From NCBI GenBank assembly GCA_963704725.1, contig OY969934.1:640001-704000 (forward strand): a stretch of 64,000 nt of DNA. Direction: 5' to 3'. Within the stretch, counting starts at the first letter, position 1. The number at the start of each line of letters is the position of its first letter. The position numbers and the translations under genes are program-made. Shown here piece by piece: positions 1 through 64,000 of this stretch. Below the pieces are notes generated by a model that saw only the letters and a list, made by a program, of their open reading frames with translations, had not been told where the DNA came from and did no database searches. This DNA is from an uncultured Actinomycetes bacterium. GTDB lineage: Bacteria > Actinomycetota > UBA4738 > HRBIN12.

Positions 1-1
1 G

Positions 2-586
2 CTGGTCGGCATCCTCCTCGTGCTGTTCGGGATCGGATGGCTGCTCGACGTGCTCGACGTGGCCGACTTCGCGTGGGGGGTGCTGCTCTCGTCGGCGCTG
101 ATCCTGATCGGCCTGGCGTTGGTGCTCACGTCGCGGTCGCGCGAGTCTCATGGCGGCCTCATCTCCGCCGGCGTCGTGCTGTCCGTCCTGCTCGTCTTCG
201 GCTCGGCGCTGGACTTCCCGATCGAGGGCGGCATCGGCGACCGCGAGGTCCATCCCACCACGGCCGGGGCGATCCGCAGCGAGTACGCGCTCGGCATCGG
301 GCAGCTCACGGTCGATCTGTCGGACCTGGCCGGCACCGACCTCGTCGCGGCCGAGATCGACCACATGCGGATCAAGGTCGGCGTCGGCGAGCTGATCGTG
401 ATCGCGCCGCCGGGCGTCGACCTGCGGGTTCAGGCGCGGGCGGGGATCGGGAACGTGCGAGTGTTCGGCCGGGAGGAGGTCGGTCTGGATGTGGAGCTGA
501 CGATCGGGCCGGATCCGTCGACCCTGCCCGGGCTGGATCTCGTGCTCTCCGTCGGCCTCGGACAGGTGGAGGTGCGCCGTGGCTGA
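2..586 (+). CDS. LiaF/DUF2154-like membrane protein (5' partial)
   Basis: N-terminal TM helices followed by repeated 'GIGQLTVDL / GVGELIV / GIGNVRV / GLGQVEV' beta-repeats; frame is open from the window start. Confidence 0.6.
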   Translation: MVGILLVLFGIGWLLDVLDVADFAWGVLLSSALILIGLALVLTSRSRESHGGLISAGVVLSVLLVFGSALDFPIEGGIGDREVHPTTAGAIRSEYALGIGQLTVDLSDLAGTDLVAAEIDHMRIKVGVGELIVIAPPGVDLRVQARAGIGNVRVFGREEVGLDVELTIGPDPSTLPGLDLVLSVGLGQVEVRRG

Positions 587-764
587 GCGCGAGCCGAGCC
601 GGACCGCGGTCGTCGCCGGGATCTGCTTCGTCGTGGCAGGGGTGGCGTTCCTCCTGGAGCAGCTCGACGTGTGGGACCTCGAGCTGAAGACCCTGGCACC
701 GGCGCTCCTGATCGGGATCGGCCTCGCGATCCTGCTGGGCGGCCGGCGCCCCCGCCGGCGATGA
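579..764 (+). CDS. small two-TM membrane protein (LiaI/PspC-associated type)
   Basis: 61 aa, two hydrophobic helices, overlaps upstream gene. Confidence 0.55.
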   Translation: MAEREPSRTAVVAGICFVVAGVAFLLEQLDVWDLELKTLAPALLIGIGLAILLGGRRPRRR

Positions 765-807
765 CCGGCGCTCCGGCGCTCTCGAGAAGCACCCGTTAGG
801 AGGGGTC

Positions 808-1491
808 GTGGAGGTCCTGTTCATCGTCCTGGCGATCGTGGTGGCCGGCGCGGCCGCGGTCTGGTCGTACCGGCTCAAGCAGAAGCGACGCGAGGCGCTC
901 GCCACCATGGCGCGGCAGCTCGGCCTGGAGTACTCGCGCGACGACGTCCGCGGCTGCCTCGAGCTGCCGTTCTCCCTGCTGGGGCGAGGGGACGGACGCG
1001 GCACCGAGAACGTGCTCTGGGGGGTGTGGCAGGACGTCCCGGTCCTCGAGTTCGACTACTGGTACTACGAGGAGTCCCGGGACGCGAAAGGCAACACCTC
1101 GCGCACGACGTACCGGTTCTCGTGCGCGGTCACCGAGGTCGAGGCCGGGCTGTCGCCGCTGACGCTGGGCAGGGAGAACGTCCTGACGCGCCTGGCGGAC
1201 TCGATCGGGCTCCACGACGTCGAGTTCGAGCTGGAGGACTTCAACCGGGCGTTCACGGTGAAGTGCAAGGACCGCCGGTTCGCCAACGACTTCGTCGACC
1301 CCCGGATGATGCGGTGGCTCCTCGCCACCGATCCCGGCTTCTCGTTCGAGGTCTGCGCCACGCGGATGCTCGTCTACTCCAAGCGCCGCAGGCCCACCGA
1401 CCTCGTCCCCCTGATCGGCACGCTCAAGCAGTTCCGGGACCAGATCCCGCGCGTGGTCTACGACCTGTACGGTCTCCCGGCCAGCGGCTAG
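808..1491 (+). CDS. membrane-anchored hypothetical protein (DUF3137-like), LemA partner
   Basis: SD AGGAGG, N-terminal TM, 'EFELEDFNRAFTV' motif, upstream of lemA. Confidence 0.6.
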   Translation: MEVLFIVLAIVVAGAAAVWSYRLKQKRREALATMARQLGLEYSRDDVRGCLELPFSLLGRGDGRGTENVLWGVWQDVPVLEFDYWYYEESRDAKGNTSRTTYRFSCAVTEVEAGLSPLTLGRENVLTRLADSIGLHDVEFELEDFNRAFTVKCKDRRFANDFVDPRMMRWLLATDPGFSFEVCATRMLVYSKRRRPTDLVPLIGTLKQFRDQIPRVVYDLYGLPASG

Positions 1492-1550
1492 GCTGGGGTT
1501 CGCGGTTCTCCCCAAGGACTCCGAGAGGACCCCGAGAGGAAGGATCGATC

Positions 1551-2207
1551 GTGATCGCGCTGTGGATCGTGCTTGGCGTTCTGGTGCTCGCCGCCATCGC
1601 CGGCGTCATCTCCTACAACCGCTTCGTGTCGCAGCGGCAGCTCATCAAGGACTCGTGGGCGAACATCGACACCGAGCTGCGCCGCCGGTACGACCTGATC
1701 CCCAACCTGGTCGAGACCGTGAAGGGGTACGCCTCGCACGAGCGCGAGGTCTTCGAGGAGGTCGCGCGGACGCGTTCGATGGCCGCCGGGGCGACGGGCT
1801 CGCCCGCCTCGCAGGCGGCCGCCGAGGGCCCGTTCGTCGCCGCGCTCGGCAAGCTCTTCGCCGTCGCCGAGAACTACCCGGACCTGAAGGCCAACCAGAA
1901 CTTCCTCGCCCTGCAGGCCGAGCTCTCCAACACGGAGGACCGGCTGCAGACGGCCCGTCGCTTCTACAACGCGAACGTGCGGCAGTACAACCAGCGCGTG
2001 GGGCAGTTCCCGTCGACGATGATCGCTCGGGCGTTCCACTTCGAGGTCGAGGAGTACTTCGAGATCGAGGAGGCGCTCCGGGAGGCCGGCGCCCCGCGCG
2101 TGGACTTCTCGGGTGCGGGGCCGGCGGTCAGCTTCGGGCAGTCGTCGGGCACGGACCCCCAGGCGGCGCCGCCCGCGCCACCGCCCGGGGGGGCGCCGCC
2201 CTCGTAG
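1551..2207 (+). CDS. lemA: LemA family protein
   Basis: 'YNRFV...WANIDTELRRRYDLIPNLVETVKGYA', 'AENYPDLKANQNF'; start trimmed to GTG 1551. Confidence 0.9.
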   Translation: MIALWIVLGVLVLAAIAGVISYNRFVSQRQLIKDSWANIDTELRRRYDLIPNLVETVKGYASHEREVFEEVARTRSMAAGATGSPASQAAAEGPFVAALGKLFAVAENYPDLKANQNFLALQAELSNTEDRLQTARRFYNANVRQYNQRVGQFPSTMIARAFHFEVEEYFEIEEALREAGAPRVDFSGAGPAVSFGQSSGTDPQAAPPAPPPGGAPPS

Positions 2208-2217
2208 CGACGTCGCG

Positions 2218-3531
2218 CTAGATCCGGTTCGGATCGGCCGCCAGGAGCTCGAGCTCGGGCGCGGGTCCGCAACCCTCGAGCATCGTGGCGCGCCGGACGT
2301 CGCCCGTGAGCCAGGTCCACACGCCGGCCCAGACGACGGCGACGGCCCCGAGGGCGATCGCGGTCGGTCTGGGGCCGAACACGTTCGCCGTCCATCCGGT
2401 CACGAGCGCCGAGGTCGTCAGCGTGACCGTGATGAGCGCGGCGTCGAAGGCGAAGATCCGCCCCCGGATCCGGTCGGGCACGACCCGCTGCAGCCCGTAG
2501 GACGACAACGTCCACTGCGCGCCGCCTCCCAGATGCGCGAACGCGATGGCCGGCGCCGCCAGGGCCATCGAGGGCATGAGCCCGAGCACGGCGTAGCCCA
2601 CCCCGAAGACGCCCAGCGCCGTGCCGATCGCGCCGAACAGCCGCCGGTCGTCGCGCCCGGTCAGCCACCGTCCCAGGAACGGGCCGACCAACGCGCCCAC
2701 GCCTCGCGCGGACATGAGGACCCCGATGCCGACGTCGCCGGCGCCGAACTCCTGCCTCGCGAAGACCGAGATCAGCAGGATGACTCCGGCGGCGAGCCCG
2801 AACCCGGCCTTCACGCCGAGCAGCGCGAGCACGCGATGGTCCCGGCGGGCGTATCGGAGGGTCTCGACGGTGGCGCGGGCCACGTTGGCCTCGGGCTCCT
2901 GCGCGCGGTCCTCCGAGAACGGCCTGCGGATCCCGGCGATGAGCGCTCCCGAGACGGCGAACGAGGTCGCGTCGATCAGGAAGGCGGCGTCCCGGCCGAG
3001 GATGCCGGCGACGATCCCGCCCAGGGCCGCCCCCACCGCGAGCATCGTTCCCCACAGCGAGCCGAACAGCGCGTTGGCCGGCCCCAGGTCCCGGGACTCG
3101 ACGAGATTGGGGAACGCGGCGCTGGAGGCCGGGTCGAACGCCGCGGAGAACGAGGAGATCGCCGCGAGGAGCACGTACGCCACCCAGAACGTTCCCTGGT
3201 CGTGCACGAGCAGGAACCCGAGGCAGAGCACGGCTCGGGCGCCGTCGCAGGACACCATAAGCCACCGGCGGTTCAGCCGGTCCGAGAGCACGCCCCCGAT
3301 CGGCGACATCAGGAAGAACGGCAGCTCCTGGGCGGCCAGCAGCACGGCCACCGACACGGCCGACCCCGTCAGCTCCAGCGCCAGCCCGAACAGGGCCACG
3401 ACCAGGAACCAGTCGCCGCCCAGCGAGATCAGCGACGCCACGTAGAGCCGTCGGAAGTCGCGGTTGCGTCGCAGCAGCGAGATCGCGGCCCGCAGGCCCC
3501 CCATCTCCTCGACCGGCTCGCGCGCCGCCAC
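2218..3531 (-). CDS. MFS transporter
   Basis: About 12 TM segments, motif A 'GVLSDRLNRR', 'RGRIFA'. Confidence 0.85.
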   Translation of the reverse strand: MAAREPVEEMGGLRAAISLLRRNRDFRRLYVASLISLGGDWFLVVALFGLALELTGSAVSVAVLLAAQELPFFLMSPIGGVLSDRLNRRWLMVSCDGARAVLCLGFLLVHDQGTFWVAYVLLAAISSFSAAFDPASSAAFPNLVESRDLGPANALFGSLWGTMLAVGAALGGIVAGILGRDAAFLIDATSFAVSGALIAGIRRPFSEDRAQEPEANVARATVETLRYARRDHRVLALLGVKAGFGLAAGVILLISVFARQEFGAGDVGIGVLMSARGVGALVGPFLGRWLTGRDDRRLFGAIGTALGVFGVGYAVLGLMPSMALAAPAIAFAHLGGGAQWTLSSYGLQRVVPDRIRGRIFAFDAALITVTLTTSALVTGWTANVFGPRPTAIALGAVAVVWAGVWTWLTGDVRRATMLEGCGPAPELELLAADPNRI

Positions 3532-3598
3532 GACGATTTGTCACACTACAGGGGCTGCCCCGAACGACCCGGCGATCTCAACGGAGGAGGGAGCGACC

Positions 3599-4246
3599 GT
3601 GCTGGAGCGCTTCACATGGTTCCGTCAGTCGGCGATGCGGTACGCGGGAGATGGGCTCACCCTCTACATCGACCCCTGGGGGACCACGCCGCAGGATGAG
3701 AAGGCGGACCTCATCCTCATCACCCACGCCCACGGCGATCACCTCCAGCCGGAGGAGATCGAACGCCTCTCGACCTCCGGGACCAAGCTCGTCGCGCCCG
3801 CCGACGTGGCGCGGGAGCTCTCGGGCGACGTGACCGCGGTGGCGCCCGGCCAGTCGCACGAGATCGCCGGCGTCCGGTTCGAGACCGTGCCCGCGTACAA
3901 CATCGTCGAGCACCGCCTCGACAAGCACCCGAAGGCCAACGACTGGGTGGGCTACGTCCTCGAGCTCGGCGGCCGCCGCTACTACCACTCGGGCGACACG
4001 GACGCTCTGCCCGAGCTCGAGTCGCTCTCGACGGACGTGGCGATGGTCTGCATCGGCGGTGACCCCTTCACGATGGGCCCGCGAGAGGCCGGCGGCCTGG
4101 TGAAGGCGATGGGACCCCGGCTGGCGGTCCCCATGCACTTCGGCTTCGTCGTCGGCGCGCCGTCGTTCGCCGACGAGTTCACCAAAGAGGCCGCGCCCGT
4201 CGACGTGCAGGTCATGACGCCGACGAACCCCTACGAGCAATCCTGA
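3599..4246 (+). CDS. MBL-fold metallo-hydrolase
   Basis: 'THAHGDH', 'YHSGDT', 'VPMH'; SD GGAGGAGG before GTG 3599. Confidence 0.85.
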   Translation: MLERFTWFRQSAMRYAGDGLTLYIDPWGTTPQDEKADLILITHAHGDHLQPEEIERLSTSGTKLVAPADVARELSGDVTAVAPGQSHEIAGVRFETVPAYNIVEHRLDKHPKANDWVGYVLELGGRRYYHSGDTDALPELESLSTDVAMVCIGGDPFTMGPREAGGLVKAMGPRLAVPMHFGFVVGAPSFADEFTKEAAPVDVQVMTPTNPYEQS

Positions 4247-4262
4247 CGAAAGGAGCCCGCGC

Positions 4263-5168
4263 ATGGCGCTCGGCTACGACAAGCCGCTCTACGTCCTGGC
4301 CTTCGACCACCGAGGGTCGTTCCAGAAGAAGTTCTTCGGCGTCGCGGGAGAGCCGAACGCCGAGGAGTCGGTGCGGATCTCGGACGCGAAGACGGTCATC
4401 TACGAGGGCGCCAGGCGGGCGCTCGACGAGGGGGTCCCGCGGGAATCGGCAGGAGTCCTCGTGGACGAGCAGTTCGGCGCCGGCATCGCGCGCGACGCGA
4501 GGGCGAGCGGCCTCACGTTCGCGATGCCGCTGGAGAAGAGCGGGCAGGAGGAGTTCGACTTCCAATACGGGGAGGAGTTCGGGGCGCACATCGAGGACTT
4601 CGACCCGACCTTCGCCAAGGTGCTCGTGCGCTACAACACCGACGGCGACCGCGAGATGAACGAGCGGCAGACCCAGCGCCTGCGCCGGCTCGGCGAGTGG
4701 CTCCACGAGCGGGATCGCCTGTACCTGTTCGAGCTCCTCGTCCCCCCGACTCCCGCGCAGCTCGAGGCCGCCGGCGGTGACCAGGACCGGTGGGACACGC
4801 AGGAGCGGCCCAAGGTCATGAAGGCCGTGATCGAGGAGCTCCAGGGCGCCGGCGTCGAGCCGGACATCTGGAAGATCGAGGGGATCGATCGGCGCGAGGA
4901 CTGCGAGATGATCTCCGCCGCCACGCGGGCCGGGGGGCGGGACGGCGTGGCGTGCGTCGTCCTCGGCCGTGGTGCGGACGACGCCGCCGTGGACCACTGG
5001 CTCCGGATGGGGTCGGGCGTCCCCGGCTACATCGGGTTCGCCATCGGGCGCTCGATCTGGTGGGATCCGCTGAAGGCGTTCGTGGACGGGAGCACGGCGC
5101 GCGAGGAGGCGGCCAAGCAGATCGCCGCCAACTACCGGCGATTCATCGATGTCTACAACGGGGGGTAG
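4263..5168 (+). CDS. DUF2090 / IolC C-terminal-type class I aldolase domain protein
   Basis: 'LAFDHR', 'DIWKIEG', 'VLGRG', 'GFAIGRSIW'. Confidence 0.8.
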   Translation: MALGYDKPLYVLAFDHRGSFQKKFFGVAGEPNAEESVRISDAKTVIYEGARRALDEGVPRESAGVLVDEQFGAGIARDARASGLTFAMPLEKSGQEEFDFQYGEEFGAHIEDFDPTFAKVLVRYNTDGDREMNERQTQRLRRLGEWLHERDRLYLFELLVPPTPAQLEAAGGDQDRWDTQERPKVMKAVIEELQGAGVEPDIWKIEGIDRREDCEMISAATRAGGRDGVACVVLGRGADDAAVDHWLRMGSGVPGYIGFAIGRSIWWDPLKAFVDGSTAREEAAKQIAANYRRFIDVYNGG

Positions 5169-5178
5169 AGCGAGTCCG

Positions 5179-5388
5179 ATGGCGATCCTGAAGACGATCG
5201 ATCTGGTGGGCGTCTCGCCGGAGTCCTGGCGGGACGCGGCGCACCAGGCCCTGTCCGAGGCCGCGAAGACGATCCGCGGCATCGAGGGGATGGACATCCT
5301 GGGAACGAGGGCCGTGGTGCAGGAGGGGAGGATCTCCGAGTACCACACGGAGGTCCGCATCATCTTCCGCATCGAACGCACCATGTGA
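5179..5388 (+). CDS. dodecin family protein
   Basis: 'IDLVGVSPESWRDAA...AAKTIRGI'; about 70 aa. Confidence 0.85.
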   Translation: MAILKTIDLVGVSPESWRDAAHQALSEAAKTIRGIEGMDILGTRAVVQEGRISEYHTEVRIIFRIERTM

Positions 5389-5474
5389 GGGCCGCCGCGG
5401 TCGGGCCGGGACGGAGCATCGCCCCGGCCCGTCCGCGCGTTCGGGCACGATGGGCTGGATAGACTCGGCCGGTC

Positions 5475-6755
5475 ATGCCTGCGTCGATCGTGGTCGGGAC
5501 CCAGTGGGGGGACGAGGGCAAGGGCAAGGCCACGGACTACCTGGCCGACCGCATGGACCTCGTGGTCCGCTATCAGGGCGGCAACAACGCCGGCCACACG
5601 ATCCTGGCCGAGGGCCACACGCTGAAGCTCCAGCTCATCCCCTCCGGGGTGCTGTACCCGAACATCACGTCGGTGATCGCCGACGGCGTGGTCGTGGATC
5701 CGCGCGTGCTGCTGCAGGAGATGGACGGGCTCCGGGCGATCGGGGTCGACCCGTCGCGCCTCGTGGTCTCCGGGAACTGCCACATGATCATGCCGTACCA
5801 CCTCGAGATGGAGAAGGTGACCGAGCGCTTCCTGGGCAAGAACGCGCTCGGCACGACGAAACGGGGGATCGGGCCGGCGTACGGCGACAAGGCCGCCCGG
5901 ATCGGGCTGCGGATCCAGGACCTGTTCGACGAGAAGATCATGCGCGAGAAGCTCGACATCGTGCTGAAGGAGAAGAACCTGATCCTGACGCGCGTGTACG
6001 GGCGCCTCCCGCTGACGGCGGAGGGGATCGTCGAGGACTACCTCCGTTACGCCGAGCGCCTCCGGCCCCACGTCGCCGACACCTCGAAGCTGATCCACGA
6101 TGCGCTCCGGGACGGCCGCAACGTCCTGCTCGAAGGGGCGCAGGGCACGATGCTCGACCTCGACAAGGGGACCTATCCCTTCGTCACCTCCTCGAACCCG
6201 GTCGCCGGGTACGCGCTCGCGTCGGCGGGGATCGGCCCTCGCGAGGTCGATCGCGTGATCGGGATCACGAAGGCCTACGTGACGCGGGTCGGCGCCGGGC
6301 CCTTCCCCACGGAGGACCACGGGCCGGGCGGCGAGCGGCTCGGCGAGCGGGGGCACGAGTTCGGCACCGTGACCGGACGCAAGCGGCGATGCGGTTGGTT
6401 CGACGCCGTGATCCTGCGGTACGCGGCCCGCGTGAACGGCCTCACGGAGCTCTTCGTGACCAAGCTCGACGTGCTCTCGGGCTTTCGGACGCTGCGGGTC
6501 TGCACCGCCTACACGGCCGACGGCGAGAGGTTCGAGGACTTCCCGCCGCACCAGTCGCTGTTCCACCGCGCCGAGCCCGTGTACGAGGAGCTCGAGGGAT
6601 GGGACGAGGACCTGACGAGCGCCCGCTCGTTCGGCGACCTGCCCGGCGCCGCCCGCACGTACCTGAACCGGGTCTCGGACCTGGTCGGGGTGCCGATCGG
6701 CGTGGTCTCCGTGGGTCCGGGGCGAGAGCAGAGCCTGGCGCTCGGCGCCGACTGA
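5475..6755 (+). CDS. purA: adenylosuccinate synthetase
   Basis: 'QWGDEGKGK', 'GGNNAGHT', 'GTVTGRKRRCGW'. Confidence 0.97.
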   Translation: MPASIVVGTQWGDEGKGKATDYLADRMDLVVRYQGGNNAGHTILAEGHTLKLQLIPSGVLYPNITSVIADGVVVDPRVLLQEMDGLRAIGVDPSRLVVSGNCHMIMPYHLEMEKVTERFLGKNALGTTKRGIGPAYGDKAARIGLRIQDLFDEKIMREKLDIVLKEKNLILTRVYGRLPLTAEGIVEDYLRYAERLRPHVADTSKLIHDALRDGRNVLLEGAQGTMLDLDKGTYPFVTSSNPVAGYALASAGIGPREVDRVIGITKAYVTRVGAGPFPTEDHGPGGERLGERGHEFGTVTGRKRRCGWFDAVILRYAARVNGLTELFVTKLDVLSGFRTLRVCTAYTADGERFEDFPPHQSLFHRAEPVYEELEGWDEDLTSARSFGDLPGAARTYLNRVSDLVGVPIGVVSVGPGREQSLALGAD

Positions 6756-8035
6756 TGAGGGTCCTCGTCGTCGGTGGAGGCGGGCGGGAGCACGCGCTCG
6801 TGTGGCGCCTGGCGCGGAGCTCCTCGGTCGAGCGCTTGATCGCAGCACCGGGGAACGCGGGCATCGCCCGCGAGGCCTCATGCATCCCCGTCGCGGTCGA
6901 CGACCTCAGCGGGTTGGTCGACCTCGTCGAGCGCGAGCGGATCGACCTGACGGTGATCGGTCCGGAGGTCCCGCTCGTGGCCGGCCTGGCCGACGAGCTC
7001 GCGGCGCGCGGGCGGCTCGTGTTCGGGCCCTCGCGCGCCGCCGCGAGGATCGAGGGGTCCAAAGGGTGGGCGAAGGCCCTGTGCGAGCGCCGCGGGATCC
7101 CCGCCGCGCGCTCGCGGACGGCGGACTCGATGCCGGAGGCGCTCGACGCGCTCGAGGAGTTCGCGCCGCCGTACGTCGTCAAGGCCGACGGCCTCGCCGC
7201 CGGCAAGGGGGTCGTCATCGCCGAGGGCCGACAGGACGCGATCCGGTTCCTGGGGGCGGCGCTCGAGGGCGGGGCGTTCGGCGAGGCGGGCGCCCGCGTG
7301 CTGATCGAGGAGTTCCTCACGGGGCGCGAGGTCTCGGCGTTCGCGCTGTGCGACGGGAACGACGTGCTGCCCCTCGCGCTCGCGCAGGACTTCAAGCGCG
7401 TGGGCGACGGCGACGCGGGGCCCAACACGGGCGGGATGGGCGCCTACTCGCCGCTGCCGTTCGTCGACGAACCCACCGCCGAGGCGATCTGGGCGGACGT
7501 GGTCCGACCCACCGTGGACGCCATGGCGTCGGAGGGCGTTCCCTATCGCGGGGTCCTCTACGCAGGACTGATGGTCACCGCGGACGGCCCCAAGGTCCTC
7601 GAGTTCAACGCCCGCTTCGGCGACCCCGAGACGCAGGTCCTGCTTCCCCGCCTCGACGCCGACCTCGCCGAGCTCTGCCTGGCGTCCGCCGAGGGCACCC
7701 TGTCGGGCCGCCGCGCGGAGCTGTCCCGTCGGGCGTGCGTGACCGTCGTCCTCGCCTCGGGCGGCTATCCGGGCGCGTACGAGACCGGTTTGGAGGTCTT
7801 GGGGATCGAGGACGCGGAGGCGGTGGAGGGTGCGGTCGTCTTCCACTCCGGCACCGCCGAGCGTCGGGGTAGAGTGGTCACGTCGGGGGGACGGGTCCTG
7901 TCGGTCACCGCGATCGGCGACGATCTGGGACGGGCACGGACCCGGGCCTACGAGGCCTGTGCGCGGATCTCGTTCGAGGGGATGCACTACCGCAAGGACA
8001 TCGCCGCGCGGGCGGCGGGGGAGGAGGGGACGTGA
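6755..8035 (+). CDS. purD: phosphoribosylamine-glycine ligase
   Basis: 'GGGGREHAL', 'KADGLAAGKGV', 'GPNTGGMG', 'EFNARFGDPETQ'; TGATG coupling to purA. Confidence 0.95.
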   Translation: MRVLVVGGGGREHALVWRLARSSSVERLIAAPGNAGIAREASCIPVAVDDLSGLVDLVERERIDLTVIGPEVPLVAGLADELAARGRLVFGPSRAAARIEGSKGWAKALCERRGIPAARSRTADSMPEALDALEEFAPPYVVKADGLAAGKGVVIAEGRQDAIRFLGAALEGGAFGEAGARVLIEEFLTGREVSAFALCDGNDVLPLALAQDFKRVGDGDAGPNTGGMGAYSPLPFVDEPTAEAIWADVVRPTVDAMASEGVPYRGVLYAGLMVTADGPKVLEFNARFGDPETQVLLPRLDADLAELCLASAEGTLSGRRAELSRRACVTVVLASGGYPGAYETGLEVLGIEDAEAVEGAVVFHSGTAERRGRVVTSGGRVLSVTAIGDDLGRARTRAYEACARISFEGMHYRKDIAARAAGEEGT

Positions 8036-8505
8036 GCGAGGCGGCTCCCCTGGTCGGCGTGGTGATCGGATCGCCCGCCGAGCTCGCCGTGATGCAGCAG
8101 GCCACCGCCATCCTGGAGAAGCTCGGGATCCCGCACGAGATCCGAATGATGTCCTCAGCTCGGAACCCCGACCTGGTGGACGAGTACGCGCGGACGGCGT
8201 TCGATCGGGGGCTGCGCGTCCTGGTCTGCTCGACCGGCATCTCGGGACACGCCGCCTCGGCCGCCGCTGCCCGAACCGTCCTGCCCGTGGTGGGGGTGCC
8301 GATCGCCAGCGAGCAGATGAGCGGCGAGCAGTCCCTCTACGTCACGGCCCAGATGCCCGCCGGCGTACCGGTGGCCACCGTCGGCATCGACGCCGCCATG
8401 AACGCCGCCGTGCTCGCCGCCCAGATCGTCGGCGTCGCCGACCCCGACGTGCAGAAGCGGCTGTGGCGGTTCAAGGACGACCTGGCGGAGGGCCTCCGCC
8501 TGTGA
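8032..8505 (+). CDS. purE: PurE-family protein, divergent (catalytic His absent)
   Basis: PurE fold signatures 'LPVVGVP', 'QMPAGVPVATV', 'NAAVLAAQI'; SAHR motif reads SSAR. Confidence 0.75.
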   Translation: MSEAAPLVGVVIGSPAELAVMQQATAILEKLGIPHEIRMMSSARNPDLVDEYARTAFDRGLRVLVCSTGISGHAASAAAARTVLPVVGVPIASEQMSGEQSLYVTAQMPAGVPVATVGIDAAMNAAVLAAQIVGVADPDVQKRLWRFKDDLAEGLRL

Positions 8506-8509
8506 CGGC

Positions 8510-9817
8510 ATGATCCGGCGCTACACCCGCCCCGAGATGGCCGCGGTGTGGTCGGACCGGGCGCGGCTCGGCCACTGGCTGGAGATCGAGATCCTCGCCG
8601 TCGAAGCGTGGGCCCGGCTCGGCGTCGTCCCGGCCGAGGACGCGCGCGCCGTGCGCCACAAGGCCGCGTTCGACGTCGAGACCGTCCTGGAGCGCGAGCG
8701 CGTCACCCGTCACGACGTGGCCGCGTTCGTGGAGGTGGTCGGGGAGTCGGTGGGTCCGGCGGGACGATGGGTGCACTTCGGTCTGACGTCCTCGGACGTC
8801 CTCGACACGGGCCTCGCGCTGCAGCTCCGCGAGGCTCTCGACCTGATCCTCGCGGCGCTCGAGCGGCTCCTCGGCGTGACCAAGCGGCTCGCGCTGGCGC
8901 ACCGGGGCACCGTCATGGCCGGTCGAACGCACGGCGTGGTGGCGGAGCCCACGAGCTTCGGCCACAAGGTGGCGCTGTGGGCGTTCGAGCTCGATCGCGA
9001 CCGGGAGCGGCTCCGCCGCGGGCGCGAGGCCGTGAGCGTCGGCGCGATCAGCGGGGCGGTCGGCACGTACGCACAGGTCGATCCGCGCGTCGAGGAGGAG
9101 GTCTGCGCGCGACTCGGCCTCCGGCCCGCCGAGGCCTCCAACCAGATCGTCGCCCGCGACCGGCACGCCGAGCTGATGAGCGCGCTCGCCATCACCGCCT
9201 CGACGCTCGACGCGATCGCCACCGAGATCCGGCATCTCGCCAGGACGGAGGTGCGCGAGGTCCAGGAACCGTTCGCGGAGGGCCAGAAGGGCTCGAGCGC
9301 GATGCCCCACAAGAGGAACCCCGTCCGCTGCGAGCGCGTGACCGGGCTGGCCCGCGTGGTCCGCGGGAACCTGCAGGCGGCGCTCGAGAACACCGTGCTG
9401 TGGCACGAGCGCGACATCTCGCACTCGTCGGCCGAGCGCGTGATCCTGCCGGACAGCACGGCGGCCCTCGACTTCATGCTCGCCGAGCTCGAGGACGTCC
9501 TGGCGGGTCTCGTGGTCTTCCCCGACCGGATGCGCGTCAACCTCGACGTGGGGGGCGGGCTGGCGTTCTCCCAGAACGTGCTGCTCGCGCTTGTCGACGC
9601 GGGGATGTCGCGGGACGAGGCGTACGCGATCGTGCAGGCGGCGGCGGCTCGGGCGTGGGACGAGGGAGCGTCGTTCCGCGACGAGGTGGCCGCGAACGCG
9701 GAGGTTCGCGGACGGGTCGGCGACGGTCTGGGTGCGCTGTTCGAGCCGGGCCGGGCGCTCCGGAACCTCGACGTCGTGTTCGATCGATTGGAGAAGGTCC
9801 AGGTGGGGGCGGAGTGA
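8510..9817 (+). CDS. purB: adenylosuccinate lyase
   Basis: 'GSSAMPHKRNP', 'GRTHG', 'WHERDISHSS'. Confidence 0.96.
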   Translation: MIRRYTRPEMAAVWSDRARLGHWLEIEILAVEAWARLGVVPAEDARAVRHKAAFDVETVLERERVTRHDVAAFVEVVGESVGPAGRWVHFGLTSSDVLDTGLALQLREALDLILAALERLLGVTKRLALAHRGTVMAGRTHGVVAEPTSFGHKVALWAFELDRDRERLRRGREAVSVGAISGAVGTYAQVDPRVEEEVCARLGLRPAEASNQIVARDRHAELMSALAITASTLDAIATEIRHLARTEVREVQEPFAEGQKGSSAMPHKRNPVRCERVTGLARVVRGNLQAALENTVLWHERDISHSSAERVILPDSTAALDFMLAELEDVLAGLVVFPDRMRVNLDVGGGLAFSQNVLLALVDAGMSRDEAYAIVQAAAARAWDEGASFRDEVAANAEVRGRVGDGLGALFEPGRALRNLDVVFDRLEKVQVGAE

Positions 9818-10770
9818 GCGGGCCCGGCGCGCGGCTCCACGGCCGGGGCAAGGTCCGCGACATCTACGACGTCGGGCAGGGCCGCCTGCTCCTGGTGGCG
9901 ACGGATCGCATCAGCGCGTTCGACGTCGTGCTGCCGAACCCGATCCCCGACAAGGGCCGGGTCCTCACCGGCACGACGCTGTTCTGGCTGGAACGGACGA
10001 GGGATCTGGTCGGCAACCACCTGATCAGCGCCGACCGCCGCGACTTCCCCGAGCCGTTCCGCAGCGAGCCCGTGCTCTCGGGGCGGGCGACGCTCGCGGT
10101 GAAGGCGGACGTCGTCCCGGTCGAGTGCGTGGCGCGCGGCTATCTCACGGGATCGGGGCTCAAGCAGTACCGCGCCGAAGGCCACGTGTGCGGCGTGCCC
10201 TTGCCGCCCGGCCTCGTCGAGGCCGATCGGCTGCCCGAGCCGATCTTCACTCCGACGACCAAGGCCGCGGCAGGGCACGATCTCCCGCTCACGTTCGACG
10301 AGACGGCCGACCTGGTGGGACGGGGCCTCGCCGAGCGGCTCCGCGAGCTCACGATCGCGCTGTACGAGCGCGGCGCCGAGATCGCGGCGGAGCGCGGCAT
10401 CATCGTGGCCGACACCAAGTTCGAGTTCGGCTTCGCCGGCGGCGAGCTGATCTTGATCGACGAGGTGCTCACGCCGGACTCCTCGAGGTTCTGGCCCGCC
10501 GACGGGTACGCGCCCGGTCGCGGCCAGCCCTCGTTCGACAAGCAGTTCGTCCGCGACTGGCTCGACGCGACGGGCTGGGATCACGAGCCTCCCCCGCCCG
10601 AGCTCCCCGAGGAGGTCGTCGATCGCACCGCGACGAAGTACCAGGAGGCGTACGAGCGGATCACCGGCGAGCGGTGGGACCACTACCGGCACAAGATGGG
10701 CGTGACGGCCGAGCGCGACCGGGAGCGGAGCGAGGCCGAGCTCGAGCGCCTGAGGACGGATCACGCGTGA
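9814..10770 (+). CDS. purC: SAICAR synthetase
   Basis: 'GKVRDIY', 'DRISAFD', 'ADTKFEFG', 'DEVLTPDSSRFW'. Confidence 0.95.
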   Translation: MSGPGARLHGRGKVRDIYDVGQGRLLLVATDRISAFDVVLPNPIPDKGRVLTGTTLFWLERTRDLVGNHLISADRRDFPEPFRSEPVLSGRATLAVKADVVPVECVARGYLTGSGLKQYRAEGHVCGVPLPPGLVEADRLPEPIFTPTTKAAAGHDLPLTFDETADLVGRGLAERLRELTIALYERGAEIAAERGIIVADTKFEFGFAGGELILIDEVLTPDSSRFWPADGYAPGRGQPSFDKQFVRDWLDATGWDHEPPPPELPEEVVDRTATKYQEAYERITGERWDHYRHKMGVTAERDRERSEAELERLRTDHA

Positions 10771-11027
10771 GGTACGCGTTCGAGGTCCTCGTCCGCCTCA
10801 AGCCCGGGCTGCTCGACCCCCAGGGCAAGGCCGTGGAGGGCTCGCTTCCGGCCATGGGGTGGACGAACGTGTCCGGGGTCCGCGTGGGCAAGCACGTGGA
10901 GCTGACCGTCGAGGCGCCGAGCGAGGACGCCGCCCGGGCCCAGGTGCAGGAGATGGCTCGCCGGCTGCTCTCGAACCCCGTGATCGAGGACTTCCAGGTC
11001 GTGACGGCCGCCGAGGTCGCCGGGTGA
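10767..11027 (+). CDS. purS: FGAM synthase subunit PurS
   Basis: 'LKPGLLDPQG', 'LLSNPVIEDF'. Confidence 0.93.
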   Translation: MRYAFEVLVRLKPGLLDPQGKAVEGSLPAMGWTNVSGVRVGKHVELTVEAPSEDAARAQVQEMARRLLSNPVIEDFQVVTAAEVAG

Positions 11028-11743
11028 GCGAGCCGATGCCGCGGGTCGGCGTCGTGACCTTCCCCGGGTCGCTCGACGATCGCGACGCGCTCCGCGCCGT
11101 CCGGAGCATGGGCGGCGAGGGGGTTCGCCTGTGGCACGCCGACCGCGACCTCCGCGGCGTCGACGCGGTGATCCTGCCCGGCGGGTTCTCCTACGGCGAC
11201 TACCTCCGCACGGGGGCCATCGCCCGGTTCGCGCCCGTGATGGACGAGGTGCGGACGTTCGCCGAGGGCGGTGGGCCCGTGCTCGGCATCTGCAACGGAT
11301 TCCAGATCCTGTGCGAGGCGGGCCTGCTGCCCGGCGCGCTGATCCGCAACCGGGGCCTCCGGTTCGTGTGCCGATGGGTCCACGTCCGCGTCGAGACCAC
11401 CCTGTCGCCGATCACCGCCGGTCTCGTCCCCGGCGAGGTGCTGCACGTCCCGGTCAAGCACGGCGAGGGGCAGTTCGTGGCGCGGGAGGACGACCTCAGG
11501 CGGATCGAGGGGGATGGGCTCGTCGTCCTGCGGTACTGCGACCACGACGGGGCGCTCGACGACGCCCACAACGTGAACGGGAGCACGGCGGCGATCGCCG
11601 GCGTTCGGAACGAGGCCGGCAACGTCGTCGGTCTCATGCCGCATCCCGAGCATGCCGTCGACCCCGACGTGGGCCTCACCGGCGGCCAGCCGATGTTCGC
11701 CGCCCTGCTCGAGGCCGCCCTGGCCCGGGTGTCCGCGGCGTGA
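11024..11743 (+). CDS. purQ: FGAM synthase glutaminase subunit PurQ
   Basis: 'GGFSYGDYLR', 'GICNGFQIL', 'MPHPE'. Confidence 0.95.
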   Translation: MSEPMPRVGVVTFPGSLDDRDALRAVRSMGGEGVRLWHADRDLRGVDAVILPGGFSYGDYLRTGAIARFAPVMDEVRTFAEGGGPVLGICNGFQILCEAGLLPGALIRNRGLRFVCRWVHVRVETTLSPITAGLVPGEVLHVPVKHGEGQFVAREDDLRRIEGDGLVVLRYCDHDGALDDAHNVNGSTAAIAGVRNEAGNVVGLMPHPEHAVDPDVGLTGGQPMFAALLEAALARVSAA

Positions 11744-13938
11744 GCTCGGCCGGCCCGCTGCACCGGCAGCTCGGCCTCACCGACGACGAGCTCGAACGGA
11801 TCGTCTCGACGCTCGGCCGGGAGCCGAACCGCGCCGAGCTCGCGATGTACTCAGTGATGTGGTCGGAGCACTGCTCGTACAAGAGCTCGAAGGTCCACCT
11901 GCGGAACCTGCCGACGGAGGGCCCGGCGGTGCTCGTCGGGCCGGGGCAGGACGCCGGAGCCGTCGACGCCGGCGACGGGCTGGCCGTGGTGTTCAAGATG
12001 GAGTCGCACTCCCATCCCAGCGCCGTCGAGCCGTATCAGGGCGCCGCGACCGGCGTCGGGGGGATCGTCCGCGACATCATCGCCATGGGGGCGCGGCCGG
12101 TCGCGCTGCTGGACCCGCTCCGCTTCGGACCGCTGACGGAGGAGCGCAACCGGTGGCTGTTGGACGGCGTGGTCGCCGGGATCGGCAGCTACGGCAACTG
12201 CATCGGCGTCCCCACGGTCGGCGGCGAGGTGCATTTCGCCACGCCGCACTCCGCGAACCCCACCGTCAACGTGATGTGCGTGGGCGTCGCCCCCGCCGAC
12301 CGGCTGGTCACATCCGCGCGCGAGGTGCACGAGGGCTCGGTGCTCGTGCTGTTCGGCGCCGCCACCGGCCGCGACGGGATCGGCGGGGTGTCGGTGCTGG
12401 CCTCCCGGACGATCGAGGACGACGCGGCCGAGAGCCGCCCGAGCGTGCAGATCGGAGACCCGTTCGCCGGCAAGCTGCTGATCGAGGCGTCGCTCGAGAT
12501 GGTCGAGCGCGACCTGCTCGAGGGGCTGCAGGACCTGGGCGGCGCCGGCCTGACCTGCGCGACCAGCGAGTCGGCGGCGAGGGCGCGGTTGGGGGCGGAG
12601 ATCGACCTCGACGCGGTGCCGCTGCGCGAGCCCGACCTCGAGGCGTTCGAGATCCTGACGAGCGAGTCGCAGGAACGGATGCTCGCGATCGTCGACCCCC
12701 ACCGGGTGGAGGACGTCCGGGGTGTCTGCGTCAGGTGGGGTCTCGCGTCGGCCGTGATCGGCAGCCTGGTGCCGGGAGGGCGTCTCGCCATCCGGCTCCG
12801 TGGCTCCGTCGTGGCCGACGTGCCCGCGCGATCGCTCGCCGACGAGGCCCCCGTGTACACGCGCCCGATGTCGCCGCCACCGGAGCGGGACGATCTCGTC
12901 ACCGACGACCCGACGTTCGCGACGTTCCCGATCTCGCCCGGCGACGCGCTGCTCGCCGTGCTCGGCTCGCCGAACGTGTCGAGCAAGCGCTGGGTTTGGG
13001 AGCAGTACGACTCGATCGTGCAGGGCGGGACCGTGATCGGCCCGGGCGGCGACGCCGCGCTCATCCGCATCGAGGGCACCCTGAAGGCGCTGGCGCTCTC
13101 GTGCGACGGGAAGGGACGGTTCGGCGTCCTGGATCCGTACCTCGGAGCCGCCCACGCCGTGGCCGAGGCCGCTCGAAACGTCGCCTGTACCGGCTCCAAG
13201 CCGGTCGCCGTCACGAACTGCCTGAACTTCGGCAACCCCGAGCGGCCGGAGGTCATGTGGCAGTTCGCGGAGACGATCCGCGGGATGGCGGACGCGTGCC
13301 GCGCGTTCGAGACGCCGGTGACGGGGGGCAACGTGAGCTTCTACAACGAGTCCGGGGGCTCGGCGATCTGGCCGACGCCGGTGATCGGCATGCTCGGACT
13401 GATCGGCGACCACCGCCTCGCCGTGCGCTCGGCGTTCGTCGAGGGGATGGAGGTCTACCTGCTGGGCGAGACCTTCCCCGAGCTCGGCGGGTCCGAGCTC
13501 GCCGAGGTGGTGCTCGGCGTCGTGGCCGGCCGGCCGCCGGCCCTGGACCTCGAGCGGGAGCGGTCGCTGCATCGGTTCTTGGTCGAGGCGGCCCGGTCGG
13601 ACCTGCTGGCCTCCGCCCACGACTGCGGCGACGGCGGCATCGCCGTGGCGCTCGCCGAGTCGGCGATCGTCGGCGGGACCGGCTTCGCCGTGTCGCTGCC
13701 GGGCGATCTGCCGCCCCACGTGGCGCTGTTCAGCGAGACGCCCTCCCGGGCGGTCGTGACCGTGCCGGAGGATCGGGCCTCCAAGCTCGAGGAGCTGGCC
13801 GCAGCCCTGCGCGTTCCGTTCTCGCGGCTGGGGGAGACGGGCGGGCCGAGGATGGTCGTCGACGACGCCGTGGACCTGGTCGTCGAGGAGGCCGCCGCGG
13901 CGTACGAGGACGCCCTTCCCAAGCTGCTCGCGGGGTAG
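11740..13938 (+). CDS. purL: FGAM synthase subunit PurL (small form)
   Basis: 'WSEHCSYKSS', 'ESHSHPS', 'NCLNFGNP', 'GGNVSFYNE'. Confidence 0.95.
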   Translation: MSSAGPLHRQLGLTDDELERIVSTLGREPNRAELAMYSVMWSEHCSYKSSKVHLRNLPTEGPAVLVGPGQDAGAVDAGDGLAVVFKMESHSHPSAVEPYQGAATGVGGIVRDIIAMGARPVALLDPLRFGPLTEERNRWLLDGVVAGIGSYGNCIGVPTVGGEVHFATPHSANPTVNVMCVGVAPADRLVTSAREVHEGSVLVLFGAATGRDGIGGVSVLASRTIEDDAAESRPSVQIGDPFAGKLLIEASLEMVERDLLEGLQDLGGAGLTCATSESAARARLGAEIDLDAVPLREPDLEAFEILTSESQERMLAIVDPHRVEDVRGVCVRWGLASAVIGSLVPGGRLAIRLRGSVVADVPARSLADEAPVYTRPMSPPPERDDLVTDDPTFATFPISPGDALLAVLGSPNVSSKRWVWEQYDSIVQGGTVIGPGGDAALIRIEGTLKALALSCDGKGRFGVLDPYLGAAHAVAEAARNVACTGSKPVAVTNCLNFGNPERPEVMWQFAETIRGMADACRAFETPVTGGNVSFYNESGGSAIWPTPVIGMLGLIGDHRLAVRSAFVEGMEVYLLGETFPELGGSELAEVVLGVVAGRPPALDLERERSLHRFLVEAARSDLLASAHDCGDGGIAVALAESAIVGGTGFAVSLPGDLPPHVALFSETPSRAVVTVPEDRASKLEELAAALRVPFSRLGETGGPRMVVDDAVDLVVEEAAAAYEDALPKLLAG

Positions 13939-13970
13939 CGGGGCTCGCGCCGCCATGATGTGATGGGCTC

Positions 13971-15032
13971 GTGACGGACGCCGAGGGCATCTCGCGGGAG
14001 GAGCTGCAGCTCGCCGCGCGCAACCACGGGATGCCGCTCGAGGCGCTCCGCTACGACGTGACGCCCGCCGGGCTGCACTACCTCCTGATCCACTACGACA
14101 TCCCGGACGTGGAGCCCGAGACATGGCGACTCCAGATCGGCGGTGCCGTGACCCGCCCGGCCGAGCTGTCGCTGCAGCAGCTGCGAACGAGGTCCGCCGT
14201 CACGCGGGCGGCGACGCTCGAGTGCGCGGGCAACGGACGCGCGCTGCTCGAGCCGCGTCCGGTGAGCCAACCGTGGCTCCTCGAGGCCGTGGGCAACGCG
14301 GCGTGGACGGGCGTGCCGCTGCGCGGGGTGCTCGAGGACTCGGGGGTCGAGGACGGGGCCGTCGAGGTCGTGTTCACGGGGCTCGACCGCGGCGTCGAGG
14401 GCGACGTTGAGCAGGACTACGAGCGGAGCCTCCCGCTCGGGGAGGCGATGCGCGAGGACGTGCTCCTCGCGTACGAGATGAACGGGCATCCGCTGCTCCC
14501 GCAGCACGGGTTCCCGCTCCGTCTCGTGGTCCCCGGCTGGTACGGGATGACGCACGTGAAATGGCTCTCGCGCATCACGGTGCTCACGGAGCCGTTCCGG
14601 GGGTACCAGCAGTCGCGTGGCTACCGGCTCCGGTCCGACCCCGACGAGCTCGGCGAGCCAGTGACCCGGATCCGCCCGAGGAGCCTCATGGTCCCGCCGG
14701 GAATCCCGGACTTCATGACGCGACGCAGGATCGTGGACGCCGGGGCGCACACGATCCGGGGTCGCGCCTGGTCGGGACGAGCCCCCATCGAGCGCGTCGA
14801 GTTCAGCGACGACGGCGGCCGGACGTGGTGGGACGCGACCCTGGACGACTCGCCCGACGACGCGTTCGCGTGGCGAGGGTGGTCCTTCGCGTGGCACGCC
14901 GGCCCGGGCGAGCGCATCCTGAGCTGCCGCGCCACCGACGCGACCGGCGAGACTCAGCCGTCGGAGCCGACCTGGAACGTCGGCGGCTACGTGAACAACG
15001 CCGTTCAGCGCGTCCTCGCGCTCGTGCGTTGA
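13971..15032 (+). CDS. sulfite oxidase family molybdoenzyme
   Basis: 'LECAGNGR' Mo-Cys, 'HGFPLRLVVPGWYG...VKWL', C-terminal dimerisation domain. Confidence 0.9.
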   Translation: MTDAEGISREELQLAARNHGMPLEALRYDVTPAGLHYLLIHYDIPDVEPETWRLQIGGAVTRPAELSLQQLRTRSAVTRAATLECAGNGRALLEPRPVSQPWLLEAVGNAAWTGVPLRGVLEDSGVEDGAVEVVFTGLDRGVEGDVEQDYERSLPLGEAMREDVLLAYEMNGHPLLPQHGFPLRLVVPGWYGMTHVKWLSRITVLTEPFRGYQQSRGYRLRSDPDELGEPVTRIRPRSLMVPPGIPDFMTRRRIVDAGAHTIRGRAWSGRAPIERVEFSDDGGRTWWDATLDDSPDDAFAWRGWSFAWHAGPGERILSCRATDATGETQPSEPTWNVGGYVNNAVQRVLALVR

Positions 15033-15904
15033 ACCAACGTGCGGCTGCCACGGTCGCCGCCGTCCTTGCAGCGGCGCTCCTGTCGGCCTGCGATCCGCTG
15101 GGGATCGCCGATACTCCCGGTCAGGCTGTGGTCACCATGACCATCCGGGGCGGTGGAGGCGCATCCCTGCAGGTGGAGCTGGGGCACGTCTCCGACGACG
15201 GGTTGATCCGCGCGATCACCGGCGACGTGGCGGCCGCCCTCTTCCCGAGTCCGGTTCGTTGGGAGGCGTCGATCGACGAGAACGACGGGGGTTGGAACTT
15301 CGGCGCGGTGGCGATCGAGGCCTTCTATCGGCCTGCGTCGCGGGTCACGCTCCGAGTCGAGACGACACCACTCGCACCTGCCCTCGCGGCCTGGGGCTAT
15401 CACTCGATCCGGCTGTTCCTCTGCCTCCCCCACGTCGATTCCCGCCTCGTCGCCTCAGTGCGGGGGGTCGCATCTGGGAGTTGCCGCCGGTGGGATCTCG
15501 GCGGCGAGGTAGCGGCTCCGGCGATCGTCGTGACGATGGAGCCGGATGCCGTCCGTGGTTGGGTCGTGTTCGGCGCCACGGTCGCATCGCTCGCCTCGGT
15601 CGCCATCTGCTGGATCCTCTGGGCCGGTGCGCGCCGTCTGGCCAGGGCGTGGCTGATCCTCGTCACCGGCGCCCTCGGGATTTTGGCGCCAATCGCCGCC
15701 GGCGCGGTGTCGGGCGGCAGCATCGACCACCTCGCGGTATCTGGCGCCATCACGGGCGGGATCGAGTCGGTCGCGCGGGTGGTGGATGGCCTCGGCGTGG
15801 CCGTCGCGTTGCTGGGCGGGGTCGGCGGGTTCGTCGCGGGCCTCCATGCAGTAACCGACGCGCGCAACACGCGTGCTCGATCGGCACTCCCGCCACCCCC
15901 GTAG
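15029..15904 (+). CDS. hypothetical membrane-anchored lipoprotein
   Basis: TTG overlapping the upstream stop; lipobox 'LLSAC'; three C-terminal hydrophobic helices. Confidence 0.5.
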   Translation: MNQRAAATVAAVLAAALLSACDPLGIADTPGQAVVTMTIRGGGGASLQVELGHVSDDGLIRAITGDVAAALFPSPVRWEASIDENDGGWNFGAVAIEAFYRPASRVTLRVETTPLAPALAAWGYHSIRLFLCLPHVDSRLVASVRGVASGSCRRWDLGGEVAAPAIVVTMEPDAVRGWVVFGATVASLASVAICWILWAGARRLARAWLILVTGALGILAPIAAGAVSGGSIDHLAVSGAITGGIESVARVVDGLGVAVALLGGVGGFVAGLHAVTDARNTRARSALPPPP

Positions 15905-15981
15905 TCCTTTCGAGAAAGGCCGACAAGACCGACCTCCCGTTCCCGGTTGCGCAGAAGGCCGGTGCTAGCATCGGCGAACCG

Positions 15982-17382
15982 GTGGGGGCGGAGAGTCCGA
16001 AGGACGAGTGCGGCCTGTTCGGGGTATGGGCCCCGGGCGAGGACGTGGCCCGCCTGATCTACTTCGGGCTGTTCGCGCAGCAGCACCGGGGGCAGGAGTC
16101 CGCCGGGATGGCGGTCTCCGACGGCGAGCACCTTCTCGTGTTCAAGGAGCTCGGGCTCGTCGCGCAGGTGTTCAACGAGTCGACCCTGGCCACGCTGCAG
16201 GGCGACCTCGGGATCGGCCACAACCGCTACTCGACGACCGGGTCGACCACGTGGGAGAACGCGCAGCCGGCGTTCAAGACCGACGGGCATCGCTCCATCG
16301 CGATGGGACACAACGGCAACCTGGTGAACACGCTCGAGCTCGCCGAGCGTGCGGGGCGCAGCGGGGCCGCGACGACGGACTCCGATCTCGTCGCCACGCT
16401 CCTCGCGTCCCGGTCCTTCGAGGGGCTCGAGCCCGCCGCGCTCGAGATCCTGCCCACGCTCGAGGGCGCGTTCTCCTTCGTCCTGATGGACGAGCGGAGC
16501 CTGTTCGCGGCCCGGGACCCACACGGGCTCCGGCCGCTGTCGATCGGGCGACTGCCGAACGGGTTCGTCGTGGCCTCCGAGACCTGCGCACTCGACATCG
16601 TCGGAGCGGTGTTCCTGCGCGACGTGGAGCCGGGCGAGCTCGTGCGCATCGACGACCGGGGCCTGCACTCGGAGCGCTTCGCCGAGAGCCCTCGGAGCGC
16701 GCTCTGCATCTTCGAGTACGTCTACCTGGCGCGCGCCGACTCGAGGATCCGGGGGCGGACGGTCTACGAGGTGCGCCGGGAGCTGGGGCGGCGGCTTGCC
16801 GCCGAGGCTCCGGCGGAGGGCGACCTCGTCATGCCGGTACCCGACACCGGTCACGCCGCGGCCGCCGGCTACGCCGAGGTCTCGGGGATCCCCTACGGCG
16901 AGGGGCTGATCAAGAACCGCTACGTGGGAAGGACGTTCATCCAACCCTCGCAGGCCCTGCGCGAGCGCGGGGTCAAGCTCAAGCTCAATCCGATCCCGGA
17001 GACGATCCGCGGGAAGCGGCTCGTCGTGATCGACGACTCGATCGTGCGCGGCACGACCACGCGCCAGCTCGTCCAGGCGCTGCGCGAGGCGGGCGCCGCC
17101 GAGGTCCACACCCGGATCACGTGCCCGCCGATCCAGTGGCCGTGCTTCTACGGGATCGACATGTCGACGCGCACCGAGCTGATCGCGTCCGATCTCGCGG
17201 TGGAGGAGATCCGCCGGTACGTGGGGGCCGACTCGCTCGGATACCTCTCCCTCGACGGTATGGTGGCGGCGACGGGGCAGGACAAGGGCGGGTTCTGCCG
17301 CGCGTGCTTCGACGGCGACTACCCCATCCCGATCCCGGAGCGCGCCGGCAAGTTCCTGCTCGAGCACCCGGCCAAGTCGTGA
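15982..17382 (+). CDS. purF: amidophosphoribosyltransferase
   Basis: propeptide then 'ECGLFG', 'QHRGQESAG', 'DDSIVRGTT', Fe-S cysteines 'CRAC'. Confidence 0.95.
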   Translation: MGAESPKDECGLFGVWAPGEDVARLIYFGLFAQQHRGQESAGMAVSDGEHLLVFKELGLVAQVFNESTLATLQGDLGIGHNRYSTTGSTTWENAQPAFKTDGHRSIAMGHNGNLVNTLELAERAGRSGAATTDSDLVATLLASRSFEGLEPAALEILPTLEGAFSFVLMDERSLFAARDPHGLRPLSIGRLPNGFVVASETCALDIVGAVFLRDVEPGELVRIDDRGLHSERFAESPRSALCIFEYVYLARADSRIRGRTVYEVRRELGRRLAAEAPAEGDLVMPVPDTGHAAAAGYAEVSGIPYGEGLIKNRYVGRTFIQPSQALRERGVKLKLNPIPETIRGKRLVVIDDSIVRGTTTRQLVQALREAGAAEVHTRITCPPIQWPCFYGIDMSTRTELIASDLAVEEIRRYVGADSLGYLSLDGMVAATGQDKGGFCRACFDGDYPIPIPERAGKFLLEHPAKS

Positions 17383-18437
17383 GCGGGGGTTCCGAGGCTC
17401 GAGGGGCCGGCGTGGCCCCCGACACGAGCGAGGCGTACCGGAGGGCCGGCGTCGACCTCGACGCGGCGGCCGAGGCCGTCGGCCGCATCCGGGAGATCGC
17501 CGCGGGGGCGTCCCGTCCCGAGGTCGCCGAGGGCGTGGGCGGGTTCGCGGGGCTGTTCCGGATCGGCCCCGACCGATACCTGGCGGCCGCGACGGACGGC
17601 GTGGGGACCAAGCTCGAGGTCGCGCGGATGGCCGGCCGTCTGTACACCGTGGGGATCGACCTCGTGGCCATGTGCGCCGACGACGTCGTCTGCACCGGCG
17701 CCGAGCCGTGGTTCTTCCTCGACTACCTGGCCGTCGGCGCACTCGTGCCGGAGGACGCCGCGGCGATCGTCGAGGGCGTCGCCGAGGGGTGTCGCCGGGC
17801 GGGATGCGCGCTGCTCGGCGGCGAGACCGCCGAGCATCCCGGCACGATGGCGAAGGGGCGGTTCGACCTGGCCGGGTTCTGCGTCGGAGCGGTCGACGGG
17901 CCGAACCTCCTCGGCCCCCACCGCGTCGTCGAGGGCGACGCGCTCGTCGGTCTCGCCTCGAGCGGCCTGCACGCGAACGGGTTCTCGCTGGTCCGGCGGG
18001 CGCTGTTCGAGGACGCGGGCTACGCGCTCGAGGACGAGCTGCCGCGCCTGGGTCGCCCGCTCGTGGACGAGCTGCTCGAGCCGACGTCGATCTACGCGCG
18101 CTCGATCCTCGAGCTGGCGGGAGAGGGCCTCCTCCACGCCGTGGCCCACGTCACGGGCGGCGGGCTGGTCGAGAACGTCCCCCGGGTCCTGCCCGAAGGT
18201 CTCGGGGCCGAGATCCGCCCCGGCTCGTGGCCCGTCCCGCCCGTGTTCGAGCTGGTGGCCGAGGCCTCGGGCACCAGCGTGGAGGCCCTCCGATCGACCC
18301 TGAACCTCGGCGTCGGGATGGTCCTCGTCGTCCCCCGCGAGGTCGCCGGGGACGTGATCGGCAGGGCCGGGGTCCTCGGGACGTCGGCGTTCGAGATCGG
18401 GTCCGTGGTCGCCGGCGGCGGGATCCGATTCACGTGA
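17379..18437 (+). CDS. purM: phosphoribosylformylglycinamidine cyclo-ligase (AIR synthetase)
   Basis: 'YRRAGVD', 'TDGVGTK', 'GGETAEHP', 'HVTGGG'. Confidence 0.95.
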   Translation: MSGGSEARGAGVAPDTSEAYRRAGVDLDAAAEAVGRIREIAAGASRPEVAEGVGGFAGLFRIGPDRYLAAATDGVGTKLEVARMAGRLYTVGIDLVAMCADDVVCTGAEPWFFLDYLAVGALVPEDAAAIVEGVAEGCRRAGCALLGGETAEHPGTMAKGRFDLAGFCVGAVDGPNLLGPHRVVEGDALVGLASSGLHANGFSLVRRALFEDAGYALEDELPRLGRPLVDELLEPTSIYARSILELAGEGLLHAVAHVTGGGLVENVPRVLPEGLGAEIRPGSWPVPPVFELVAEASGTSVEALRSTLNLGVGMVLVVPREVAGDVIGRAGVLGTSAFEIGSVVAGGGIRFT

Positions 18438-18580
18438 GGATGATGCGACTGCCGTGGAGTGACTAGTCCTGTGTGGTCCCGGGTGGGCCCGTCTCCGGTG
18501 GCGGGGGACGCCATCCGGACCTCGCAAACCGACTTCTGGCCCGGTGCTCGGAGTTCGGCTCCCGCCGATACCTACGTGGG

Positions 18581-18967
18581 ATGACGATGACGGAAACCGC
18601 GACCCGCGTGCTCGTCGTCGACGACGAGCCCCAGGTCGTGTGGATGCTGCAGTTCAGCCTGGAGGCCGAGGGCTACCAGACGTTCGCCGCTCGCGACGGG
18701 ATCGCGGCGCTCGAGGAGATCCGGGAGCACCGCCCGGAGCTGATGCTGCTCGACATCATGATGCCGCTCCTCGACGGGTGGAGCGTGCTCGAACGCCTGC
18801 GGGACCTCCCGGAGGACGAGCGTCCCCGCGTGGTCGTCGTCTCCGCCCGATCGAGCCTGCGCGACCGGGCGAAGGCTGCCGAGCTCGGCGCCGACGCCTT
18901 CGTGCCGAAGCCGTTCAGCGTCGACGACCTCATCCACGTCCTGCACGGTCTCGAGAAGGCCAGCTGA
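18581..18967 (+). CDS. single-domain response regulator (receiver only)
   Basis: 'VLVVDDE', 'LLDIMMP', 'KPF'; no output domain. Confidence 0.85.
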   Translation: MTMTETATRVLVVDDEPQVVWMLQFSLEAEGYQTFAARDGIAALEEIREHRPELMLLDIMMPLLDGWSVLERLRDLPEDERPRVVVVSARSSLRDRAKAAELGADAFVPKPFSVDDLIHVLHGLEKAS

Positions 18968-18970
18968 ACC

Positions 18971-19723
18971 TCAGCTCGTCCTGAGACCCGCCTCCGCCAG
19001 CAGCTCGAGCAGCGGCTCGAGCAGCTGCGGTGGGCTCGCGACCACGAGCTCGCCGCCGCCGGGCTGGGCGATGGTGCGCACGACGCCCCCGGCCGCCTCC
19101 ACGATGGCGCGTCCCCCGCACAGGTCCCACGGCGCGATGCCGACCTCGTAGTACGCGTCGACCTCACCGCTGGCGGCCGCGACGAGGTCCCACGCCGCCG
19201 AGCCCGTCCGGCGGATGTCCGCGATGCGCGGAAGGACGTGCGCGGCGACCCGGGCTTGCCGCTCGCGCTCGTCCGCCTGGTAGCCGAAGCCGGTGGCCAG
19301 GACGGACGTGGCCAGGTCCCGCCGCTCGGACGGTCGCGCCGGGCGGCCGCCCCGCAGCGCGCCGGCGCCGCGAACGCCCTCGGTCCGCACGCCGCGGGAG
19401 TCCACCACCACGCCGACGACGGCCTCGCCGTCGACCTCGACGCCGATCGAGACGCAGTAGCCGGGGTGACCCCGCACGTAGCTCGCCGTGCCGTCGAGGG
19501 GATCGATCACCCACCGCACGCCGGTCGTGCCGGCGCGGTCGGTGCCCTCCTCGCCCAGGATCGCGTCGTCCGGCCGCTCGGCGATGATCCCCGCGACGAT
19601 CTCGCGCTCGCTCGCCTTGTCGACGTCGGTGACGAGGTCGACCGGCGAGGACTTCTCGCTCACCGCGAACCCGCGCTCCCGGCCCTCGCGGTGGATCTCG
19701 GCCGCCCGCTCCGCGAGCCTCAC
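18971..19723 (-). CDS. inositol monophosphatase family protein (SuhB-like)
   Basis: 'WVIDPLDGT', 'GSAA', 'WDLCGG'; true start uncertain (see findings). Confidence 0.85.
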   Translation of the reverse strand: MRLAERAAEIHREGRERGFAVSEKSSPVDLVTDVDKASEREIVAGIIAERPDDAILGEEGTDRAGTTGVRWVIDPLDGTASYVRGHPGYCVSIGVEVDGEAVVGVVVDSRGVRTEGVRGAGALRGGRPARPSERRDLATSVLATGFGYQADERERQARVAAHVLPRIADIRRTGSAAWDLVAAASGEVDAYYEVGIAPWDLCGGRAIVEAAGGVVRTIAQPGGGELVVASPPQLLEPLLELLAEAGLRTS

Positions 19724-19784
19724 GGCCAGGTCTCTCAGCGGCTCGAGGTCAACGGGGGGAACGCCGGCGCTCCTTCGTCACTTC

Positions 19785-19994
19785 TCAGCCCTCCACGACC
19801 TTGCCGAAGCGGACGGCGCGGGCGGGGACGCGGGCCAGCTCGCCGCTCTTGCGCCGCACCACGTACGTCTCGGCGGCCGCGTCGAAGTACTCGAGGGTCC
19901 CCACGGCCTCGCCGACGAACCCGTTCGGCAGCTCGAACTGGAACGAGACGCGCCTGCCGACGTCGCCGGGTGTCACGAGGTTCTGCCCTCTCAC
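19785..19994 (-). CDS. small hypothetical protein, SH3/Sm-like beta-barrel
   Basis: 69 aa 'DVGRRVSF...VGTL...VVRRKSGELARVP'; codon usage consistent with coding. Confidence 0.55.
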   Translation of the reverse strand: MRGQNLVTPGDVGRRVSFQFELPNGFVGEAVGTLEYFDAAAETYVVRRKSGELARVPARAVRFGKVVEG

Positions 19995-20019
19995 GGCGGC
20001 GAGGATACCGAACCGCCTC

Positions 20020-20931
20020 TCACCGCAGGCGGGCGATCCGGCCGGGCGGCGGCTCGGGGAACGCGTCGGGGTGCAGCGCCCACGCCAGGGCCTCGATCCC
20101 GTCGACCAGCCTCGGGCCCGGTCGTGAGAAGTACGAGGTCGCGTCCACCGCGAACGCGTTGCCCGTCCGCGCCGCCGGGAGCCGCTGGAACGCGGGGAAC
20201 GCCGCGAGCTCGGCTCCCTCGTCCTCGGCGCCGTCGAGGTCGTAGCCGCACGGCATGAACACGACGACCTCGGGCGCGGCGCGCTCGACCTCCTCCCACG
20301 TCACGACGCGCGACGGCTGCTCGGGCTCGTTCAGGAGGTTGGCCCCCCCGGCGAGCTCGATCATCTCCGGGACCCAGTGCCCGCCGACGAACGGCGGATC
20401 CAGCCACTCGAGCGCGAACGTTCCGATCGACGGGAGCCCGGCCGTGACGCGCCGGACGGCGGCGATCCGCTCCCGCAGCCGTGCCGCGATCTCCTCGCCC
20501 CGCTCCGGGGCGCCGAGGAGCCGTCCCGCGGCGCGGATGGACTCGATCACCTGGTCGAGCGAGTTGGGATCGAGCGAGAGCACCTGGGCCTGCGGGGTGC
20601 CGAGCTCGTCGAGGGCGCGCTCCACCTGGCCGCTGGGGACGGCGCAGACCCGGCACAGGTCCTGCGTGAGGATCACGTCGGGCTCGATCCGGCGGATCAG
20701 GTCGACGTCGAGCCGGTACAGCGGCTCCCGGGCGTCCATCCGCTCCCGAACCGCCGCGTCGATCTCGCGGGAGGTCGCGAGCCCGGGGGGCAGGGTGCTC
20801 CGAGACACGACGGGCTTGTCGTCGACCTCCGGCGGCCAGTCGCACTCCTCGGTGACCGCGGCGAGCTGGTCGCCGAGCCCGAGCGCGAACACGATCTCGG
20901 TCGCCGACGGCAGGAGCGAGATGATCTTCAT
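20020..20931 (-). CDS. cobalamin-binding (BtuF-like) ABC substrate-binding family protein without signal peptide
   Basis: 'MKIISLLPSATEIVFALG', 'TQDLCRVCA', 'GHWVPEMI', 'FSRPGPRL'. Confidence 0.8.
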   Translation of the reverse strand: MKIISLLPSATEIVFALGLGDQLAAVTEECDWPPEVDDKPVVSRSTLPPGLATSREIDAAVRERMDAREPLYRLDVDLIRRIEPDVILTQDLCRVCAVPSGQVERALDELGTPQAQVLSLDPNSLDQVIESIRAAGRLLGAPERGEEIAARLRERIAAVRRVTAGLPSIGTFALEWLDPPFVGGHWVPEMIELAGGANLLNEPEQPSRVVTWEEVERAAPEVVVFMPCGYDLDGAEDEGAELAAFPAFQRLPAARTGNAFAVDATSYFSRPGPRLVDGIEALAWALHPDAFPEPPPGRIARLR

Positions 20932-22127
20932 GTCGGGAGCGCGCCCAAGCGCTCGCGCGACTCGAGCAGCTCGACGAGCGCGCCGAACGCCCGTCCCACG
21001 GTCGCCCCGTCGAGCACGCGGTGGTCGAACGTGAGCGAGAGCGTGCAGGCGGGCCGGGCCTCGACCCGGCCGTCGACGACGAGGGCTCGCGGACGGATCA
21101 CGCCGAGCGCGATCGTGACGGCGTGCCCCGGGTTCAGCAGCGGGGTCCCGTACTCGGACCCGTAGCTGCCGGCGTTCGTGACCGCGATCGTCGCGCCGGT
21201 CGTGTCCCGCGGCTTCAGGGAGCCCGCTCGGGCGGCTCGCGCCAGCCGGTCGATCTCGGCGGCGATCGCGGCGACGCCCATGGCGCCCGAGTCCATCACG
21301 ACGGGGACGACGAGCCCGCGATCCGTGTCCGTGGCGATCCCCACGTTGACCCGGCTGTGCCGCAGGATCCGGTCTCGTGCCCAGCTCGAGTTCAGCATGG
21401 GGTGCTCGCGGCAGATCTCGGTCAGGGCCCGGACGAAGAGCGGGAGCGGCGAGACGCCGAGGCGCCGGCGGACATCCTCGAGCGCGGAGGCGTCGACGGT
21501 GCGGAACGTCGTCACCTGCGGGATCGCGGCGACCTCCGAGAGGTGCTCGGCGATCGAGCGGCGGATCCACGAGAGCGGGAGCTCCTCCGCGTCCTCGACC
21601 CCGCTGACCGTCCACGCGGTTCCGCGCTCGCCCTCGGGAAGCGTCACCTCGCTCGCGGTCGCCGTCACGCCGGCCCCGGCGGCGCGCTCGACGTCCTCCC
21701 GTGTCACGCGACCCTGCGGACCGCTTCCCGACACGGTGGCGAGGTCCAGGCCGATATCCTTCGCCAGCCTGCGCACGGCCGGCGTCGCGGCGACCGGCCC
21801 GTCGGCCGCTTGCGCGCTCGGAGGCGGAGCGGGAAGCGATACCGCGGCCGTAGCGCCGTCGGGAGGAGGCGCGGCGGCCGCCGGCCCCGCGACGTCGAAC
21901 GTGACCAGAGGCGCCCCGACCGCCACCGTCGCGCCGGGCGCGGCGTGCAGGCGGGCGATCCGTCCCGCGAAGGGCGAGGGCATCTCGACGACGGCCTTGG
22001 TGGTCTCGATCTCGGCGATCGGCTGGTTCAGCTCGACGACCGCGCCCTCCGCCACGAGCCAGGCGGTGACGACGGCCTCCTCGAGCCCCTCGCCGAGGTC
22101 GGGAAGGACGAAGACGCGCTCCGCCAT
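20928..22127 (-). CDS. 2-oxoacid dehydrogenase E2 dihydrolipoamide acyltransferase
   Basis: lipoyl domain 'LPDLGEG...ETTKA', E3-binding 'ATPAVRRLA', 'FDHRVLDG'. Confidence 0.92.
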   Translation of the reverse strand: MAERVFVLPDLGEGLEEAVVTAWLVAEGAVVELNQPIAEIETTKAVVEMPSPFAGRIARLHAAPGATVAVGAPLVTFDVAGPAAAAPPPDGATAAVSLPAPPPSAQAADGPVAATPAVRRLAKDIGLDLATVSGSGPQGRVTREDVERAAGAGVTATASEVTLPEGERGTAWTVSGVEDAEELPLSWIRRSIAEHLSEVAAIPQVTTFRTVDASALEDVRRRLGVSPLPLFVRALTEICREHPMLNSSWARDRILRHSRVNVGIATDTDRGLVVPVVMDSGAMGVAAIAAEIDRLARAARAGSLKPRDTTGATIAVTNAGSYGSEYGTPLLNPGHAVTIALGVIRPRALVVDGRVEARPACTLSLTFDHRVLDGATVGRAFGALVELLESRERLGALPT

Positions 22128-23101
22128 CAGTACGCCACCGTCCGCCGCACGGCATCGGCGATCCGCTCGACGCTCGGTAGGTAGGTCTGCTCGAGCGAGG
22201 CGGGCGGGTACGGCACGTCGGGGCCGGTCACGCGGGCGACGGGCGCCTCGAGGTACGCGAACGCCTCCTCCATGATCCGGGCCGAGATCTCGGCGCCCAT
22301 GCCGAGCGTGAGCGGCGCCTCGTGCACGACCACGGCGCGGCCGGTCTCGCGCACCGCCGCGCCGATCGTCTCGACGTCGAGCGGAACGAGCGAGCGGAGG
22401 TCGATCACGCGGCACTCGAGGCCCTCGGCGGCGAGCGCGGTCGCGGCCTCCAGGCAGCGATGCACCATCGCACCGTAGGAGATCAGCGTGCAGGCGTCCC
22501 CGTCGCGGAGCGTCCGGGCCAGCCCGAGGCCGGGGCCGTCCGCGTCGAGCGTTCCCTCGGCCTTGACCCAGTACCGGCTCTTCGGCTCGAGGAAGATGAC
22601 GGGATCGGGGTCGGCGATCGACCGGCGCAGCAGCCGGTAGGCGTCGAGCGGATCGGACGGGACGACGACCTTCAGCCCGGCCGTGTGGACGTAGTAGGTC
22701 TCGGGGCTCTCGCCGTGGTGCTCCTTGCCGCGGATCCCGCCGAAGGAGGGGATGCGGATCACGATCGGCATGGCCACGCGGCCCCGGGTCCGCATCCGGT
22801 ACTTCGCGACGTGGCTGATCACCTGGTCGAGCGCCGGGTAGGAGAACCCGTCGAACTGCATCTCCGCGATGGGGCGCCACCCGGCCATGGCCAGCCCCAC
22901 GCAGATGCCGGCGATGCCGGCCTCGGCGATCGGCGTGTTGAACACACGCTCCCCGCCGAACTCCGACCGGAGCCCCTCGGTCACGCGGAACACCCCGCCG
23001 AGCTCGGCCACGTCCTCGCCGAACACGAGGGTGCGCGGGTCGGCGGCGAGCGCATCTCGCAGGGCGTGGTTCAGCGCCCCCACCATCGTGACCTCAGCCA
23101 C
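22127..23101 (-). CDS. 2-oxoacid dehydrogenase E1 beta subunit
   Basis: 'FGEDVAELGGVFRVT', 'TPIAEAGI', 'EMQF'. Confidence 0.92.
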   Translation of the reverse strand: MAEVTMVGALNHALRDALAADPRTLVFGEDVAELGGVFRVTEGLRSEFGGERVFNTPIAEAGIAGICVGLAMAGWRPIAEMQFDGFSYPALDQVISHVAKYRMRTRGRVAMPIVIRIPSFGGIRGKEHHGESPETYYVHTAGLKVVVPSDPLDAYRLLRRSIADPDPVIFLEPKSRYWVKAEGTLDADGPGLGLARTLRDGDACTLISYGAMVHRCLEAATALAAEGLECRVIDLRSLVPLDVETIGAAVRETGRAVVVHEAPLTLGMGAEISARIMEEAFAYLEAPVARVTGPDVPYPPASLEQTYLPSVERIADAVRRTVAY

Positions 23102-24161
23102 GTCCGAGGAGCTCCTCGCGCTGACGCCGTAGGGCGGCGGGCGGCTCCGCGAACGCGTGATCGAAGATCTCGGACGGCGGCGGCGCCCCGAGCGCGGTGA
23201 GCTCGGCGCGGACGAGGGCCACCCAGGCCTCGGCGTCCGAACGGCATCCCTCGACGAACGCGTCGTCGATCGTCCCGGCCGCGGACAGGAACCGCCGGAA
23301 GCGGTCGATCGGGTCTCGCCCACGCCACCGGTCGACCTCGGCGTCGTCCCGGTAGCGGGTGGCGTCGTCGGCGGTGGTGTGGGGGCCGACCCGGTAGGTG
23401 ACGGCCTCGATCAGCGTCGCGCCGCCGCCTCCCCGGGCGCGCTCCACCGCCGCCCTGGTCACCGCGTAGACGGCGAGCACGTCGTTGCCGTCCACCCGGA
23501 TGCCGGGGATGCCGTACCCGGCCGCGCGGGCGGCGATCGGGGCCGACGTCTGCTGCGCGAGCGGGACCGAGATCGCCCAGCCGTTGTTCTGACAGAACAG
23601 GATGGCCGGGGCCCCGAACACCGCGGCCAGGTTCGCCGCCTCGTGGAAGTCGCCCTCGGAGGCGGAGCCGTCGCCGAAGTAGGCGAGGGCGCAGGCCGCG
23701 CTTGCGTCGAGCTTGGCGCCGAGCGCCCAGCCCACGGCGTGGACGATCTGCGTGGCGACCGGCACGCAGATCGGCGCGAACCGGTTCGCCACGGGGTCGT
23801 AGGGCCCGCCGTGCCACGTCCCCCGGTGGTACTGGAGGTACTCGACCGCGTCGACTCCTCGCACGATCGCGGCCGCGAGCTCGCGGAACGAGGGGAACAC
23901 GAAGTCCAACGGTCCCAGCGCGAACGCGCTCCCCACCTGGGCCGCCTCCTGACCCTCGAACGGCGGGTAGACGGTGAGCTCCCCCTGTCGCTGCAGCGCC
24001 ATGCACTCGCGGTCGAGCCGCCTCGCCCTGATCATGAGCCGGAGGAGCTCGCGGAGCTCCTCGTCCGACAATCCGACGTCGGTCCCGGCGCTCGCCGTCC
24101 CGTCCGGGGCCACCAGCTGGACCATGGGGGCGTCCTCGGCGGAGATGTCGCGGATGCTCAT
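23094..24161 (-). CDS. 2-oxoacid dehydrogenase E1 alpha subunit
   Basis: TPP motif 'GDGSASEG...QNN', 'HTTADD'. Confidence 0.92.
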   Translation of the reverse strand: MSIRDISAEDAPMVQLVAPDGTASAGTDVGLSDEELRELLRLMIRARRLDRECMALQRQGELTVYPPFEGQEAAQVGSAFALGPLDFVFPSFRELAAAIVRGVDAVEYLQYHRGTWHGGPYDPVANRFAPICVPVATQIVHAVGWALGAKLDASAACALAYFGDGSASEGDFHEAANLAAVFGAPAILFCQNNGWAISVPLAQQTSAPIAARAAGYGIPGIRVDGNDVLAVYAVTRAAVERARGGGGATLIEAVTYRVGPHTTADDATRYRDDAEVDRWRGRDPIDRFRRFLSAAGTIDDAFVEGCRSDAEAWVALVRAELTALGAPPPSEIFDHAFAEPPAALRRQREELLGRG

Positions 24162-24214
24162 GCGGGATATCCCTCGGGCGAACGGGGTGGGCGAAGCATA
24201 TACACTGCTGCGCC

Positions 24215-25015
24215 ATGGTCCCGGCCGCCGAGCTGCGCGTCTACCAGCCGCTCGAGGCGTTCCCCGCCGAGGAGCAGGCGCGCTGGGAGCGCTACATCGT
24301 GGCGGGGGCCCCCCACCCTGTGCGCCCCCGGTATGCGGACCTCGCCACGCCGGCCGGGCTCGGCTTCGTCCATCCGACCGGCGAGGACGGCGCCCACGTC
24401 AAGGTGATCGACGGTGCGTACTTCATCTGCCCCGAGCGGACGCGCCTGCGGGTGCTGGCCGGCGCGCTCGCCTTCCGGGAGGCCGCGCCGTTCGAGGGCG
24501 CCGACGCGTTCATCCTACCGGGGGAGGTGCGGCGGCTGCGGCGCCAGCTCCACCGGATGCGGCGGCGGAACCCCGGACACGTGGCCTCCGTCATGCAGAG
24601 CCCGTGGCACGTTCCGGTCCGCTGGTTCGTCCTGTTCGAAGACGAGGAGCGCCGGCTCGCCGAGCGAGGGCTCCGGCATCACCTGTCGTACGTGACGGCG
24701 ACGCGCAAGGCGCTCCGCCGCGCCGAGCGGGCCGTCCCCGTCCTGCGTCACACGGAGCTCGGACCCATCGCGGAGCTCATCGTGGAGCTCCATCAGTGGC
24801 TCTCGGCGTTCGACGCCGCCTCGCTGCTCGAGCTCGACTACGCCGGGCTGTGCGACCTGATGACGTGGGACGAGATGGACGACGACCGCGGCGCGCGTGA
24901 CATCGCGGAGGCGCTCAAGGCGCTCTCGGCGGAGGAGTTCACGAGGTCGGCCGAGCTGTACCAGTCGGCGCTGTCGCGCTCGAACGATCTCCGGACCCAC
25001 GAGAGCACGAACTGA
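24215..25015 (+). CDS. conserved actinobacterial hypothetical protein
   Basis: 'LRVYQPLEAF', 'WHVPVRWF', 'LELDYAGL'; leaderless TACACT promoter upstream. Confidence 0.7.
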   Translation: MVPAAELRVYQPLEAFPAEEQARWERYIVAGAPHPVRPRYADLATPAGLGFVHPTGEDGAHVKVIDGAYFICPERTRLRVLAGALAFREAAPFEGADAFILPGEVRRLRRQLHRMRRRNPGHVASVMQSPWHVPVRWFVLFEDEERRLAERGLRHHLSYVTATRKALRRAERAVPVLRHTELGPIAELIVELHQWLSAFDAASLLELDYAGLCDLMTWDEMDDDRGARDIAEALKALSAEEFTRSAELYQSALSRSNDLRTHESTN

Positions 25016-25024
25016 CCGCCCGGG

Positions 25025-25100
25025 TGGTGGCCAGGGGCAGAATCGAACTGCCGACACCGCGGTTTTCAGCCGCGTGCTCTGCCATCTGAGCTACCTGGCC
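25025..25100 (-). tRNA. tRNA-Phe(GAA)
   Basis: GGCCAGG acceptor stem, anticodon loop CT-GAA-AA, GTTCGA T-loop, encoded CCA. Confidence 0.95.
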
Positions 25101-25148
25101 CTGCGTCGAACGCCGGCCCGAAATGGCGGCCGGCGTCTCGTCGCATCG

Positions 25149-25223
25149 CGCGGCTGACGGGCTTCGATCCCGCGATCTTCGCCTTGACAGGGCGATGAGG
25201 ACTCCGGACTCCTCCACAGCCGC
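25149..25223 (-). tRNA. tRNA-Asp(GTC)
   Basis: GCGGCTG/CAGCCGC acceptor stem, TCGCC-CT-GTC-AA-GGCGA anticodon arm; T-loop reads ATCGAAG. Confidence 0.9.
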
Positions 25224-25238
25224 GTATTCGGTTGTCGG

Positions 25239-25311
25239 TGCCCCCAACGGGATTCGAACCCGTGTCGCCGCCTTGAAAGGGCGAAATCCTAGGCCACTAG
25301 ACGATGGGGGC
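25239..25311 (-). tRNA. tRNA-Glu(TTC)
   Basis: GCCCCCA acceptor stem, CT-TTC-AA anticodon loop, GGTTCGAATCC. Confidence 0.95.
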
Positions 25312-25472
25312 CCGGGCGCCGGGGACAGCCGACGCAGTATAGCCTCCCGCCTCGGGCCCTCCCATCGGGGAGCCCGGAGCCGCCGACGCGGGCCGCTCGA
25401 GGCCGATCGGTCCCCGGCTACGAGGTCCTCCGGCCCTGCGTGCAGGCATCGGGCCGCCCGAACCTAACGGGC

Positions 25473-26021
25473 GTGAGGCGTCTCCTGCTCGTCACCGCGC
25501 TCCTCGCCCTCGCCGGCTCGGCCTGCGCCGAGGCCGCGAGCCCGGGCGGTCCCGCCGCGAGCGGTGGGACGCCGGCCCCGTGGGCCGAGCGCGATCCCGT
25601 CGTCTACTCCGTCGTCGTGGCCGAGGTGCTCGACGACCTGGGGGCGGCCCCGGGGGTGGTGTTCGTGGTCGACGGCGTGTGCCCACAGGCGGGCCAGGTG
25701 GACCCGGGAGAGCTCTCGTGTAGCGGTTCGATCCCGTCCGACGGCAAGGCGGCCCTGCAGGCCCAGCTCGAGCGGTACGCCCGGGTCGAGTTCGTCGACA
25801 CGGCCGAGGCCGCCCTGGGCGACGACGGCGCGGTGCGGGAGGACGGGGTGCTGTTCTGGCTGGGGCCGCTCAAGGACCGCAAGAACGGCGAGGTGCGCGT
25901 GGGCGCGAACTACGCTCGCCGGCTCTCGGGCGAATCCCTCGGCGTGAACCTGGCGATGACGGACCAGGGCGGATCCTGGATCGTCACCGGCGCCGCCGGG
26001 CTCGGCGGGTGCCCGGCCTGA
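25473..26021 (+). CDS. hypothetical lipoprotein
   Basis: signal peptide 'RRLLLVTALLALAGSAC' with lipobox. Confidence 0.65.
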   Translation: MRRLLLVTALLALAGSACAEAASPGGPAASGGTPAPWAERDPVVYSVVVAEVLDDLGAAPGVVFVVDGVCPQAGQVDPGELSCSGSIPSDGKAALQAQLERYARVEFVDTAEAALGDDGAVREDGVLFWLGPLKDRKNGEVRVGANYARRLSGESLGVNLAMTDQGGSWIVTGAAGLGGCPA

Positions 26022-26344
26022 GCCGGGACGAGCTCGTCACCCACCCGCAGATCCACGTCCATCGAGCACTCGAGCACGTGCTGCGCCCGGCGCATCGGCG
26101 ACAGGAGTCGCCTCGGTGCCACGGTCCGCAGGTCCACCACCCGGAGCGATCCGTCGAGCCGCGCCACCACGATCGGGAACCGCATCCCGAACGTGTGGAC
26201 CGAGGTGGCGCCGGGGAACAGGAGCGCCTCGTCGGCCGCGAGACGGTCCGCCCCACGCAGGCCGGCGGAGCGTTCGCGCCATCGCAGGGCCACCCGGCAT
26301 CGCAGCCTCGCCCCGCGGGGGCCGGTCAACACCACGTGCCTCAC
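25910..26344 (-). CDS. DUF192 domain protein
   Basis: 'RSAGL', 'SVHTFGMRFPI', 'HVLE'. Confidence 0.75.
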   Translation of the reverse strand: MRHVVLTGPRGARLRCRVALRWRERSAGLRGADRLAADEALLFPGATSVHTFGMRFPIVVARLDGSLRVVDLRTVAPRRLLSPMRRAQHVLECSMDVDLRVGDELVPAQAGHPPSPAAPVTIQDPPWSVIARFTPRDSPESRRA

Positions 26345-26397
26345 GCCGGCGACCCTAGCGTGACCCGCCGACAGCCCAAGGCCGACACGTCACACAG

Positions 26398-26472
26398 TGG
26401 GCCGGGCAGGATTCGAACCCGCGACACGAGGGTTAAAAGCCCCCTGCTCTGACCTGGCTGAGCTACCGGCCC
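26398..26472 (-). tRNA. tRNA-Lys(TTT)
   Basis: GGGCCGG acceptor stem, CT-TTT-AA anticodon loop, GGTTCGAATCC. Confidence 0.95.
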
Positions 26473-26621
26473 CGGGCCGAGTCTACGGCGGCGTGATGGC
26501 CGGATCCCGCCCTCGGCCCTCTCGCCAGCCCCGCTCCGGGCACCGTAGCGCCAATACCCCAAGGAGCGCATGCCCTCGTCGTCCCTACCCCCGTAATGTC
26601 GGCCGATCAGAGGGGGATCGC

Positions 26622-28496
26622 ATGTCGCGTCAGACCACCGTAGCCCCGGGCGATGCCGGCACGACGCCGGCCGGGGATCGTCTGGAGGAGATCTGGGCGG
26701 GACTGTCCCGGTTCAGTCGGTGCGAGGATGCGAACGCCGGCCGGGCGGAGGAGCAGGCCTTCATCGACACGCCGGCCGGGCCGGTCTTCGTCACGCTCGT
26801 CGAGCCGCTCGGGCGCCGGCGAGATGTCGGATTCCTGGTCTGCCACTCCTTCGCCTTCGAACAACTCGACCTGTTCCCGCTGGAGCTGACGTTCGCTCGG
26901 TTCGCGGCCTCGTCCGGTTTCCCCGTCCTGTACCTCCAGGCGCGGGGGTACGCCGACTCCGGCGGCGATCTCGGCGAGGCGACCGCGACCACGCAGCTCC
27001 GCGATACCCTCGCCGCCGCAGAGCATCTGCGGGCGAGGGGCCACGTCCGCCACGTGGTCCCGGTGGGCGTCCGGTGGGGAGGGGCGATCGCCCTCATGGC
27101 GGCGGACCGCCTCGACGCGCCCGGCGTGGCCCTGTGGAACCCCGCCGTGGAGCCCGGCGCGTACCTGGACGACCTCCTCCGCGTGTTCTCGCGCTCCCGG
27201 ATCGCCGGGAAGGGGCGCGATCCCGCGGCGCCCGAGGGCCCCAGCCGGCAGCAGCTTCGAGCGATGCTCGAGCAAGGGGGGCAGGTCGACCTGTTCGGCT
27301 TCCCTCTGACGTCGCGCTGCTACGGCGACGCGGCCTCCGTGCATCCTCTCGACACCTCGTCGCCGGCGCCCGGCCAGGCGCTGGTCGTCGTGGTGAACCC
27401 CCGGGTCCGGCCCGAGGTCGAACGCACGGCGCGACGGCTCCGCGAGCGTGGCGCCGAGGTCCACGTCGACGAGGCTGAGGGCCCCGGGCGGGCCCAGTTC
27501 GCGCTGGGTGCGAGTCCCGCGGGCCGGCGCGTCGTCGCCGGCCAGACGCTCTTCGAGGACGTGGCGAGGCGGACCGTCGACTGGGCGCTCGAACGGTGGG
27601 ACGGCGTTGCGAGTGAGCCCGTCGTCTCGAACGGCGGAGCCGCCGCCTCCACCGCCCCAGTCGATCCGGCACCGAGACCCGAGGCCGACGTCCTCGAGGT
27701 GCCCGTCTACGTGGACAGCCGAGGCGAGCGGCTCGGAGCGGTCGTCACGGTGCCCCGGGATGGCGGCTCCACCCTCGGTGTCGTGCTGCTGGCCAGCCGG
27801 GCGCGCGATCGAGCCCATCGCAACGGGATGTGGGTGAAGGCGGCACGAACGCTCGCGGGAGATGGGCTGTACGTGCTGCGGCTCGACTACCCGGGTGTTG
27901 GGAACTCGACGGGCTCGCCGCGCATGTTCGGTATGGAGGACATGCCCTCCTGGGCGGTCGACGACGCCTGCGCCTTCCTCATCGACCACACGCCGGTCCG
28001 CAGGATCCTCCTGGCGGGCACGTGCTACGGGGCCAGGGTCGTTCTCGACGCGGCGCCGAGGATCCCGACGGTGGACGGCGTCGCGATGATCGTCGGCCCG
28101 ATCATGCGACCGCTGTCGTCGAGGACCAAGCTCCGCTTCCGGCTGGCCGGCCTCATCGGCAGACGCGCCCGCGGGAAGGACCCGGCCGCCGAGGCGGGCC
28201 GCCCCGCGCCCGGCGCCCGAGCCCAGCGCCGTCGGATCGACCCGGCCTTCGTCCGGACGCTCAAGCGCTACCTCGCGCGGGGGCGCGTGTACTTCCTGTA
28301 CGGGGACCGCGACGTGTACTGGGAGGAGCTGCGCTTCACGCTCCAGCGCCTGCGGCTGACCGAGGATCGGCATGAGGTGGATCTCGTACCGGGGGAGATC
28401 GACTCCTTCCGATCCATCGACATGCAGGCGATCGCGCGCGACCGACTGGTGGCGTGGTGCCGTCGTGCGGCCGCGGAGTTGCGAGAGGTGACGTGA
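26622..28496 (+). CDS. tandem alpha/beta-hydrolase-fold protein (Arg-elbow + Cys-elbow domains)
   Basis: domain 1 'RGYADSGG...GVRWGG', domain 2 'DYPGVGNS...GTCYGA', Pro/Ala linker between them. Confidence 0.75.
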   Translation: MSRQTTVAPGDAGTTPAGDRLEEIWAGLSRFSRCEDANAGRAEEQAFIDTPAGPVFVTLVEPLGRRRDVGFLVCHSFAFEQLDLFPLELTFARFAASSGFPVLYLQARGYADSGGDLGEATATTQLRDTLAAAEHLRARGHVRHVVPVGVRWGGAIALMAADRLDAPGVALWNPAVEPGAYLDDLLRVFSRSRIAGKGRDPAAPEGPSRQQLRAMLEQGGQVDLFGFPLTSRCYGDAASVHPLDTSSPAPGQALVVVVNPRVRPEVERTARRLRERGAEVHVDEAEGPGRAQFALGASPAGRRVVAGQTLFEDVARRTVDWALERWDGVASEPVVSNGGAAASTAPVDPAPRPEADVLEVPVYVDSRGERLGAVVTVPRDGGSTLGVVLLASRARDRAHRNGMWVKAARTLAGDGLYVLRLDYPGVGNSTGSPRMFGMEDMPSWAVDDACAFLIDHTPVRRILLAGTCYGARVVLDAAPRIPTVDGVAMIVGPIMRPLSSRTKLRFRLAGLIGRRARGKDPAAEAGRPAPGARAQRRRIDPAFVRTLKRYLARGRVYFLYGDRDVYWEELRFTLQRLRLTEDRHEVDLVPGEIDSFRSIDMQAIARDRLVAWCRRAAAELREVT

Positions 28497-29842
28497 CCCT
28501 GGCGACGACTCCCTCCTCCTCGACACGCCCGTTCCCCACGCCGCTCGAGGCCCTTCGGTCCTTCCGAGCCGACCCCCTCGGCCTGCTCCTCGGGCTCGCG
28601 AGGGAGCGAGGAGACGTCGTCTCGATGGACATGGGGCGGTTCCACGTGTTCCTGCTCAGCCACCCCGACCACGTGAAGGACGTCCTCGTGGTCAACCACG
28701 CGCGGTTCGAGAAGGGCGACGTCCTGCTGGAGGCCAAGCGTCTCCTCGGCGACGGTCTGCTGACCAGCGAGGGCGAGCTCCACCGGCAACAGCGCCGGTT
28801 GATCCAACCCGTCTTCCATCATCGACGGATGGCGGAGTACACGGACCTCATGGTCGAGCGGGCGGCGCGGGTCACCGACGGATGGCGCGATGGCGAGGTG
28901 GTCGACGTCCCCGACGCGATGGTCCTGCTCACGATGTCGGTGCTGGCGAAGACCGTTCTGGACGCCGACATCGAGGACCACGAGGCTCGGCTGACCGGCC
29001 GCGCTCTCGCCACGTGCCTCGACATGTTCGGACGCCTCGCGTCGCCCTACGCGCGGCTCCTGGACCAGATCCCCTCGCGCAGGAACCGGGAGTTCGAGTG
29101 GGTCCTCGGGGTCTTCGACGAGATCGTCGTGCGGTTGATCGAGGCGCGGCACACCGCCGGCACCGACGGCGGCGATGTGCTCTCGCAGCTCATGCGGGTA
29201 CGAGACGAGGCGACGGGCCGGGCCATGCCCGATCGGCAGCTCCGGGACGAGGTGCTCACGTTCATGGTCGCCGGGCACGAGACCTGGTCCAACTCCCTCG
29301 CTTGGACCTGGTACCTGCTCTCGCAGAACCCGACGGCGCGCGAGGCCATGGAGGCCGAGCTCGACGAGGTCCTCGGAGAGGACCGGGCCGACGCCGACGC
29401 CGCTCGGGCGCTTCCGTACACGAACGCGGTGTTCACCGAGGCTCTCCGCCTGTACCCACCGGCGTGGACCGTGGGGCGCAAGGCGCTCGTCGATCACACG
29501 ATCGGCGGGCACGCGATCCCCGCAGGCTCGATCGTGCTGATCTCTCCGTACGTCGTTCACCGGGACCCGCGATGGTTCCCCGAGCCGTCGGCGTTCCGGC
29601 CCGAGCGCTGGCTCGGCGAGGCCGTCGGTCGGACCCCGACCTTCGCCTACCTCCCGTTCGGCGCGGGCCCGCGCGTCTGCATCGGGCAGCCGCTCGCCAC
29701 GCTGGCCGGCGTCCTGTTCCTGTCGACGATCGCGCGCCGGTGGCGGCTCGATCTCGTTCCCGGTCACCCGGTCACCCCGGAGGCACCCCTCCTCCGGCCC
29801 GCCCATGGCATCCCGATGATCGCTCGGGAGCGCGATCGATGA
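28493..29842 (+). CDS. cytochrome P450
   Basis: I-helix 'AGHET', 'EALRLYPP', 'FRPERW', heme motif 'FGAGPRVCIG'. Confidence 0.95.
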   Translation: MTLATTPSSSTRPFPTPLEALRSFRADPLGLLLGLARERGDVVSMDMGRFHVFLLSHPDHVKDVLVVNHARFEKGDVLLEAKRLLGDGLLTSEGELHRQQRRLIQPVFHHRRMAEYTDLMVERAARVTDGWRDGEVVDVPDAMVLLTMSVLAKTVLDADIEDHEARLTGRALATCLDMFGRLASPYARLLDQIPSRRNREFEWVLGVFDEIVVRLIEARHTAGTDGGDVLSQLMRVRDEATGRAMPDRQLRDEVLTFMVAGHETWSNSLAWTWYLLSQNPTAREAMEAELDEVLGEDRADADAARALPYTNAVFTEALRLYPPAWTVGRKALVDHTIGGHAIPAGSIVLISPYVVHRDPRWFPEPSAFRPERWLGEAVGRTPTFAYLPFGAGPRVCIGQPLATLAGVLFLSTIARRWRLDLVPGHPVTPEAPLLRPAHGIPMIARERDR

Positions 29843-31533
29843 CCGCCGTGGCGGCGACGCTCGCGGAGGCACTCGAGTCGGCCACGACCACGCCATCCGA
29901 GCTCGTGTTCCACCTCTCGGGGGGCGAGACGCGGGTCCCCGCGTCCGCGCTGTTGGAGCAGGCCCGGGCCGGCGCCACAGCCCTTGCGGAACGCGGGGTC
30001 GGCCGTGGCGACACGGTGGGCATCCTTGGCCCGAACGGGCCGCAGTGGGCGCGGTGGGCGTTCGCCGCATGGACGGCAGGGGCGACGGTCGTCCCGCTCC
30101 CGTACCACCTTCGGACCCGCGACTCGGAGGCCTTCCGCGAGCAGCTCGGGGTCCTGGTGCGAGCGGCGGGCTGCCGGGTGGCCCTGGCCGATCCCCGCTT
30201 CATCCCCTTCCTTCCTCCGGGCCTGGGCTTGGAGTGGGACGCCGAGCTCCCACGAGCCGTCCCCGCTCATGTGCGGGAGCCCCGTCCGGAGGACGTCGCG
30301 GTGATCCAGTTCACCTCGGGCAGCACGTCCATGCCGAAGGGCGCGACCCTGTCGCATCGCGCCGTCCTGGCGGGGGTGCGGAACTCCGCGGCAGGGCAGG
30401 GTCTCGACTCGGCCTCGTGCGTCCAACTCTCCTGGCTCCCCTTCTTCCACGACTGGGGGTTGTTCGGCTACCTCGTGTGGGCGGTGGTGTTGGGGACGCA
30501 GACGCACGTCCTGCCGACCGAGCGCTTCGCCCGGGACCCGTCGGAGTGGCTGCGCCTGGTCGGCAGGGTCGGAGCGACGCAGACCCCCGGCCCGACCTCG
30601 GCCTGGGACGCGGCGCTCCGCGTCGCGAGCCGCCGGCCCAGGGACATCGATCTGTCCACGCTCCGGGCGTGCACCATGGCGGCAGAGGCGATCGAGCCTC
30701 GGGTTCTGGACCGGCTGCTCGAGCAGGGGGCCCGGCTCGGCCTGCGCCCCGAGGCGCCCAACGGGGGCTACGGTATGGCCGAGTCCACGCTCGCCGTGAC
30801 CGTGGGTCGCGTGGACGAGCCCATCAAGGTCGACTCCGTGGATCGGCAGGAGCTCGTGTCGGCCGGCCGTGCCTCGCCGGGCGAGGGACCGGGCGCCAAA
30901 CGCGTCGTCTCCTGCGGTCCCCCGGTGCCGGGCGCGGAGGTGCGGATCGCGGGTGGGAACGGCCGGGCGCTCGAGCGCAGGGTTGGAGAGATCCTCCTTC
31001 GCGGACCGTCGCTCACGAACGGCTACCTCGGAGACGACCGTGGCCTCCCGTTCGTCGACGGCTGGCTGTGCACCGGCGACCTCGGCTATGTCTCCGACGG
31101 TGAGCTCTACGTCACGGGGAGGATCAAGGACATCGTCATCGTCATGGGCCACAACTACCCGGCCCAGGACCTCGAGTGGGCCGCCGAGCGGGTCGAGGGC
31201 GTCCGCGTCGGGCGGAGCATCGCGCTCGCCACCACCGAGACGGAGGGGGAGGCGGTCGTGATCGTTGAGCCGAGCGGGGCCGTCGACGTCGCCGGGCTTC
31301 CGCGGCGGGTGTGGCGGGCGGTCGCCGACGCCATCGGGGTCGTCCCACGCGAGGTCGTCGTGCTCGCGCCGGGGTCGGTTCCGATGACGACGAGCGGGAA
31401 GCTCCGCCGGAGCTGGGTTCGGGACTCCTACGTGGCGGGCGATCTCGATCCGCTCGTGCTGGCCCGGGGCCCGGCCTCCGCAGGCCCGGCCGAGGGTGTG
31501 GCGGCCGAGGTACCGGCCGAGGTGCAGGCGTGA
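29839..31533 (+). CDS. fatty acyl-AMP ligase (FAAL)-like adenylating enzyme
   Basis: 'QFTSGSTSMPKG', 'SWLPFFHDWGL', 'YGMAESTL', 'TGDLGY', 'TTSGKLRR'. Confidence 0.88.
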   Translation: MTAVAATLAEALESATTTPSELVFHLSGGETRVPASALLEQARAGATALAERGVGRGDTVGILGPNGPQWARWAFAAWTAGATVVPLPYHLRTRDSEAFREQLGVLVRAAGCRVALADPRFIPFLPPGLGLEWDAELPRAVPAHVREPRPEDVAVIQFTSGSTSMPKGATLSHRAVLAGVRNSAAGQGLDSASCVQLSWLPFFHDWGLFGYLVWAVVLGTQTHVLPTERFARDPSEWLRLVGRVGATQTPGPTSAWDAALRVASRRPRDIDLSTLRACTMAAEAIEPRVLDRLLEQGARLGLRPEAPNGGYGMAESTLAVTVGRVDEPIKVDSVDRQELVSAGRASPGEGPGAKRVVSCGPPVPGAEVRIAGGNGRALERRVGEILLRGPSLTNGYLGDDRGLPFVDGWLCTGDLGYVSDGELYVTGRIKDIVIVMGHNYPAQDLEWAAERVEGVRVGRSIALATTETEGEAVVIVEPSGAVDVAGLPRRVWRAVADAIGVVPREVVVLAPGSVPMTTSGKLRRSWVRDSYVAGDLDPLVLARGPASAGPAEGVAAEVPAEVQA

Positions 31534-31805
31534 AGGAGGCGATCGCCGCCTACATCGCCGAGGAGATCCTCGGAGACGAGACCCCAACGGACCTCACCCA
31601 CGACACGCCCCTCCTGTCCTCGGGCCTGCTGGACTCCCTGTCCGTTGAGCAGCTCCTCCTGTTCCTGGAGGACGAGATCGGGGTCCCCTTCGAGGAGGAC
31701 GACTACTCGGCCGAGAACTTCGAGACGATCGACGCGATCGATCGCCTCGTCCAGCGCAAGATGGGGTCGGCTGCTTCCGATAGGAGTGGTGGGAACCCCA
31801 CCTGA
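31530..31805 (+). CDS. acyl carrier protein
   Basis: acidic ~90 aa, phosphopantetheine site 'GLLDSL', 'ENFETIDAI'. Confidence 0.88.
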   Translation: MKEAIAAYIAEEILGDETPTDLTHDTPLLSSGLLDSLSVEQLLLFLEDEIGVPFEEDDYSAENFETIDAIDRLVQRKMGSAASDRSGGNPT

Positions 31806-31850
31806 GCACCTCGCGTCCAAGCGGAGCCACCGACTCCGTGAGGTGATCTC

Positions 31851-32567
31851 GTGAAACCGAACGCGAAGTGGGGTGCCGCCGGACTGATCCTCGGGCTCGC
31901 GATCGCACTGACGCTCCCGACGATCGCCCAGGAGTCACCCAGCCCCGAGACGGGGAGCTCCGACAGGACCGTCGCGACCAACGGCGCCGCCATCATCCGG
32001 TCCGCCCCCGACGAGGCGCTCGTCTACCTCGGCGTGACCACGGAAGCCTCCACCGCCGAACAGGCGATGGACCAGAACGCCGCGAAGATGAACGACGTGA
32101 TCGACGCCCTCCTGGCGGCGGGCCTCGATCGCGCCGACCTCGCGACCTCCTCGATCAACCTGTACCCCCGCTGGGACGACTCGGGGCAGCACGTGAACGG
32201 GTTCACGGCGGACAACCAGGTGACCGCGACCGTGCGCGACATGGGCAGGGTCGGCACGATCGTCGACCGGGCCGTCTCGGCCGGCGCCAACCTGGTGAAC
32301 GGCATCACGTTCCAGCTCTCGGAGGGGAGCGAGGCGACCGATCAGGCGTTGACGGAGGCCGTCGCCGACGCCAAGCGAAAGGCCGAGGCCCTGGCCGCGG
32401 CGGGCGGTGCCGAGCTCGGGGTCGTCGTGAGCATCACCGAGCAGTCGTCGTCGATCTCCCCGCCGGTCGTCTATGCCCGCGATGCGATGGCCACCTCCGC
32501 CACGCCGGTGCTGCCTCCGACGCTCGAGTCGGGCGTGAGCGTCAGCGTCGTCTGGTCGCTGGCCTGA
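31851..32567 (+). CDS. SIMPL (DUF541) domain protein
   Basis: signal peptide, 'APDEA', 'GANLVNGITF', 'AVADAKRKAEALA'. Confidence 0.85.
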   Translation: MKPNAKWGAAGLILGLAIALTLPTIAQESPSPETGSSDRTVATNGAAIIRSAPDEALVYLGVTTEASTAEQAMDQNAAKMNDVIDALLAAGLDRADLATSSINLYPRWDDSGQHVNGFTADNQVTATVRDMGRVGTIVDRAVSAGANLVNGITFQLSEGSEATDQALTEAVADAKRKAEALAAAGGAELGVVVSITEQSSSISPPVVYARDAMATSATPVLPPTLESGVSVSVVWSLA

Positions 32568-32568
32568 G

Positions 32569-34188
32569 TCAGGCGCCAGGGCGATAGCGGTTGGTGATCG
32601 GCATCCGCCGGTCGCGGCCGAACGCCTTCGGCGTGATCTTGATCCCCGGGGCGGCCTGCCGCCGCTTGTACTCCGCGAGGTCGACCAGCGCGACCACGCG
32701 CCGGACGATGTCGGCGTCGGCACCTCGCGCGACGAGCTCCTCCGGGGAGCGATCGTCCTCGACGTACGCCTCCACGATCGGGTCGAGGACGTCGTAGGGC
32801 GGCAGGGAGTCGGTGTCCTTCTGATCGGGACGGAGCTCCGCGGACGGCGCCTTGGAGACCACGCGCTCGGGGATCGGCTCCACCGGCTCGCGGGCGTTGC
32901 GCCACCGGACGAGCTCGTACACGAGCGTCTTGGGGACGTCCTTGATCGGCGCGAAGCCGCCGGCCATGTCTCCGTACAGCGTGGCGTAGCCGACGGCGTA
33001 CTCGCTCTTGTTGCCGGTGGCCAGCACGAGCGAGCCGAACCGGTTCGACATCGCCATCAGGATGTTGCCGCGGATCCGCGCCTGCATGTTCTCCTCGGCG
33101 ATCCCCGGCTCGGTGCCGCGGAACGGCGGCTCGAGAGCGTGCAGGAGCGCCTCGAAGGGCTCGTCGATGGGGACGGTGTCGAGCTCGATCCCCAGCCGCC
33201 GGGCGACTTCTGCCGCGTCCTCGAGGCTCTCCGGCGACGTGTAGCGCGAGGGCATCGTGAGCGCGCGAACGGCGTGCGAGCCGAGCGCGTCCACGGCCAG
33301 GACGGCGACGAGGGCCGAGTCCACCCCCCCGGACAGGCCAAGCACCACCTCGCGGAACCCGTTCTTGCGGACGTAGTCCTGCAGGCCGAGGACGAGCGCC
33401 CGGTACACCTCCTCCGGCTCCCGGGGCGGCGGTGGGCGCTCCTGGCCGGAGGACAGGTCGCCGTCGATGTCCACGATCAACAGGTCCTCGTCGAACGAGC
33501 GCGCGCGGTGGCGCAGGGTTCCGTCGGGCGCGACCACGATGCTGGCGCCGTCGAACACCAGCTCGTCCTGCCCCCCCACGGCGTTGACGTAGACGATCCA
33601 CGCCCCCGTCTCGAGCGCGCGGTCCCGGCAGATCTCGACCCGCTCCTCGGACTTCCCCCGGTGGTAGGGCGAGCCGTTGATGTTCAGGATCACCGGCGTG
33701 CGGCGCTCGGCGTATGCGTCGAACGGTGGCCCCGGCGTCCACGCGTCCTCGCAGATCGACAGGCCGAGCTCGGAGCCCGCGAGCCGGACGGGGCACTCGG
33801 TCTCGCCGGGCACGAAGGTCCGCCGTTCGTCGAACACGCCGTAGTTGGGCAGCTTCACCTTGTGGTATCGAGCGACGACGTCGCCGCCCGCCACGAGCGC
33901 GGCGGCGTTGTGGATCCCGAGATCGGATCGATCCACGAACCCCGTCAGGACGGAGCACCCCCCGGCGGTCTGCTGCGCCAGGCGCGAGAGCGCCTCCAGG
34001 TTGTCCTGCACGAAGGACGGGCGCAGCACGAGGTCCTCCGGCGGGTACCCCGTGATCGCGAGCTCCGGGAAGACGATCACGTCGGCGTCGGCCTCCGTCG
34101 CCCGCGCCGCCCACGCCGCCATCAGCTCCACGTTGCCGTCGAGGTCGCCGACGGTGGGATCGATCTGACCGAGCGCGACGCGCACCAT
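32569..34188 (-). CDS. nadE: glutamine-dependent NAD+ synthetase
   Basis: nitrilase domain ('FPEL', 'LPNYGVFDE', 'ICED') plus 'GLSGGVDS', 'TGNKSE', 'PSAEL'. Confidence 0.95.
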   Translation of the reverse strand: MVRVALGQIDPTVGDLDGNVELMAAWAARATEADADVIVFPELAITGYPPEDLVLRPSFVQDNLEALSRLAQQTAGGCSVLTGFVDRSDLGIHNAAALVAGGDVVARYHKVKLPNYGVFDERRTFVPGETECPVRLAGSELGLSICEDAWTPGPPFDAYAERRTPVILNINGSPYHRGKSEERVEICRDRALETGAWIVYVNAVGGQDELVFDGASIVVAPDGTLRHRARSFDEDLLIVDIDGDLSSGQERPPPPREPEEVYRALVLGLQDYVRKNGFREVVLGLSGGVDSALVAVLAVDALGSHAVRALTMPSRYTSPESLEDAAEVARRLGIELDTVPIDEPFEALLHALEPPFRGTEPGIAEENMQARIRGNILMAMSNRFGSLVLATGNKSEYAVGYATLYGDMAGGFAPIKDVPKTLVYELVRWRNAREPVEPIPERVVSKAPSAELRPDQKDTDSLPPYDVLDPIVEAYVEDDRSPEELVARGADADIVRRVVALVDLAEYKRRQAAPGIKITPKAFGRDRRMPITNRYRPGA

Positions 34189-34229
34189 CGGCGCTCAGCC
34201 TACCGGTGCGCGGCGCCGGGACGCCGAAC

Positions 34230-34255
34230 GGCCCGGGGCGCAAGGGCCCCGGGCC
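34230..34255. terminator. GC-rich hairpin downstream of the phoX-like gene
   Basis: GGCCCGGGGC-N6-GCCCCGGGCC; no U-tract. Confidence 0.5.
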
Positions 34256-34283
34256 GCGGCCTTGTCCCACGATGGTGGTCGGT

Positions 34284-35762
34284 CTACTTCCTCCAGCCGG
34301 TGATCTCGAACACGACCCCGAAGCCGGTGACGTTGTGCTGCGCGCTGACGAAGAACCGCTGCCCGGTGGCGTCGAAGACGCCGCCGGTCCACTCGGCGTT
34401 CAGATCGTTCTCCGTTGCGAACTTGATGCACCCGTCGGATTGCTGATCGGCGTCGGCCCCGTCCGGCAGGCAGGCGAACATGTCGTTGTTCTTCGGGGGT
34501 GTGAGCTCGGCTCCGTCCCCGTCCTCGAGGATGATCCAGTTGCCCCGTCCGGGCTGGTACGCGACGTTGTCCATCATCGCGAAGTCCGGCGTCCCGACCA
34601 CGAAGGGTTGGACCTCGGGCGCCACCGCGGGTGTGGCCGAACCGCCGTTCGAGACGGCGTCGGCGAGCGAGCCGTCGGTCACGCAGATCGTCTCGCCCCA
34701 CAGGTGGTCGCCCGTCTCGTTGCCCGTGTTGTTGGCGCACCACCGGACCTGCCCGTTCGCCAGGGCGGCCCCGTCGACGTCGATGTCCTCGGGCCGGTAG
34801 TACCCCGTCAGGCGGGTGTCGCCGGTGGTCGAGAGGGCGCGGAGGTCGAGCTCGGTGTCCGCGGCGCCCATGGCGATCCAGATCCCCATGCCGTAGTTGG
34901 TGCCCTGACCCCAGTCGGTGTTCCCGGACCGACGTCCCAGGCGGAGCCCGTAGACCGTCCCATGGGCCAGGGGCGACTGGGCGAGCTGCTCGGCCGGGGT
35001 GGCGCCTTCGAGGGAGGACGGGCACGAGGACGTCGTCGCGCAGGTCGGCACGAACTTGAAGTACGCGCCACCGATGTTGCCGCCGCCCGGGCGATCCTCG
35101 CCGCCGTAGTAGACGGGACCGTCGTCGTAGATCCCCAATCCCTCGTAGGAGAGGCGGCCGAGGAAGGGACGCACGGCGAACAGGTCCGCTCCCGCGCCGC
35201 CGCCGAACGTCCCGGTCGCCCGGTCAAGGACGACGTCCGTGGCCGCGAGCGGGTCGAGCAGCTCGTACACTCGGCCGCCGGCCGCGCCGCCCCCCGCCTC
35301 CTCGGCGAACACCAGCGTGCCCCACGGGGTCCGCCGGGTGGGGTCGCATCCAGAGGTCCCCGTGAGGATGGTCTCGACGGCGCCGGTCGCGATGTTGATC
35401 CGCTGGAGCCCCGGATCGGAGGTGCCCTGCTCGTTGCAGGCGATCAGCCACTGCGGGTCGGTGTCGTTCGGCCACAGCGTGATCATGTCGATGTTCGTCG
35501 CCGCGACGCCGCTCGTCACGACGCGGACGCGAAGGCCCTTGGCGACGGTGACGAGCGCGGCCGGGTCGGCGTTCGCGGTGGCGGCGTCGATCGACGCGGT
35601 CGACGAGGCGCCGAGCGGACCCGCCACGCCGAAGAGCGCCGTGGACTGCGCGCGCAGCGTGTTGTCGCGCTGGACCCCGAAGTCGATCGCGGCGAGCGCG
35701 CCGCCGGCGACCCCGAGCGCGATGGCCGCGAGCGCCGCGACGACGATGGTCACCTTCTTCAT
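34284..35762 (-). CDS. PhoX/DUF839-like secreted beta-propeller phosphatase
   Basis: 'TPWGTLVFAEE', 'GRLSYEG', 'RPEDI', 'DNVAY', 'LEDG', 'EWTG', 'QH'; AGGAGG 6 nt before ATG 35762. Confidence 0.7.
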   Translation of the reverse strand: MKKVTIVVAALAAIALGVAGGALAAIDFGVQRDNTLRAQSTALFGVAGPLGASSTASIDAATANADPAALVTVAKGLRVRVVTSGVAATNIDMITLWPNDTDPQWLIACNEQGTSDPGLQRINIATGAVETILTGTSGCDPTRRTPWGTLVFAEEAGGGAAGGRVYELLDPLAATDVVLDRATGTFGGGAGADLFAVRPFLGRLSYEGLGIYDDGPVYYGGEDRPGGGNIGGAYFKFVPTCATTSSCPSSLEGATPAEQLAQSPLAHGTVYGLRLGRRSGNTDWGQGTNYGMGIWIAMGAADTELDLRALSTTGDTRLTGYYRPEDIDVDGAALANGQVRWCANNTGNETGDHLWGETICVTDGSLADAVSNGGSATPAVAPEVQPFVVGTPDFAMMDNVAYQPGRGNWIILEDGDGAELTPPKNNDMFACLPDGADADQQSDGCIKFATENDLNAEWTGGVFDATGQRFFVSAQHNVTGFGVVFEITGWRK

Positions 35763-35832
35763 CCGCACCCTCCTTTCCCTCCGACGCGACGCCCCGTGGA
35801 GGCGTCGCTGGGTGCGGCCGCAGTTCTAGGGG

Positions 35833-35878
35833 GTGAACGTGTCCGGAACGCGGATGAGGATGTGGCCGTCGCGTGAAG
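35833..35878 (-). promoter_or_regulatory. putative PHO-box-like direct repeats upstream of phoX
   Basis: minus strand CTTCAC/GGCCAC and GTTCCG/GTTCAC pairs, each 11 bp apart, like the actinobacterial PhoP GTTCAC repeats. Confidence 0.35.
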
Positions 35879-35891
35879 GCTCTGGCCGGGG

Positions 35892-36374
35892 CTACTCGAT
35901 GCCGCCGATGTCCAGGTTGTAGGCCTCCCACACGAGATCGGCGCCGAGCTGCCGATGCCGCACGAGGCGCCCCAGGAGGCGCTGGAGGTCGTCGCGGGCG
36001 TCGGCGACCGGCCAGGCGTCGCCGACCGGAGCCGTCTCGAACCGAGCGATCAGGTCCTCGGCGGCCTGGCGCATCTCGGGGTGTTCCTCGCGGAGGAGCT
36101 GGATCTTCCCGGCAAGGCGCGGCGCCTTCGCGCTGATCTCGTCGTACAGGCCCTCGGTCCGCTCCGTGACCTCGATGTGCTCCCCGATCGCGTGATCGAG
36201 GTCCTGGAGGCTCCGGACCACGTCCTTGGACCAGTCGGGCTCGCGACCCACCGCGGGACGGGAGATCGCCCGCTCCACGGCGACCAGCGCGGTGTGCAGA
36301 TCGGCACGGCGGCGGGCGGTCTCGGCGAGCGTGGGTGACATCTCGGTCTGCGCCAGCTCGTCGTGCTCGGTCAT
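35892..36374 (-). CDS. hemerythrin-like domain protein
   Basis: helical, 'EHIEVTE', 'LREEH', 'RHRQ'. Confidence 0.6.
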   Translation of the reverse strand: MTEHDELAQTEMSPTLAETARRRADLHTALVAVERAISRPAVGREPDWSKDVVRSLQDLDHAIGEHIEVTERTEGLYDEISAKAPRLAGKIQLLREEHPEMRQAAEDLIARFETAPVGDAWPVADARDDLQRLLGRLVRHRQLGADLVWEAYNLDIGGIE

Positions 36375-36438
36375 GGGGCCTCCTCGTACGCGGCTCGCCG
36401 AAGCTCGAAGGGTATCCCAAGCGCGGCCCGAGTGCGGA

Positions 36439-39400
36439 TCAGCTCACCGGCGCGAGCTCGGCCAGCCGTCGCCGCGCGAGATCGGCGGACACGGTGTTGC
36501 CCTTCGAAGCGAACGACGCCTCGGCGTCGCGCAGCGCGGTGCGCGCCGCCTCCAGCTTCCCTGCCGCCTGGCACACCTCGCTGAGATCCATCAGCGCGTT
36601 CCCCACGTCCTGCGTGTTGTCGGTTCCCTCGATGAGACGGACCGCCTCCCGGGCAAGGGTCTCGGCTTCCTCCAGTCGTCCTCGCCGCGCAAGCACCTTG
36701 CCCCGCACCGAGCGCCACGCGGACTGGGAAGCGACGTCTTGATCGGCGGCGATCGACTCACTCTCGATCGTGAGGGTCTCGGCCTCGTCGTCCCGGCCCT
36801 GCCGGTACAGGGCCTCGGCCAGCAGGGCGGCCGTGGTGGGGAGGTAGTCGCGCTCGCCCATCGCCCGCAGCACCTCCAGGTCGCGGCGCAGCTCGGCCTC
36901 CGCGGCGAGCGGGTCGCCGGCGAGCATCTCGATCGCGCCCGAGTCGATCGAGGTGAGCGCGGCGTGGAATCGCCACCCGAGCTCCTCGAGCATCGCTCGG
37001 CTCGTGCGATACCCCTCCCTGGCCTCGTCGAATCGACCCTGCATCGCGGTGAGGTGGGCGAGCACGCACAGGAGGATCGCCTCGGTCCGGCGATCGGTAC
37101 GGGCCTTGGCGAGGAGCTCTCGGCAGCGCGCCTCCGCCGTGTCGACGGGCGTCGGGCCGTACAGGACGCAGGATCCGATCGACGGCAGGAAGCGCGCCTC
37201 CAGCGTGGGATCGCCGGCTCGGCGGGCGTGCTCGATCATCCGGTCGGCCGCCTGCTCGGCCGCCCCGTAGTGCCCCCTCGTGAAATTGAGCTGCAGCAGC
37301 AGGCGCCACGCGCGGGCCAGGCCCTCGTCGTCGCCGAGCACCTCGAGCAGTGGGATCGCGCGCTCCACCTCCTCGAGCACGATCGCCTCGGTCGCCTCGG
37401 GGTCCGACGTGAACCGGAGGCGGAGGTGCGACAGGCGCGCACGCATCTCGACACGCCGGTCGCCGAGACCCGCCGCGAGCCGGGTCGCGTCCGAGAGCGC
37501 GGTCTCGGCGGCCGCGAACTCGCCGAGCTCGATGAGCGCGTCACCGGCCAGCAGGCCGAGGCCGGGGCGCTCCGGATCGTCCGAGGACCGCAACCAGGTG
37601 GCGCGCTGCAGGAGCGCCGCCGCCGCCGGCATGTCCCCCCGAGCGAGGGCCCGCCGCCCCGCCGACGCCAGGTACCGGGAGCCGCGGTCGCCGAGCTCGC
37701 GGACGTGCGCGTCCACGGGGCCGAGCTGGACGAGGATCACGTACGCGGCCTCGAGGTGGTAGCCGCGGATCTCCTCGTACTCGGTGGCGCGCTCGGCGGC
37801 GACCCGCTCCAGCCAGTCGACGAACCGCTCGTGCAGCTCAGCCCGGGTGCGCTTGAGCAGGCCGTGATACGCCGCGTCGCGGATCAGGATGTGGACGAAC
37901 CGGTGCGCCTCGTGACCGGCCAGCCGCGTGGTGGCGTCGGGGCGGACGAGATCCTTGCCGGCGAGCGACTCGAGGCTCGCCTCGACGGTCGGGGCGAGGC
38001 CCTCCGGCACGAGCTCCTCGACGGCGGCGCGGAAGAAGACCTGCCCGATCACGGATCCGCGCTCGAGCGCGGGGCGCTCGGCGGGGCTCAGGCGGTCGAG
38101 CCGGGCCGCCAGCAGGGCCGAGATCGTGGGCGGGATCGCCACGTCGCCGAGGTCCGACGTCGCCACCCACGAGCCGCCGCCGTCCTGTTGGCGCAGGACG
38201 CCGTCGTCGATCATCATCGAGAGCATCTGCTCGACGAACAGCGGGTTGCCCTCTGCCGCGGCCGTGATGCGGGAGCGCACCGACTGGTCCAGAGAGGAAC
38301 CGAGCAGGTTCTCGAGCACGAGCGAGCTCTCGGCCTCGGTGAGCGGCTCGAGCGTCACGGCCCGCACGTCGTCGGTCTCCTCACCCCACTCGGGGTGCTC
38401 CTCCAGCAGCTCCTTGCGCGAGGAGCACACGAGCAGGATCGGCGCCTCGGCCGCGTCGGCCAGGTAGCGAAGGAGATCGAGGAACGTCCCCTCGGCCCAG
38501 TGGATGTCGTCGACCATCACGACGAGCGGCCGCTCGAACGCCAGCGCCTCGAGCAGCGTCCGCGCGGCCGCGAACAGCTCGGCCACGGGGAACGCGGCGT
38601 CGTTCAGACCGATCGCGGCTCCCAGGCGTTCGGCCACGGGGCCGTTCCCGGCCAGGGTGGCGAGCTTGGCCACCGCGACCTCGCGCGGGTCGTCCTCGTC
38701 GATCGCTGCGGCGTCGCGGATCACCTCGGCCAGCGGCCAGAACGTGATGCCGTCCCCGTACGGGAGACACCGTCCGTGAAGGGGCCGGACCGTTCCGTCC
38801 GCCCGGGCTAGCAGCTCGCGCAGGAGCCGGGACTTGCCGACCCCCGCCGGGCCCAGGACCGTGACGACCTGCGCGCGGCGCAGCTCGATCGCGCGGTCCA
38901 GCGCCTGGGTGAGGACGGCGAGCTCGTGCTCTCGGCCGACCATCGGCGCGTCGAGCCGGCGGGCGACCCCTTCGTCCAGGCGCACCGAGAGGATGCGATA
39001 GGCGGCGACTCGCTCCGCCTTCCCCTTGAGCTCGAGCGGCTCGACGGCCTCGGCCTCGACGGCGTCGCGGACGAGTCGGTAGGTCGGCTCGCCGATCAGG
39101 ACCTCGTTCGTGGGCGCCGCCTGCTCGAGCCGGGCCGCCGTGTTGACGGTGTCGCCCGTGACGAGCCGCTGTCCCGACGACACATCGCCGGCGACGACCT
39201 CTCCGGTGTTCACGCCGGTGCGGTTCTCCAGATGCACCCCCCACCGCGATCCGAGGCGCTCGTTGAGCGCGACGAGCGCCTGCTGCATCTCGACGGCGGC
39301 CCGGACGGCGCGCAGCGCATCGTCCTCGTGCAGCCGGGGGAGACCGAAGACGGCCATGATCGCGTCCCCGATGTACTTCTCGACGCTGCCGCCGTGACGG

Positions 39401-39627
39401 ACGAGGACGCCGCGCATCTCGTTGAAGTACTCGTTCAGCACCTCGCGAAGCGACTCGGTGTCGAGCGCCTCGCCCAGGCTGGTCGAGCCCTTCAGGTCGC
39501 AGAACACGATCGAGACGGTCTTGCGGACCTCCTGTGCCACGGTCTCCGGGACGAGCTGCGCCCCGCAGAACCCGCAGAGACGGAAGCGATCGGGGTTCTC
39601 CTCGCCGCACGCGGGGCACAGCTGCAT
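36439..39627 (-). CDS. class III adenylate/guanylate cyclase fused to AAA/STAND ATPase and TPR region
   Basis: zinc ribbon CxxC..CxxC, 'FCDLKGST', 'KYIGDA', 'GDTVNTAARLE', Walker A 'GPAGVGKS', 'GNPLF'. Confidence 0.9.
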   Translation of the reverse strand: MQLCPACGEENPDRFRLCGFCGAQLVPETVAQEVRKTVSIVFCDLKGSTSLGEALDTESLREVLNEYFNEMRGVLVRHGGSVEKYIGDAIMAVFGLPRLHEDDALRAVRAAVEMQQALVALNERLGSRWGVHLENRTGVNTGEVVAGDVSSGQRLVTGDTVNTAARLEQAAPTNEVLIGEPTYRLVRDAVEAEAVEPLELKGKAERVAAYRILSVRLDEGVARRLDAPMVGREHELAVLTQALDRAIELRRAQVVTVLGPAGVGKSRLLRELLARADGTVRPLHGRCLPYGDGITFWPLAEVIRDAAAIDEDDPREVAVAKLATLAGNGPVAERLGAAIGLNDAAFPVAELFAAARTLLEALAFERPLVVMVDDIHWAEGTFLDLLRYLADAAEAPILLVCSSRKELLEEHPEWGEETDDVRAVTLEPLTEAESSLVLENLLGSSLDQSVRSRITAAAEGNPLFVEQMLSMMIDDGVLRQQDGGGSWVATSDLGDVAIPPTISALLAARLDRLSPAERPALERGSVIGQVFFRAAVEELVPEGLAPTVEASLESLAGKDLVRPDATTRLAGHEAHRFVHILIRDAAYHGLLKRTRAELHERFVDWLERVAAERATEYEEIRGYHLEAAYVILVQLGPVDAHVRELGDRGSRYLASAGRRALARGDMPAAAALLQRATWLRSSDDPERPGLGLLAGDALIELGEFAAAETALSDATRLAAGLGDRRVEMRARLSHLRLRFTSDPEATEAIVLEEVERAIPLLEVLGDDEGLARAWRLLLQLNFTRGHYGAAEQAADRMIEHARRAGDPTLEARFLPSIGSCVLYGPTPVDTAEARCRELLAKARTDRRTEAILLCVLAHLTAMQGRFDEAREGYRTSRAMLEELGWRFHAALTSIDSGAIEMLAGDPLAAEAELRRDLEVLRAMGERDYLPTTAALLAEALYRQGRDDEAETLTIESESIAADQDVASQSAWRSVRGKVLARRGRLEEAETLAREAVRLIEGTDNTQDVGNALMDLSEVCQAAGKLEAARTALRDAEASFASKGNTVSADLARRRLAELAPVS

Positions 39628-39693
39628 GGGGCGGAGTGTACGCCGGGGGTGCGGGCGGTTCGATGCGTTCCCGCAGGTCGCGGAGCCGAACGA

Positions 39694-41022
39694 CTAGGTG
39701 CGGCCCTTCGTGGCCCCCGGCGGCGCGAGGAAGATGACGATGTGGTCCCCGGTGCGCTTGTCGATCCGCGTCCGCCGCTGGCACGGTGGAACGGCCCCCG
39801 GGGTCTTCACCGGGCACTGCGGCAGGACGCCGACGTTGGTGAGGACGCCGTCGCGGTCGACGAAAGCGAGCGCCGAGCCGTAACAGACGCGGTCCTGGCT
39901 CCGCGGCCGGAGATCCAGCGCCGCGGGGACCCTGATCCGCACCACGCGGATGCTGTTCCCCGTCACGGTGAACGTCACGACCGGGGTGCCGTCGAGCGGC
40001 AGGTAGCCGGGGCACTCGAGCTCCTCGACGTCGAGCGCGATCGTGATGACGTCGCCGGGCTCGGCGTCCGGTGCCGTCACCGTCACGATGGTTCCGTCCG
40101 AGGTCGCGGAGCCCTCGCACCCCGGTCCCTCGCACACGGTCCCGCCATTCAGCACGTCGAAGGGCTCTGAGGTCACGGGCGTGATGCCGGAACCGCTCGT
40201 GGCGGTGATCCGGTAGCCGAGGCCCTGGGGTGAGATCGAGAACCCATCGCCGTGGTCGGCGTCGAAGACGGCCAGCCCATCCACCGCGTTGACGGTCGGA
40301 ACGGCCGGGGTGAGCGCGGCCCCGACGACGCCCGCGGGAGGCACCAGGGACAGCGAGATCGGGTCCGTCGAGGTGGTCACCCTCGATCCCCCCGGACCGT
40401 CGAGCACCTCGACGGCGACCGCGGTCCCGGCCGGGTCCAGCGCGTCGCCCGTGACGTTGGCGCCGAGCTGTGCCCCGGCGGGCGGCACGCTGAAGTGCAG
40501 CGCCAGCTCGCACGTCCCGACGAACACGTCGACGTGGCTGGTCGCGGCGGCGAACCGGAACTGCTCGGTTCCGGAGAAGTCGCGGGTGGGCTTGGCCTGG
40601 ATCCGGCCGGCACCGAGCTTGGCCGGGTCGTGCCAGCTGTAGACGGCCGCGCCCGGCGTGCTCGCCTGGAACGCGACGGATGCCGAGCCTCCGGGGGCCA
40701 CGGCGAGATTCCGGAGCTGGAGGATGCCGGAGAGGATGGCCGCGCTTCCCGCGGCCGGCGGCGTGACGATCGCGGTGATCGTGAACCCCGTGGGAGGCGT
40801 GATGTTCGCAGAGCGGAGCGACTGGATGGACGAGTCGTTGCGCAGCGTGGCCGTGAACGTCACCGACGAGCTCGCGGCGGCGCAGGAGGGCAGCACGTCG
40901 GCCGAGAACGGCTGCGACGGGGTCGCGGTCGCCGCCGGGCCGAGCGCGGCGGCGACGATCGCCGTGACGAGGAGCAACGGACGAGCCAGAGCGGAACGAC
41001 GGCGCGCGTCGTGAATCGTCAT
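39694..41022 (-). CDS. secreted beta-rich hypothetical protein
   Basis: signal peptide 'RRRSALARPLLLVTAIVAAALG', Thr/Pro/Val-rich, paired Cys. Confidence 0.6.
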   Translation of the reverse strand: MTIHDARRRSALARPLLLVTAIVAAALGPAATATPSQPFSADVLPSCAAASSSVTFTATLRNDSSIQSLRSANITPPTGFTITAIVTPPAAGSAAILSGILQLRNLAVAPGGSASVAFQASTPGAAVYSWHDPAKLGAGRIQAKPTRDFSGTEQFRFAAATSHVDVFVGTCELALHFSVPPAGAQLGANVTGDALDPAGTAVAVEVLDGPGGSRVTTSTDPISLSLVPPAGVVGAALTPAVPTVNAVDGLAVFDADHGDGFSISPQGLGYRITATSGSGITPVTSEPFDVLNGGTVCEGPGCEGSATSDGTIVTVTAPDAEPGDVITIALDVEELECPGYLPLDGTPVVTFTVTGNSIRVVRIRVPAALDLRPRSQDRVCYGSALAFVDRDGVLTNVGVLPQCPVKTPGAVPPCQRRTRIDKRTGDHIVIFLAPPGATKGRT

Positions 41023-41167
41023 CGGATCCGGTTCCCCTCCACCCGAGCGTTGCTTCGAGGCGCGACCGTATGGCCGCCTCGACCGGGATGTCAAGACGGG
41101 AACTCCCCCCGCCGCCCGGTAGGAGCGTGCGGTGGTGGCACCTCCGTCCCGCGTGCCCGAGCGCAGG

Positions 41168-42496
41168 TCACAGGATCGGCAGGTAGCGCTCGAGCTCGTA
41201 CGGAGTCACGTACGCCTTGTACGCATCCCACTCCTCGCGCTTGTTCCGGATCAGGAACTCGTGGACGTGGTCGCCGAGCGCCCGGCGAAGGACCTTCGAC
41301 TCGCCGGCCAGGCCGATCGCCTCGTGCAGGTCCGCGGGGAGCGAGCGGATCCCGGCGGCCCGGCGCTCGTCCTCGGTCATCTCGTAGATGTTGTTCGAGG
41401 CCTCGGGCGGCAGTTCCAGCTCCTGCTCGATCCCGTCGAGCCCGGCCGCGAGCATCGTCGCGAACGCCAGGTAGGGGTTGCAGGCCGGGTCCGGAGACCG
41501 GTATTCGATGCGCGTCGCCTCCTCGTTGCCCGGCTTGTACTGCGGGACCCGCACCAACGCCGACCGGTTCCGCCGCGCCCAGCACACGTAGACCGGTGCC
41601 TCGTACCCCGGGACGAGCCGCTTGTACGAGTTCACCCACTGGTTGGTGACGAGCGTGAGCTCCCGGGCGTGGCCGAGGACGCCGGCGATGTAGCCCTTGG
41701 CCGTCTTGGACAGGTGATACTCGTCGCTCGCGTCGAAGAACGCGTTGCGATCCCCCGCGAACAGGGACTGATGGACGTGCATGCCGCTGCCGTTCACGCC
41801 CATCACCGGCTTGGGCATGAAGGTCGCGTAGATCCCGAACTCCTGGGCGACCTCCTTCACCGTGAGCCGGTACGTCATCACGTTGTCCGCCATCGTGAGC
41901 GCATCCGCGTAGCGCAGGTCGATCTCGTGCTGGCTTGGCGCCACCTCGTGGTGGACGTACTCCACCGGGATGCCCATCGACTCGAGATACGCGACCGTGC
42001 GCTTGCGCCAGTCGGTGGCCACGTCCAGCGGCGTCTCGTCGAAGTACCCGCCCTGGTCGAGGAACGAGGGATCGCTGGCGCTCGTGAAGTAGAAGTACTC
42101 GAGCTCGGGGCCCACGTAGAACGTGAATCCGAGGTCCGAGGCGCGCGCGAGCTGACGCTTCAGCACGTACCGCGGGTCGCCCTCGAACGGGGTACCGTCG
42201 GGGTTGAGGACGTCGCAGAACATCCGGGCGACCTGTGCCTCGGTCTGCCACGGGATCAGCTGGAAGGTGGAGGGGTCGGGGACCGCCACCATGTCGGACT
42301 CCTGGATCCGGCTGAACCCGTCGATCGACGAGCCGTCGAACCCCATGCCCTCGGTGAGCGCGCCCTCGAGCTCCTGCGACGTGATCGTGAACGACTTCAG
42401 GAACCCGAGGACGTCGGTGAACCACAGTCGGATGTAGCGGATGCCACGCTCCTCGATCGTGCGCAGCACGAACTCGGCTTCGTTGGAAAGGGACAT
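41168..42496 (-). CDS. glnA2: glutamine synthetase family protein (GSI-alpha / GlnA2 type)
   Basis: 'FDGSSIDGF', 'HHEVAPSQHE', 'NGSGMHVH'; 442 aa, lacks the GSI-beta insert. Confidence 0.88.
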   Translation of the reverse strand: MSLSNEAEFVLRTIEERGIRYIRLWFTDVLGFLKSFTITSQELEGALTEGMGFDGSSIDGFSRIQESDMVAVPDPSTFQLIPWQTEAQVARMFCDVLNPDGTPFEGDPRYVLKRQLARASDLGFTFYVGPELEYFYFTSASDPSFLDQGGYFDETPLDVATDWRKRTVAYLESMGIPVEYVHHEVAPSQHEIDLRYADALTMADNVMTYRLTVKEVAQEFGIYATFMPKPVMGVNGSGMHVHQSLFAGDRNAFFDASDEYHLSKTAKGYIAGVLGHARELTLVTNQWVNSYKRLVPGYEAPVYVCWARRNRSALVRVPQYKPGNEEATRIEYRSPDPACNPYLAFATMLAAGLDGIEQELELPPEASNNIYEMTEDERRAAGIRSLPADLHEAIGLAGESKVLRRALGDHVHEFLIRNKREEWDAYKAYVTPYELERYLPIL

Positions 42497-42528
42497 GCCG
42501 CGAGCGTACTTCGGCGTGCGGAGCCTTC

Positions 42529-42545
42529 GTTACGCGTCCGTTAAC
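42529..42545 (-). promoter_or_regulatory. GlnR box upstream of glnA2
   Basis: minus strand GTTAAC-GGACGC-GTAAC matches gTnAc-n6-GaAAc; followed by TACGCT -10 element 6 nt before the ATG. Confidence 0.6.
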
Positions 42546-42611
42546 TTCCGCCGGGTGCCGGGGCCAGGCGCACGATACTGACGTCGTGGACCCCTCGATC
42601 CCGGTGGCGCG

Positions 42612-45254
42612 GTGCTGACGCCCGAGGTCCTCGGGCGGACCCTGGCCCGGGCGCCCGACCCCGAGCTGGCGCGGGTGGCGCTCTCCCGCGTGGGCGAGGA
42701 CCCGGGCGCTCGGGAGACGCTGGCGCGCGAGGACGTCCTGCCCACCGCGGTCCGGGTGCTGGGGTTCTCCACGGCCGCGGCCGACTTCCTCGTGGCGCAC
42801 CCCGAGGAGACCGGGGCGCTCGCGGACGTGCGCCCTCGCTCCGGGGCCGAGCTCGAGGCCGAGTGCGACCGCGATCTCGAGCGGCTGGGGCCGGCCGGCG
42901 GTCTGCGACGTTTCCGGCGGCGGACCATGCTGCGCGTGGCAGCTCGAGACCTCGAGGGGGACGCGCTCGAGTCGATCGTCGCCGAGATCACCGCCGTGGC
43001 CGAGACCTGCCTGGCCCGGGCGGCCGAGCTCTCCGGGGCGCGGGCGCTCGCCGTCATCGGCCTCGGCAAGCTCGGCGGTCGCGAGCTCAACTACGCCTCT
43101 GACGTCGACGTGCTGTTCGTCCACGCGAAGCCCGGCGCCCCCACCCAGGAGCCGGCCGAGCGTTCGGCCGCGGCGTTGATCCGTCTGCTGTCCGAGCCGA
43201 CCGCGGACGGGGTCGCCCTGCGGGTCGACCCGACGCTGCGTCCCGGAGGCCGCGCCGGGGCTCTGTCCCGATCGCTCGACGCGATGCGCGGCTACTACGC
43301 GGGAGAGGCCGCCACCTGGGAGCGACAGGCGCTCATCAAGTCCCGGCCGGTCGCCGGCGACCTCGCCCTCGGGAGGCGGTTCGTCGAGATGGTCGAGCCG
43401 TTCGTCTATCCGCAGGACCTCGCCGCGACGGCGATCGACGAGGTCCGCCGGACCAAGGTGCGCCTGGAGGAGTACGTCCGCGCCCGCGGCAAGGCGGGCA
43501 CCGAGGTGAAGCGGGGATGGGGCGGGATCCGCGACGTCGAGTTCGCCGTGCAGCTCCTGCAGATCGTGCACGGCCGTCGCGACGAGCGGCTCCGGGAGCC
43601 CAACACGCTCGCCGCGCTGTCGGCGCTCGCCGCCGAGGGCTACGTCGGCGAGGGCGACGCGGAGGCCCTGGCGGGTGCGTACCGCTTCCTGCGCACGCTC
43701 GAGCATCGCCTGCAGATCGTCCGCGACCTCCAGACCCACGAGCTGCCGCCCGACCGGGCCTCGCGCGCGACGCTCGCGCGCTCGCTCGGGCTCGACGGCC
43801 CGGAGGCGCTCCAGTCCGAGTACGAACGTCAGACCCGCCTGGTCCGGGGCCTGCACGAGCGGCTGTTCTACCGCCCGCTCCTCGAGGCGTTCGCCGGTCC
43901 CCGGGCACCGCGCCCCGGAACCGATCGGGCGGCGACGGAGGAGCTGCTCGCCGGCCTGGGGTTCCGGCGGCCGGGGGAGTCCTTCGACGTCCTTGGCCGG
44001 CTCGTGGATCCGGCGACGAGGCTGGGCAAGGTGCTCGAGCACCTGTTCCCCGTCGTGGCCCCGCCGCTCGCCCTGGCCGCGAACCCCGACGCGGCGCTCG
44101 TTCGCTTCGAGCGCGTCGCGGCCTCGATCGGTCGGGACCGGGCTCTGGCCGACGCGCTGGCGAACGACCCGGCGGTCGCGCGCAGGCTCGGTCACCTCGT
44201 GTCGGCCAGCGGCTTCGCCACCGACGTCCTGGTGGCGGAGCCCTCCCGGCTGCTCGCGCTCGGCGACGGCGTGGATGCGGACGACGCGCCGGGCGCGCTC
44301 GCGGCCGTGGTGGCGAGGTACGCGGGGCGCGAGCTCCGACCGAGCGAGACCGGGGCGGCGCTGGCGGCGGTGGCCGATCGCGTCGTGCGCGAGGCGCTCG
44401 CCGAGGCCGAGCCCAACCTGCCCTTCGCCGTGATCGGTCTCGGCAAGCTGGGAGCGCGGGAGCTGAACTTCGGCTCCGACCTCGACGTCCTGTTCGTCTA
44501 CGAGGGCGAGGGGTCGGGCGAGTTCCGCCGCGGGGCCGAGATCGGGGAGCGCGTCGTCGCCGGGATCCGCCGCGCGGGCTGGGAGCCGGACCCCGACCTC
44601 CGCCCGGAGGGCCGGAGCGGTCCGCTCGCCAAGTCCTTCGCCGCCTATCTCGAGTACTGGGAGCGCTACGCCGAGACGTGGGAGTTCCAGTCCCTCACTC
44701 GGGCGCGCTTCGTCGCCGGGGACGAGGCGCTCGGCCGGCGTTTCTGCTCGGCCGCCGCGGACTTCGCGTACCCCGAGTACCTCCCGCTCGAGCGGGTCGG
44801 CGAGATCCGGCGGATGCGGGAGCGCATCGAGCTCGAGCGTGTCCGGCCGCTCGAGGCGTCGGCGTTCCACTTCAAGCTCGGCTACGGCTCGCTCGCGGAC
44901 GTGCAGTTCGCCGTCGAGCTCTCGCTGATGCGCTTCGGCGGTCAGAACCCGGAGGTCCGCACCCGCGGGACGCTCGACGCGATCGAGCGGCTGGCCCGGG
45001 CCAGGCTGATCGAGGACGCCGCGGCCCTGGCGCTCGGCGAGGCGTTCGTGTTCCTGTCCGACGTGAAGAACGCGCTGGAGATCGATCGCCGGGTGCACGC
45101 CGAGGCGATCCCTCCGGCGCCACAGGAGCAGCTCGCGCTGGCCCGGCGGCTCGGCTTCGAGGAGTACCCGAGGCAGACGTTCCTCGAGGAGTACCGACGG
45201 GTGACACGCCGGGCGCGGCGAGCCATGGAGCGAGTGTTCTACGAGGAGGGATGA
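42612..45254 (+). CDS. glnE: bifunctional glutamine synthetase adenylyltransferase/adenylyl-removing enzyme
   Basis: two NT domains 'GKLGGRELNYASDVD' and 'GKLGARELNFGSDLD', 'LRPEGRSG'. Confidence 0.92.
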   Translation: MLTPEVLGRTLARAPDPELARVALSRVGEDPGARETLAREDVLPTAVRVLGFSTAAADFLVAHPEETGALADVRPRSGAELEAECDRDLERLGPAGGLRRFRRRTMLRVAARDLEGDALESIVAEITAVAETCLARAAELSGARALAVIGLGKLGGRELNYASDVDVLFVHAKPGAPTQEPAERSAAALIRLLSEPTADGVALRVDPTLRPGGRAGALSRSLDAMRGYYAGEAATWERQALIKSRPVAGDLALGRRFVEMVEPFVYPQDLAATAIDEVRRTKVRLEEYVRARGKAGTEVKRGWGGIRDVEFAVQLLQIVHGRRDERLREPNTLAALSALAAEGYVGEGDAEALAGAYRFLRTLEHRLQIVRDLQTHELPPDRASRATLARSLGLDGPEALQSEYERQTRLVRGLHERLFYRPLLEAFAGPRAPRPGTDRAATEELLAGLGFRRPGESFDVLGRLVDPATRLGKVLEHLFPVVAPPLALAANPDAALVRFERVAASIGRDRALADALANDPAVARRLGHLVSASGFATDVLVAEPSRLLALGDGVDADDAPGALAAVVARYAGRELRPSETGAALAAVADRVVREALAEAEPNLPFAVIGLGKLGARELNFGSDLDVLFVYEGEGSGEFRRGAEIGERVVAGIRRAGWEPDPDLRPEGRSGPLAKSFAAYLEYWERYAETWEFQSLTRARFVAGDEALGRRFCSAAADFAYPEYLPLERVGEIRRMRERIELERVRPLEASAFHFKLGYGSLADVQFAVELSLMRFGGQNPEVRTRGTLDAIERLARARLIEDAAALALGEAFVFLSDVKNALEIDRRVHAEAIPPAPQEQLALARRLGFEEYPRQTFLEEYRRVTRRARRAMERVFYEEG

Positions 45255-45257
45255 GCG

Positions 45258-45650
45258 ATGGCCGAGACGGAGCGCCGTACGATCGCGTCGGGCTCGCCGT
45301 ACGAGCGCGTGATCGGCTTCTCGCGGGCGGTGATCGCCGGGCACCATGTAGCGGTGGCCGGGACGGCCCCCGTCATGCCCGAGGGTGTCGAGCCGCCGCC
45401 CGATGCGTACGGCCAGGCCCGGCGGGTGCTCGACATCATCCTGGGTGCGCTCGGGGAAGCCGGGGCCGGGCCGCAGCACGTGGTCCGGACGCGGACCTAC
45501 CTCGCTCGAGCCGAAGATTGGGAGGAGGTCGGCCGGGCCCACGGCGAGGTGTTCGCCGACGCTCGTCCGGCGAGCACGATGATCGTGGTGAGCGGGTTCC
45601 TCGACCCACGATGGCTCGTGGAGATGGAGGCCGACGCGATCGTGCCGTGA
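45258..45650 (+). CDS. RidA family protein
   Basis: 'GFSRAV', 'RPASTM', 'LVEMEADA'. Confidence 0.85.
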   Translation: MAETERRTIASGSPYERVIGFSRAVIAGHHVAVAGTAPVMPEGVEPPPDAYGQARRVLDIILGALGEAGAGPQHVVRTRTYLARAEDWEEVGRAHGEVFADARPASTMIVVSGFLDPRWLVEMEADAIVP

Positions 45651-45697
45651 GATCCGTCGGCAGGCGGCGGACGTTCGTCGCCGGGGCCGCCGGGACC

Positions 45698-46597
45698 TCA
45701 GATGCGCTCGATGGCCCCGGGTGCGAACCTCGGCCCGTACCGCGGCGCCTCGACGTGGCCCACCTCGAGCAGACGCTGGACGCGCCCGCGGTGCGGCCGG
45801 AACGGCTCGACGAGCTGGAGCATCCGCTCGTCGGTCCCGCGGGGCTCGCCGGCGAGCGTCCAGGCCACGATGTTCGGCAGGTGGTAGTCGCCGATCGAGA
45901 TCGCGTCGGCGTCGCCGAGCGCCGTCCGCGCCACCTCGGCGACCGTCCACGGCCCGATCCCGGGCAGGAGGCCGATCCGGGCCCGGGCGTCGGCGAGCGG
46001 CAGGTCCGCTGCGGCGTCGAGCCACGAGGCTCGCCGGCCCACCTCGCGCAGGAGCCGGGCACGACGTCCCTCGACCCCGAACGGATGGAAGGCGTACGAG
46101 GGCAGCGCCGCGACCCGCGTCGGGTCGGGCGGCAGCGTCAGGCCGAGCGGCCCGGGCGCGGGCTCGGCGAGCGCCGCCGAGAGTCGTCGGAAGGCGCGCC
46201 GGGACTCGGCCCCCGTGACCTTCTGCTCCAGGATCACGGGGATCAGCAGCTCGGCGACCAGCCCGGTCCTGGGGAGCCGGAGGCCGGGGTGGCGCCGCCA
46301 CAGCTCGCGGACGGCACCGCGCTCGGGCTCGAACGTCTCGGCCGGGTCGAGCGCCCCGCACCAGCCCGCCGCGCGGTCCAAGAGCCATGCGCTTCCCGGC
46401 CCCCACGCCTCGACCTCGATTGCGCCACCCGATGGCGCCAGGCGCGCGGCAACCGGACCGGCCGGCGTGCGGGAGGCCCGGAGCACCGCGCCACGGTCGA
46501 TCCGCATCGTCGGGTCGCCGGCGCCGCGCCGGAGCGGGCCAAGCGTCATGGCCAGATCGATCGGCCTCGGGGTCGCGATGCGGCGCGCCGTCACCAC
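45698..46597 (-). CDS. DNA-3-methyladenine glycosylase II (AlkA/HhH-GPD family)
   Basis: 'LEQKV', HhH 'LPGIGPWT', 'GDYHL'. Confidence 0.85.
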   Translation of the reverse strand: MVTARRIATPRPIDLAMTLGPLRRGAGDPTMRIDRGAVLRASRTPAGPVAARLAPSGGAIEVEAWGPGSAWLLDRAAGWCGALDPAETFEPERGAVRELWRRHPGLRLPRTGLVAELLIPVILEQKVTGAESRRAFRRLSAALAEPAPGPLGLTLPPDPTRVAALPSYAFHPFGVEGRRARLLREVGRRASWLDAAADLPLADARARIGLLPGIGPWTVAEVARTALGDADAISIGDYHLPNIVAWTLAGEPRGTDERMLQLVEPFRPHRGRVQRLLEVGHVEAPRYGPRFAPGAIERI

Positions 46598-46620
46598 GCC
46601 GAGCGTACCGGGGAGGACGT

Positions 46621-46650
46621 CGAGGGCCGGCCCTGCAGGGCCGGCCCTCG
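46621..46650. terminator. perfect 30-bp palindrome downstream of glnA1
   Basis: CGAGGGCCGGCCCTGCAGGGCCGGCCCTCG is self-complementary and lies 16 nt past the glnA1 stop. Confidence 0.6.
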
Positions 46651-46666
46651 GATCTCGCTCGACGTC

Positions 46667-48097
46667 TTACAGATCGTAGTAGAGCGCGAACTCGTGCGGG
46701 TGTGGGCGAAGCCGCACGGCGTCGACCTCGTGGAGCCGCTTGTACTCGATCCAGGTGTCGATGACGTCCTGGGTGAAGACGCCGCCCTCGAGGAGCCACT
46801 GGTGATCGGCCTCGAGCGCGTCGAGCACCTCCTCCAGCGAACCCGGCACCTGGCGGACCGTCGCCTTCTCCTGCGGCGGCAGGTCGTACAGGTCCTTGTC
46901 GATCGGCTCCGGCGGCTCGGTCTTGTTCTTCACGCCGTCGAGCCCCGCCATCAGCATCGCCGAGAAGGCGAGGTACGGGTTGCACGACGGGTCGGGCGTC
47001 CGGAACTCCAGTCGCTTGGCGCCCGGGTTCTTGAAGTACTGCGGGATCCGCACGCACGCCGACCGGTTCCGCTGCGAGTACACGAGGTTGATCGGCGCCT
47101 CGTAGCCGGGCACGAGCCGCCGGTACGAGTTCGTCGTCGGGTTCGTGAACGCGAGCAGCTGGGGGGCGTGGGCGAGCAGGCCGCCGATGTACCAGCGCGC
47201 GATGTCGCTGATGCCCGCGTAGCCGACCTCGTCCCAGAACAGGTTCTCGTCGTCCTTCCACAGGCTCTGGTGCGTGTGCATCCCGGAGCCGTTGTCCTGG
47301 AAGATCGGCTTGGGCATGAACGTCACGGTCTTGCCGGCGGCTCGCGCCGTGTTCTTGACGACGTACTTGTACTTCATGACGTTGTCGGCGGTACGCAGCA
47401 GCGTGTCGTAGCGCATGTCGATCTCGGCCTGGCCGGCCGTGCCGACCTCGTGGTGGTGCACCTCGATCTTGATGCCCACCTGCTCGAGGTTCAGGACCAT
47501 CTCCGAGCGGAGGTCCTGGTAGTGGTCCATCGGGGGGAGCGGGAAGTACCCCTCCTTGTACCGAGGCTTGTACCCGAGGTTCGGCTCGCCCGAGAGCTCA
47601 CGCTCGCGGCCCGAGTTCCACACGCCCTCGATCGCGTCGATGTGGTAGTAGCCCTCGTGCTGGTTCTGGTCGAACCGGATCGCGTCGAAGATGTAGAACT
47701 CGCACTCCGGTCCCCAGTACGAGATGTCGGCGATCCCGCTCTGCTTCAGGTACAGCTCGGCCTTGCGGGCGATGTACCGAGGATCGCGTGTGTACATCTC
47801 GCCGGTCACCGGGTCCCTGACGAAGCACGAGATGTTCAGCGTCACGTGTTTCGTGAACGGGTCGAGATAGGCGGAGTCCGCGTCCGGCACCAGGAGCATG
47901 TCGGACTCCTGGATCTCCTGGAACCCGCGGATCGACGAGCCGTCGAAGCCGAGCCCCTCGTCGAAGCTCGCCTCGTTGAGCTCGGATACCGGGATCGAGA
48001 AGTGCTGCATCAGCCCCGGAAGGTCGGAGAACCGCAGATCCACGATCTCGGCGCCCGAGTCCTTCGCGATGGCGAGGACCTCTTTCGGTGTGGCCAT
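46667..48097 (-). CDS. glnA: glutamine synthetase type I beta
   Basis: 'FDGSSIRGF', 'HHEVGTAGQ', adenylylation site 'DKDLYDLPP'. Confidence 0.95.
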
Positions 48098-48172
48098 CCC
48101 TCGTCTGCCCCCTTTCCCTGCGGCGGCCGTGCACGTCCGGGCGAAAGGGTAGGGGGCCGGGGCGGGGGGCCG

Positions 48173-48189
48173 GTTTCGAGCGCGTTAAC
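48173..48189 (-). promoter_or_regulatory. GlnR box upstream of glnA1
   Basis: minus strand GTTAAC-GCGCTC-GAAAC, consensus a/b-site GlnR box. Confidence 0.7.
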
Positions 48190-48268
48190 TCTGCGGGTGC
48201 CCCGCCGAAGCGGGTGCGGCGAACCCCCGGGTACAGGAGTCCGAGCGACGTGTCGATGCAACACGGGC

Positions 48269-48556
48269 ATGAGGATCAGGGCCACCCCCGAGGCACGCTC
48301 GTGGATCCGCGACCAGGGCGGACTCCTGTTCATCCGGCTGTCGCGCGTCGTGAGCGCTCGGGGGGCGATGCGGAGTCTCGTCGTCTCGACCGATCCGCCC
48401 TCGGACGCCTTCGACTACCAGCGCTTCGAGACGATGGGGTTCGTCCTGTTCCTGCAGCCCGGGGTCCGGCCGCCCCGGGAGCTCCACGTCGAGGTGGTGG
48501 GGCGGATGCGCCGGCGGATCGCGGCCTTCTGGAACGGCTGCGCGTTCGTGGTGTAG
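48269..48556 (+). CDS. small hypothetical protein
   Basis: 95 aa 'MRIRATPEARSWIRDQGGLLFI...FWNGCAFVV'; fills the gap between glnA1 and glnR. Confidence 0.6.
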   Translation: MRIRATPEARSWIRDQGGLLFIRLSRVVSARGAMRSLVVSTDPPSDAFDYQRFETMGFVLFLQPGVRPPRELHVEVVGRMRRRIAAFWNGCAFVV

Positions 48557-48597
48557 ACAGGGCAGCCCCCGTCGAGGATCCCCGGTTCGCCCGCCCG

Positions 48598-49257
48598 TCA
48601 GGCCTCCGCGGCCCGGTAGCCCACGCCCCGCACCGTCTCGATCAGGCTCTCGAACTCCGGGCCCAGCTTCGCCCGCAGGCGGCGGATGTGGACGTCGACC
48701 GTGCGCGTGCCGCCGTAGAAGTCGTAGCCCCACACCTCGCGCAACAGGGTGGGCCGGGTGAAGACGCGGCCAGGTCGCTCCGCCAGGTAGCGCAGGAGCT
48801 CGAACTCCTTGTATGTGAGGTCGAGCGGACGCCCCAGCACGGTCACGCGGTAGGCGTCGGTGTCGAGCGTGAGCGCGCCGAGCCGGATGGTGGCGGGATC
48901 GCCCGATCCCCATCGGCGACGCAGCATCGCCAGGCGCAGTCGGATCTCGACCGCCGGGGTCCCCGGCGTGAACAGCTCGTCCGCCACCTCCTCCCACCGG
49001 AACCGCTCGAGGTCTCGCCGCTCCACCACGATGACGACCGGCGCTCGAGCCTGATGCTCGCGCAGCGCCAGCAGCACCGCGTAGCCCTGCCCGGGGTTCT
49101 CGGCGGCGTCGACGAGGATGGTCTCGGCCCCCATGGCCAGGACGTCGGCGAGCCCGGCGACCGACAGGTGGTCGGTCTTGGTGTCGAGCTGGAGCTCCGC
49201 GAGCCCAGGGAGGGCCTCGTCGGGGGATCGGTCGGTGAGCATGAGGACGGGGTCCAC
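48598..49257 (-). CDS. glnR: nitrogen regulator GlnR (atypical OmpR-family regulator)
   Basis: 'LDLTYKEFELL', 'VWGYDFYGGTRTVDVHIRRLRAKLG', degenerate receiver domain. Confidence 0.85.
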   Translation of the reverse strand: MDPVLMLTDRSPDEALPGLAELQLDTKTDHLSVAGLADVLAMGAETILVDAAENPGQGYAVLLALREHQARAPVVIVVERRDLERFRWEEVADELFTPGTPAVEIRLRLAMLRRRWGSGDPATIRLGALTLDTDAYRVTVLGRPLDLTYKEFELLRYLAERPGRVFTRPTLLREVWGYDFYGGTRTVDVHIRRLRAKLGPEFESLIETVRGVGYRAAEA

Positions 49258-49308
49258 GACCCGCCGAGGGTACCGGCTCCGGTGTCGGGCGGATAGCCTG
49301 AGGGCGGG

Positions 49309-49551
49309 ATGACGATCGTCACGGTCCGACTGTTCGCCGCGCTCCGCGACCTCGCCGGCTCGAGCGAGGTGGAGGTGGAGGCCGCCACCACGGGCGAGGT
49401 CGTCGAGGCGCTGTCGCGCCGGTACGGCGAGCGGTTCGAGCGGATCGCGCGATCGGGCACCGTCGTCGTGGACGGCGAGCGCGCGGGACCCGCCACGTCG
49501 CTCCGCGGGACCGAGCGGGTGGCCGTGCTCCCTCCCGTGTCGGGGGGCTGA
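49309..49551 (+). CDS. MoaD/ThiS-family sulfur carrier protein
   Basis: 'LFAALR', C-terminal 'PPVSGG'. Confidence 0.88.
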   Translation: MTIVTVRLFAALRDLAGSSEVEVEAATTGEVVEALSRRYGERFERIARSGTVVVDGERAGPATSLRGTERVAVLPPVSGG

Positions 49552-49590
49552 GCGGGCGCAACCCCCCTTTTGTCATACTTGGCGCGCCCG

Positions 49591-50505
49591 ATGCGCTTCC
49601 AGCGGCTCCTCCTCATCGTCAACCCGGTCGCGCGGACCTACTCGAAGGCGACGCTCGCCGTCATCGAGAAGGCCCTGTCCGCCGACTTCCGCCTCGAGGT
49701 GGCCGAGACGAAGGAGCGGGGTCACGCCTCCGAGCTCGCCACGCAGGCCGTCGCGGACGGGATCGACCTCGTCGTCGTGTTCTCCGGCGACGGCACGGTG
49801 AACGAGGTCGTCAACGCGTTGGCCGGATCCGACACGGGGATCGCGGCGCTCCCCGGCGGCGCGACGAACATCTTCGTGCGCGCGCTGGGCCTCCCGCTCG
49901 ACCCGGTGGAGGCGACGGGGACGCTGATCGCCAAGGCGCTCGACGACGAGGCGTTCAAGCTCTCGCTCGGCGTGGCGGACGGGCGGTACTTCGCCGTGAA
50001 CTGCGGCGCCGGAGTCGACGCCGCGGCGATGCGGCGGATCGACGCGAAGTTCCCTCGGGACAAGTCCCGATTCGACCGGGTCGCGTTCCGCGCCGTGGCG
50101 TGGGAGCTCCTCGTGGGCTACGCGGGGCGCATCGCCGACCTCGAGGTCCGGATCGACGACGGCGAGCCGCTGCCGTCGCTCTCGGTGATGGTGGGCCGGA
50201 CCGATCCCTACACCTACTACAAGGGGTACGGGATCCGGATGACGCCCGAGGCGTCCCTGGAGGAGGGTCTCGACGTGCTGTCGGTGCGCAAGCTCCGCCG
50301 TCGCAGCGTCCCCCGGATCGCGTGGCAGGTCTTCGGTTCGGCCCGTCACGTGCGAGGACGCGACATCGACTACGTGCACGACGCCTCGCGCGTGCTCGTG
50401 ACCTCGGCGCGACCCTTCCCGGTGCAGGTCGACGGCGACTCCGTCGGGGTCCATCGCCGCCTCGAGGTGGAGCTGGCCCGCGAGGTGCTGTGGGTGGTGG
50501 GGTAG
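49591..50505 (+). CDS. diacylglycerol kinase family lipid kinase
   Basis: 'IVNP', 'GDGTVNE', 'PGGATN', 'QVDGD'. Confidence 0.88.
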   Translation: MRFQRLLLIVNPVARTYSKATLAVIEKALSADFRLEVAETKERGHASELATQAVADGIDLVVVFSGDGTVNEVVNALAGSDTGIAALPGGATNIFVRALGLPLDPVEATGTLIAKALDDEAFKLSLGVADGRYFAVNCGAGVDAAAMRRIDAKFPRDKSRFDRVAFRAVAWELLVGYAGRIADLEVRIDDGEPLPSLSVMVGRTDPYTYYKGYGIRMTPEASLEEGLDVLSVRKLRRRSVPRIAWQVFGSARHVRGRDIDYVHDASRVLVTSARPFPVQVDGDSVGVHRRLEVELAREVLWVVG

Positions 50506-50515
50506 TCCCCTCGGC

Positions 50516-51244
50516 TCAGGCCGAGCCGGCCTCGCGCTGCTGGATCCCGCACTCCCACTTCGACAGCCCCGCCCACCGGCCGGCGCGCTCCGCTTCACCC
50601 GAGAACTGCAGCCTCGTGCACGGCGCGCAGCCGATCGAGGCGTAGCCGAGGTCGTAGAGCGGGTTGTGCGGTAGGTCGTGTTCGGCCAGGTAGGCCCACG
50701 TGTCGCGGCGGGTCCACGTGGCCACGGGGTTGATCTTCACCATCCACCGTCCCGGCTCGAGCTCGTACCGGTCGACGATGGGGCTCGTGATCCTGGTGGG
50801 CGCGGAGTCGCGCCGGAACGCCGTGATCCACGCGTCCAGCCCTCGGAGCGCCTCGAGCATCGGCCGGACCTTGTTGAGGTCGCAGCAGCGGTCGGGATCC
50901 CGCTCGTACAGACGTGGTCCGAGCGCCGCGGCCTGCGTCGCGGGCGTGTGCTCGCCCGAGAGCTCGATGACGTTCAGCTGCAGACGCTCCGTGAGCTCCG
51001 TCTTGAACGCCAGGGTCTCGGCGAAGTGGTAGCCGGTCTCCAGGAACATCACGGGAACGTCGGGTCGGGACGCGAGCGCCATGTGCATGACGCACGTCCC
51101 CTCCGCCTGGAACGCCGAGGCGATCGCCACCCGCTCCAGTCCCGATTCTTCGAGCGCCCAGCGGACGACCTCGCGCGGATGCGCGCGTTCGAAGCGCTCG
51201 TTGAGGTCGCGGATCTCCTCGTCGAGGAGGAGCGTTCGGGGCAT
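50516..51244 (-). CDS. cysH: adenylyl/phosphoadenylyl-sulfate reductase ([4Fe-4S] APS-reductase type)
   Basis: 'ETGYHFAET', 'CC' and 'SIGCAPCT', C-terminal 'ECG'. Confidence 0.92.
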   Translation of the reverse strand: MPRTLLLDEEIRDLNERFERAHPREVVRWALEESGLERVAIASAFQAEGTCVMHMALASRPDVPVMFLETGYHFAETLAFKTELTERLQLNVIELSGEHTPATQAAALGPRLYERDPDRCCDLNKVRPMLEALRGLDAWITAFRRDSAPTRITSPIVDRYELEPGRWMVKINPVATWTRRDTWAYLAEHDLPHNPLYDLGYASIGCAPCTRLQFSGEAERAGRWAGLSKWECGIQQREAGSA

Positions 51245-51402
51245 GGAGAGCCTCCGGGTCGGGCCCGGGAAGTATAGGCGGGCCCCGGGCCGTGCCCCGG
51301 GGGCGGCCCCCAACGCCGCCGGTATGCTGGGCGCGCCGCCACCCCGGGTTCCGCGCGGGTCGCCGCGGCGCGCACGCCACCGACGAAGGAGTGACCCGGA
51401 CC

Positions 51403-52578
51403 ATGACCGACGCCCAGACCATCGCGCCCCACGGAGGCACCCTGGTCGACCTGCTCGTCCCCGAAGCCGACCGGGACAAGCTGGCCGACGAGGCCGGGCA
51501 CTTCCCCAAGCTGGTCGTGAACGAGCGCGAGCTCTCCGACCTCGAGATGCTGGCGGTCGGTGCCTTGTCCCCGCTCCGGGGGTTCCAGGGGGAGGCCGAC
51601 TACCGCTCCATCCTGCGCTCGATGCATCTGGAGGACGGGACCGCGTGGACGATCCCCGTCACGCTGTCGCTGTCCGACGAGGAGGCAAAGCGCATCGGCG
51701 GCGCGGAGGCGGTCACGCTGCTCGCGGCCGACGGCGGCGAGCCCCTCGCGATCCTCGAGGTCTCGGGGCTGTATCGGCGAGACCGCGAGGAAGAGGCGCG
51801 GGCGGTCTTCGGGACGCAGGACGTCGCGCATCCGGGCGTGAAGGCGCTCCACGACGCCGGCGATGTGTGTGCGGCCGGCCAGCTCCGCGTGCTGCGGCTG
51901 CCGGAGCACGACGACTTCCTCGAGTACCGACTCACCCCGGCCGAGACCCGGGCCGAGTTCGCCCGGCGGGGGTGGAAGACGGTCGTGGGGTTCCAGACCC
52001 GCAACCCCATCCATCGCGCGCACGAGTACATCCAGAAGTGCGCGCTCGAGATCGTCGACGGCCTGCTCGTCCATCCGCTGGTCGGGGCGACGAAGGGCGA
52101 CGACGTCCCCGCCGAGGTTCGGATGCGCTGCTACGAAGCCCTCTTCGACGGCTACTACCCGAAGGACCGCGCGATGGTCTCGGTCTTCCCCGCCGCGATG
52201 CGGTACGCGGGACCGAAGGAGGCGATCTGGCACGCCATCGCTCGCAAGAACTACGGCTGCACCCATTTCATCGTGGGGCGTGATCACGCGGGCGTCGGCG
52301 ACTACTACGGCACGTACGAGGCCCAGGAGATCTTCGACCGGTTCGAGCCGGACGAGCTCGGCATCACCCCGCTCCGGTTCGAGCACTCGTTCTTCTGTCT
52401 GCGCTGTGAGGGGATGGGCTCGCCGAAGACGTGCCCGCACGGGGACGACGATCGCGTGATCCTGTCCGGGACGAAGGTGCGAGAGATGCTCCGGGCCGGC
52501 GAGGTCCCGCCGATCGAGTTCAGCCGTCCCGAGGTGGCGGCGATCCTGATCGAGGCGATGCGCGGCCGGGGCGCCTGA
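51403..52578 (+). CDS. sat: sulfate adenylyltransferase (Sat type)
   Basis: 'FQTRNPIHRAH', 'VGRDHAG', 'SGTKVR'. Confidence 0.95.
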   Translation: MTDAQTIAPHGGTLVDLLVPEADRDKLADEAGHFPKLVVNERELSDLEMLAVGALSPLRGFQGEADYRSILRSMHLEDGTAWTIPVTLSLSDEEAKRIGGAEAVTLLAADGGEPLAILEVSGLYRRDREEEARAVFGTQDVAHPGVKALHDAGDVCAAGQLRVLRLPEHDDFLEYRLTPAETRAEFARRGWKTVVGFQTRNPIHRAHEYIQKCALEIVDGLLVHPLVGATKGDDVPAEVRMRCYEALFDGYYPKDRAMVSVFPAAMRYAGPKEAIWHAIARKNYGCTHFIVGRDHAGVGDYYGTYEAQEIFDRFEPDELGITPLRFEHSFFCLRCEGMGSPKTCPHGDDDRVILSGTKVREMLRAGEVPPIEFSRPEVAAILIEAMRGRGA

Positions 52579-52652
52579 GCCGCCGCGGCCCGGGGTTGAG
52601 TCCGGGCGCACCGGCGGTTTGCTCACCACGCTGCGCGTTCGCTACGCTGCTG

Positions 52653-53714
52653 GTGCGGGAGCGCGGCCGAGCCGCGAGGAGGCCCCCGACGATCGCTCGC
52701 AGGATCACGGTTCGAAGCGTGCTCGCCCTGGCCGTCGCGGCCGGCGCCCTGGGGCTCTCTCCGGCCCTCGCCGACACCAAGCACGAGCTCGACGCAGCCA
52801 AGGCCGAGCTGGCGCAGGTGCAGGCCGAGCTCGATCGCGCCACCGCGGCGTGGAACGACGCCGTCACCCGTCTCGGGGAGACCAGGGACGACATCACCCA
52901 AACCCGGGTGCGGATCGGCTCGATCGAGCGTCGCCTCCAGCACATCCAGGAGCGCCTGTCCGATCGGGCCGTGGCCGCCTTCACCACCGGGCCGGCCAGC
53001 ACGATCGACCTCCTGCTGTCCTCGGCGTCGTTCACGGAGTTCTCGGACCGGCTCGAGTTCCTCGGCAGCGTGACGCAGGGCGACGTCGATCTCTCCCTCG
53101 AGGAGCGCAACGCCCAGGAGGACCTGCGCCGCGAGCGCGAGGACCTCGTCTCGCTCTCCGAGCGGCAGGCCGACGCGGCGGCGGCGCTGCGTTCGGCCCA
53201 GCAGTCGATCGACGCGCAGTTCGGCCGGATCCAAGACCGGGTGGCCGGCCTCACCGCCCGTTACCGGGAGGAGGTCGCGGCGCGGCAGGAGCTGCAGATC
53301 CTCGGCCAGCGAGTCGATCCGAGCTCACCGATCCAGGTCTGCCCGGTGGCCGGGCCGAACTCGTTCGTGGACTCGTTCGGGTGGCCGCGCCCGGGGGGCC
53401 GGACCCACCAGGGGATCGACCTGATCTCGCCGTTCGGCACGCCGATCGTGGCGGCGCACCCCGGGGTCGTCTCGCACAGCTCGAGCGTCCTGGGCGGCAA
53501 CCAGGCCTACGTCCGCGCCTCGAGCGGCACGTACACGTTCTACGCCCACCTGTCGAGCTACAGCTCCGCGAGCGGCAGCGTCGGCGCCGGCACCGTGATC
53601 GGCTACGTCGGGAGCACCGGCGACGCGGGAAGCACGAACCACCTGCACTTCGAGTACCACCCCGGGGGCGGGGCGGCCGTGGACCCGTACCAGATGCTGC
53701 TCGGCGTGTGCTGA
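52653..53714 (+). CDS. secreted coiled-coil M23 peptidase (cell-wall hydrolase)
   Basis: signal peptide, long coiled coil, 'HQGID', 'YAH', 'HLHF'; start uncertain. Confidence 0.85.
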   Translation: MRERGRAARRPPTIARRITVRSVLALAVAAGALGLSPALADTKHELDAAKAELAQVQAELDRATAAWNDAVTRLGETRDDITQTRVRIGSIERRLQHIQERLSDRAVAAFTTGPASTIDLLLSSASFTEFSDRLEFLGSVTQGDVDLSLEERNAQEDLRREREDLVSLSERQADAAAALRSAQQSIDAQFGRIQDRVAGLTARYREEVAARQELQILGQRVDPSSPIQVCPVAGPNSFVDSFGWPRPGGRTHQGIDLISPFGTPIVAAHPGVVSHSSSVLGGNQAYVRASSGTYTFYAHLSSYSSASGSVGAGTVIGYVGSTGDAGSTNHLHFEYHPGGGAAVDPYQMLLGVC

Positions 53715-53790
53715 CGGACCGACCGTCCTGGACGGGGCCGTTTGCGGCCCCCGGCGTTACGATTCCTGCCAACCCGACGAGGGGCTGCAT

Positions 53791-54318
53791 GTGAGCGAAC
53801 AGACGAACCGAAGGATCGACCACATCCGGCAGCCGGCGTTCGTCGAGTCGCTGGGCGAGCTGTCGCTCGAGGAGCTTCGGCGCCGCCGCGACGACTGCCT
53901 GGCCGAGCGGGAATACCTCTCCCTGCTCCGGCGTCTGGTGCAGGGACGGGCCGAGATCCTCAAGGCCGAGGTCGAGCGGCGGGACGCCTCGGGTGAGCAG
54001 GTGCCGCTCGTCGAGCGGCTGGCCGAGATCCTGTCGGGCGAGTCCCAGGGCCCCGCTCGCGGCGAGGCCGTCCGCATCAGCGTCCCCGAGGAGGAGATGC
54101 TGCTGGCCCGGCGGCGGGTGGAGCGTCTCGTCGCCGACGCCGGGCTCTCGGATCCCGGTTCCCTCGACGACGACCGGCTGGCCGGGGCGGTGGAGATGCT
54201 GGCCGGGGAGGAGCGCGAGGTCTCCGAGGCCCGGGGCGTGGTCATGGCGGTGCTGGACGTCGTGCAGGAGGAGCTGAAGCGCCGCTACAAGGACGACCCC
54301 TCGCTCGTCCTGAGCTGA
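53791..54318 (+). CDS. rsiG: RsiG/AmfC-family anti-sigma factor
   Basis: 'RRIDHI', 'LSLLRRLVQGR', 'EREVSEAR...D', 'RRY'; upstream of asparaginase II as in Streptomyces. Confidence 0.8.
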   Translation: MSEQTNRRIDHIRQPAFVESLGELSLEELRRRRDDCLAEREYLSLLRRLVQGRAEILKAEVERRDASGEQVPLVERLAEILSGESQGPARGEAVRISVPEEEMLLARRRVERLVADAGLSDPGSLDDDRLAGAVEMLAGEEREVSEARGVVMAVLDVVQEELKRRYKDDPSLVLS

Positions 54319-54521
54319 TCCCGCTCCGCCGGCATCCCCGCGGACCACACGTCGTACGGAACCCAGGGGAGCCGTCGCAGGCCGTCTGGTGGATGCGCCC
54401 AGCGGCAACGGGGGAGCGCCGCGGACCACGGTCAATTCCGCCCGTGGAGGGATGGTCCGCGTCGGGAAAAGACGCCACGCTGCGGCCGCACTGCAATCGA
54501 TGCGCACACGTGCGGCCCTAC

Positions 54522-55289
54522 ATGAACGAGACAACCCTCTTCCCCGGCGCGGGCCCGGATCCTCGGGACCCTGAGCTGCCCGCGGTGCACGATCAGATGA
54601 TCGTGTTCGCGCGGGAGCTCGGTGAGCTCTACCGTCTGGAACGGACGCGGAGCTCCCAGCTCGAGCGGGCGCTCGGGAGCCTCCAGGAGAGCTACCTGGC
54701 GACGATGAAGTCGCTCGCGCAGGTGGTCGAGGCCAAGGACCGGAACACGCGCGGTCATCTCGACCGGACCCAGGCGTACGGGCTCGCCCTGGCCGAGCGG
54801 ATCGACCCGGAGCTGGCCGAGTCGCCGACGCTCGGCTACGGGTTCTTCCTCCACGACATCGGCAAGGTGGGCGTCCCCGAACACATCCTGTGCAAGCGGG
54901 GTCCGCTGACGGCCGCCGAGTGGCAGGTCATGCGGCGACACCCCCTGATGGGCGCCCAGATCGTCGCGCCGATCGCGTTCCTGAACGACACGGTCGACCT
55001 CATCCGGCACCATCACGAGCGGTTCGACGGCACGGGCTACCCGGACGGCCTGCGTCGGGACCAGATCCCTCTGACCGCGCGGATCTTCTCCGTGGCCGAC
55101 GCCTTCGACGCGATGACGAGCGATCGCCCCTACCGGGGGTCGATCGGGGTGGAGCGGGCCCTCGGCGAGCTCGAGGCCGGCGCCGGTGGGCAGTTCGACC
55201 CCGAGGTCGTCCGCGTCTTCGTCACGATGGTCGATCGTCGCGTGGAGCCGGTCCGGGACCGGGCCACCGTTTCGAGTCTCGCGGTCTGA
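54522..55289 (+). CDS. HD-GYP domain cyclic di-nucleotide phosphodiesterase
   Basis: 'EAKD..T.GH', 'HDIGK', 'HHERFDGTGYP', 'DAFDAM...RPY'. Confidence 0.92.
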   Translation: MNETTLFPGAGPDPRDPELPAVHDQMIVFARELGELYRLERTRSSQLERALGSLQESYLATMKSLAQVVEAKDRNTRGHLDRTQAYGLALAERIDPELAESPTLGYGFFLHDIGKVGVPEHILCKRGPLTAAEWQVMRRHPLMGAQIVAPIAFLNDTVDLIRHHHERFDGTGYPDGLRRDQIPLTARIFSVADAFDAMTSDRPYRGSIGVERALGELEAGAGGQFDPEVVRVFVTMVDRRVEPVRDRATVSSLAV

Positions 55290-55323
55290 CCCCGGCCCGG
55301 CCGCCGGGCTACCCTTGCCATCC

Positions 55324-56307
55324 ATGGCCGCACCGGCGCCGCTCGTCCGCGTGGTTCGCTCGGGCGTCCAGGAGAGCGTCCACCTCGGCCACGTCGCCGT
55401 GTGCGATCCGCGGGGCCGCGTCCTGGCCGCGGCGGGCGACCCTCACCATCTGCTGTTCTCACGGTCCTGCCTGAAGCCGCTCCAGGCGGCGGTCTCCCTC
55501 GCACGGATCGACGTCGAGCTGTCCGACGACCTGGTGGCGATCATGTGCGGCTCGCACAACGGGGAGGCGGAGCACGTCCGGGCCGTCCGGCGCCTCCTGC
55601 GCGCGGCGGGCGCCCGCGAATCCGACCTGCGCTGCCCGCCCGACCTGCCGTCTCGACGTGAGGACGCGGCCCGCGCCGCCCGGCCCCGCCCCGTGTACCA
55701 CAACTGCTCCGGCAAGCATGCCGGGATGGTCGCGGCATGCGCCGGCGCCGGGTGGCCGGTGCCCACGTACCGCGATCGTTCCCACCCCCTCCAGCGCGAG
55801 GTGGCCCGGGCCGTCCGGCGGGCCACGGGCGCCTCGCGGGCGCCGGTCGGCGTGGATGGGTGCGGGGTGCCGACGTTCGGCCTGCCGCTGGCCGCGATGG
55901 CCACGCTGTTCGCGCGCCTCGCCCGGCCCGAGCGGCTCGGCGACCTCGCGCCGTTCGCGGCTCGCGCCGTGGGGGCGATGCGCGCCCACCCCCTCCTGGT
56001 GGCGGGGACGCGGCGCACGGACACCCTGCTGATGCGCGTCGTTCCGGACGTCGCATCCAAGGGGGGCGCCGAGGCCCTGGCCTGCGCGGCGGTGCTGGAC
56101 CAGGGCGTCGGGGTCGCCGTCAAGATCGCCGACGGCGGCGACCGGGCCGCCGGGCCCGCCCTGGTGCGGGCGCTCCATCTCTTGGACGCCGTCACCGCCG
56201 ATCAGCTCGAGGCGCTCGCCTCCGTGGCCCGGCGACCGGTGCTGGGGGGCGGGCGGCAGGTCGGGGAGCTCGTGGCCGGCTTCCGGCTCCGCCGGCCGAG
56301 GGGATGA
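55324..56307 (+). CDS. L-asparaginase II family protein
   Basis: 'ESVH', 'RSCLKPLQA', 'GSHNGE', 'NCSGKH', 'DGCG', 'SKGGAE'. Confidence 0.9.
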   Translation: MAAPAPLVRVVRSGVQESVHLGHVAVCDPRGRVLAAAGDPHHLLFSRSCLKPLQAAVSLARIDVELSDDLVAIMCGSHNGEAEHVRAVRRLLRAAGARESDLRCPPDLPSRREDAARAARPRPVYHNCSGKHAGMVAACAGAGWPVPTYRDRSHPLQREVARAVRRATGASRAPVGVDGCGVPTFGLPLAAMATLFARLARPERLGDLAPFAARAVGAMRAHPLLVAGTRRTDTLLMRVVPDVASKGGAEALACAAVLDQGVGVAVKIADGGDRAAGPALVRALHLLDAVTADQLEALASVARRPVLGGGRQVGELVAGFRLRRPRG

Positions 56308-56359
56308 GGCCGCGGCCGGCGGTCCCCTCGCTCGCGCGATGCCTCGATACGATGCTCGG

Positions 56360-57634
56360 ATGGGCTCGACCCTTGGGCGGCACCGGGACCGCCCGCGCGT
56401 GGCCGTCGTCAGCCTCCACACCTCGCCCCTCGACCAGCCGGGCGGCGGCGACTCCGGCGGCATGAACGTGTTCATCCGCGCCGCGGCGGAGCGGATGGCG
56501 GCCAAGGACCTGGATGTGGACGTCTTCACCCGGTGCCGGGGGCGGGGTGGCCCCGAGGTGGACGAGCTGGGGGGGTCCCGGCTCATCCACGTCAAGGCGG
56601 GACCGTGCGCGCCGGTCCCGAAGGAGGAGCTCCCGAGATACCTTCCCGAGTTCCTCGGCGGCGTGCTGCACCGCCAGCGGGCCGAGGGGACCCGGTACGA
56701 CCTCGTGCACACCCACTACTGGCTGTCCGGGTGGGTGGGGCGCAGCACCAAGGAGATCTGGGGCGTGCCGCTCGTGGCCTCCTTCCACACGCTCGGGAAG
56801 GTGAAGAACTACTCGCTCGCCCTGGGCGAGCGTCCGGAGCCCGAGGTCCGGCTGGCCGGTGAGGAACGCGTGATCGCCGAGGCCGATCGTCTGGTCGCGG
56901 CGACGCCCTCGGAGGCCGCTCAGCTCGTCGGCCTGTACCGCGCCGAGTCGGAGCGGATCCGGCTCATCCCGCCGGGCGTGGACCACTCGCTCTTCTTCCC
57001 GCGCCCCCGCGACGAGGCCGCCGGGCGGCTGCACCTGGCGGGAGCCCGGCTGCTCCTGTTCGTGGGCCGGCTCCAGGTCCACAAGGGCCCCGACGTTGCC
57101 GTCCGGACCCTCGCCGAGCTGATCGCGCGCGATCCGGGCGGGACGGCGGACGTCGTGCTGGCCCTCGTCGGCGGGCCGAGCGGAGCCGGCCACGGCGCCG
57201 AGGTGGCCCACCTCATGGATCTCGCCTCCGCCCTCGGCGTCGGCGAGCGCGTGATGTTCTTCCCCCCGCAGCCGCAGGCTCGGCTGGCGGACTTCTACGC
57301 CGCGGCGGAGGCCGTGCTCGTCCCGTCGCGCTCCGAGTCGTTCGGGCTCGTAGCGCTCGAGGCGCAGGCGTGCGGGACGCCGGTGATCGCGGCCGGGGTG
57401 GGGGGGCTCCGCTACGTGGTCGACGACAGGGTGACCGGGTACCTCGTGGAGGGCCACGACCCGAGCGACCACGCGGATCGCGTCCTGTCGATCCTGCGCG
57501 ACGGGGCCGGCGCCCGCCGGATGGGCGCGGCGGGCGTGGCGCACTCCATCCGTTTCTCGTGGGACTCGACCGCCGACCGGATGGTGACCGTGTACCGCGA
57601 GCTCCTCGACGGCGGCGCCGCCCCGGCCCCGTGA
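56360..57634 (+). CDS. mshA: D-inositol-3-phosphate glycosyltransferase (mycothiol synthesis)
   Basis: 'HTSPLDQPG.GD.GGMNV', 'HTHYWLSG', 'SESFGLVALEAQACG'. Confidence 0.88.
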   Translation: MGSTLGRHRDRPRVAVVSLHTSPLDQPGGGDSGGMNVFIRAAAERMAAKDLDVDVFTRCRGRGGPEVDELGGSRLIHVKAGPCAPVPKEELPRYLPEFLGGVLHRQRAEGTRYDLVHTHYWLSGWVGRSTKEIWGVPLVASFHTLGKVKNYSLALGERPEPEVRLAGEERVIAEADRLVAATPSEAAQLVGLYRAESERIRLIPPGVDHSLFFPRPRDEAAGRLHLAGARLLLFVGRLQVHKGPDVAVRTLAELIARDPGGTADVVLALVGGPSGAGHGAEVAHLMDLASALGVGERVMFFPPQPQARLADFYAAAEAVLVPSRSESFGLVALEAQACGTPVIAAGVGGLRYVVDDRVTGYLVEGHDPSDHADRVLSILRDGAGARRMGAAGVAHSIRFSWDSTADRMVTVYRELLDGGAAPAP

Positions 57635-58173
57635 CCGTCCCCGTCCTGCGGGGGCGCGAGGTCGTCCTCCGTCCCGTCGAGGATGCCGATCACCCCGTCA
57701 TCCTCGAGTGGCAGAACGACCCCGAGGTGTGGTGGTGGATGGACTACGAGCGGACCTTCACGCTCGAGGACGTCCACGCGAGCGAGGCGCTCGCGAAGGT
57801 GGAGGGACACCCGTTCCTGATCGAGGCGCCGGACGGCCGTCCCATCGGACGTATCGGGTTGAACCAGTTCAGCGAGCGCGACGAGACCTGCTCGCTGTAC
57901 GTCTTCGTCGGCGACGCCCGGTACCGGGACACCGGCTTCGGCCAGGACGCCATCCTCACGCTGCTCCGCTGGGGCTTCGACACCTTCGGGCTGCACCTCG
58001 TGCAGCTGTGGGGGTTGTCGACGAACACGCGCGCGATGCGCGCGTACGAGCACGTCGGGTTCGCCGTCGACGGAACGCTTCGGGAGCGCTCGTTCAAGAG
58101 CGACGGGGAGCGGTACGACCGCACGATCTTGAGCATCACGCGACGCGAGTTCGACGCGTTGCACCGCGCATAG
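57631..58173 (+). CDS. GNAT N-acetyltransferase (RimJ/RimL family)
   Basis: 'LRPV', 'IGRIGL', 'NTRAMRAYEHVGF..DG.LR'. Confidence 0.85.
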   Translation: MTVPVLRGREVVLRPVEDADHPVILEWQNDPEVWWWMDYERTFTLEDVHASEALAKVEGHPFLIEAPDGRPIGRIGLNQFSERDETCSLYVFVGDARYRDTGFGQDAILTLLRWGFDTFGLHLVQLWGLSTNTRAMRAYEHVGFAVDGTLRERSFKSDGERYDRTILSITRREFDALHRA

Positions 58174-58298
58174 GCTCGCCGAACGCGTTGCGGCGCAACG
58201 GTGTACGGACTGCCGACGTCATGCGTTCATGTTCTTGTCACTCTTTCCACCGTGCCCGCTACCAGCGCATATGGCGTCTGACCTGGGGGTTCTTCGAG

Positions 58299-58328
58299 TT
58301 GACCCCCGTACCGGGGCGACGTTAGATT
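58299..58328 (+). promoter_or_regulatory. housekeeping sigma70-type promoter
   Basis: TTGACC-N18-TAGATT; predicted TSS near 58335. Confidence 0.7.
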
Positions 58329-58334
58329 CGCGTC

Positions 58335-58534
58335 GCTCCGAGCAGTCGGAGCGGCCGAGTCAGGGAACCGAAGTCGGGACCCCTGGGAAAGCCGTAAGGC
58401 CAACTGGGCGCACCTGCTCGTATGGTTGGGAAGGCCAACTAGCTGTGCGGGTGGGGAGGCTCGGGCGGCCCCAAAGCCCAACGAAAGGGTCTACGGCCAG
58501 GAAACCGAGACGGCTGTGAGAGGTTGCTCGGGGC
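58335..58534 (+). ncRNA. rod-shaped ncRNA, 6S/Ms1-like architecture
   Basis: nested end-to-end helices traced by hand, central bubble, about 200 nt, promoter and terminator, no credible ORF. Confidence 0.65.
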
Positions 58535-58538
58535 ACCT

Positions 58539-58607
58539 GAGCCCGAGGGGCCGACGGTGGTTGGAGGCTTCGGCTTCCGACGAGCCGGAGGTCCCTCGGG
58601 TTCTTTT
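58539..58607 (+). terminator. intrinsic terminator of the ncRNA
   Basis: GAGCCCGAGGGGCC pairs with GGTCCCTCGGGTTC, capped by a C(TTCG)G tetraloop stem, followed by TTTT. Confidence 0.75.
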
Positions 58608-58703
58608 CTGCGACCCTCGTTCTCTCCGGCCGGCGTCCTCTCCTTCCCCTCGCGCCGGGCCCGTCTTGTTCGCCTTCGTCCACGCGGGTAGCGTTGCGCG
58701 GAC

Positions 58704-59342
58704 ATGGCATCCGAGCGCGAGAGCGACGCCCGCGGCCGGCGCGACCAGATCGTCGAGGTGGCCATGCGTCACTTCGCCGAGCACGGCTACCGAGGAGCGC
58801 GCGTCGAGGACATCGCGGCCGAGGTCGGGGTGGCCAAGGGAACGGTGTTCCTGCACTTCGGCAACAAGGAGGGGCTGTTCCTCGCGGCCTTCGAACGCGC
58901 GGTGCGCGAGCTCCCCGCCTGGCTCGACGTCCCCGAGGAGGTCAAGGAGCAGGGCTTCTGGGCCGTGCTCGAGCACTGGCTCGTGCGCACGGAGCAGTTC
59001 TTCGCCGAGGTCTGGGTGCAGAACCGGGTGGCCATGATCGGGCGCTACGACACGGGGCTCGGCATGCGCCGGCCGATCGACCGGTTCATGCGCAGCGAGG
59101 ATCCGTACGGGACCCTGGAGTTCGTCGAGTTCGGCGTCCGGCGCGGCGAGATCCGCGACGACGTCGACAGCGACATGATCGCGTCGATGCTGGACTGGCT
59201 GGCCGAGCGGTTCCAGGACGCGCTGGCGAGCGAGGAGCTTGATCCCGGCCTCGTGCATCGCAAGCCCTTCCTCCCGGAGCGTCGCGCGAACCGGATCCGC
59301 GAGTTCCTGGAGCTCGTGCGCACGGGGCTCGCCGCGCGCTGA
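58704..59342 (+). CDS. TetR/AcrR family transcriptional regulator
   Basis: 'IAAEVGVAKGTVFLHFGNKEGLF'. Confidence 0.9.
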   Translation: MASERESDARGRRDQIVEVAMRHFAEHGYRGARVEDIAAEVGVAKGTVFLHFGNKEGLFLAAFERAVRELPAWLDVPEEVKEQGFWAVLEHWLVRTEQFFAEVWVQNRVAMIGRYDTGLGMRRPIDRFMRSEDPYGTLEFVEFGVRRGEIRDDVDSDMIASMLDWLAERFQDALASEELDPGLVHRKPFLPERRANRIREFLELVRTGLAAR

Positions 59343-59397
59343 GGCGGGCCTCCGGGCCTCGGCTGGGTGCTGGGTCCGGGCTGGTAGCGTGCCCGCC

Positions 59398-60318
59398 GTG
59401 AACGGTCCCCTGCTTCGCGGACCCGTCCTGCGGCTCACGCGGGCGGGATGGTTCAAAAGGCTCGCGACCGGCCGGGCGGGGTGGCTGGTCGCGTCGAGGT
59501 TCGTGGCGGGCGACACGCTCGACGCCGCGATCACCACGGCCGGTGTGCTCGAGCGCCGCCAGTGCGCGACGATCCTCGACCACCTCGGCGAGAACGTGAC
59601 GGCGCCCGAGCACGCCGCCGAGGCGGTCGCCGCGTACGTCCGGGCGCTCGACCGGATCGAGGACGAGCCCGGCCTCGATCTCACGATCTCGGTCAAGCTC
59701 ACGCAGCTCGGGCTCGACTTCTCGACGGACCTGGCGGTGGCCAACCTCGAACGCGTGGTGGACGCCGGCCGCGACCGTGTCGTCATGATCGACATGGAGT
59801 CGAGCGCCTACGCCGACCGCACGCTCGAGGTGTTCCGGGCGCTCCGGGCCCGGACCGACCGGGTCGGGGTCTGCCTGCAGGCGTGCCTGCACCGCACGCC
59901 GCGCGACGTCGAGGACCTGCCGCTCGCGTCCACCGTTCGGCTCGTCAAGGGCGCCTATCTCGAGCCCCCCGAGGTGGCGATCGAGGATCGGCGGGAGGTC
60001 GACCGCGCCTTCGCCCGCCTGGCCGCCACCATCCTGTCGCGGGGCCACACCCTGCACGTCGCCACGCACGACCCGGACCTGCTCGAGGGGACCCGGGCGT
60101 ACGTCGAACGGACCGGCACGTCGTGGAAGCGGGTGGACTTCCAGTTCCTCCTCGGCGTGCGTCGCGACCTCCAGGCGCGCTACGCGGACGAGGGGTATCC
60201 GGTCACGATCTACGTCCCCTACGGGACGGAGTGGTACCCCTACCTCACTCGACGGTTGGCCGAGCGCCCTGCCAACATGTGGTTCTTCCTGTCGAACCTG
60301 GCGCGGGTTCGGCGATGA
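59398..60318 (+). CDS. monofunctional proline dehydrogenase
   Basis: 'RFVAG', 'SVKLTQLG', 'IDME', 'RLVKGAY', 'ATHD', 'YLTRRLAERP'. Confidence 0.9.
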   Translation: MNGPLLRGPVLRLTRAGWFKRLATGRAGWLVASRFVAGDTLDAAITTAGVLERRQCATILDHLGENVTAPEHAAEAVAAYVRALDRIEDEPGLDLTISVKLTQLGLDFSTDLAVANLERVVDAGRDRVVMIDMESSAYADRTLEVFRALRARTDRVGVCLQACLHRTPRDVEDLPLASTVRLVKGAYLEPPEVAIEDRREVDRAFARLAATILSRGHTLHVATHDPDLLEGTRAYVERTGTSWKRVDFQFLLGVRRDLQARYADEGYPVTIYVPYGTEWYPYLTRRLAERPANMWFFLSNLARVRR

Positions 60319-60358
60319 CCGCGGAACGCAGAGGGGGATCGATGAGGGAGAGCCGGAC

Positions 60359-61192
60359 GTGACCGACGGGCGCACCGTGGCGTTCCTGGGCGGCGGCCGC
60401 ATGGGTGAGGCGCTCGTCTCGGGACTGATCCGCTCGGGCGGGCGAACCGCCGACGAGATCGTGGTCACGACCCGGCGCGAGGAGCGGGCCCACGAGATCG
60501 CGGAGCGGTACGGCGTCGCGACGACCCGCTCGAACCCGGACGCCGTGGGACGGGCCGAGGTCCTCGTCCTCATGGTCAAGCCCCAGGACATGGGCACGCT
60601 GCTGGACCAGATCGCCCCGGCCGTCACGCCGCAGCACGTCGTGGTGAGCTTCGCGGCGGGGATCCGAACCTCGTTCGTCGAGCGCCGCCTCGTGCCGGAC
60701 GTGCCCGTGGTCCGCGTGATGTCGAACGTCGCCGTGCTCGTCGACGAGGCGATGTCGGTGGTCGCGCCGGGCGCGCGGGCCGAGGACTCGCACCTGGCGA
60801 TCGCAGAGGAGATCCTCGGCTACGTGGGACGGGTGATCCGGCTGAAAGAGTCGCACCTGGACGCGATCACGGCGACGAGCGGCAGCGGCCCCGCCTACTT
60901 CTTCCTGCTGGCCGAGGCCATGATCGAGGCCTGCATCCTTCTGGGGCTGTCTCGCGACGTCGCGACGGAGCTGATCGTGCAGACCATGCTCGGCTCGGCC
61001 AAGATGCTGCGTGACACGGGGAAGCACCCGGTCGAGCTGCGGGAGATGGTGACCTCCCCGGGGGGAACGACGATCGCGGCGATCCGCGTCCTGGAGGAGA
61101 CCGGCGTGCGGGCCGCCTTCCTGAACGCGATCGACGCGGCGTGCCGCCGGGGCGCCGAGCTGGCGCAGGGCGGCGACGAGGACGAAGGCTAG
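60359..61192 (+). CDS. proC: pyrroline-5-carboxylate reductase
   Basis: 'GGGRMG', 'SGSGPAY', 'VTSPGGTT'. Confidence 0.93.
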   Translation: MTDGRTVAFLGGGRMGEALVSGLIRSGGRTADEIVVTTRREERAHEIAERYGVATTRSNPDAVGRAEVLVLMVKPQDMGTLLDQIAPAVTPQHVVVSFAAGIRTSFVERRLVPDVPVVRVMSNVAVLVDEAMSVVAPGARAEDSHLAIAEEILGYVGRVIRLKESHLDAITATSGSGPAYFFLLAEAMIEACILLGLSRDVATELIVQTMLGSAKMLRDTGKHPVELREMVTSPGGTTIAAIRVLEETGVRAAFLNAIDAACRRGAELAQGGDEDEG

Positions 61193-61211
61193 GACGGGAG
61201 CGAGGTGACGG

Positions 61212-61334
61212 ATGGGACGAGGTGACCGGGCGCGGGTGCGGTGGGCGCACGACCGCGAGCGCAAGAAGAAGGACGGAGAGAAGCGGAGGGCGGCCGAGCG
61301 GGCCGCGGCGCGAAAGGCGGCGGCCAAGAAGTAG
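61212..61334 (+). CDS. 40-aa basic small protein (not in ORF track)
   Basis: SD GAGGTG, ATG 61212, MGRGDRARVRWAHDRERKKKDGEKRRAAERAAARKAAAKK*, GC3-biased codons. Confidence 0.6.
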   Translation: MGRGDRARVRWAHDRERKKKDGEKRRAAERAAARKAAAKK

Positions 61335-61337
61335 CCG

Positions 61338-62117
61338 CTACGGGCGCCCGATGCGGTTGCCCAGGACCCCGATCCCCTCGGCCTCGACCTCGACCTCGGC
61401 GCCGGGCCAGATCCGCTGCTCGAACCCGGGGATCTCGAACGGGCCCGACGCGAACGCCTCGCCCGGGCCGAGCGCCTCGGTCCGCGAGGCCCGCTCCACG
61501 TCGTGCAGGAGCCCTCGGGCGGTGCCGTTCAGGTTGCCCTTGATCCACTCCTCGCCGTCGACGCGGACGGTGACGAACGCGGTCTGGGGGTCGAGCTCGT
61601 CGGCCGTCACGATGCAGGGACCGATCGAGATGGGCACGCCGTCGGGGCTCGCCATCGGGTCCCCGGTGGTGCTGCGCGCCAGCCAGTCGCCGACGAGCGT
61701 GTAGCCGAACACCACCGAGGACGTCTCCTCGGTGGTGAGCGGATCCTCGACCCGCCGGCGCAGGACGGCCGCGATCTTGGGGTGGAACTCCAGCCAGCCG
61801 GCCCCCGCCGGCCAGGGGATCTCGTCGCCCGGGCCGAAGATGCGGCGCGAGCCGTCGAGCGCGTCGGCCGAACGAAGGGCCGCGGGAAGGATGGGCGCGA
61901 GCAGGTGCGCGTGATCGACGACGCAGGCCTTCGCCTCGTCGCGCTCGAGGGCGGCACGGGCGGCATCGAGAACGGTGCCCCCGTTGCCCTTGACCAAGCG
62001 CTCCATCGTCGCGGGGAAGGCGGGGTGACCGACCGCGTCGGCCAGGTCCACGATCTTCCCCTCGAGCAACGCTCCCAGCCGCCGGTGCCCCCGCCGGTCG
62101 AAGGTCACGAGCCTCAA
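61338..62117 (-). CDS. fumarylacetoacetate hydrolase-family protein, divergent
   Basis: 'MRLVTF', 'GYTL..DW.AR', 'GPCIVTADEL', 'EGIGVLGN'. Confidence 0.7.
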   Translation of the reverse strand: MRLVTFDRRGHRRLGALLEGKIVDLADAVGHPAFPATMERLVKGNGGTVLDAARAALERDEAKACVVDHAHLLAPILPAALRSADALDGSRRIFGPGDEIPWPAGAGWLEFHPKIAAVLRRRVEDPLTTEETSSVVFGYTLVGDWLARSTTGDPMASPDGVPISIGPCIVTADELDPQTAFVTVRVDGEEWIKGNLNGTARGLLHDVERASRTEALGPGEAFASGPFEIPGFEQRIWPGAEVEVEAEGIGVLGNRIGRP

Positions 62118-62272
62118 GGGAGGCCGATGGTACGCCCGGGCCGGGGCCGATTCCAGGCTATCCCGAGGTCAGTTGGGCCGGTGCGCGCGACTTGGGGGCC
62201 CTCGGTCCCGGCGGCTACGATGTGGCTGGTCAGCGCGCACGTTCCGCCGCGTTCCGCAAGGAGGGACACCCC

Positions 62273-63838
62273 ATGGCTGAGCAGGGCTTCCGCATCACCT
62301 ACGCCACGATGTCGGCCGACAACGAGGAGCTGCACCGCCAGTACGAGCGGGGCATCGAGGTGGCGCGCTCCTGGCTCGGCCAGAAGCACTCCCTGTACGT
62401 GAACGGCGAGGCCCGCGACGGGTCCGGGCACAAGGAGGCCCGCTCGCCCATCGACGGGACGGTGATCGGGGAGTTCGCGCTCGGCACGCGCGAGGACGTC
62501 CGCGACGCCGTGGCGGCGGCCAGGGCCGCGTTCCCCGAGTGGGCCAACCGCCCGTGGCAGGAGCGGGTAGCGATCATGCGCAAGGCTGCGGACATCATGA
62601 GCGAGCAGCGCAACGAGCTGTCGGCGCTCATGGCGATCGAGGTCGGCAAGAACCGGCTCGAGGCGCTCGGGGACGTCGAGGAGTCGGCGGATCTGATCCG
62701 GTGGAACGCCAACGAGATCGAGCGCAACGACGGGTTCCGCAAGCCGATGCAGTCGCTCGGCTCGTCCGGCGAGTACTACGACGTCCTGCGGCCGTACGGG
62801 GTGTGGGCCGTGATCAGCCCCTTCAACTTCCCGATGGCGCTGGCGGCCGGCCCCTCGTCCGGCGCCCTGGTCGCCGGCAACTGCGTCGTCTTCAAGCCCG
62901 CCCACATGGGCGTGTTCACCGGGCTCAAGCTGTACGAGATCTACATCGCGGCCGGCGTCCCCAAGGGCGTCGTCCACTACCTCAGCGGGCCGGGCAGCGT
63001 GATCGGGGACGAGATCGTCAACCACCCCGACGTGGCCGGGATCACCTTCACCGGCTCGTACGAGGTGGGGATGGGCATCTACAAGAACTTCGCCAAGGAC
63101 TACCCCAAGCCGGCCATCTGCGAGATGGGGGGCAAGAACCCCACGATCGTCTCCGACAAGGCGGACCTCGACAAGGCGACCGACGGCGTGATGCGCTCGG
63201 CGTTCGGGTACGGCGGGCAGAAGTGCTCGGCCAACTCGCGGGTGTACGTCCACCGGAGCGTGCACGACGAGTTCGTCAGCCTCCTCAAGGACAAGACAGA
63301 GAAGATCGCGATCGGCGACCCGTTGAAGAAGGAGAACTGGCTCGGGCCGGTGATCGACGAGAGCGCCGTCGCGACGTTCGAGCGGGCGGCCGAGGAGGCC
63401 AAGAAGAACGGCACCGTGGTCACCGGCGGCGAGCGACTGACCGAGGGCGAGTTCGCCAAGGGCACGTTCGTCCAGCCCACGGTGGCCGAGCTCCCACTCG
63501 ACTCCTGGGTGTGGAAGGAGGAGCTGTTCGTCCCGTTCGTGGCGGTCGCGCCGTACGACGACCTGGACGAGGCGATCCGGCTCGCCAACGACACCGAGTA
63601 CGGGCTGACGGCGGGCTTCTACAGCGAGGACCGTGCCGAGATCGACCGATGGCTGAGCTCGATCGAGGCCGGCGTCGTCTACGTGAACCGGCGAGCGGGC
63701 GCCACCACGGGCGCGTGGCCGGGCGTGCAGCCGTTCGGGGGCTGGAAGGGGTCGGGCACCAGCGGCAAGGCGGGCGGCGGCCCGTACTACGTCCAGCAGT
63801 ACCTGCGCGAGCAGTCCCGGACGGTGATCGAGGAATGA
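62273..63838 (+). CDS. aldehyde dehydrogenase, probable L-glutamate gamma-semialdehyde (P5C) dehydrogenase
   Basis: 'ISPFNFP', 'FTGS', 'EMGGKN', 'GQKCSA', 'QPFGG'. Confidence 0.88.
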   Translation: MAEQGFRITYATMSADNEELHRQYERGIEVARSWLGQKHSLYVNGEARDGSGHKEARSPIDGTVIGEFALGTREDVRDAVAAARAAFPEWANRPWQERVAIMRKAADIMSEQRNELSALMAIEVGKNRLEALGDVEESADLIRWNANEIERNDGFRKPMQSLGSSGEYYDVLRPYGVWAVISPFNFPMALAAGPSSGALVAGNCVVFKPAHMGVFTGLKLYEIYIAAGVPKGVVHYLSGPGSVIGDEIVNHPDVAGITFTGSYEVGMGIYKNFAKDYPKPAICEMGGKNPTIVSDKADLDKATDGVMRSAFGYGGQKCSANSRVYVHRSVHDEFVSLLKDKTEKIAIGDPLKKENWLGPVIDESAVATFERAAEEAKKNGTVVTGGERLTEGEFAKGTFVQPTVAELPLDSWVWKEELFVPFVAVAPYDDLDEAIRLANDTEYGLTAGFYSEDRAEIDRWLSSIEAGVVYVNRRAGATTGAWPGVQPFGGWKGSGTSGKAGGGPYYVQQYLREQSRTVIEE

Positions 63839-64000
63839 GCGTCGAGGAGCTGACCGATCTCGCGAACGCCCAGGCCCCCCGGCTCCTGACCGAGGTCCCG
63901 GGGCCGGAGGCCCTGGCGAGGATCGATCGAGACGGCAAGGTCACCAGCCCGTCGCTTCCCCGCGCCTATCCGCTGGTCCCCAGGCGGGGCGGCGGCTCGG
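63835..64000 (+). CDS. class III PLP aminotransferase (3' partial)
   Basis: ATGA overlap; 'TEVPGPEA...SPSLPRAYPLV..RG.G' typical GabT/ornithine aminotransferase N-terminus. Confidence 0.7.
   Translation, partial: MSVEELTDLANAQAPRLLTEVPGPEALARIDRDGKVTSPSLPRAYPLVPRRGGGS

Follow-up and report, generated by a model that had tools for sequence, protein, structure and literature searches.

6S RNA (SsrS, RF00013) is a stand-alone RNA with an irregular rod of ~200 nt that is closed by pairing of its ends and has a conserved, partly unpaired centre, and its gene ssrS is co-transcribed with ygfA. Sponge RNAs of the CsrB/RsmZ type are abundant, terminator-ended small RNAs that carry a short, hairpin-borne GGA-loop module in lineage-varying numbers, and the number of binding sites varies among known sponge RNAs. 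Ms1 is reported as a highly abundant actinobacterial RNA of ~300 nt that forms a rod with an additional 3' hairpin and binds RNA polymerase, and the Ms1 model in Rfam reaches only close kin of mycobacteria; the same paper places ssrS next to ygfA (PMC9130861). CoRP is an abundant structured RNA of Corynebacterium, a group without detectable 6S or Ms1; it binds RNA polymerase, has tRNA genes on either side and a length of 516 nt, and is found cut into two fragments (PMC11077062). Ms1 (PMC9130861) and CoRP (PMC11077062) are a precedent in the phylum for lineage-specific, abundant RNAs that bind RNA polymerase.

Here we describe a structured RNA of ~272 nt that is encoded by a gene of its own at 58335-58606 on the + strand of a 64,000-nt stretch of DNA, which was analysed as a whole and is called the window below. 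The first-pass annotation had proposed that an unannotated structured small RNA (sRNA) is encoded at this place, transcribed from a promoter of its own up to its own terminator, and the promoter, the fold, the covariation and the RNA contigs bear this out. The lineage is an uncultured one of Actinomycetota.

Locus, promoter and transcript

The sRNA lies between an acetyltransferase (GNAT) gene with its stop at 58173 and a TetR gene with its start at 58704, which leaves the gap of 530 bp that had been claimed. The gene order around it is syntenic and reads mshA, acetyltransferase, RNA, and then TetR, proline dehydrogenase or proC; the neighbouring MshA was identified through TIGR03449 (465 bits), and the further neighbours are the GNAT acetyltransferase, TetR, proline dehydrogenase and P5C reductase. 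The window's own genome holds one copy of the sRNA. The SRP RNA, RNase P RNA and tmRNA were all located elsewhere in the same genome, so the sRNA is none of these known housekeeping RNAs, and the tRNA genes of the window (25028-26472) do not adjoin it. Long open reading frames exist on both strands here, and a protein-coding reading was ruled out by compensatory changes together with 1- and 4-base indels in the alignment.

A sigma-70-type promoter occupies 58299-58328 on the + strand, with the -35 box TTGACC at 58299-58304, an 18-nt spacer and the -10 box TAGATT at 58323-58328. It agrees with the promoter first read from the sequence and is the sole promoter-like site in 58000-58900, where shuffled sequences gave 0.0 +/- 0.1 sites (n = 50); the TTGAC and TAnnnT boxes are conserved in sRNA homologs. 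Further upstream on the same strand, about 100 bp 5' of the RNA start, the conserved box TTCTTGTCACTCTTT (58232-58246) is found at equal distance in most of 40 oriented upstream regions and is a possible regulator site. Two direct repeats of the type ACC(A/T)GCG (58259-58288, + strand) follow just 5' of the -35 box, at 58259-58273 and 58278-58288 and thus ~20 bp apart. Among the 40 upstream regions, 31 have GACCTG as the second repeat, five have GACCAG and four have no such word, and loci of other classes also have a similar word upstream. On this sequence pattern, the repeats may be a binding site for an activator of the response-regulator type, a protein that we infer only.

The extent of the transcript (58335-58606, + strand) was set from conservation limits, RNA-library contigs, and snap-back and poly(A) hints. 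Sequence conservation among relatives begins near 58320-58329 and ends near 58606. A snap-back loose end at 58334/5 in 53 contigs (run X1) is a hint of the 5' end rather than a mapped end, and the same holds at the 3' end for a poly(A) tail after 58604 on one contig (run X2). The 5' end had been predicted near 58335, next to this loose end, and environmental RNA contigs do lie on the sRNA. Parts of it were found in 14 RNA runs from nine studies of soil, groundwater and sediment, and the contig pieces, among the matches listed, all fall within 58352-58604. Contigs on 58317-58604 were present in all four RNA runs compared, each from a different study (5874, 200, 2544 and 12012 contigs). The depth of a single contig reached 3710, a value that gives no ranking against other genes because the contigs were chosen for holding a stretch of the sRNA. 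Contig depth was zero on the flanks, and on 58552-58598 in runs X1 and X5, although contigs of this kind cannot show absence, so that we read neither silent flanks nor processing at the 3' end from these gaps.

Fold, covariation and parts of the RNA

The + strand of 58330-58607 folds at -159.1 kcal/mol against -126.3 +/- 5.2 for shuffled sequences (z = -6.32), with none of 200 shuffles as stable, whereas on the - strand 38 of 200 shuffles do equally well (z = -0.97). This difference between the strands fits the earlier view of the many G-U pairs as a sign of structure in the + strand transcript. The nested-helix rod drawn in the first-pass annotation matches the RNAalifold consensus of 28 relatives nearly exactly (58335-47/58522-34, 58351-56/58512-17, 58374-82/58487-96, 58404-09/58459-64 and an apical hairpin 58413-29/58439-55), but not the minimum-energy fold of the single sequence, which is a multi-hairpin form with a local 5' hairpin. 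The latter was dropped in favour of the rod, as the closing helix P1 is compensated where the local 5' hairpin breaks (L017 and family f18). Across the 28 relatives, 40 of 89 pairs are changed on both sides, against 17.9 +/- 2.6 in shuffled alignments, of which none of 500 reached 40, and against at most 18 in slid controls; 96.9% of cells are paired in the consensus structure.

P1 joins 58335-58347 to 58522-58534 in 13 pairs, six of them changed on both sides and 98.9% of cells paired; its 3' strand is placed by the consensus of relatives and by covariation, and the helix is retained in the variant form described below and in other classes. Next, the segment 58351-58373, which covers P2 and the lower rod on its 5' side, contains the near-invariant, purine-rich stretch GAGUCAGGGAACCGA, retained in other classes and with an invariance of at least 90% across 28 sequences. 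All five pairs of P2 are changed on both sides. Opposite (58497-58517), next to the 3' strand of P2, the lower rod reads AGGAAACCGAGAC on its 3' side, a near-copy of the 5' side. Between them, the lower-rod strands would form 2-bp helices separated by purine loops, in columns so invariant that pairing is neither supported nor refuted. The helix below the centre (58374-58382 with 58487-58496) has four of eight pairs changed on both sides, and its columns 54/177 are GC in 16 sequences and CG in 10.

The central region is made of a 5' strand (58383-58403) and a 3' strand (58465-58486), both class-invariant and unchanged in 28 of 28 sequences, with parts retained across classes; the CCCAAAG core of the 3' strand is invariant, and the remainder nearly so, in other aligned families. 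The 5' strand carries the single GNRA-hairpin module GCC-GUAA-GGC (58391-58400). A central bubble with this mini-hairpin had been proposed, and the centre is in fact only partly open. The mini-hairpin is not what covaries in the class and was rejected as its conserved pairing, although a real, longer local hairpin takes its place in family f18. Instead, its 3' arm (58398-58401) pairs with 58467-58470, with three independent compensations, in L005/L006, L008/L009 and the L007 group, and the open bubble is therefore smaller than the proposed 21/22 nt. Above the centre, the upper arm (58404-58464) consists of the helix 58404-09/58459-64 and the apical hairpin, whose helix has 17 pairs, nine changed on both sides, and whose 9-nt loop GAAGGCCAA (58430-58438) is retained across classes.

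The RNA ends in a long 3' hairpin with a U-tract (58539-58607), a predicted terminator. The UUCG-capped hairpin first pointed out there is present at 58539-58603, with the UUCG loop near 58569-72 and the U-tract at 58604-07, and it covaries, ten of its 27 pairs in three helices being changed on both sides; a simple terminator scan returned no site for it. This hairpin is also retained in the variant form. Conservation in the sRNA is highest in the closing stem, the lower rod and the 3' hairpin, the last of which is the best-conserved domain of the family.

A structured RNA followed by a terminator could also be a cis-acting leader that controls read-through into TetR, proline dehydrogenase or proC. 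The first well-framed downstream reading frame is indeed co-directional with the sRNA in 35 of 43 loci, often tens of bases away, L178 (family f18) and six class loci have proline dehydrogenase directly 3' of the sRNA, and no second promoter was found ahead of TetR. However, the downstream gene is convergent in 3 of the 43 loci (L031, L040 and L175) and differs in the rest, being TetR, ProDH, proC or others, and on this ground we do not take the sRNA to be a leader. The local 5' hairpin that would compete with P1 is lost where P1 is compensated, and an interior of one to ten hairpins is unlike a ligand pocket, leaving a leader highly improbable.

Distribution, variant forms and relation to 6S, Ms1 and CoRP

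Matches to the sRNA occur in 36 of 41 relatives and in 265 of 294 genomes of the class, including 105 of the 109 high-quality ones. Homologs also occur outside the class, in no fewer than three other families of the phylum: family f18 (9 of 10 genomes), family f11 (1 of 1) and family f14 (2 of 10). Two models built from the 3' hairpin, R1 and R2, recover the family across the phylum sample; on reading, an R2 match in G337 (E 0.0028) proved to be a plain terminator hairpin, and G338 gave a weak R2 match (E 0.0066). A 20-nt word taken from 58465-58486 occurs in 117 stretches among 185,579 species genomes. Its matches in four Verrucomicrobiota records and one Omnitrophota record are attributed to chance; in the one that was read (L051), the word stands before a start codon in unrelated sequence, and an Rfam scan of eight 20-mer loci with odd labels returned nothing relevant.

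In many genera the centre of the sRNA is replaced by 4-10 GNRA hairpins. The GNRA-hairpin module is present once in the core form and 4-10 times in six variant RNAs. Variant RNAs fold with P1 around a multi-hairpin junction (z = -8.5 and -6.8), and in family f18 the centre is a four-way, multi-helix junction. A reading of the module as a dispersed genomic repeat was rejected, since a degenerate pattern with one mismatch found only its own copy and two near-matches in three genomes.

Scans against Rfam 15, at gathering score for the window and at E up to 10 for 58150-58720, gave chance-level matches only, the best at 18.7 bits against a cut-off of 46, so that no family, 6S and Ms1 included, matches the locus. 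A literature search at the level of listings and abstracts found no description of such an RNA, which does not prove that none exists. By sequence, the sRNA is a new family outside Rfam 15.

The first-pass annotation had favoured a divergent 6S RNA or else a new class of RNA polymerase-binding RNA. The sRNA resembles 6S in being an apparently abundant, stand-alone RNA with a rod closed by end pairing and a conserved, partly unpaired centre, and it often has a co-directional protein gene next to it, as ssrS has ygfA. On checking this architecture, the 200-nt rod is supported and the centre is only partly open, with the covarying pairing 58398-401/58467-70, and the whole RNA is ~272 nt long. It differs from 6S in its extra conserved 65-nt 3' hairpin and in its centre, which forms a junction bearing a GNRA hairpin and which many genera can do without. 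The ~200-nt rod with its partly unpaired centre would suit a highly diverged 6S of the lineage's own, orthologous to ssrS, and so would the finding that no 6S was detected in the window's genome or in 96 genomes of its family (0/96). In detail, the 6S model (RF00013) had no match in the window at gathering score, nor in 58150-58720 or the whole genome at E up to 10, in a search whose control was positive in 7 of 14 known genomes.

Against this identity, six published sister-family genomes (G039, G266, G268, G272, G280 and G049) carry the sRNA together with a separate 6S-like RNA; these RNAs score 25-36 bits, under the Rfam cut-off, and have 6S consensus blocks. Both RNAs are also present by DNA match in G028 and G040, the sRNA co-occurs with a 6S or 6S-like RNA in G296, and outside the class sRNA homologs are carried by two genomes with a 6S match, which in G313 clears the cut-off (47.9 bits) and in G381 falls just short of it (43.9 bits). 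Covariance models found no similarity in either direction: Rfam 6S has no match at the sRNA locus at E up to 10, and the rod model gives 4.5 bits (E 4.1) or nothing at the 6S places. Because the sRNA and separate 6S or 6S-like RNAs co-occur, the divergent-6S reading is contradicted and almost certainly wrong. In the window's family, 6S seems to have been lost and the sRNA retained.

Ms1 (MTS2823, RF02566) resembles the sRNA in that it, too, is actinobacterial, of similar size and built as a rod with a 3' hairpin. As first noted, there is no recognisable Ms1 sequence: a search of the window's genome with RF02566 at E up to 10 returned nothing, and there was no match in any of 10 class genomes or 10 genomes of family f18, and four genomes of one other family did match. 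Two Ms1 loci that were read have no motif in common with the sRNA, and the rod model has no significant match at the Ms1 places. The Ms1 gene context, a HAD-IB hydrolase on one side and an oxidoreductase or Fic-type gene on the other, is likewise absent here, as had been stated, the sRNA neighbours being mshA, the acetyltransferase, TetR and ProDH. Ms1 has a central bubble and short extra hairpins at its 5' and 3' ends; unlike Ms1, the sRNA consensus has no 5' hairpin outside the rod, as P1 starts from the first bases and a local 5' hairpin is seen in an alternative fold only. The two RNAs also belong to different lineages, and the sRNA can coexist with 6S. With CoRP the sRNA shares its restriction to a lineage, its apparent abundance, its structured nature, its actinobacterial origin and the lack of similarity to 6S or Ms1. 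Measured against the published description of CoRP, the sRNA differs in its length of ~272 nt, its lack of adjoining tRNA genes and its lineage (PMC11077062).

Candidate functions

Our best explanation, tentatively held and with something close to an even chance of being right, is that the sRNA is a trans-acting, protein-binding RNA, be it a decoy, a sponge or a scaffold. P1, the 3' hairpin and a lower rod whose two purine-rich strands mirror each other form a constant chassis, which would make the molecule stable and serve as a platform for docking. The GNRA-hairpin module with its purine flanks would be presented by the variable centre, once here and 4-10 times in many sister genera. The number of modules would then be a candidate number of binding sites, as in sponge RNAs. 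The likeness to CsrB/RsmZ lies in one short hairpin module repeated in differing numbers between lineages; unlike theirs, the module has no GGA loop but a GNRA tetraloop, which caps a short GC stem flanked by purines, and the core form has one module only. To our knowledge, CsrA, Hfq and ProQ, the usual proteins of sponge systems, are rare or absent in Actinomycetota. Other points that speak against protein binding are that no candidate partner gene is linked to the locus, that the 3' arm of the module pairs over long range in the core form, so the local hairpin may be absent in this genome, and that GNRA hairpins with short GC stems might, rather than bind protein, just fill out the structure or dock RNA to RNA.

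As to the partner, some RNA-binding protein that recognises the GNRA-hairpin module is conceivable, if rather doubtful. RNA polymerase, bound in the manner of Ms1 or CoRP and not of 6S, is the leading named candidate, though we consider it unlikely. It is opposed by the coexistence of the sRNA with 6S or 6S-like RNAs in several lineages and by a centre that is not a plain bubble and is replaced in many genera. A simple mimic of the open promoter is disfavoured because of the multi-helix junction in family f18, the replacement by GNRA hairpins and the concentration of conservation in the stem, lower rod and 3' hairpin.

Large RNAs of the ROOL, GOLLD and OLE types are reported as self-assembling or catalytic, and the known cage-forming RNAs are larger than 272 nt. 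An RNA-only machine of this kind, with its own tertiary fold and with junction strands, apical loop and GNRA loops engaged in RNA-RNA contacts, would account for junction strands that are invariant in every sequence aligned and partly retained, like the apical loop, across classes, for the self-complementary GGCC within that conserved 9-nt loop, for the f18 junction and the multiplied GNRA hairpins, and for the very low fold z-scores (-6.3 to -8.5). We nevertheless find it quite unlikely: no receptor motif was found, the sRNA is small for a cage-forming RNA, and the centre that would carry the fold is swapped wholesale in many genera while a plain closing stem and 3' hairpin remain.

Small RNAs with C-rich loops, such as 6C, pair with purine-rich ribosome-binding sites, and the single-stranded C-rich stretches of the 3' junction strand and the apical loop might do likewise. 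These invariant unpaired stretches do contain CCCC and GCCC runs, and a base-pairing regulator would also be expected to have its own promoter and terminator and to appear in RNA-library contigs, as the sRNA does. A covarying rod of ~60 pairs and a conserved 3' hairpin, however, go far beyond what a seed-pairing sRNA needs, and the variant form has other sequence where the seed is supposed to lie, which makes pairing of this kind very improbable. We therefore infer that the sRNA is neither a base-pairing regulator nor a leader.

Returning to protein binding, an extension of the RNA polymerase reading, itself unlikely, is that the sRNA represents a further ancient class of RNA polymerase-binding RNAs, one that arose in deep-branching Actinomycetota alongside 6S and outlived 6S in the window's family. 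If so, the enzyme would be gripped by the constant parts, namely the lower rod and the 3' hairpin, the choice among its forms would be tuned by the variable centre, and this ancient class may be the kind from which core binders of the Ms1 type descend.

Near-universal structured non-coding RNAs are, as far as we know, few in bacteria, and each serves a core process. The sRNA is carried by nearly all genomes of its class, an uncultured group with a wide distribution in soil, and by other deep Actinomycetota as well. As a defined 272-nt molecule with a covariation-backed structure, it offers a route to an RNA-protein or RNA-only system in organisms that are uncultivated, and it bears on the question of which RNAs replace 6S in actinobacterial transcription.

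Transcription unit and fold of the RNA

The 530-bp gap between the stop of the GNAT acetyltransferase gene (58173; Acetyltransf_3 domain match, E 7e-18) and the start of the TetR gene (58704) contains a single promoter-like site, TTGACC-18-TAGATT at 58299-58328 on the forward strand, versus 0.0 ± 0.1 sites in shuffles of the region. This is the promoter that the first-pass annotation had assigned to its candidate RNA, delimited here to about 272 nt (58335-58606, hereafter the sRNA). In a DNA search the sRNA stretch was matched in 36 of 41 related genomes at 73-94% identity, and as the conserved block begins near the -10 box and stops at the U-tract, it corresponds to the predicted transcript. 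Conservation also covers roughly 100 bp upstream of the promoter, where a conserved TTCTTGTCACTCTTT box (58232-58246) is followed by two direct repeats (58259-58273 and 58278-58288) with a spacing of about 20 bp, adjoining the -35 box. Of 40 oriented upstream regions, 31 have GACCTG as the second repeat, five have GACCAG and four have no such word; a similar word was found in loci of other classes too. Judged by its sequence, the approximately 60 bp spanning box and repeats (58232-58288), kept class-wide and partly in another class, is a putative transcription-factor site, the repeats resembling the site of a direct-repeat-binding activator.

Two further features in and beside the gap were noted. 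A perfect 6-bp hairpin just past the acetyltransferase stop (58186-58200), retained in relatives and the source of a weak chance match to Rfam SECIS_4, is probably the terminator of that gene. A 434-codon open frame on the reverse strand (58491-59795) lies opposite the TetR gene and extends into the sRNA; its matches in relatives are confined to the part mirroring that gene, and it resembles a spurious frame of the kind found in GC-rich genomes.

The forward-strand RNA of 58330-58607 folds at -159.1 kcal/mol versus -126.3 ± 5.2 for shuffles (z = -6.32; none of 200 as stable), compared to z = -0.97 for the opposite strand, in agreement with the earlier proposal that the structure belongs to the forward transcript. 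The RNAalifold consensus of alignment A1 (28 near-full-length homologs, excluding L003 as unpublished and L035 as truncated) is a single unbranched rod plus a 3' hairpin, with 89 pairs. It comprises P1 (58335-47 with 58522-34), P2 (58351-56 with 58512-17), rod helices at 58374-82 with 58487-96 and 58404-09 with 58459-64, and an apical hairpin (58413-29 with 58439-55), nearly identical to the nested helices drawn earlier from the one sequence. Across the 28 homologs 96.9% of the consensus-pair cells are paired. Covariation among the homologs provides additional support, with both-side changes at 40 of the 89 pairs versus 17.9 ± 2.6 in column shuffles (reached by none of 500) and at most 18 when partners were slid 1-3 columns; as the aligned sequences are kin, the shuffle count cannot be read as a probability, and the slid controls retain this relatedness. 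One detail of the earlier drawing did not hold: the local GCC-GUAA-GGC mini-hairpin is not the compensated pairing in the class, its 3' arm pairing instead with 58467-70, where L005/6, L008/9 and the L007 group carry compensating changes. The single-sequence minimum-energy fold has a local 5' hairpin where the consensus has P1; this was rejected, as the compensated pairing is P1 (locus L017; family f18, of another class).

Fourteen sequencing runs registered as RNA, belonging to nine studies, contain 28-41% of the words sampled from a 451-nt query. Contigs on 58317-58604 numbered 5874, 200, 2544 and 12012 in four runs of four studies, with the listed pieces all inside 58352-58604 and a single-contig depth of up to 3710; contigs cannot reveal strand, level or absence, and RNA libraries can contain DNA. 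In one run (X1), 53 contigs flip to their own reverse complement at 58334/5, a pattern that snap-back cDNA primed at a palindromic hairpin at the 5' terminus would produce, as would an assembly flip at the palindrome, and in another (X2) one contig has a poly(A) run past 58604. These observations hint that the sRNA ends at about 58335 and 58605.

Distribution and genomic neighborhood

The window's genome has one copy. The sRNA was matched in 265 of 294 genomes of the class, tallies that take in some genomes flagged unpublished, and in 105 of the 109 with at least 90% completeness and at most 5% contamination. In the collection the class comprises one order with eight families, and no genome there is related at a level between "same order" and "same phylum". 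A 20-base word from the center occurred in 117 stretches of a 185,579-species collection, and 71 of 80 among the matches listed were metagenome-assembled genomes labelled Actinomycetota, Actinobacteria or Actinomycetes bacterium; the one Verrucomicrobiota match examined is a chance match sitting before a start codon. R2, a model of the 3' domain run on 151 genomes sampled evenly from the phylum, matched 25: 10/11 in the class, 9/10 in f18, 1/1 in f11, 2/10 (weak) in f14, one unpublished genome that is the sole support for f52, and two doubtful matches. With the rod model R3, the f14 RNAs proved to be full-length homologs (L180, 32.2 bits, E 6e-7; L197, 20.3 bits). In one genus, each of the three genomes sampled (G020, G147, G148) had two copies; in the G020 pair (L036, G020:C117, versus L011, G020:C98) the second copy has another neighborhood and a divergent 3' hairpin. 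Paired matches in G024 (L017, L035) look like a single locus split at contig ends.

Upstream lies the gene for MshA (TIGR03449, 465.1 bits, cut-off 462.5), followed in some loci by the acetyltransferase; downstream, each optional, are TetR, proline dehydrogenase (ProDh, 267 bits) and P5C reductase, and the order mshA - (GNAT) - RNA - (TetR) - (ProDH) - proC recurs throughout the class. In f18, the acetyltransferase is upstream in five of six loci and ProDH downstream in two. The first well-framed downstream frame is co-directional in 35 of 43 loci and convergent in three (L031, L040, L175), with no frame past the filter in four and the remaining locus too short. As these frames differ in orientation, the sRNA is not linked to any one downstream gene, and the convergent frame makes a 5' leader impossible in three lineages, leaving a cis leader very improbable overall.

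Constant and variable parts

Neither central strand (58383-58403, 58465-58486) varies among the 28 class sequences. Most constant across classes are P1, the lower rod, the base of the 3' hairpin, the GUAA hairpin loop, the 9-nt apical loop and part of the 3' junction strand; the lower rod sets near-identical purine-rich strands opposite each other (58357-73 and 58497-511). In seven f18 sequences the center forms a four-way junction that includes a local GUAA hairpin of 5+2 bp.

In approximately 120 of the 265 class genomes with a match, all from genera of the window's family (f1), the match covered only the ~85-nt 3' end (E 1e-4 to 1e-30), and we infer that all of these have a variant form. 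The six variant RNAs examined (L041, L043, L044, L045, L165, L167) retain promoter, P1, lower rod and 3' hairpin, with 250-450 nt in place of the core center. Variant centers fold, at z = -8.5 and -6.8, as a multi-branch junction carrying 4-10 hairpins of one kind, a module with purine-rich flanks, a 3-5-bp G/C stem (few longer) and a GCAA or GCGA loop. In the core form this module occurs exactly once, at 58391-58400, and it was not found as a dispersed repeat in variant-form genomes. A variant interior exists in f18 as well (L196). The purine-flanked GCAA module is also seen at the 3' hairpin tip of two f18 RNAs (L179, L181), indicating that it moves or arises repeatedly within the sRNA family.

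Relation to 6S and Ms1, and possible function

The first-pass annotation had proposed the RNA as a candidate 6S/Ms1-like RNA-polymerase decoy, either a divergent 6S or a new class of RNAP-binding RNA. In the window as a whole, Rfam 15 detected just four tRNAs, a cluster at 25028-26472 (reverse strand) that gives its only gathering-score matches, and in the gap nothing beyond chance, even at E up to 10. On the 151-genome sample, the Rfam 6S model matched 56 genomes, 44 above the cut-off (46.4 bits), with none among 10 sampled class relatives, 10 genomes of f18 or the window's own genome; Ms1 matched four, all of one family. A first impression that the sRNA and 6S exclude each other fails, as three genomes have both: G313 (f14; 47.9 bits, above cut-off), G381 (f14; 43.9 bits) and G296 (f11; 36 bits).

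Among 123 class genomes at least 90% complete, none had 6S above cut-off and nine, three of them unpublished, had sub-cut-off 6S-like matches of 25-36 bits (4/9 in f8, 3/5 in f6, 2/9 in f7), whose alignments display 6S consensus blocks around the bubble. Divergent 6S-like RNAs of 27-36 bits occur in class families f5-f8 (for example L199 in G039, L200 in G266 and L201 in G272). At the DNA level the G039 candidate has conserved counterparts in G028, G040 and two unpublished genomes but in 0/24 genomes of f1, and none of 96 f1 genomes had a 6S-like match. Class genomes with the 6S-like RNA also have the sRNA, on different contigs. The rod model gave nothing significant at 6S places (best 4.5 bits, E 4.1) or at Ms1 places, and no motif is common to the sRNA and the two Ms1 sequences examined. 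The sRNA is not the 6S of this lineage: with separate 6S or 6S-like RNAs in sRNA-bearing genomes, the divergent-6S claim falls and a true 6S ortholog is scarcely credible. Kinship to Ms1 is not detectable, in line with the annotation's own failure to recognize Ms1 sequence. The finding itself was real, right in structure and wrong in its 6S label. The sRNA and 6S coexisted in the class ancestor, and f1 seems to have lost 6S or altered it past detection.

Sponge RNAs differ among lineages in the copy number of their binding sites. Tentatively, the sRNA would act in trans via protein binding, since its conserved structure far exceeds the need of a seed-pairing sRNA, its downstream gene is not fixed, mirrored purine loops on a stiff rod plus GNRA hairpins are typical docking surfaces, and module copy number changes between lineages as in a sponge RNA. 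The same excess of structure makes a base-pairing regulator quite improbable, and an RNA-only fold or assembly is decidedly unlikely. The partner might be some protein that reads the hairpin module, a somewhat doubtful proposal. RNA polymerase would be a rather unlikely partner, suggested by analogy from the size and shape of the sRNA, the apparent loss of 6S in f1 and the precedents in the phylum, Ms1 (PMC9130861) and CoRP (PMC11077062); coexistence with 6S elsewhere and the dispensable center count against it.

No description of such an RNA was found in the titles and abstract openings searched, and CoRP is set apart by its length of 516 nt and its position between tRNA genes. In total, the evidence shows a regulated, separately transcribed and heavily structured RNA, inherited vertically under strong selection on sequence and pairing alike, which we rate as a new RNA family without curated match, closest in kind to the abundant protein-binding housekeeping sRNAs.
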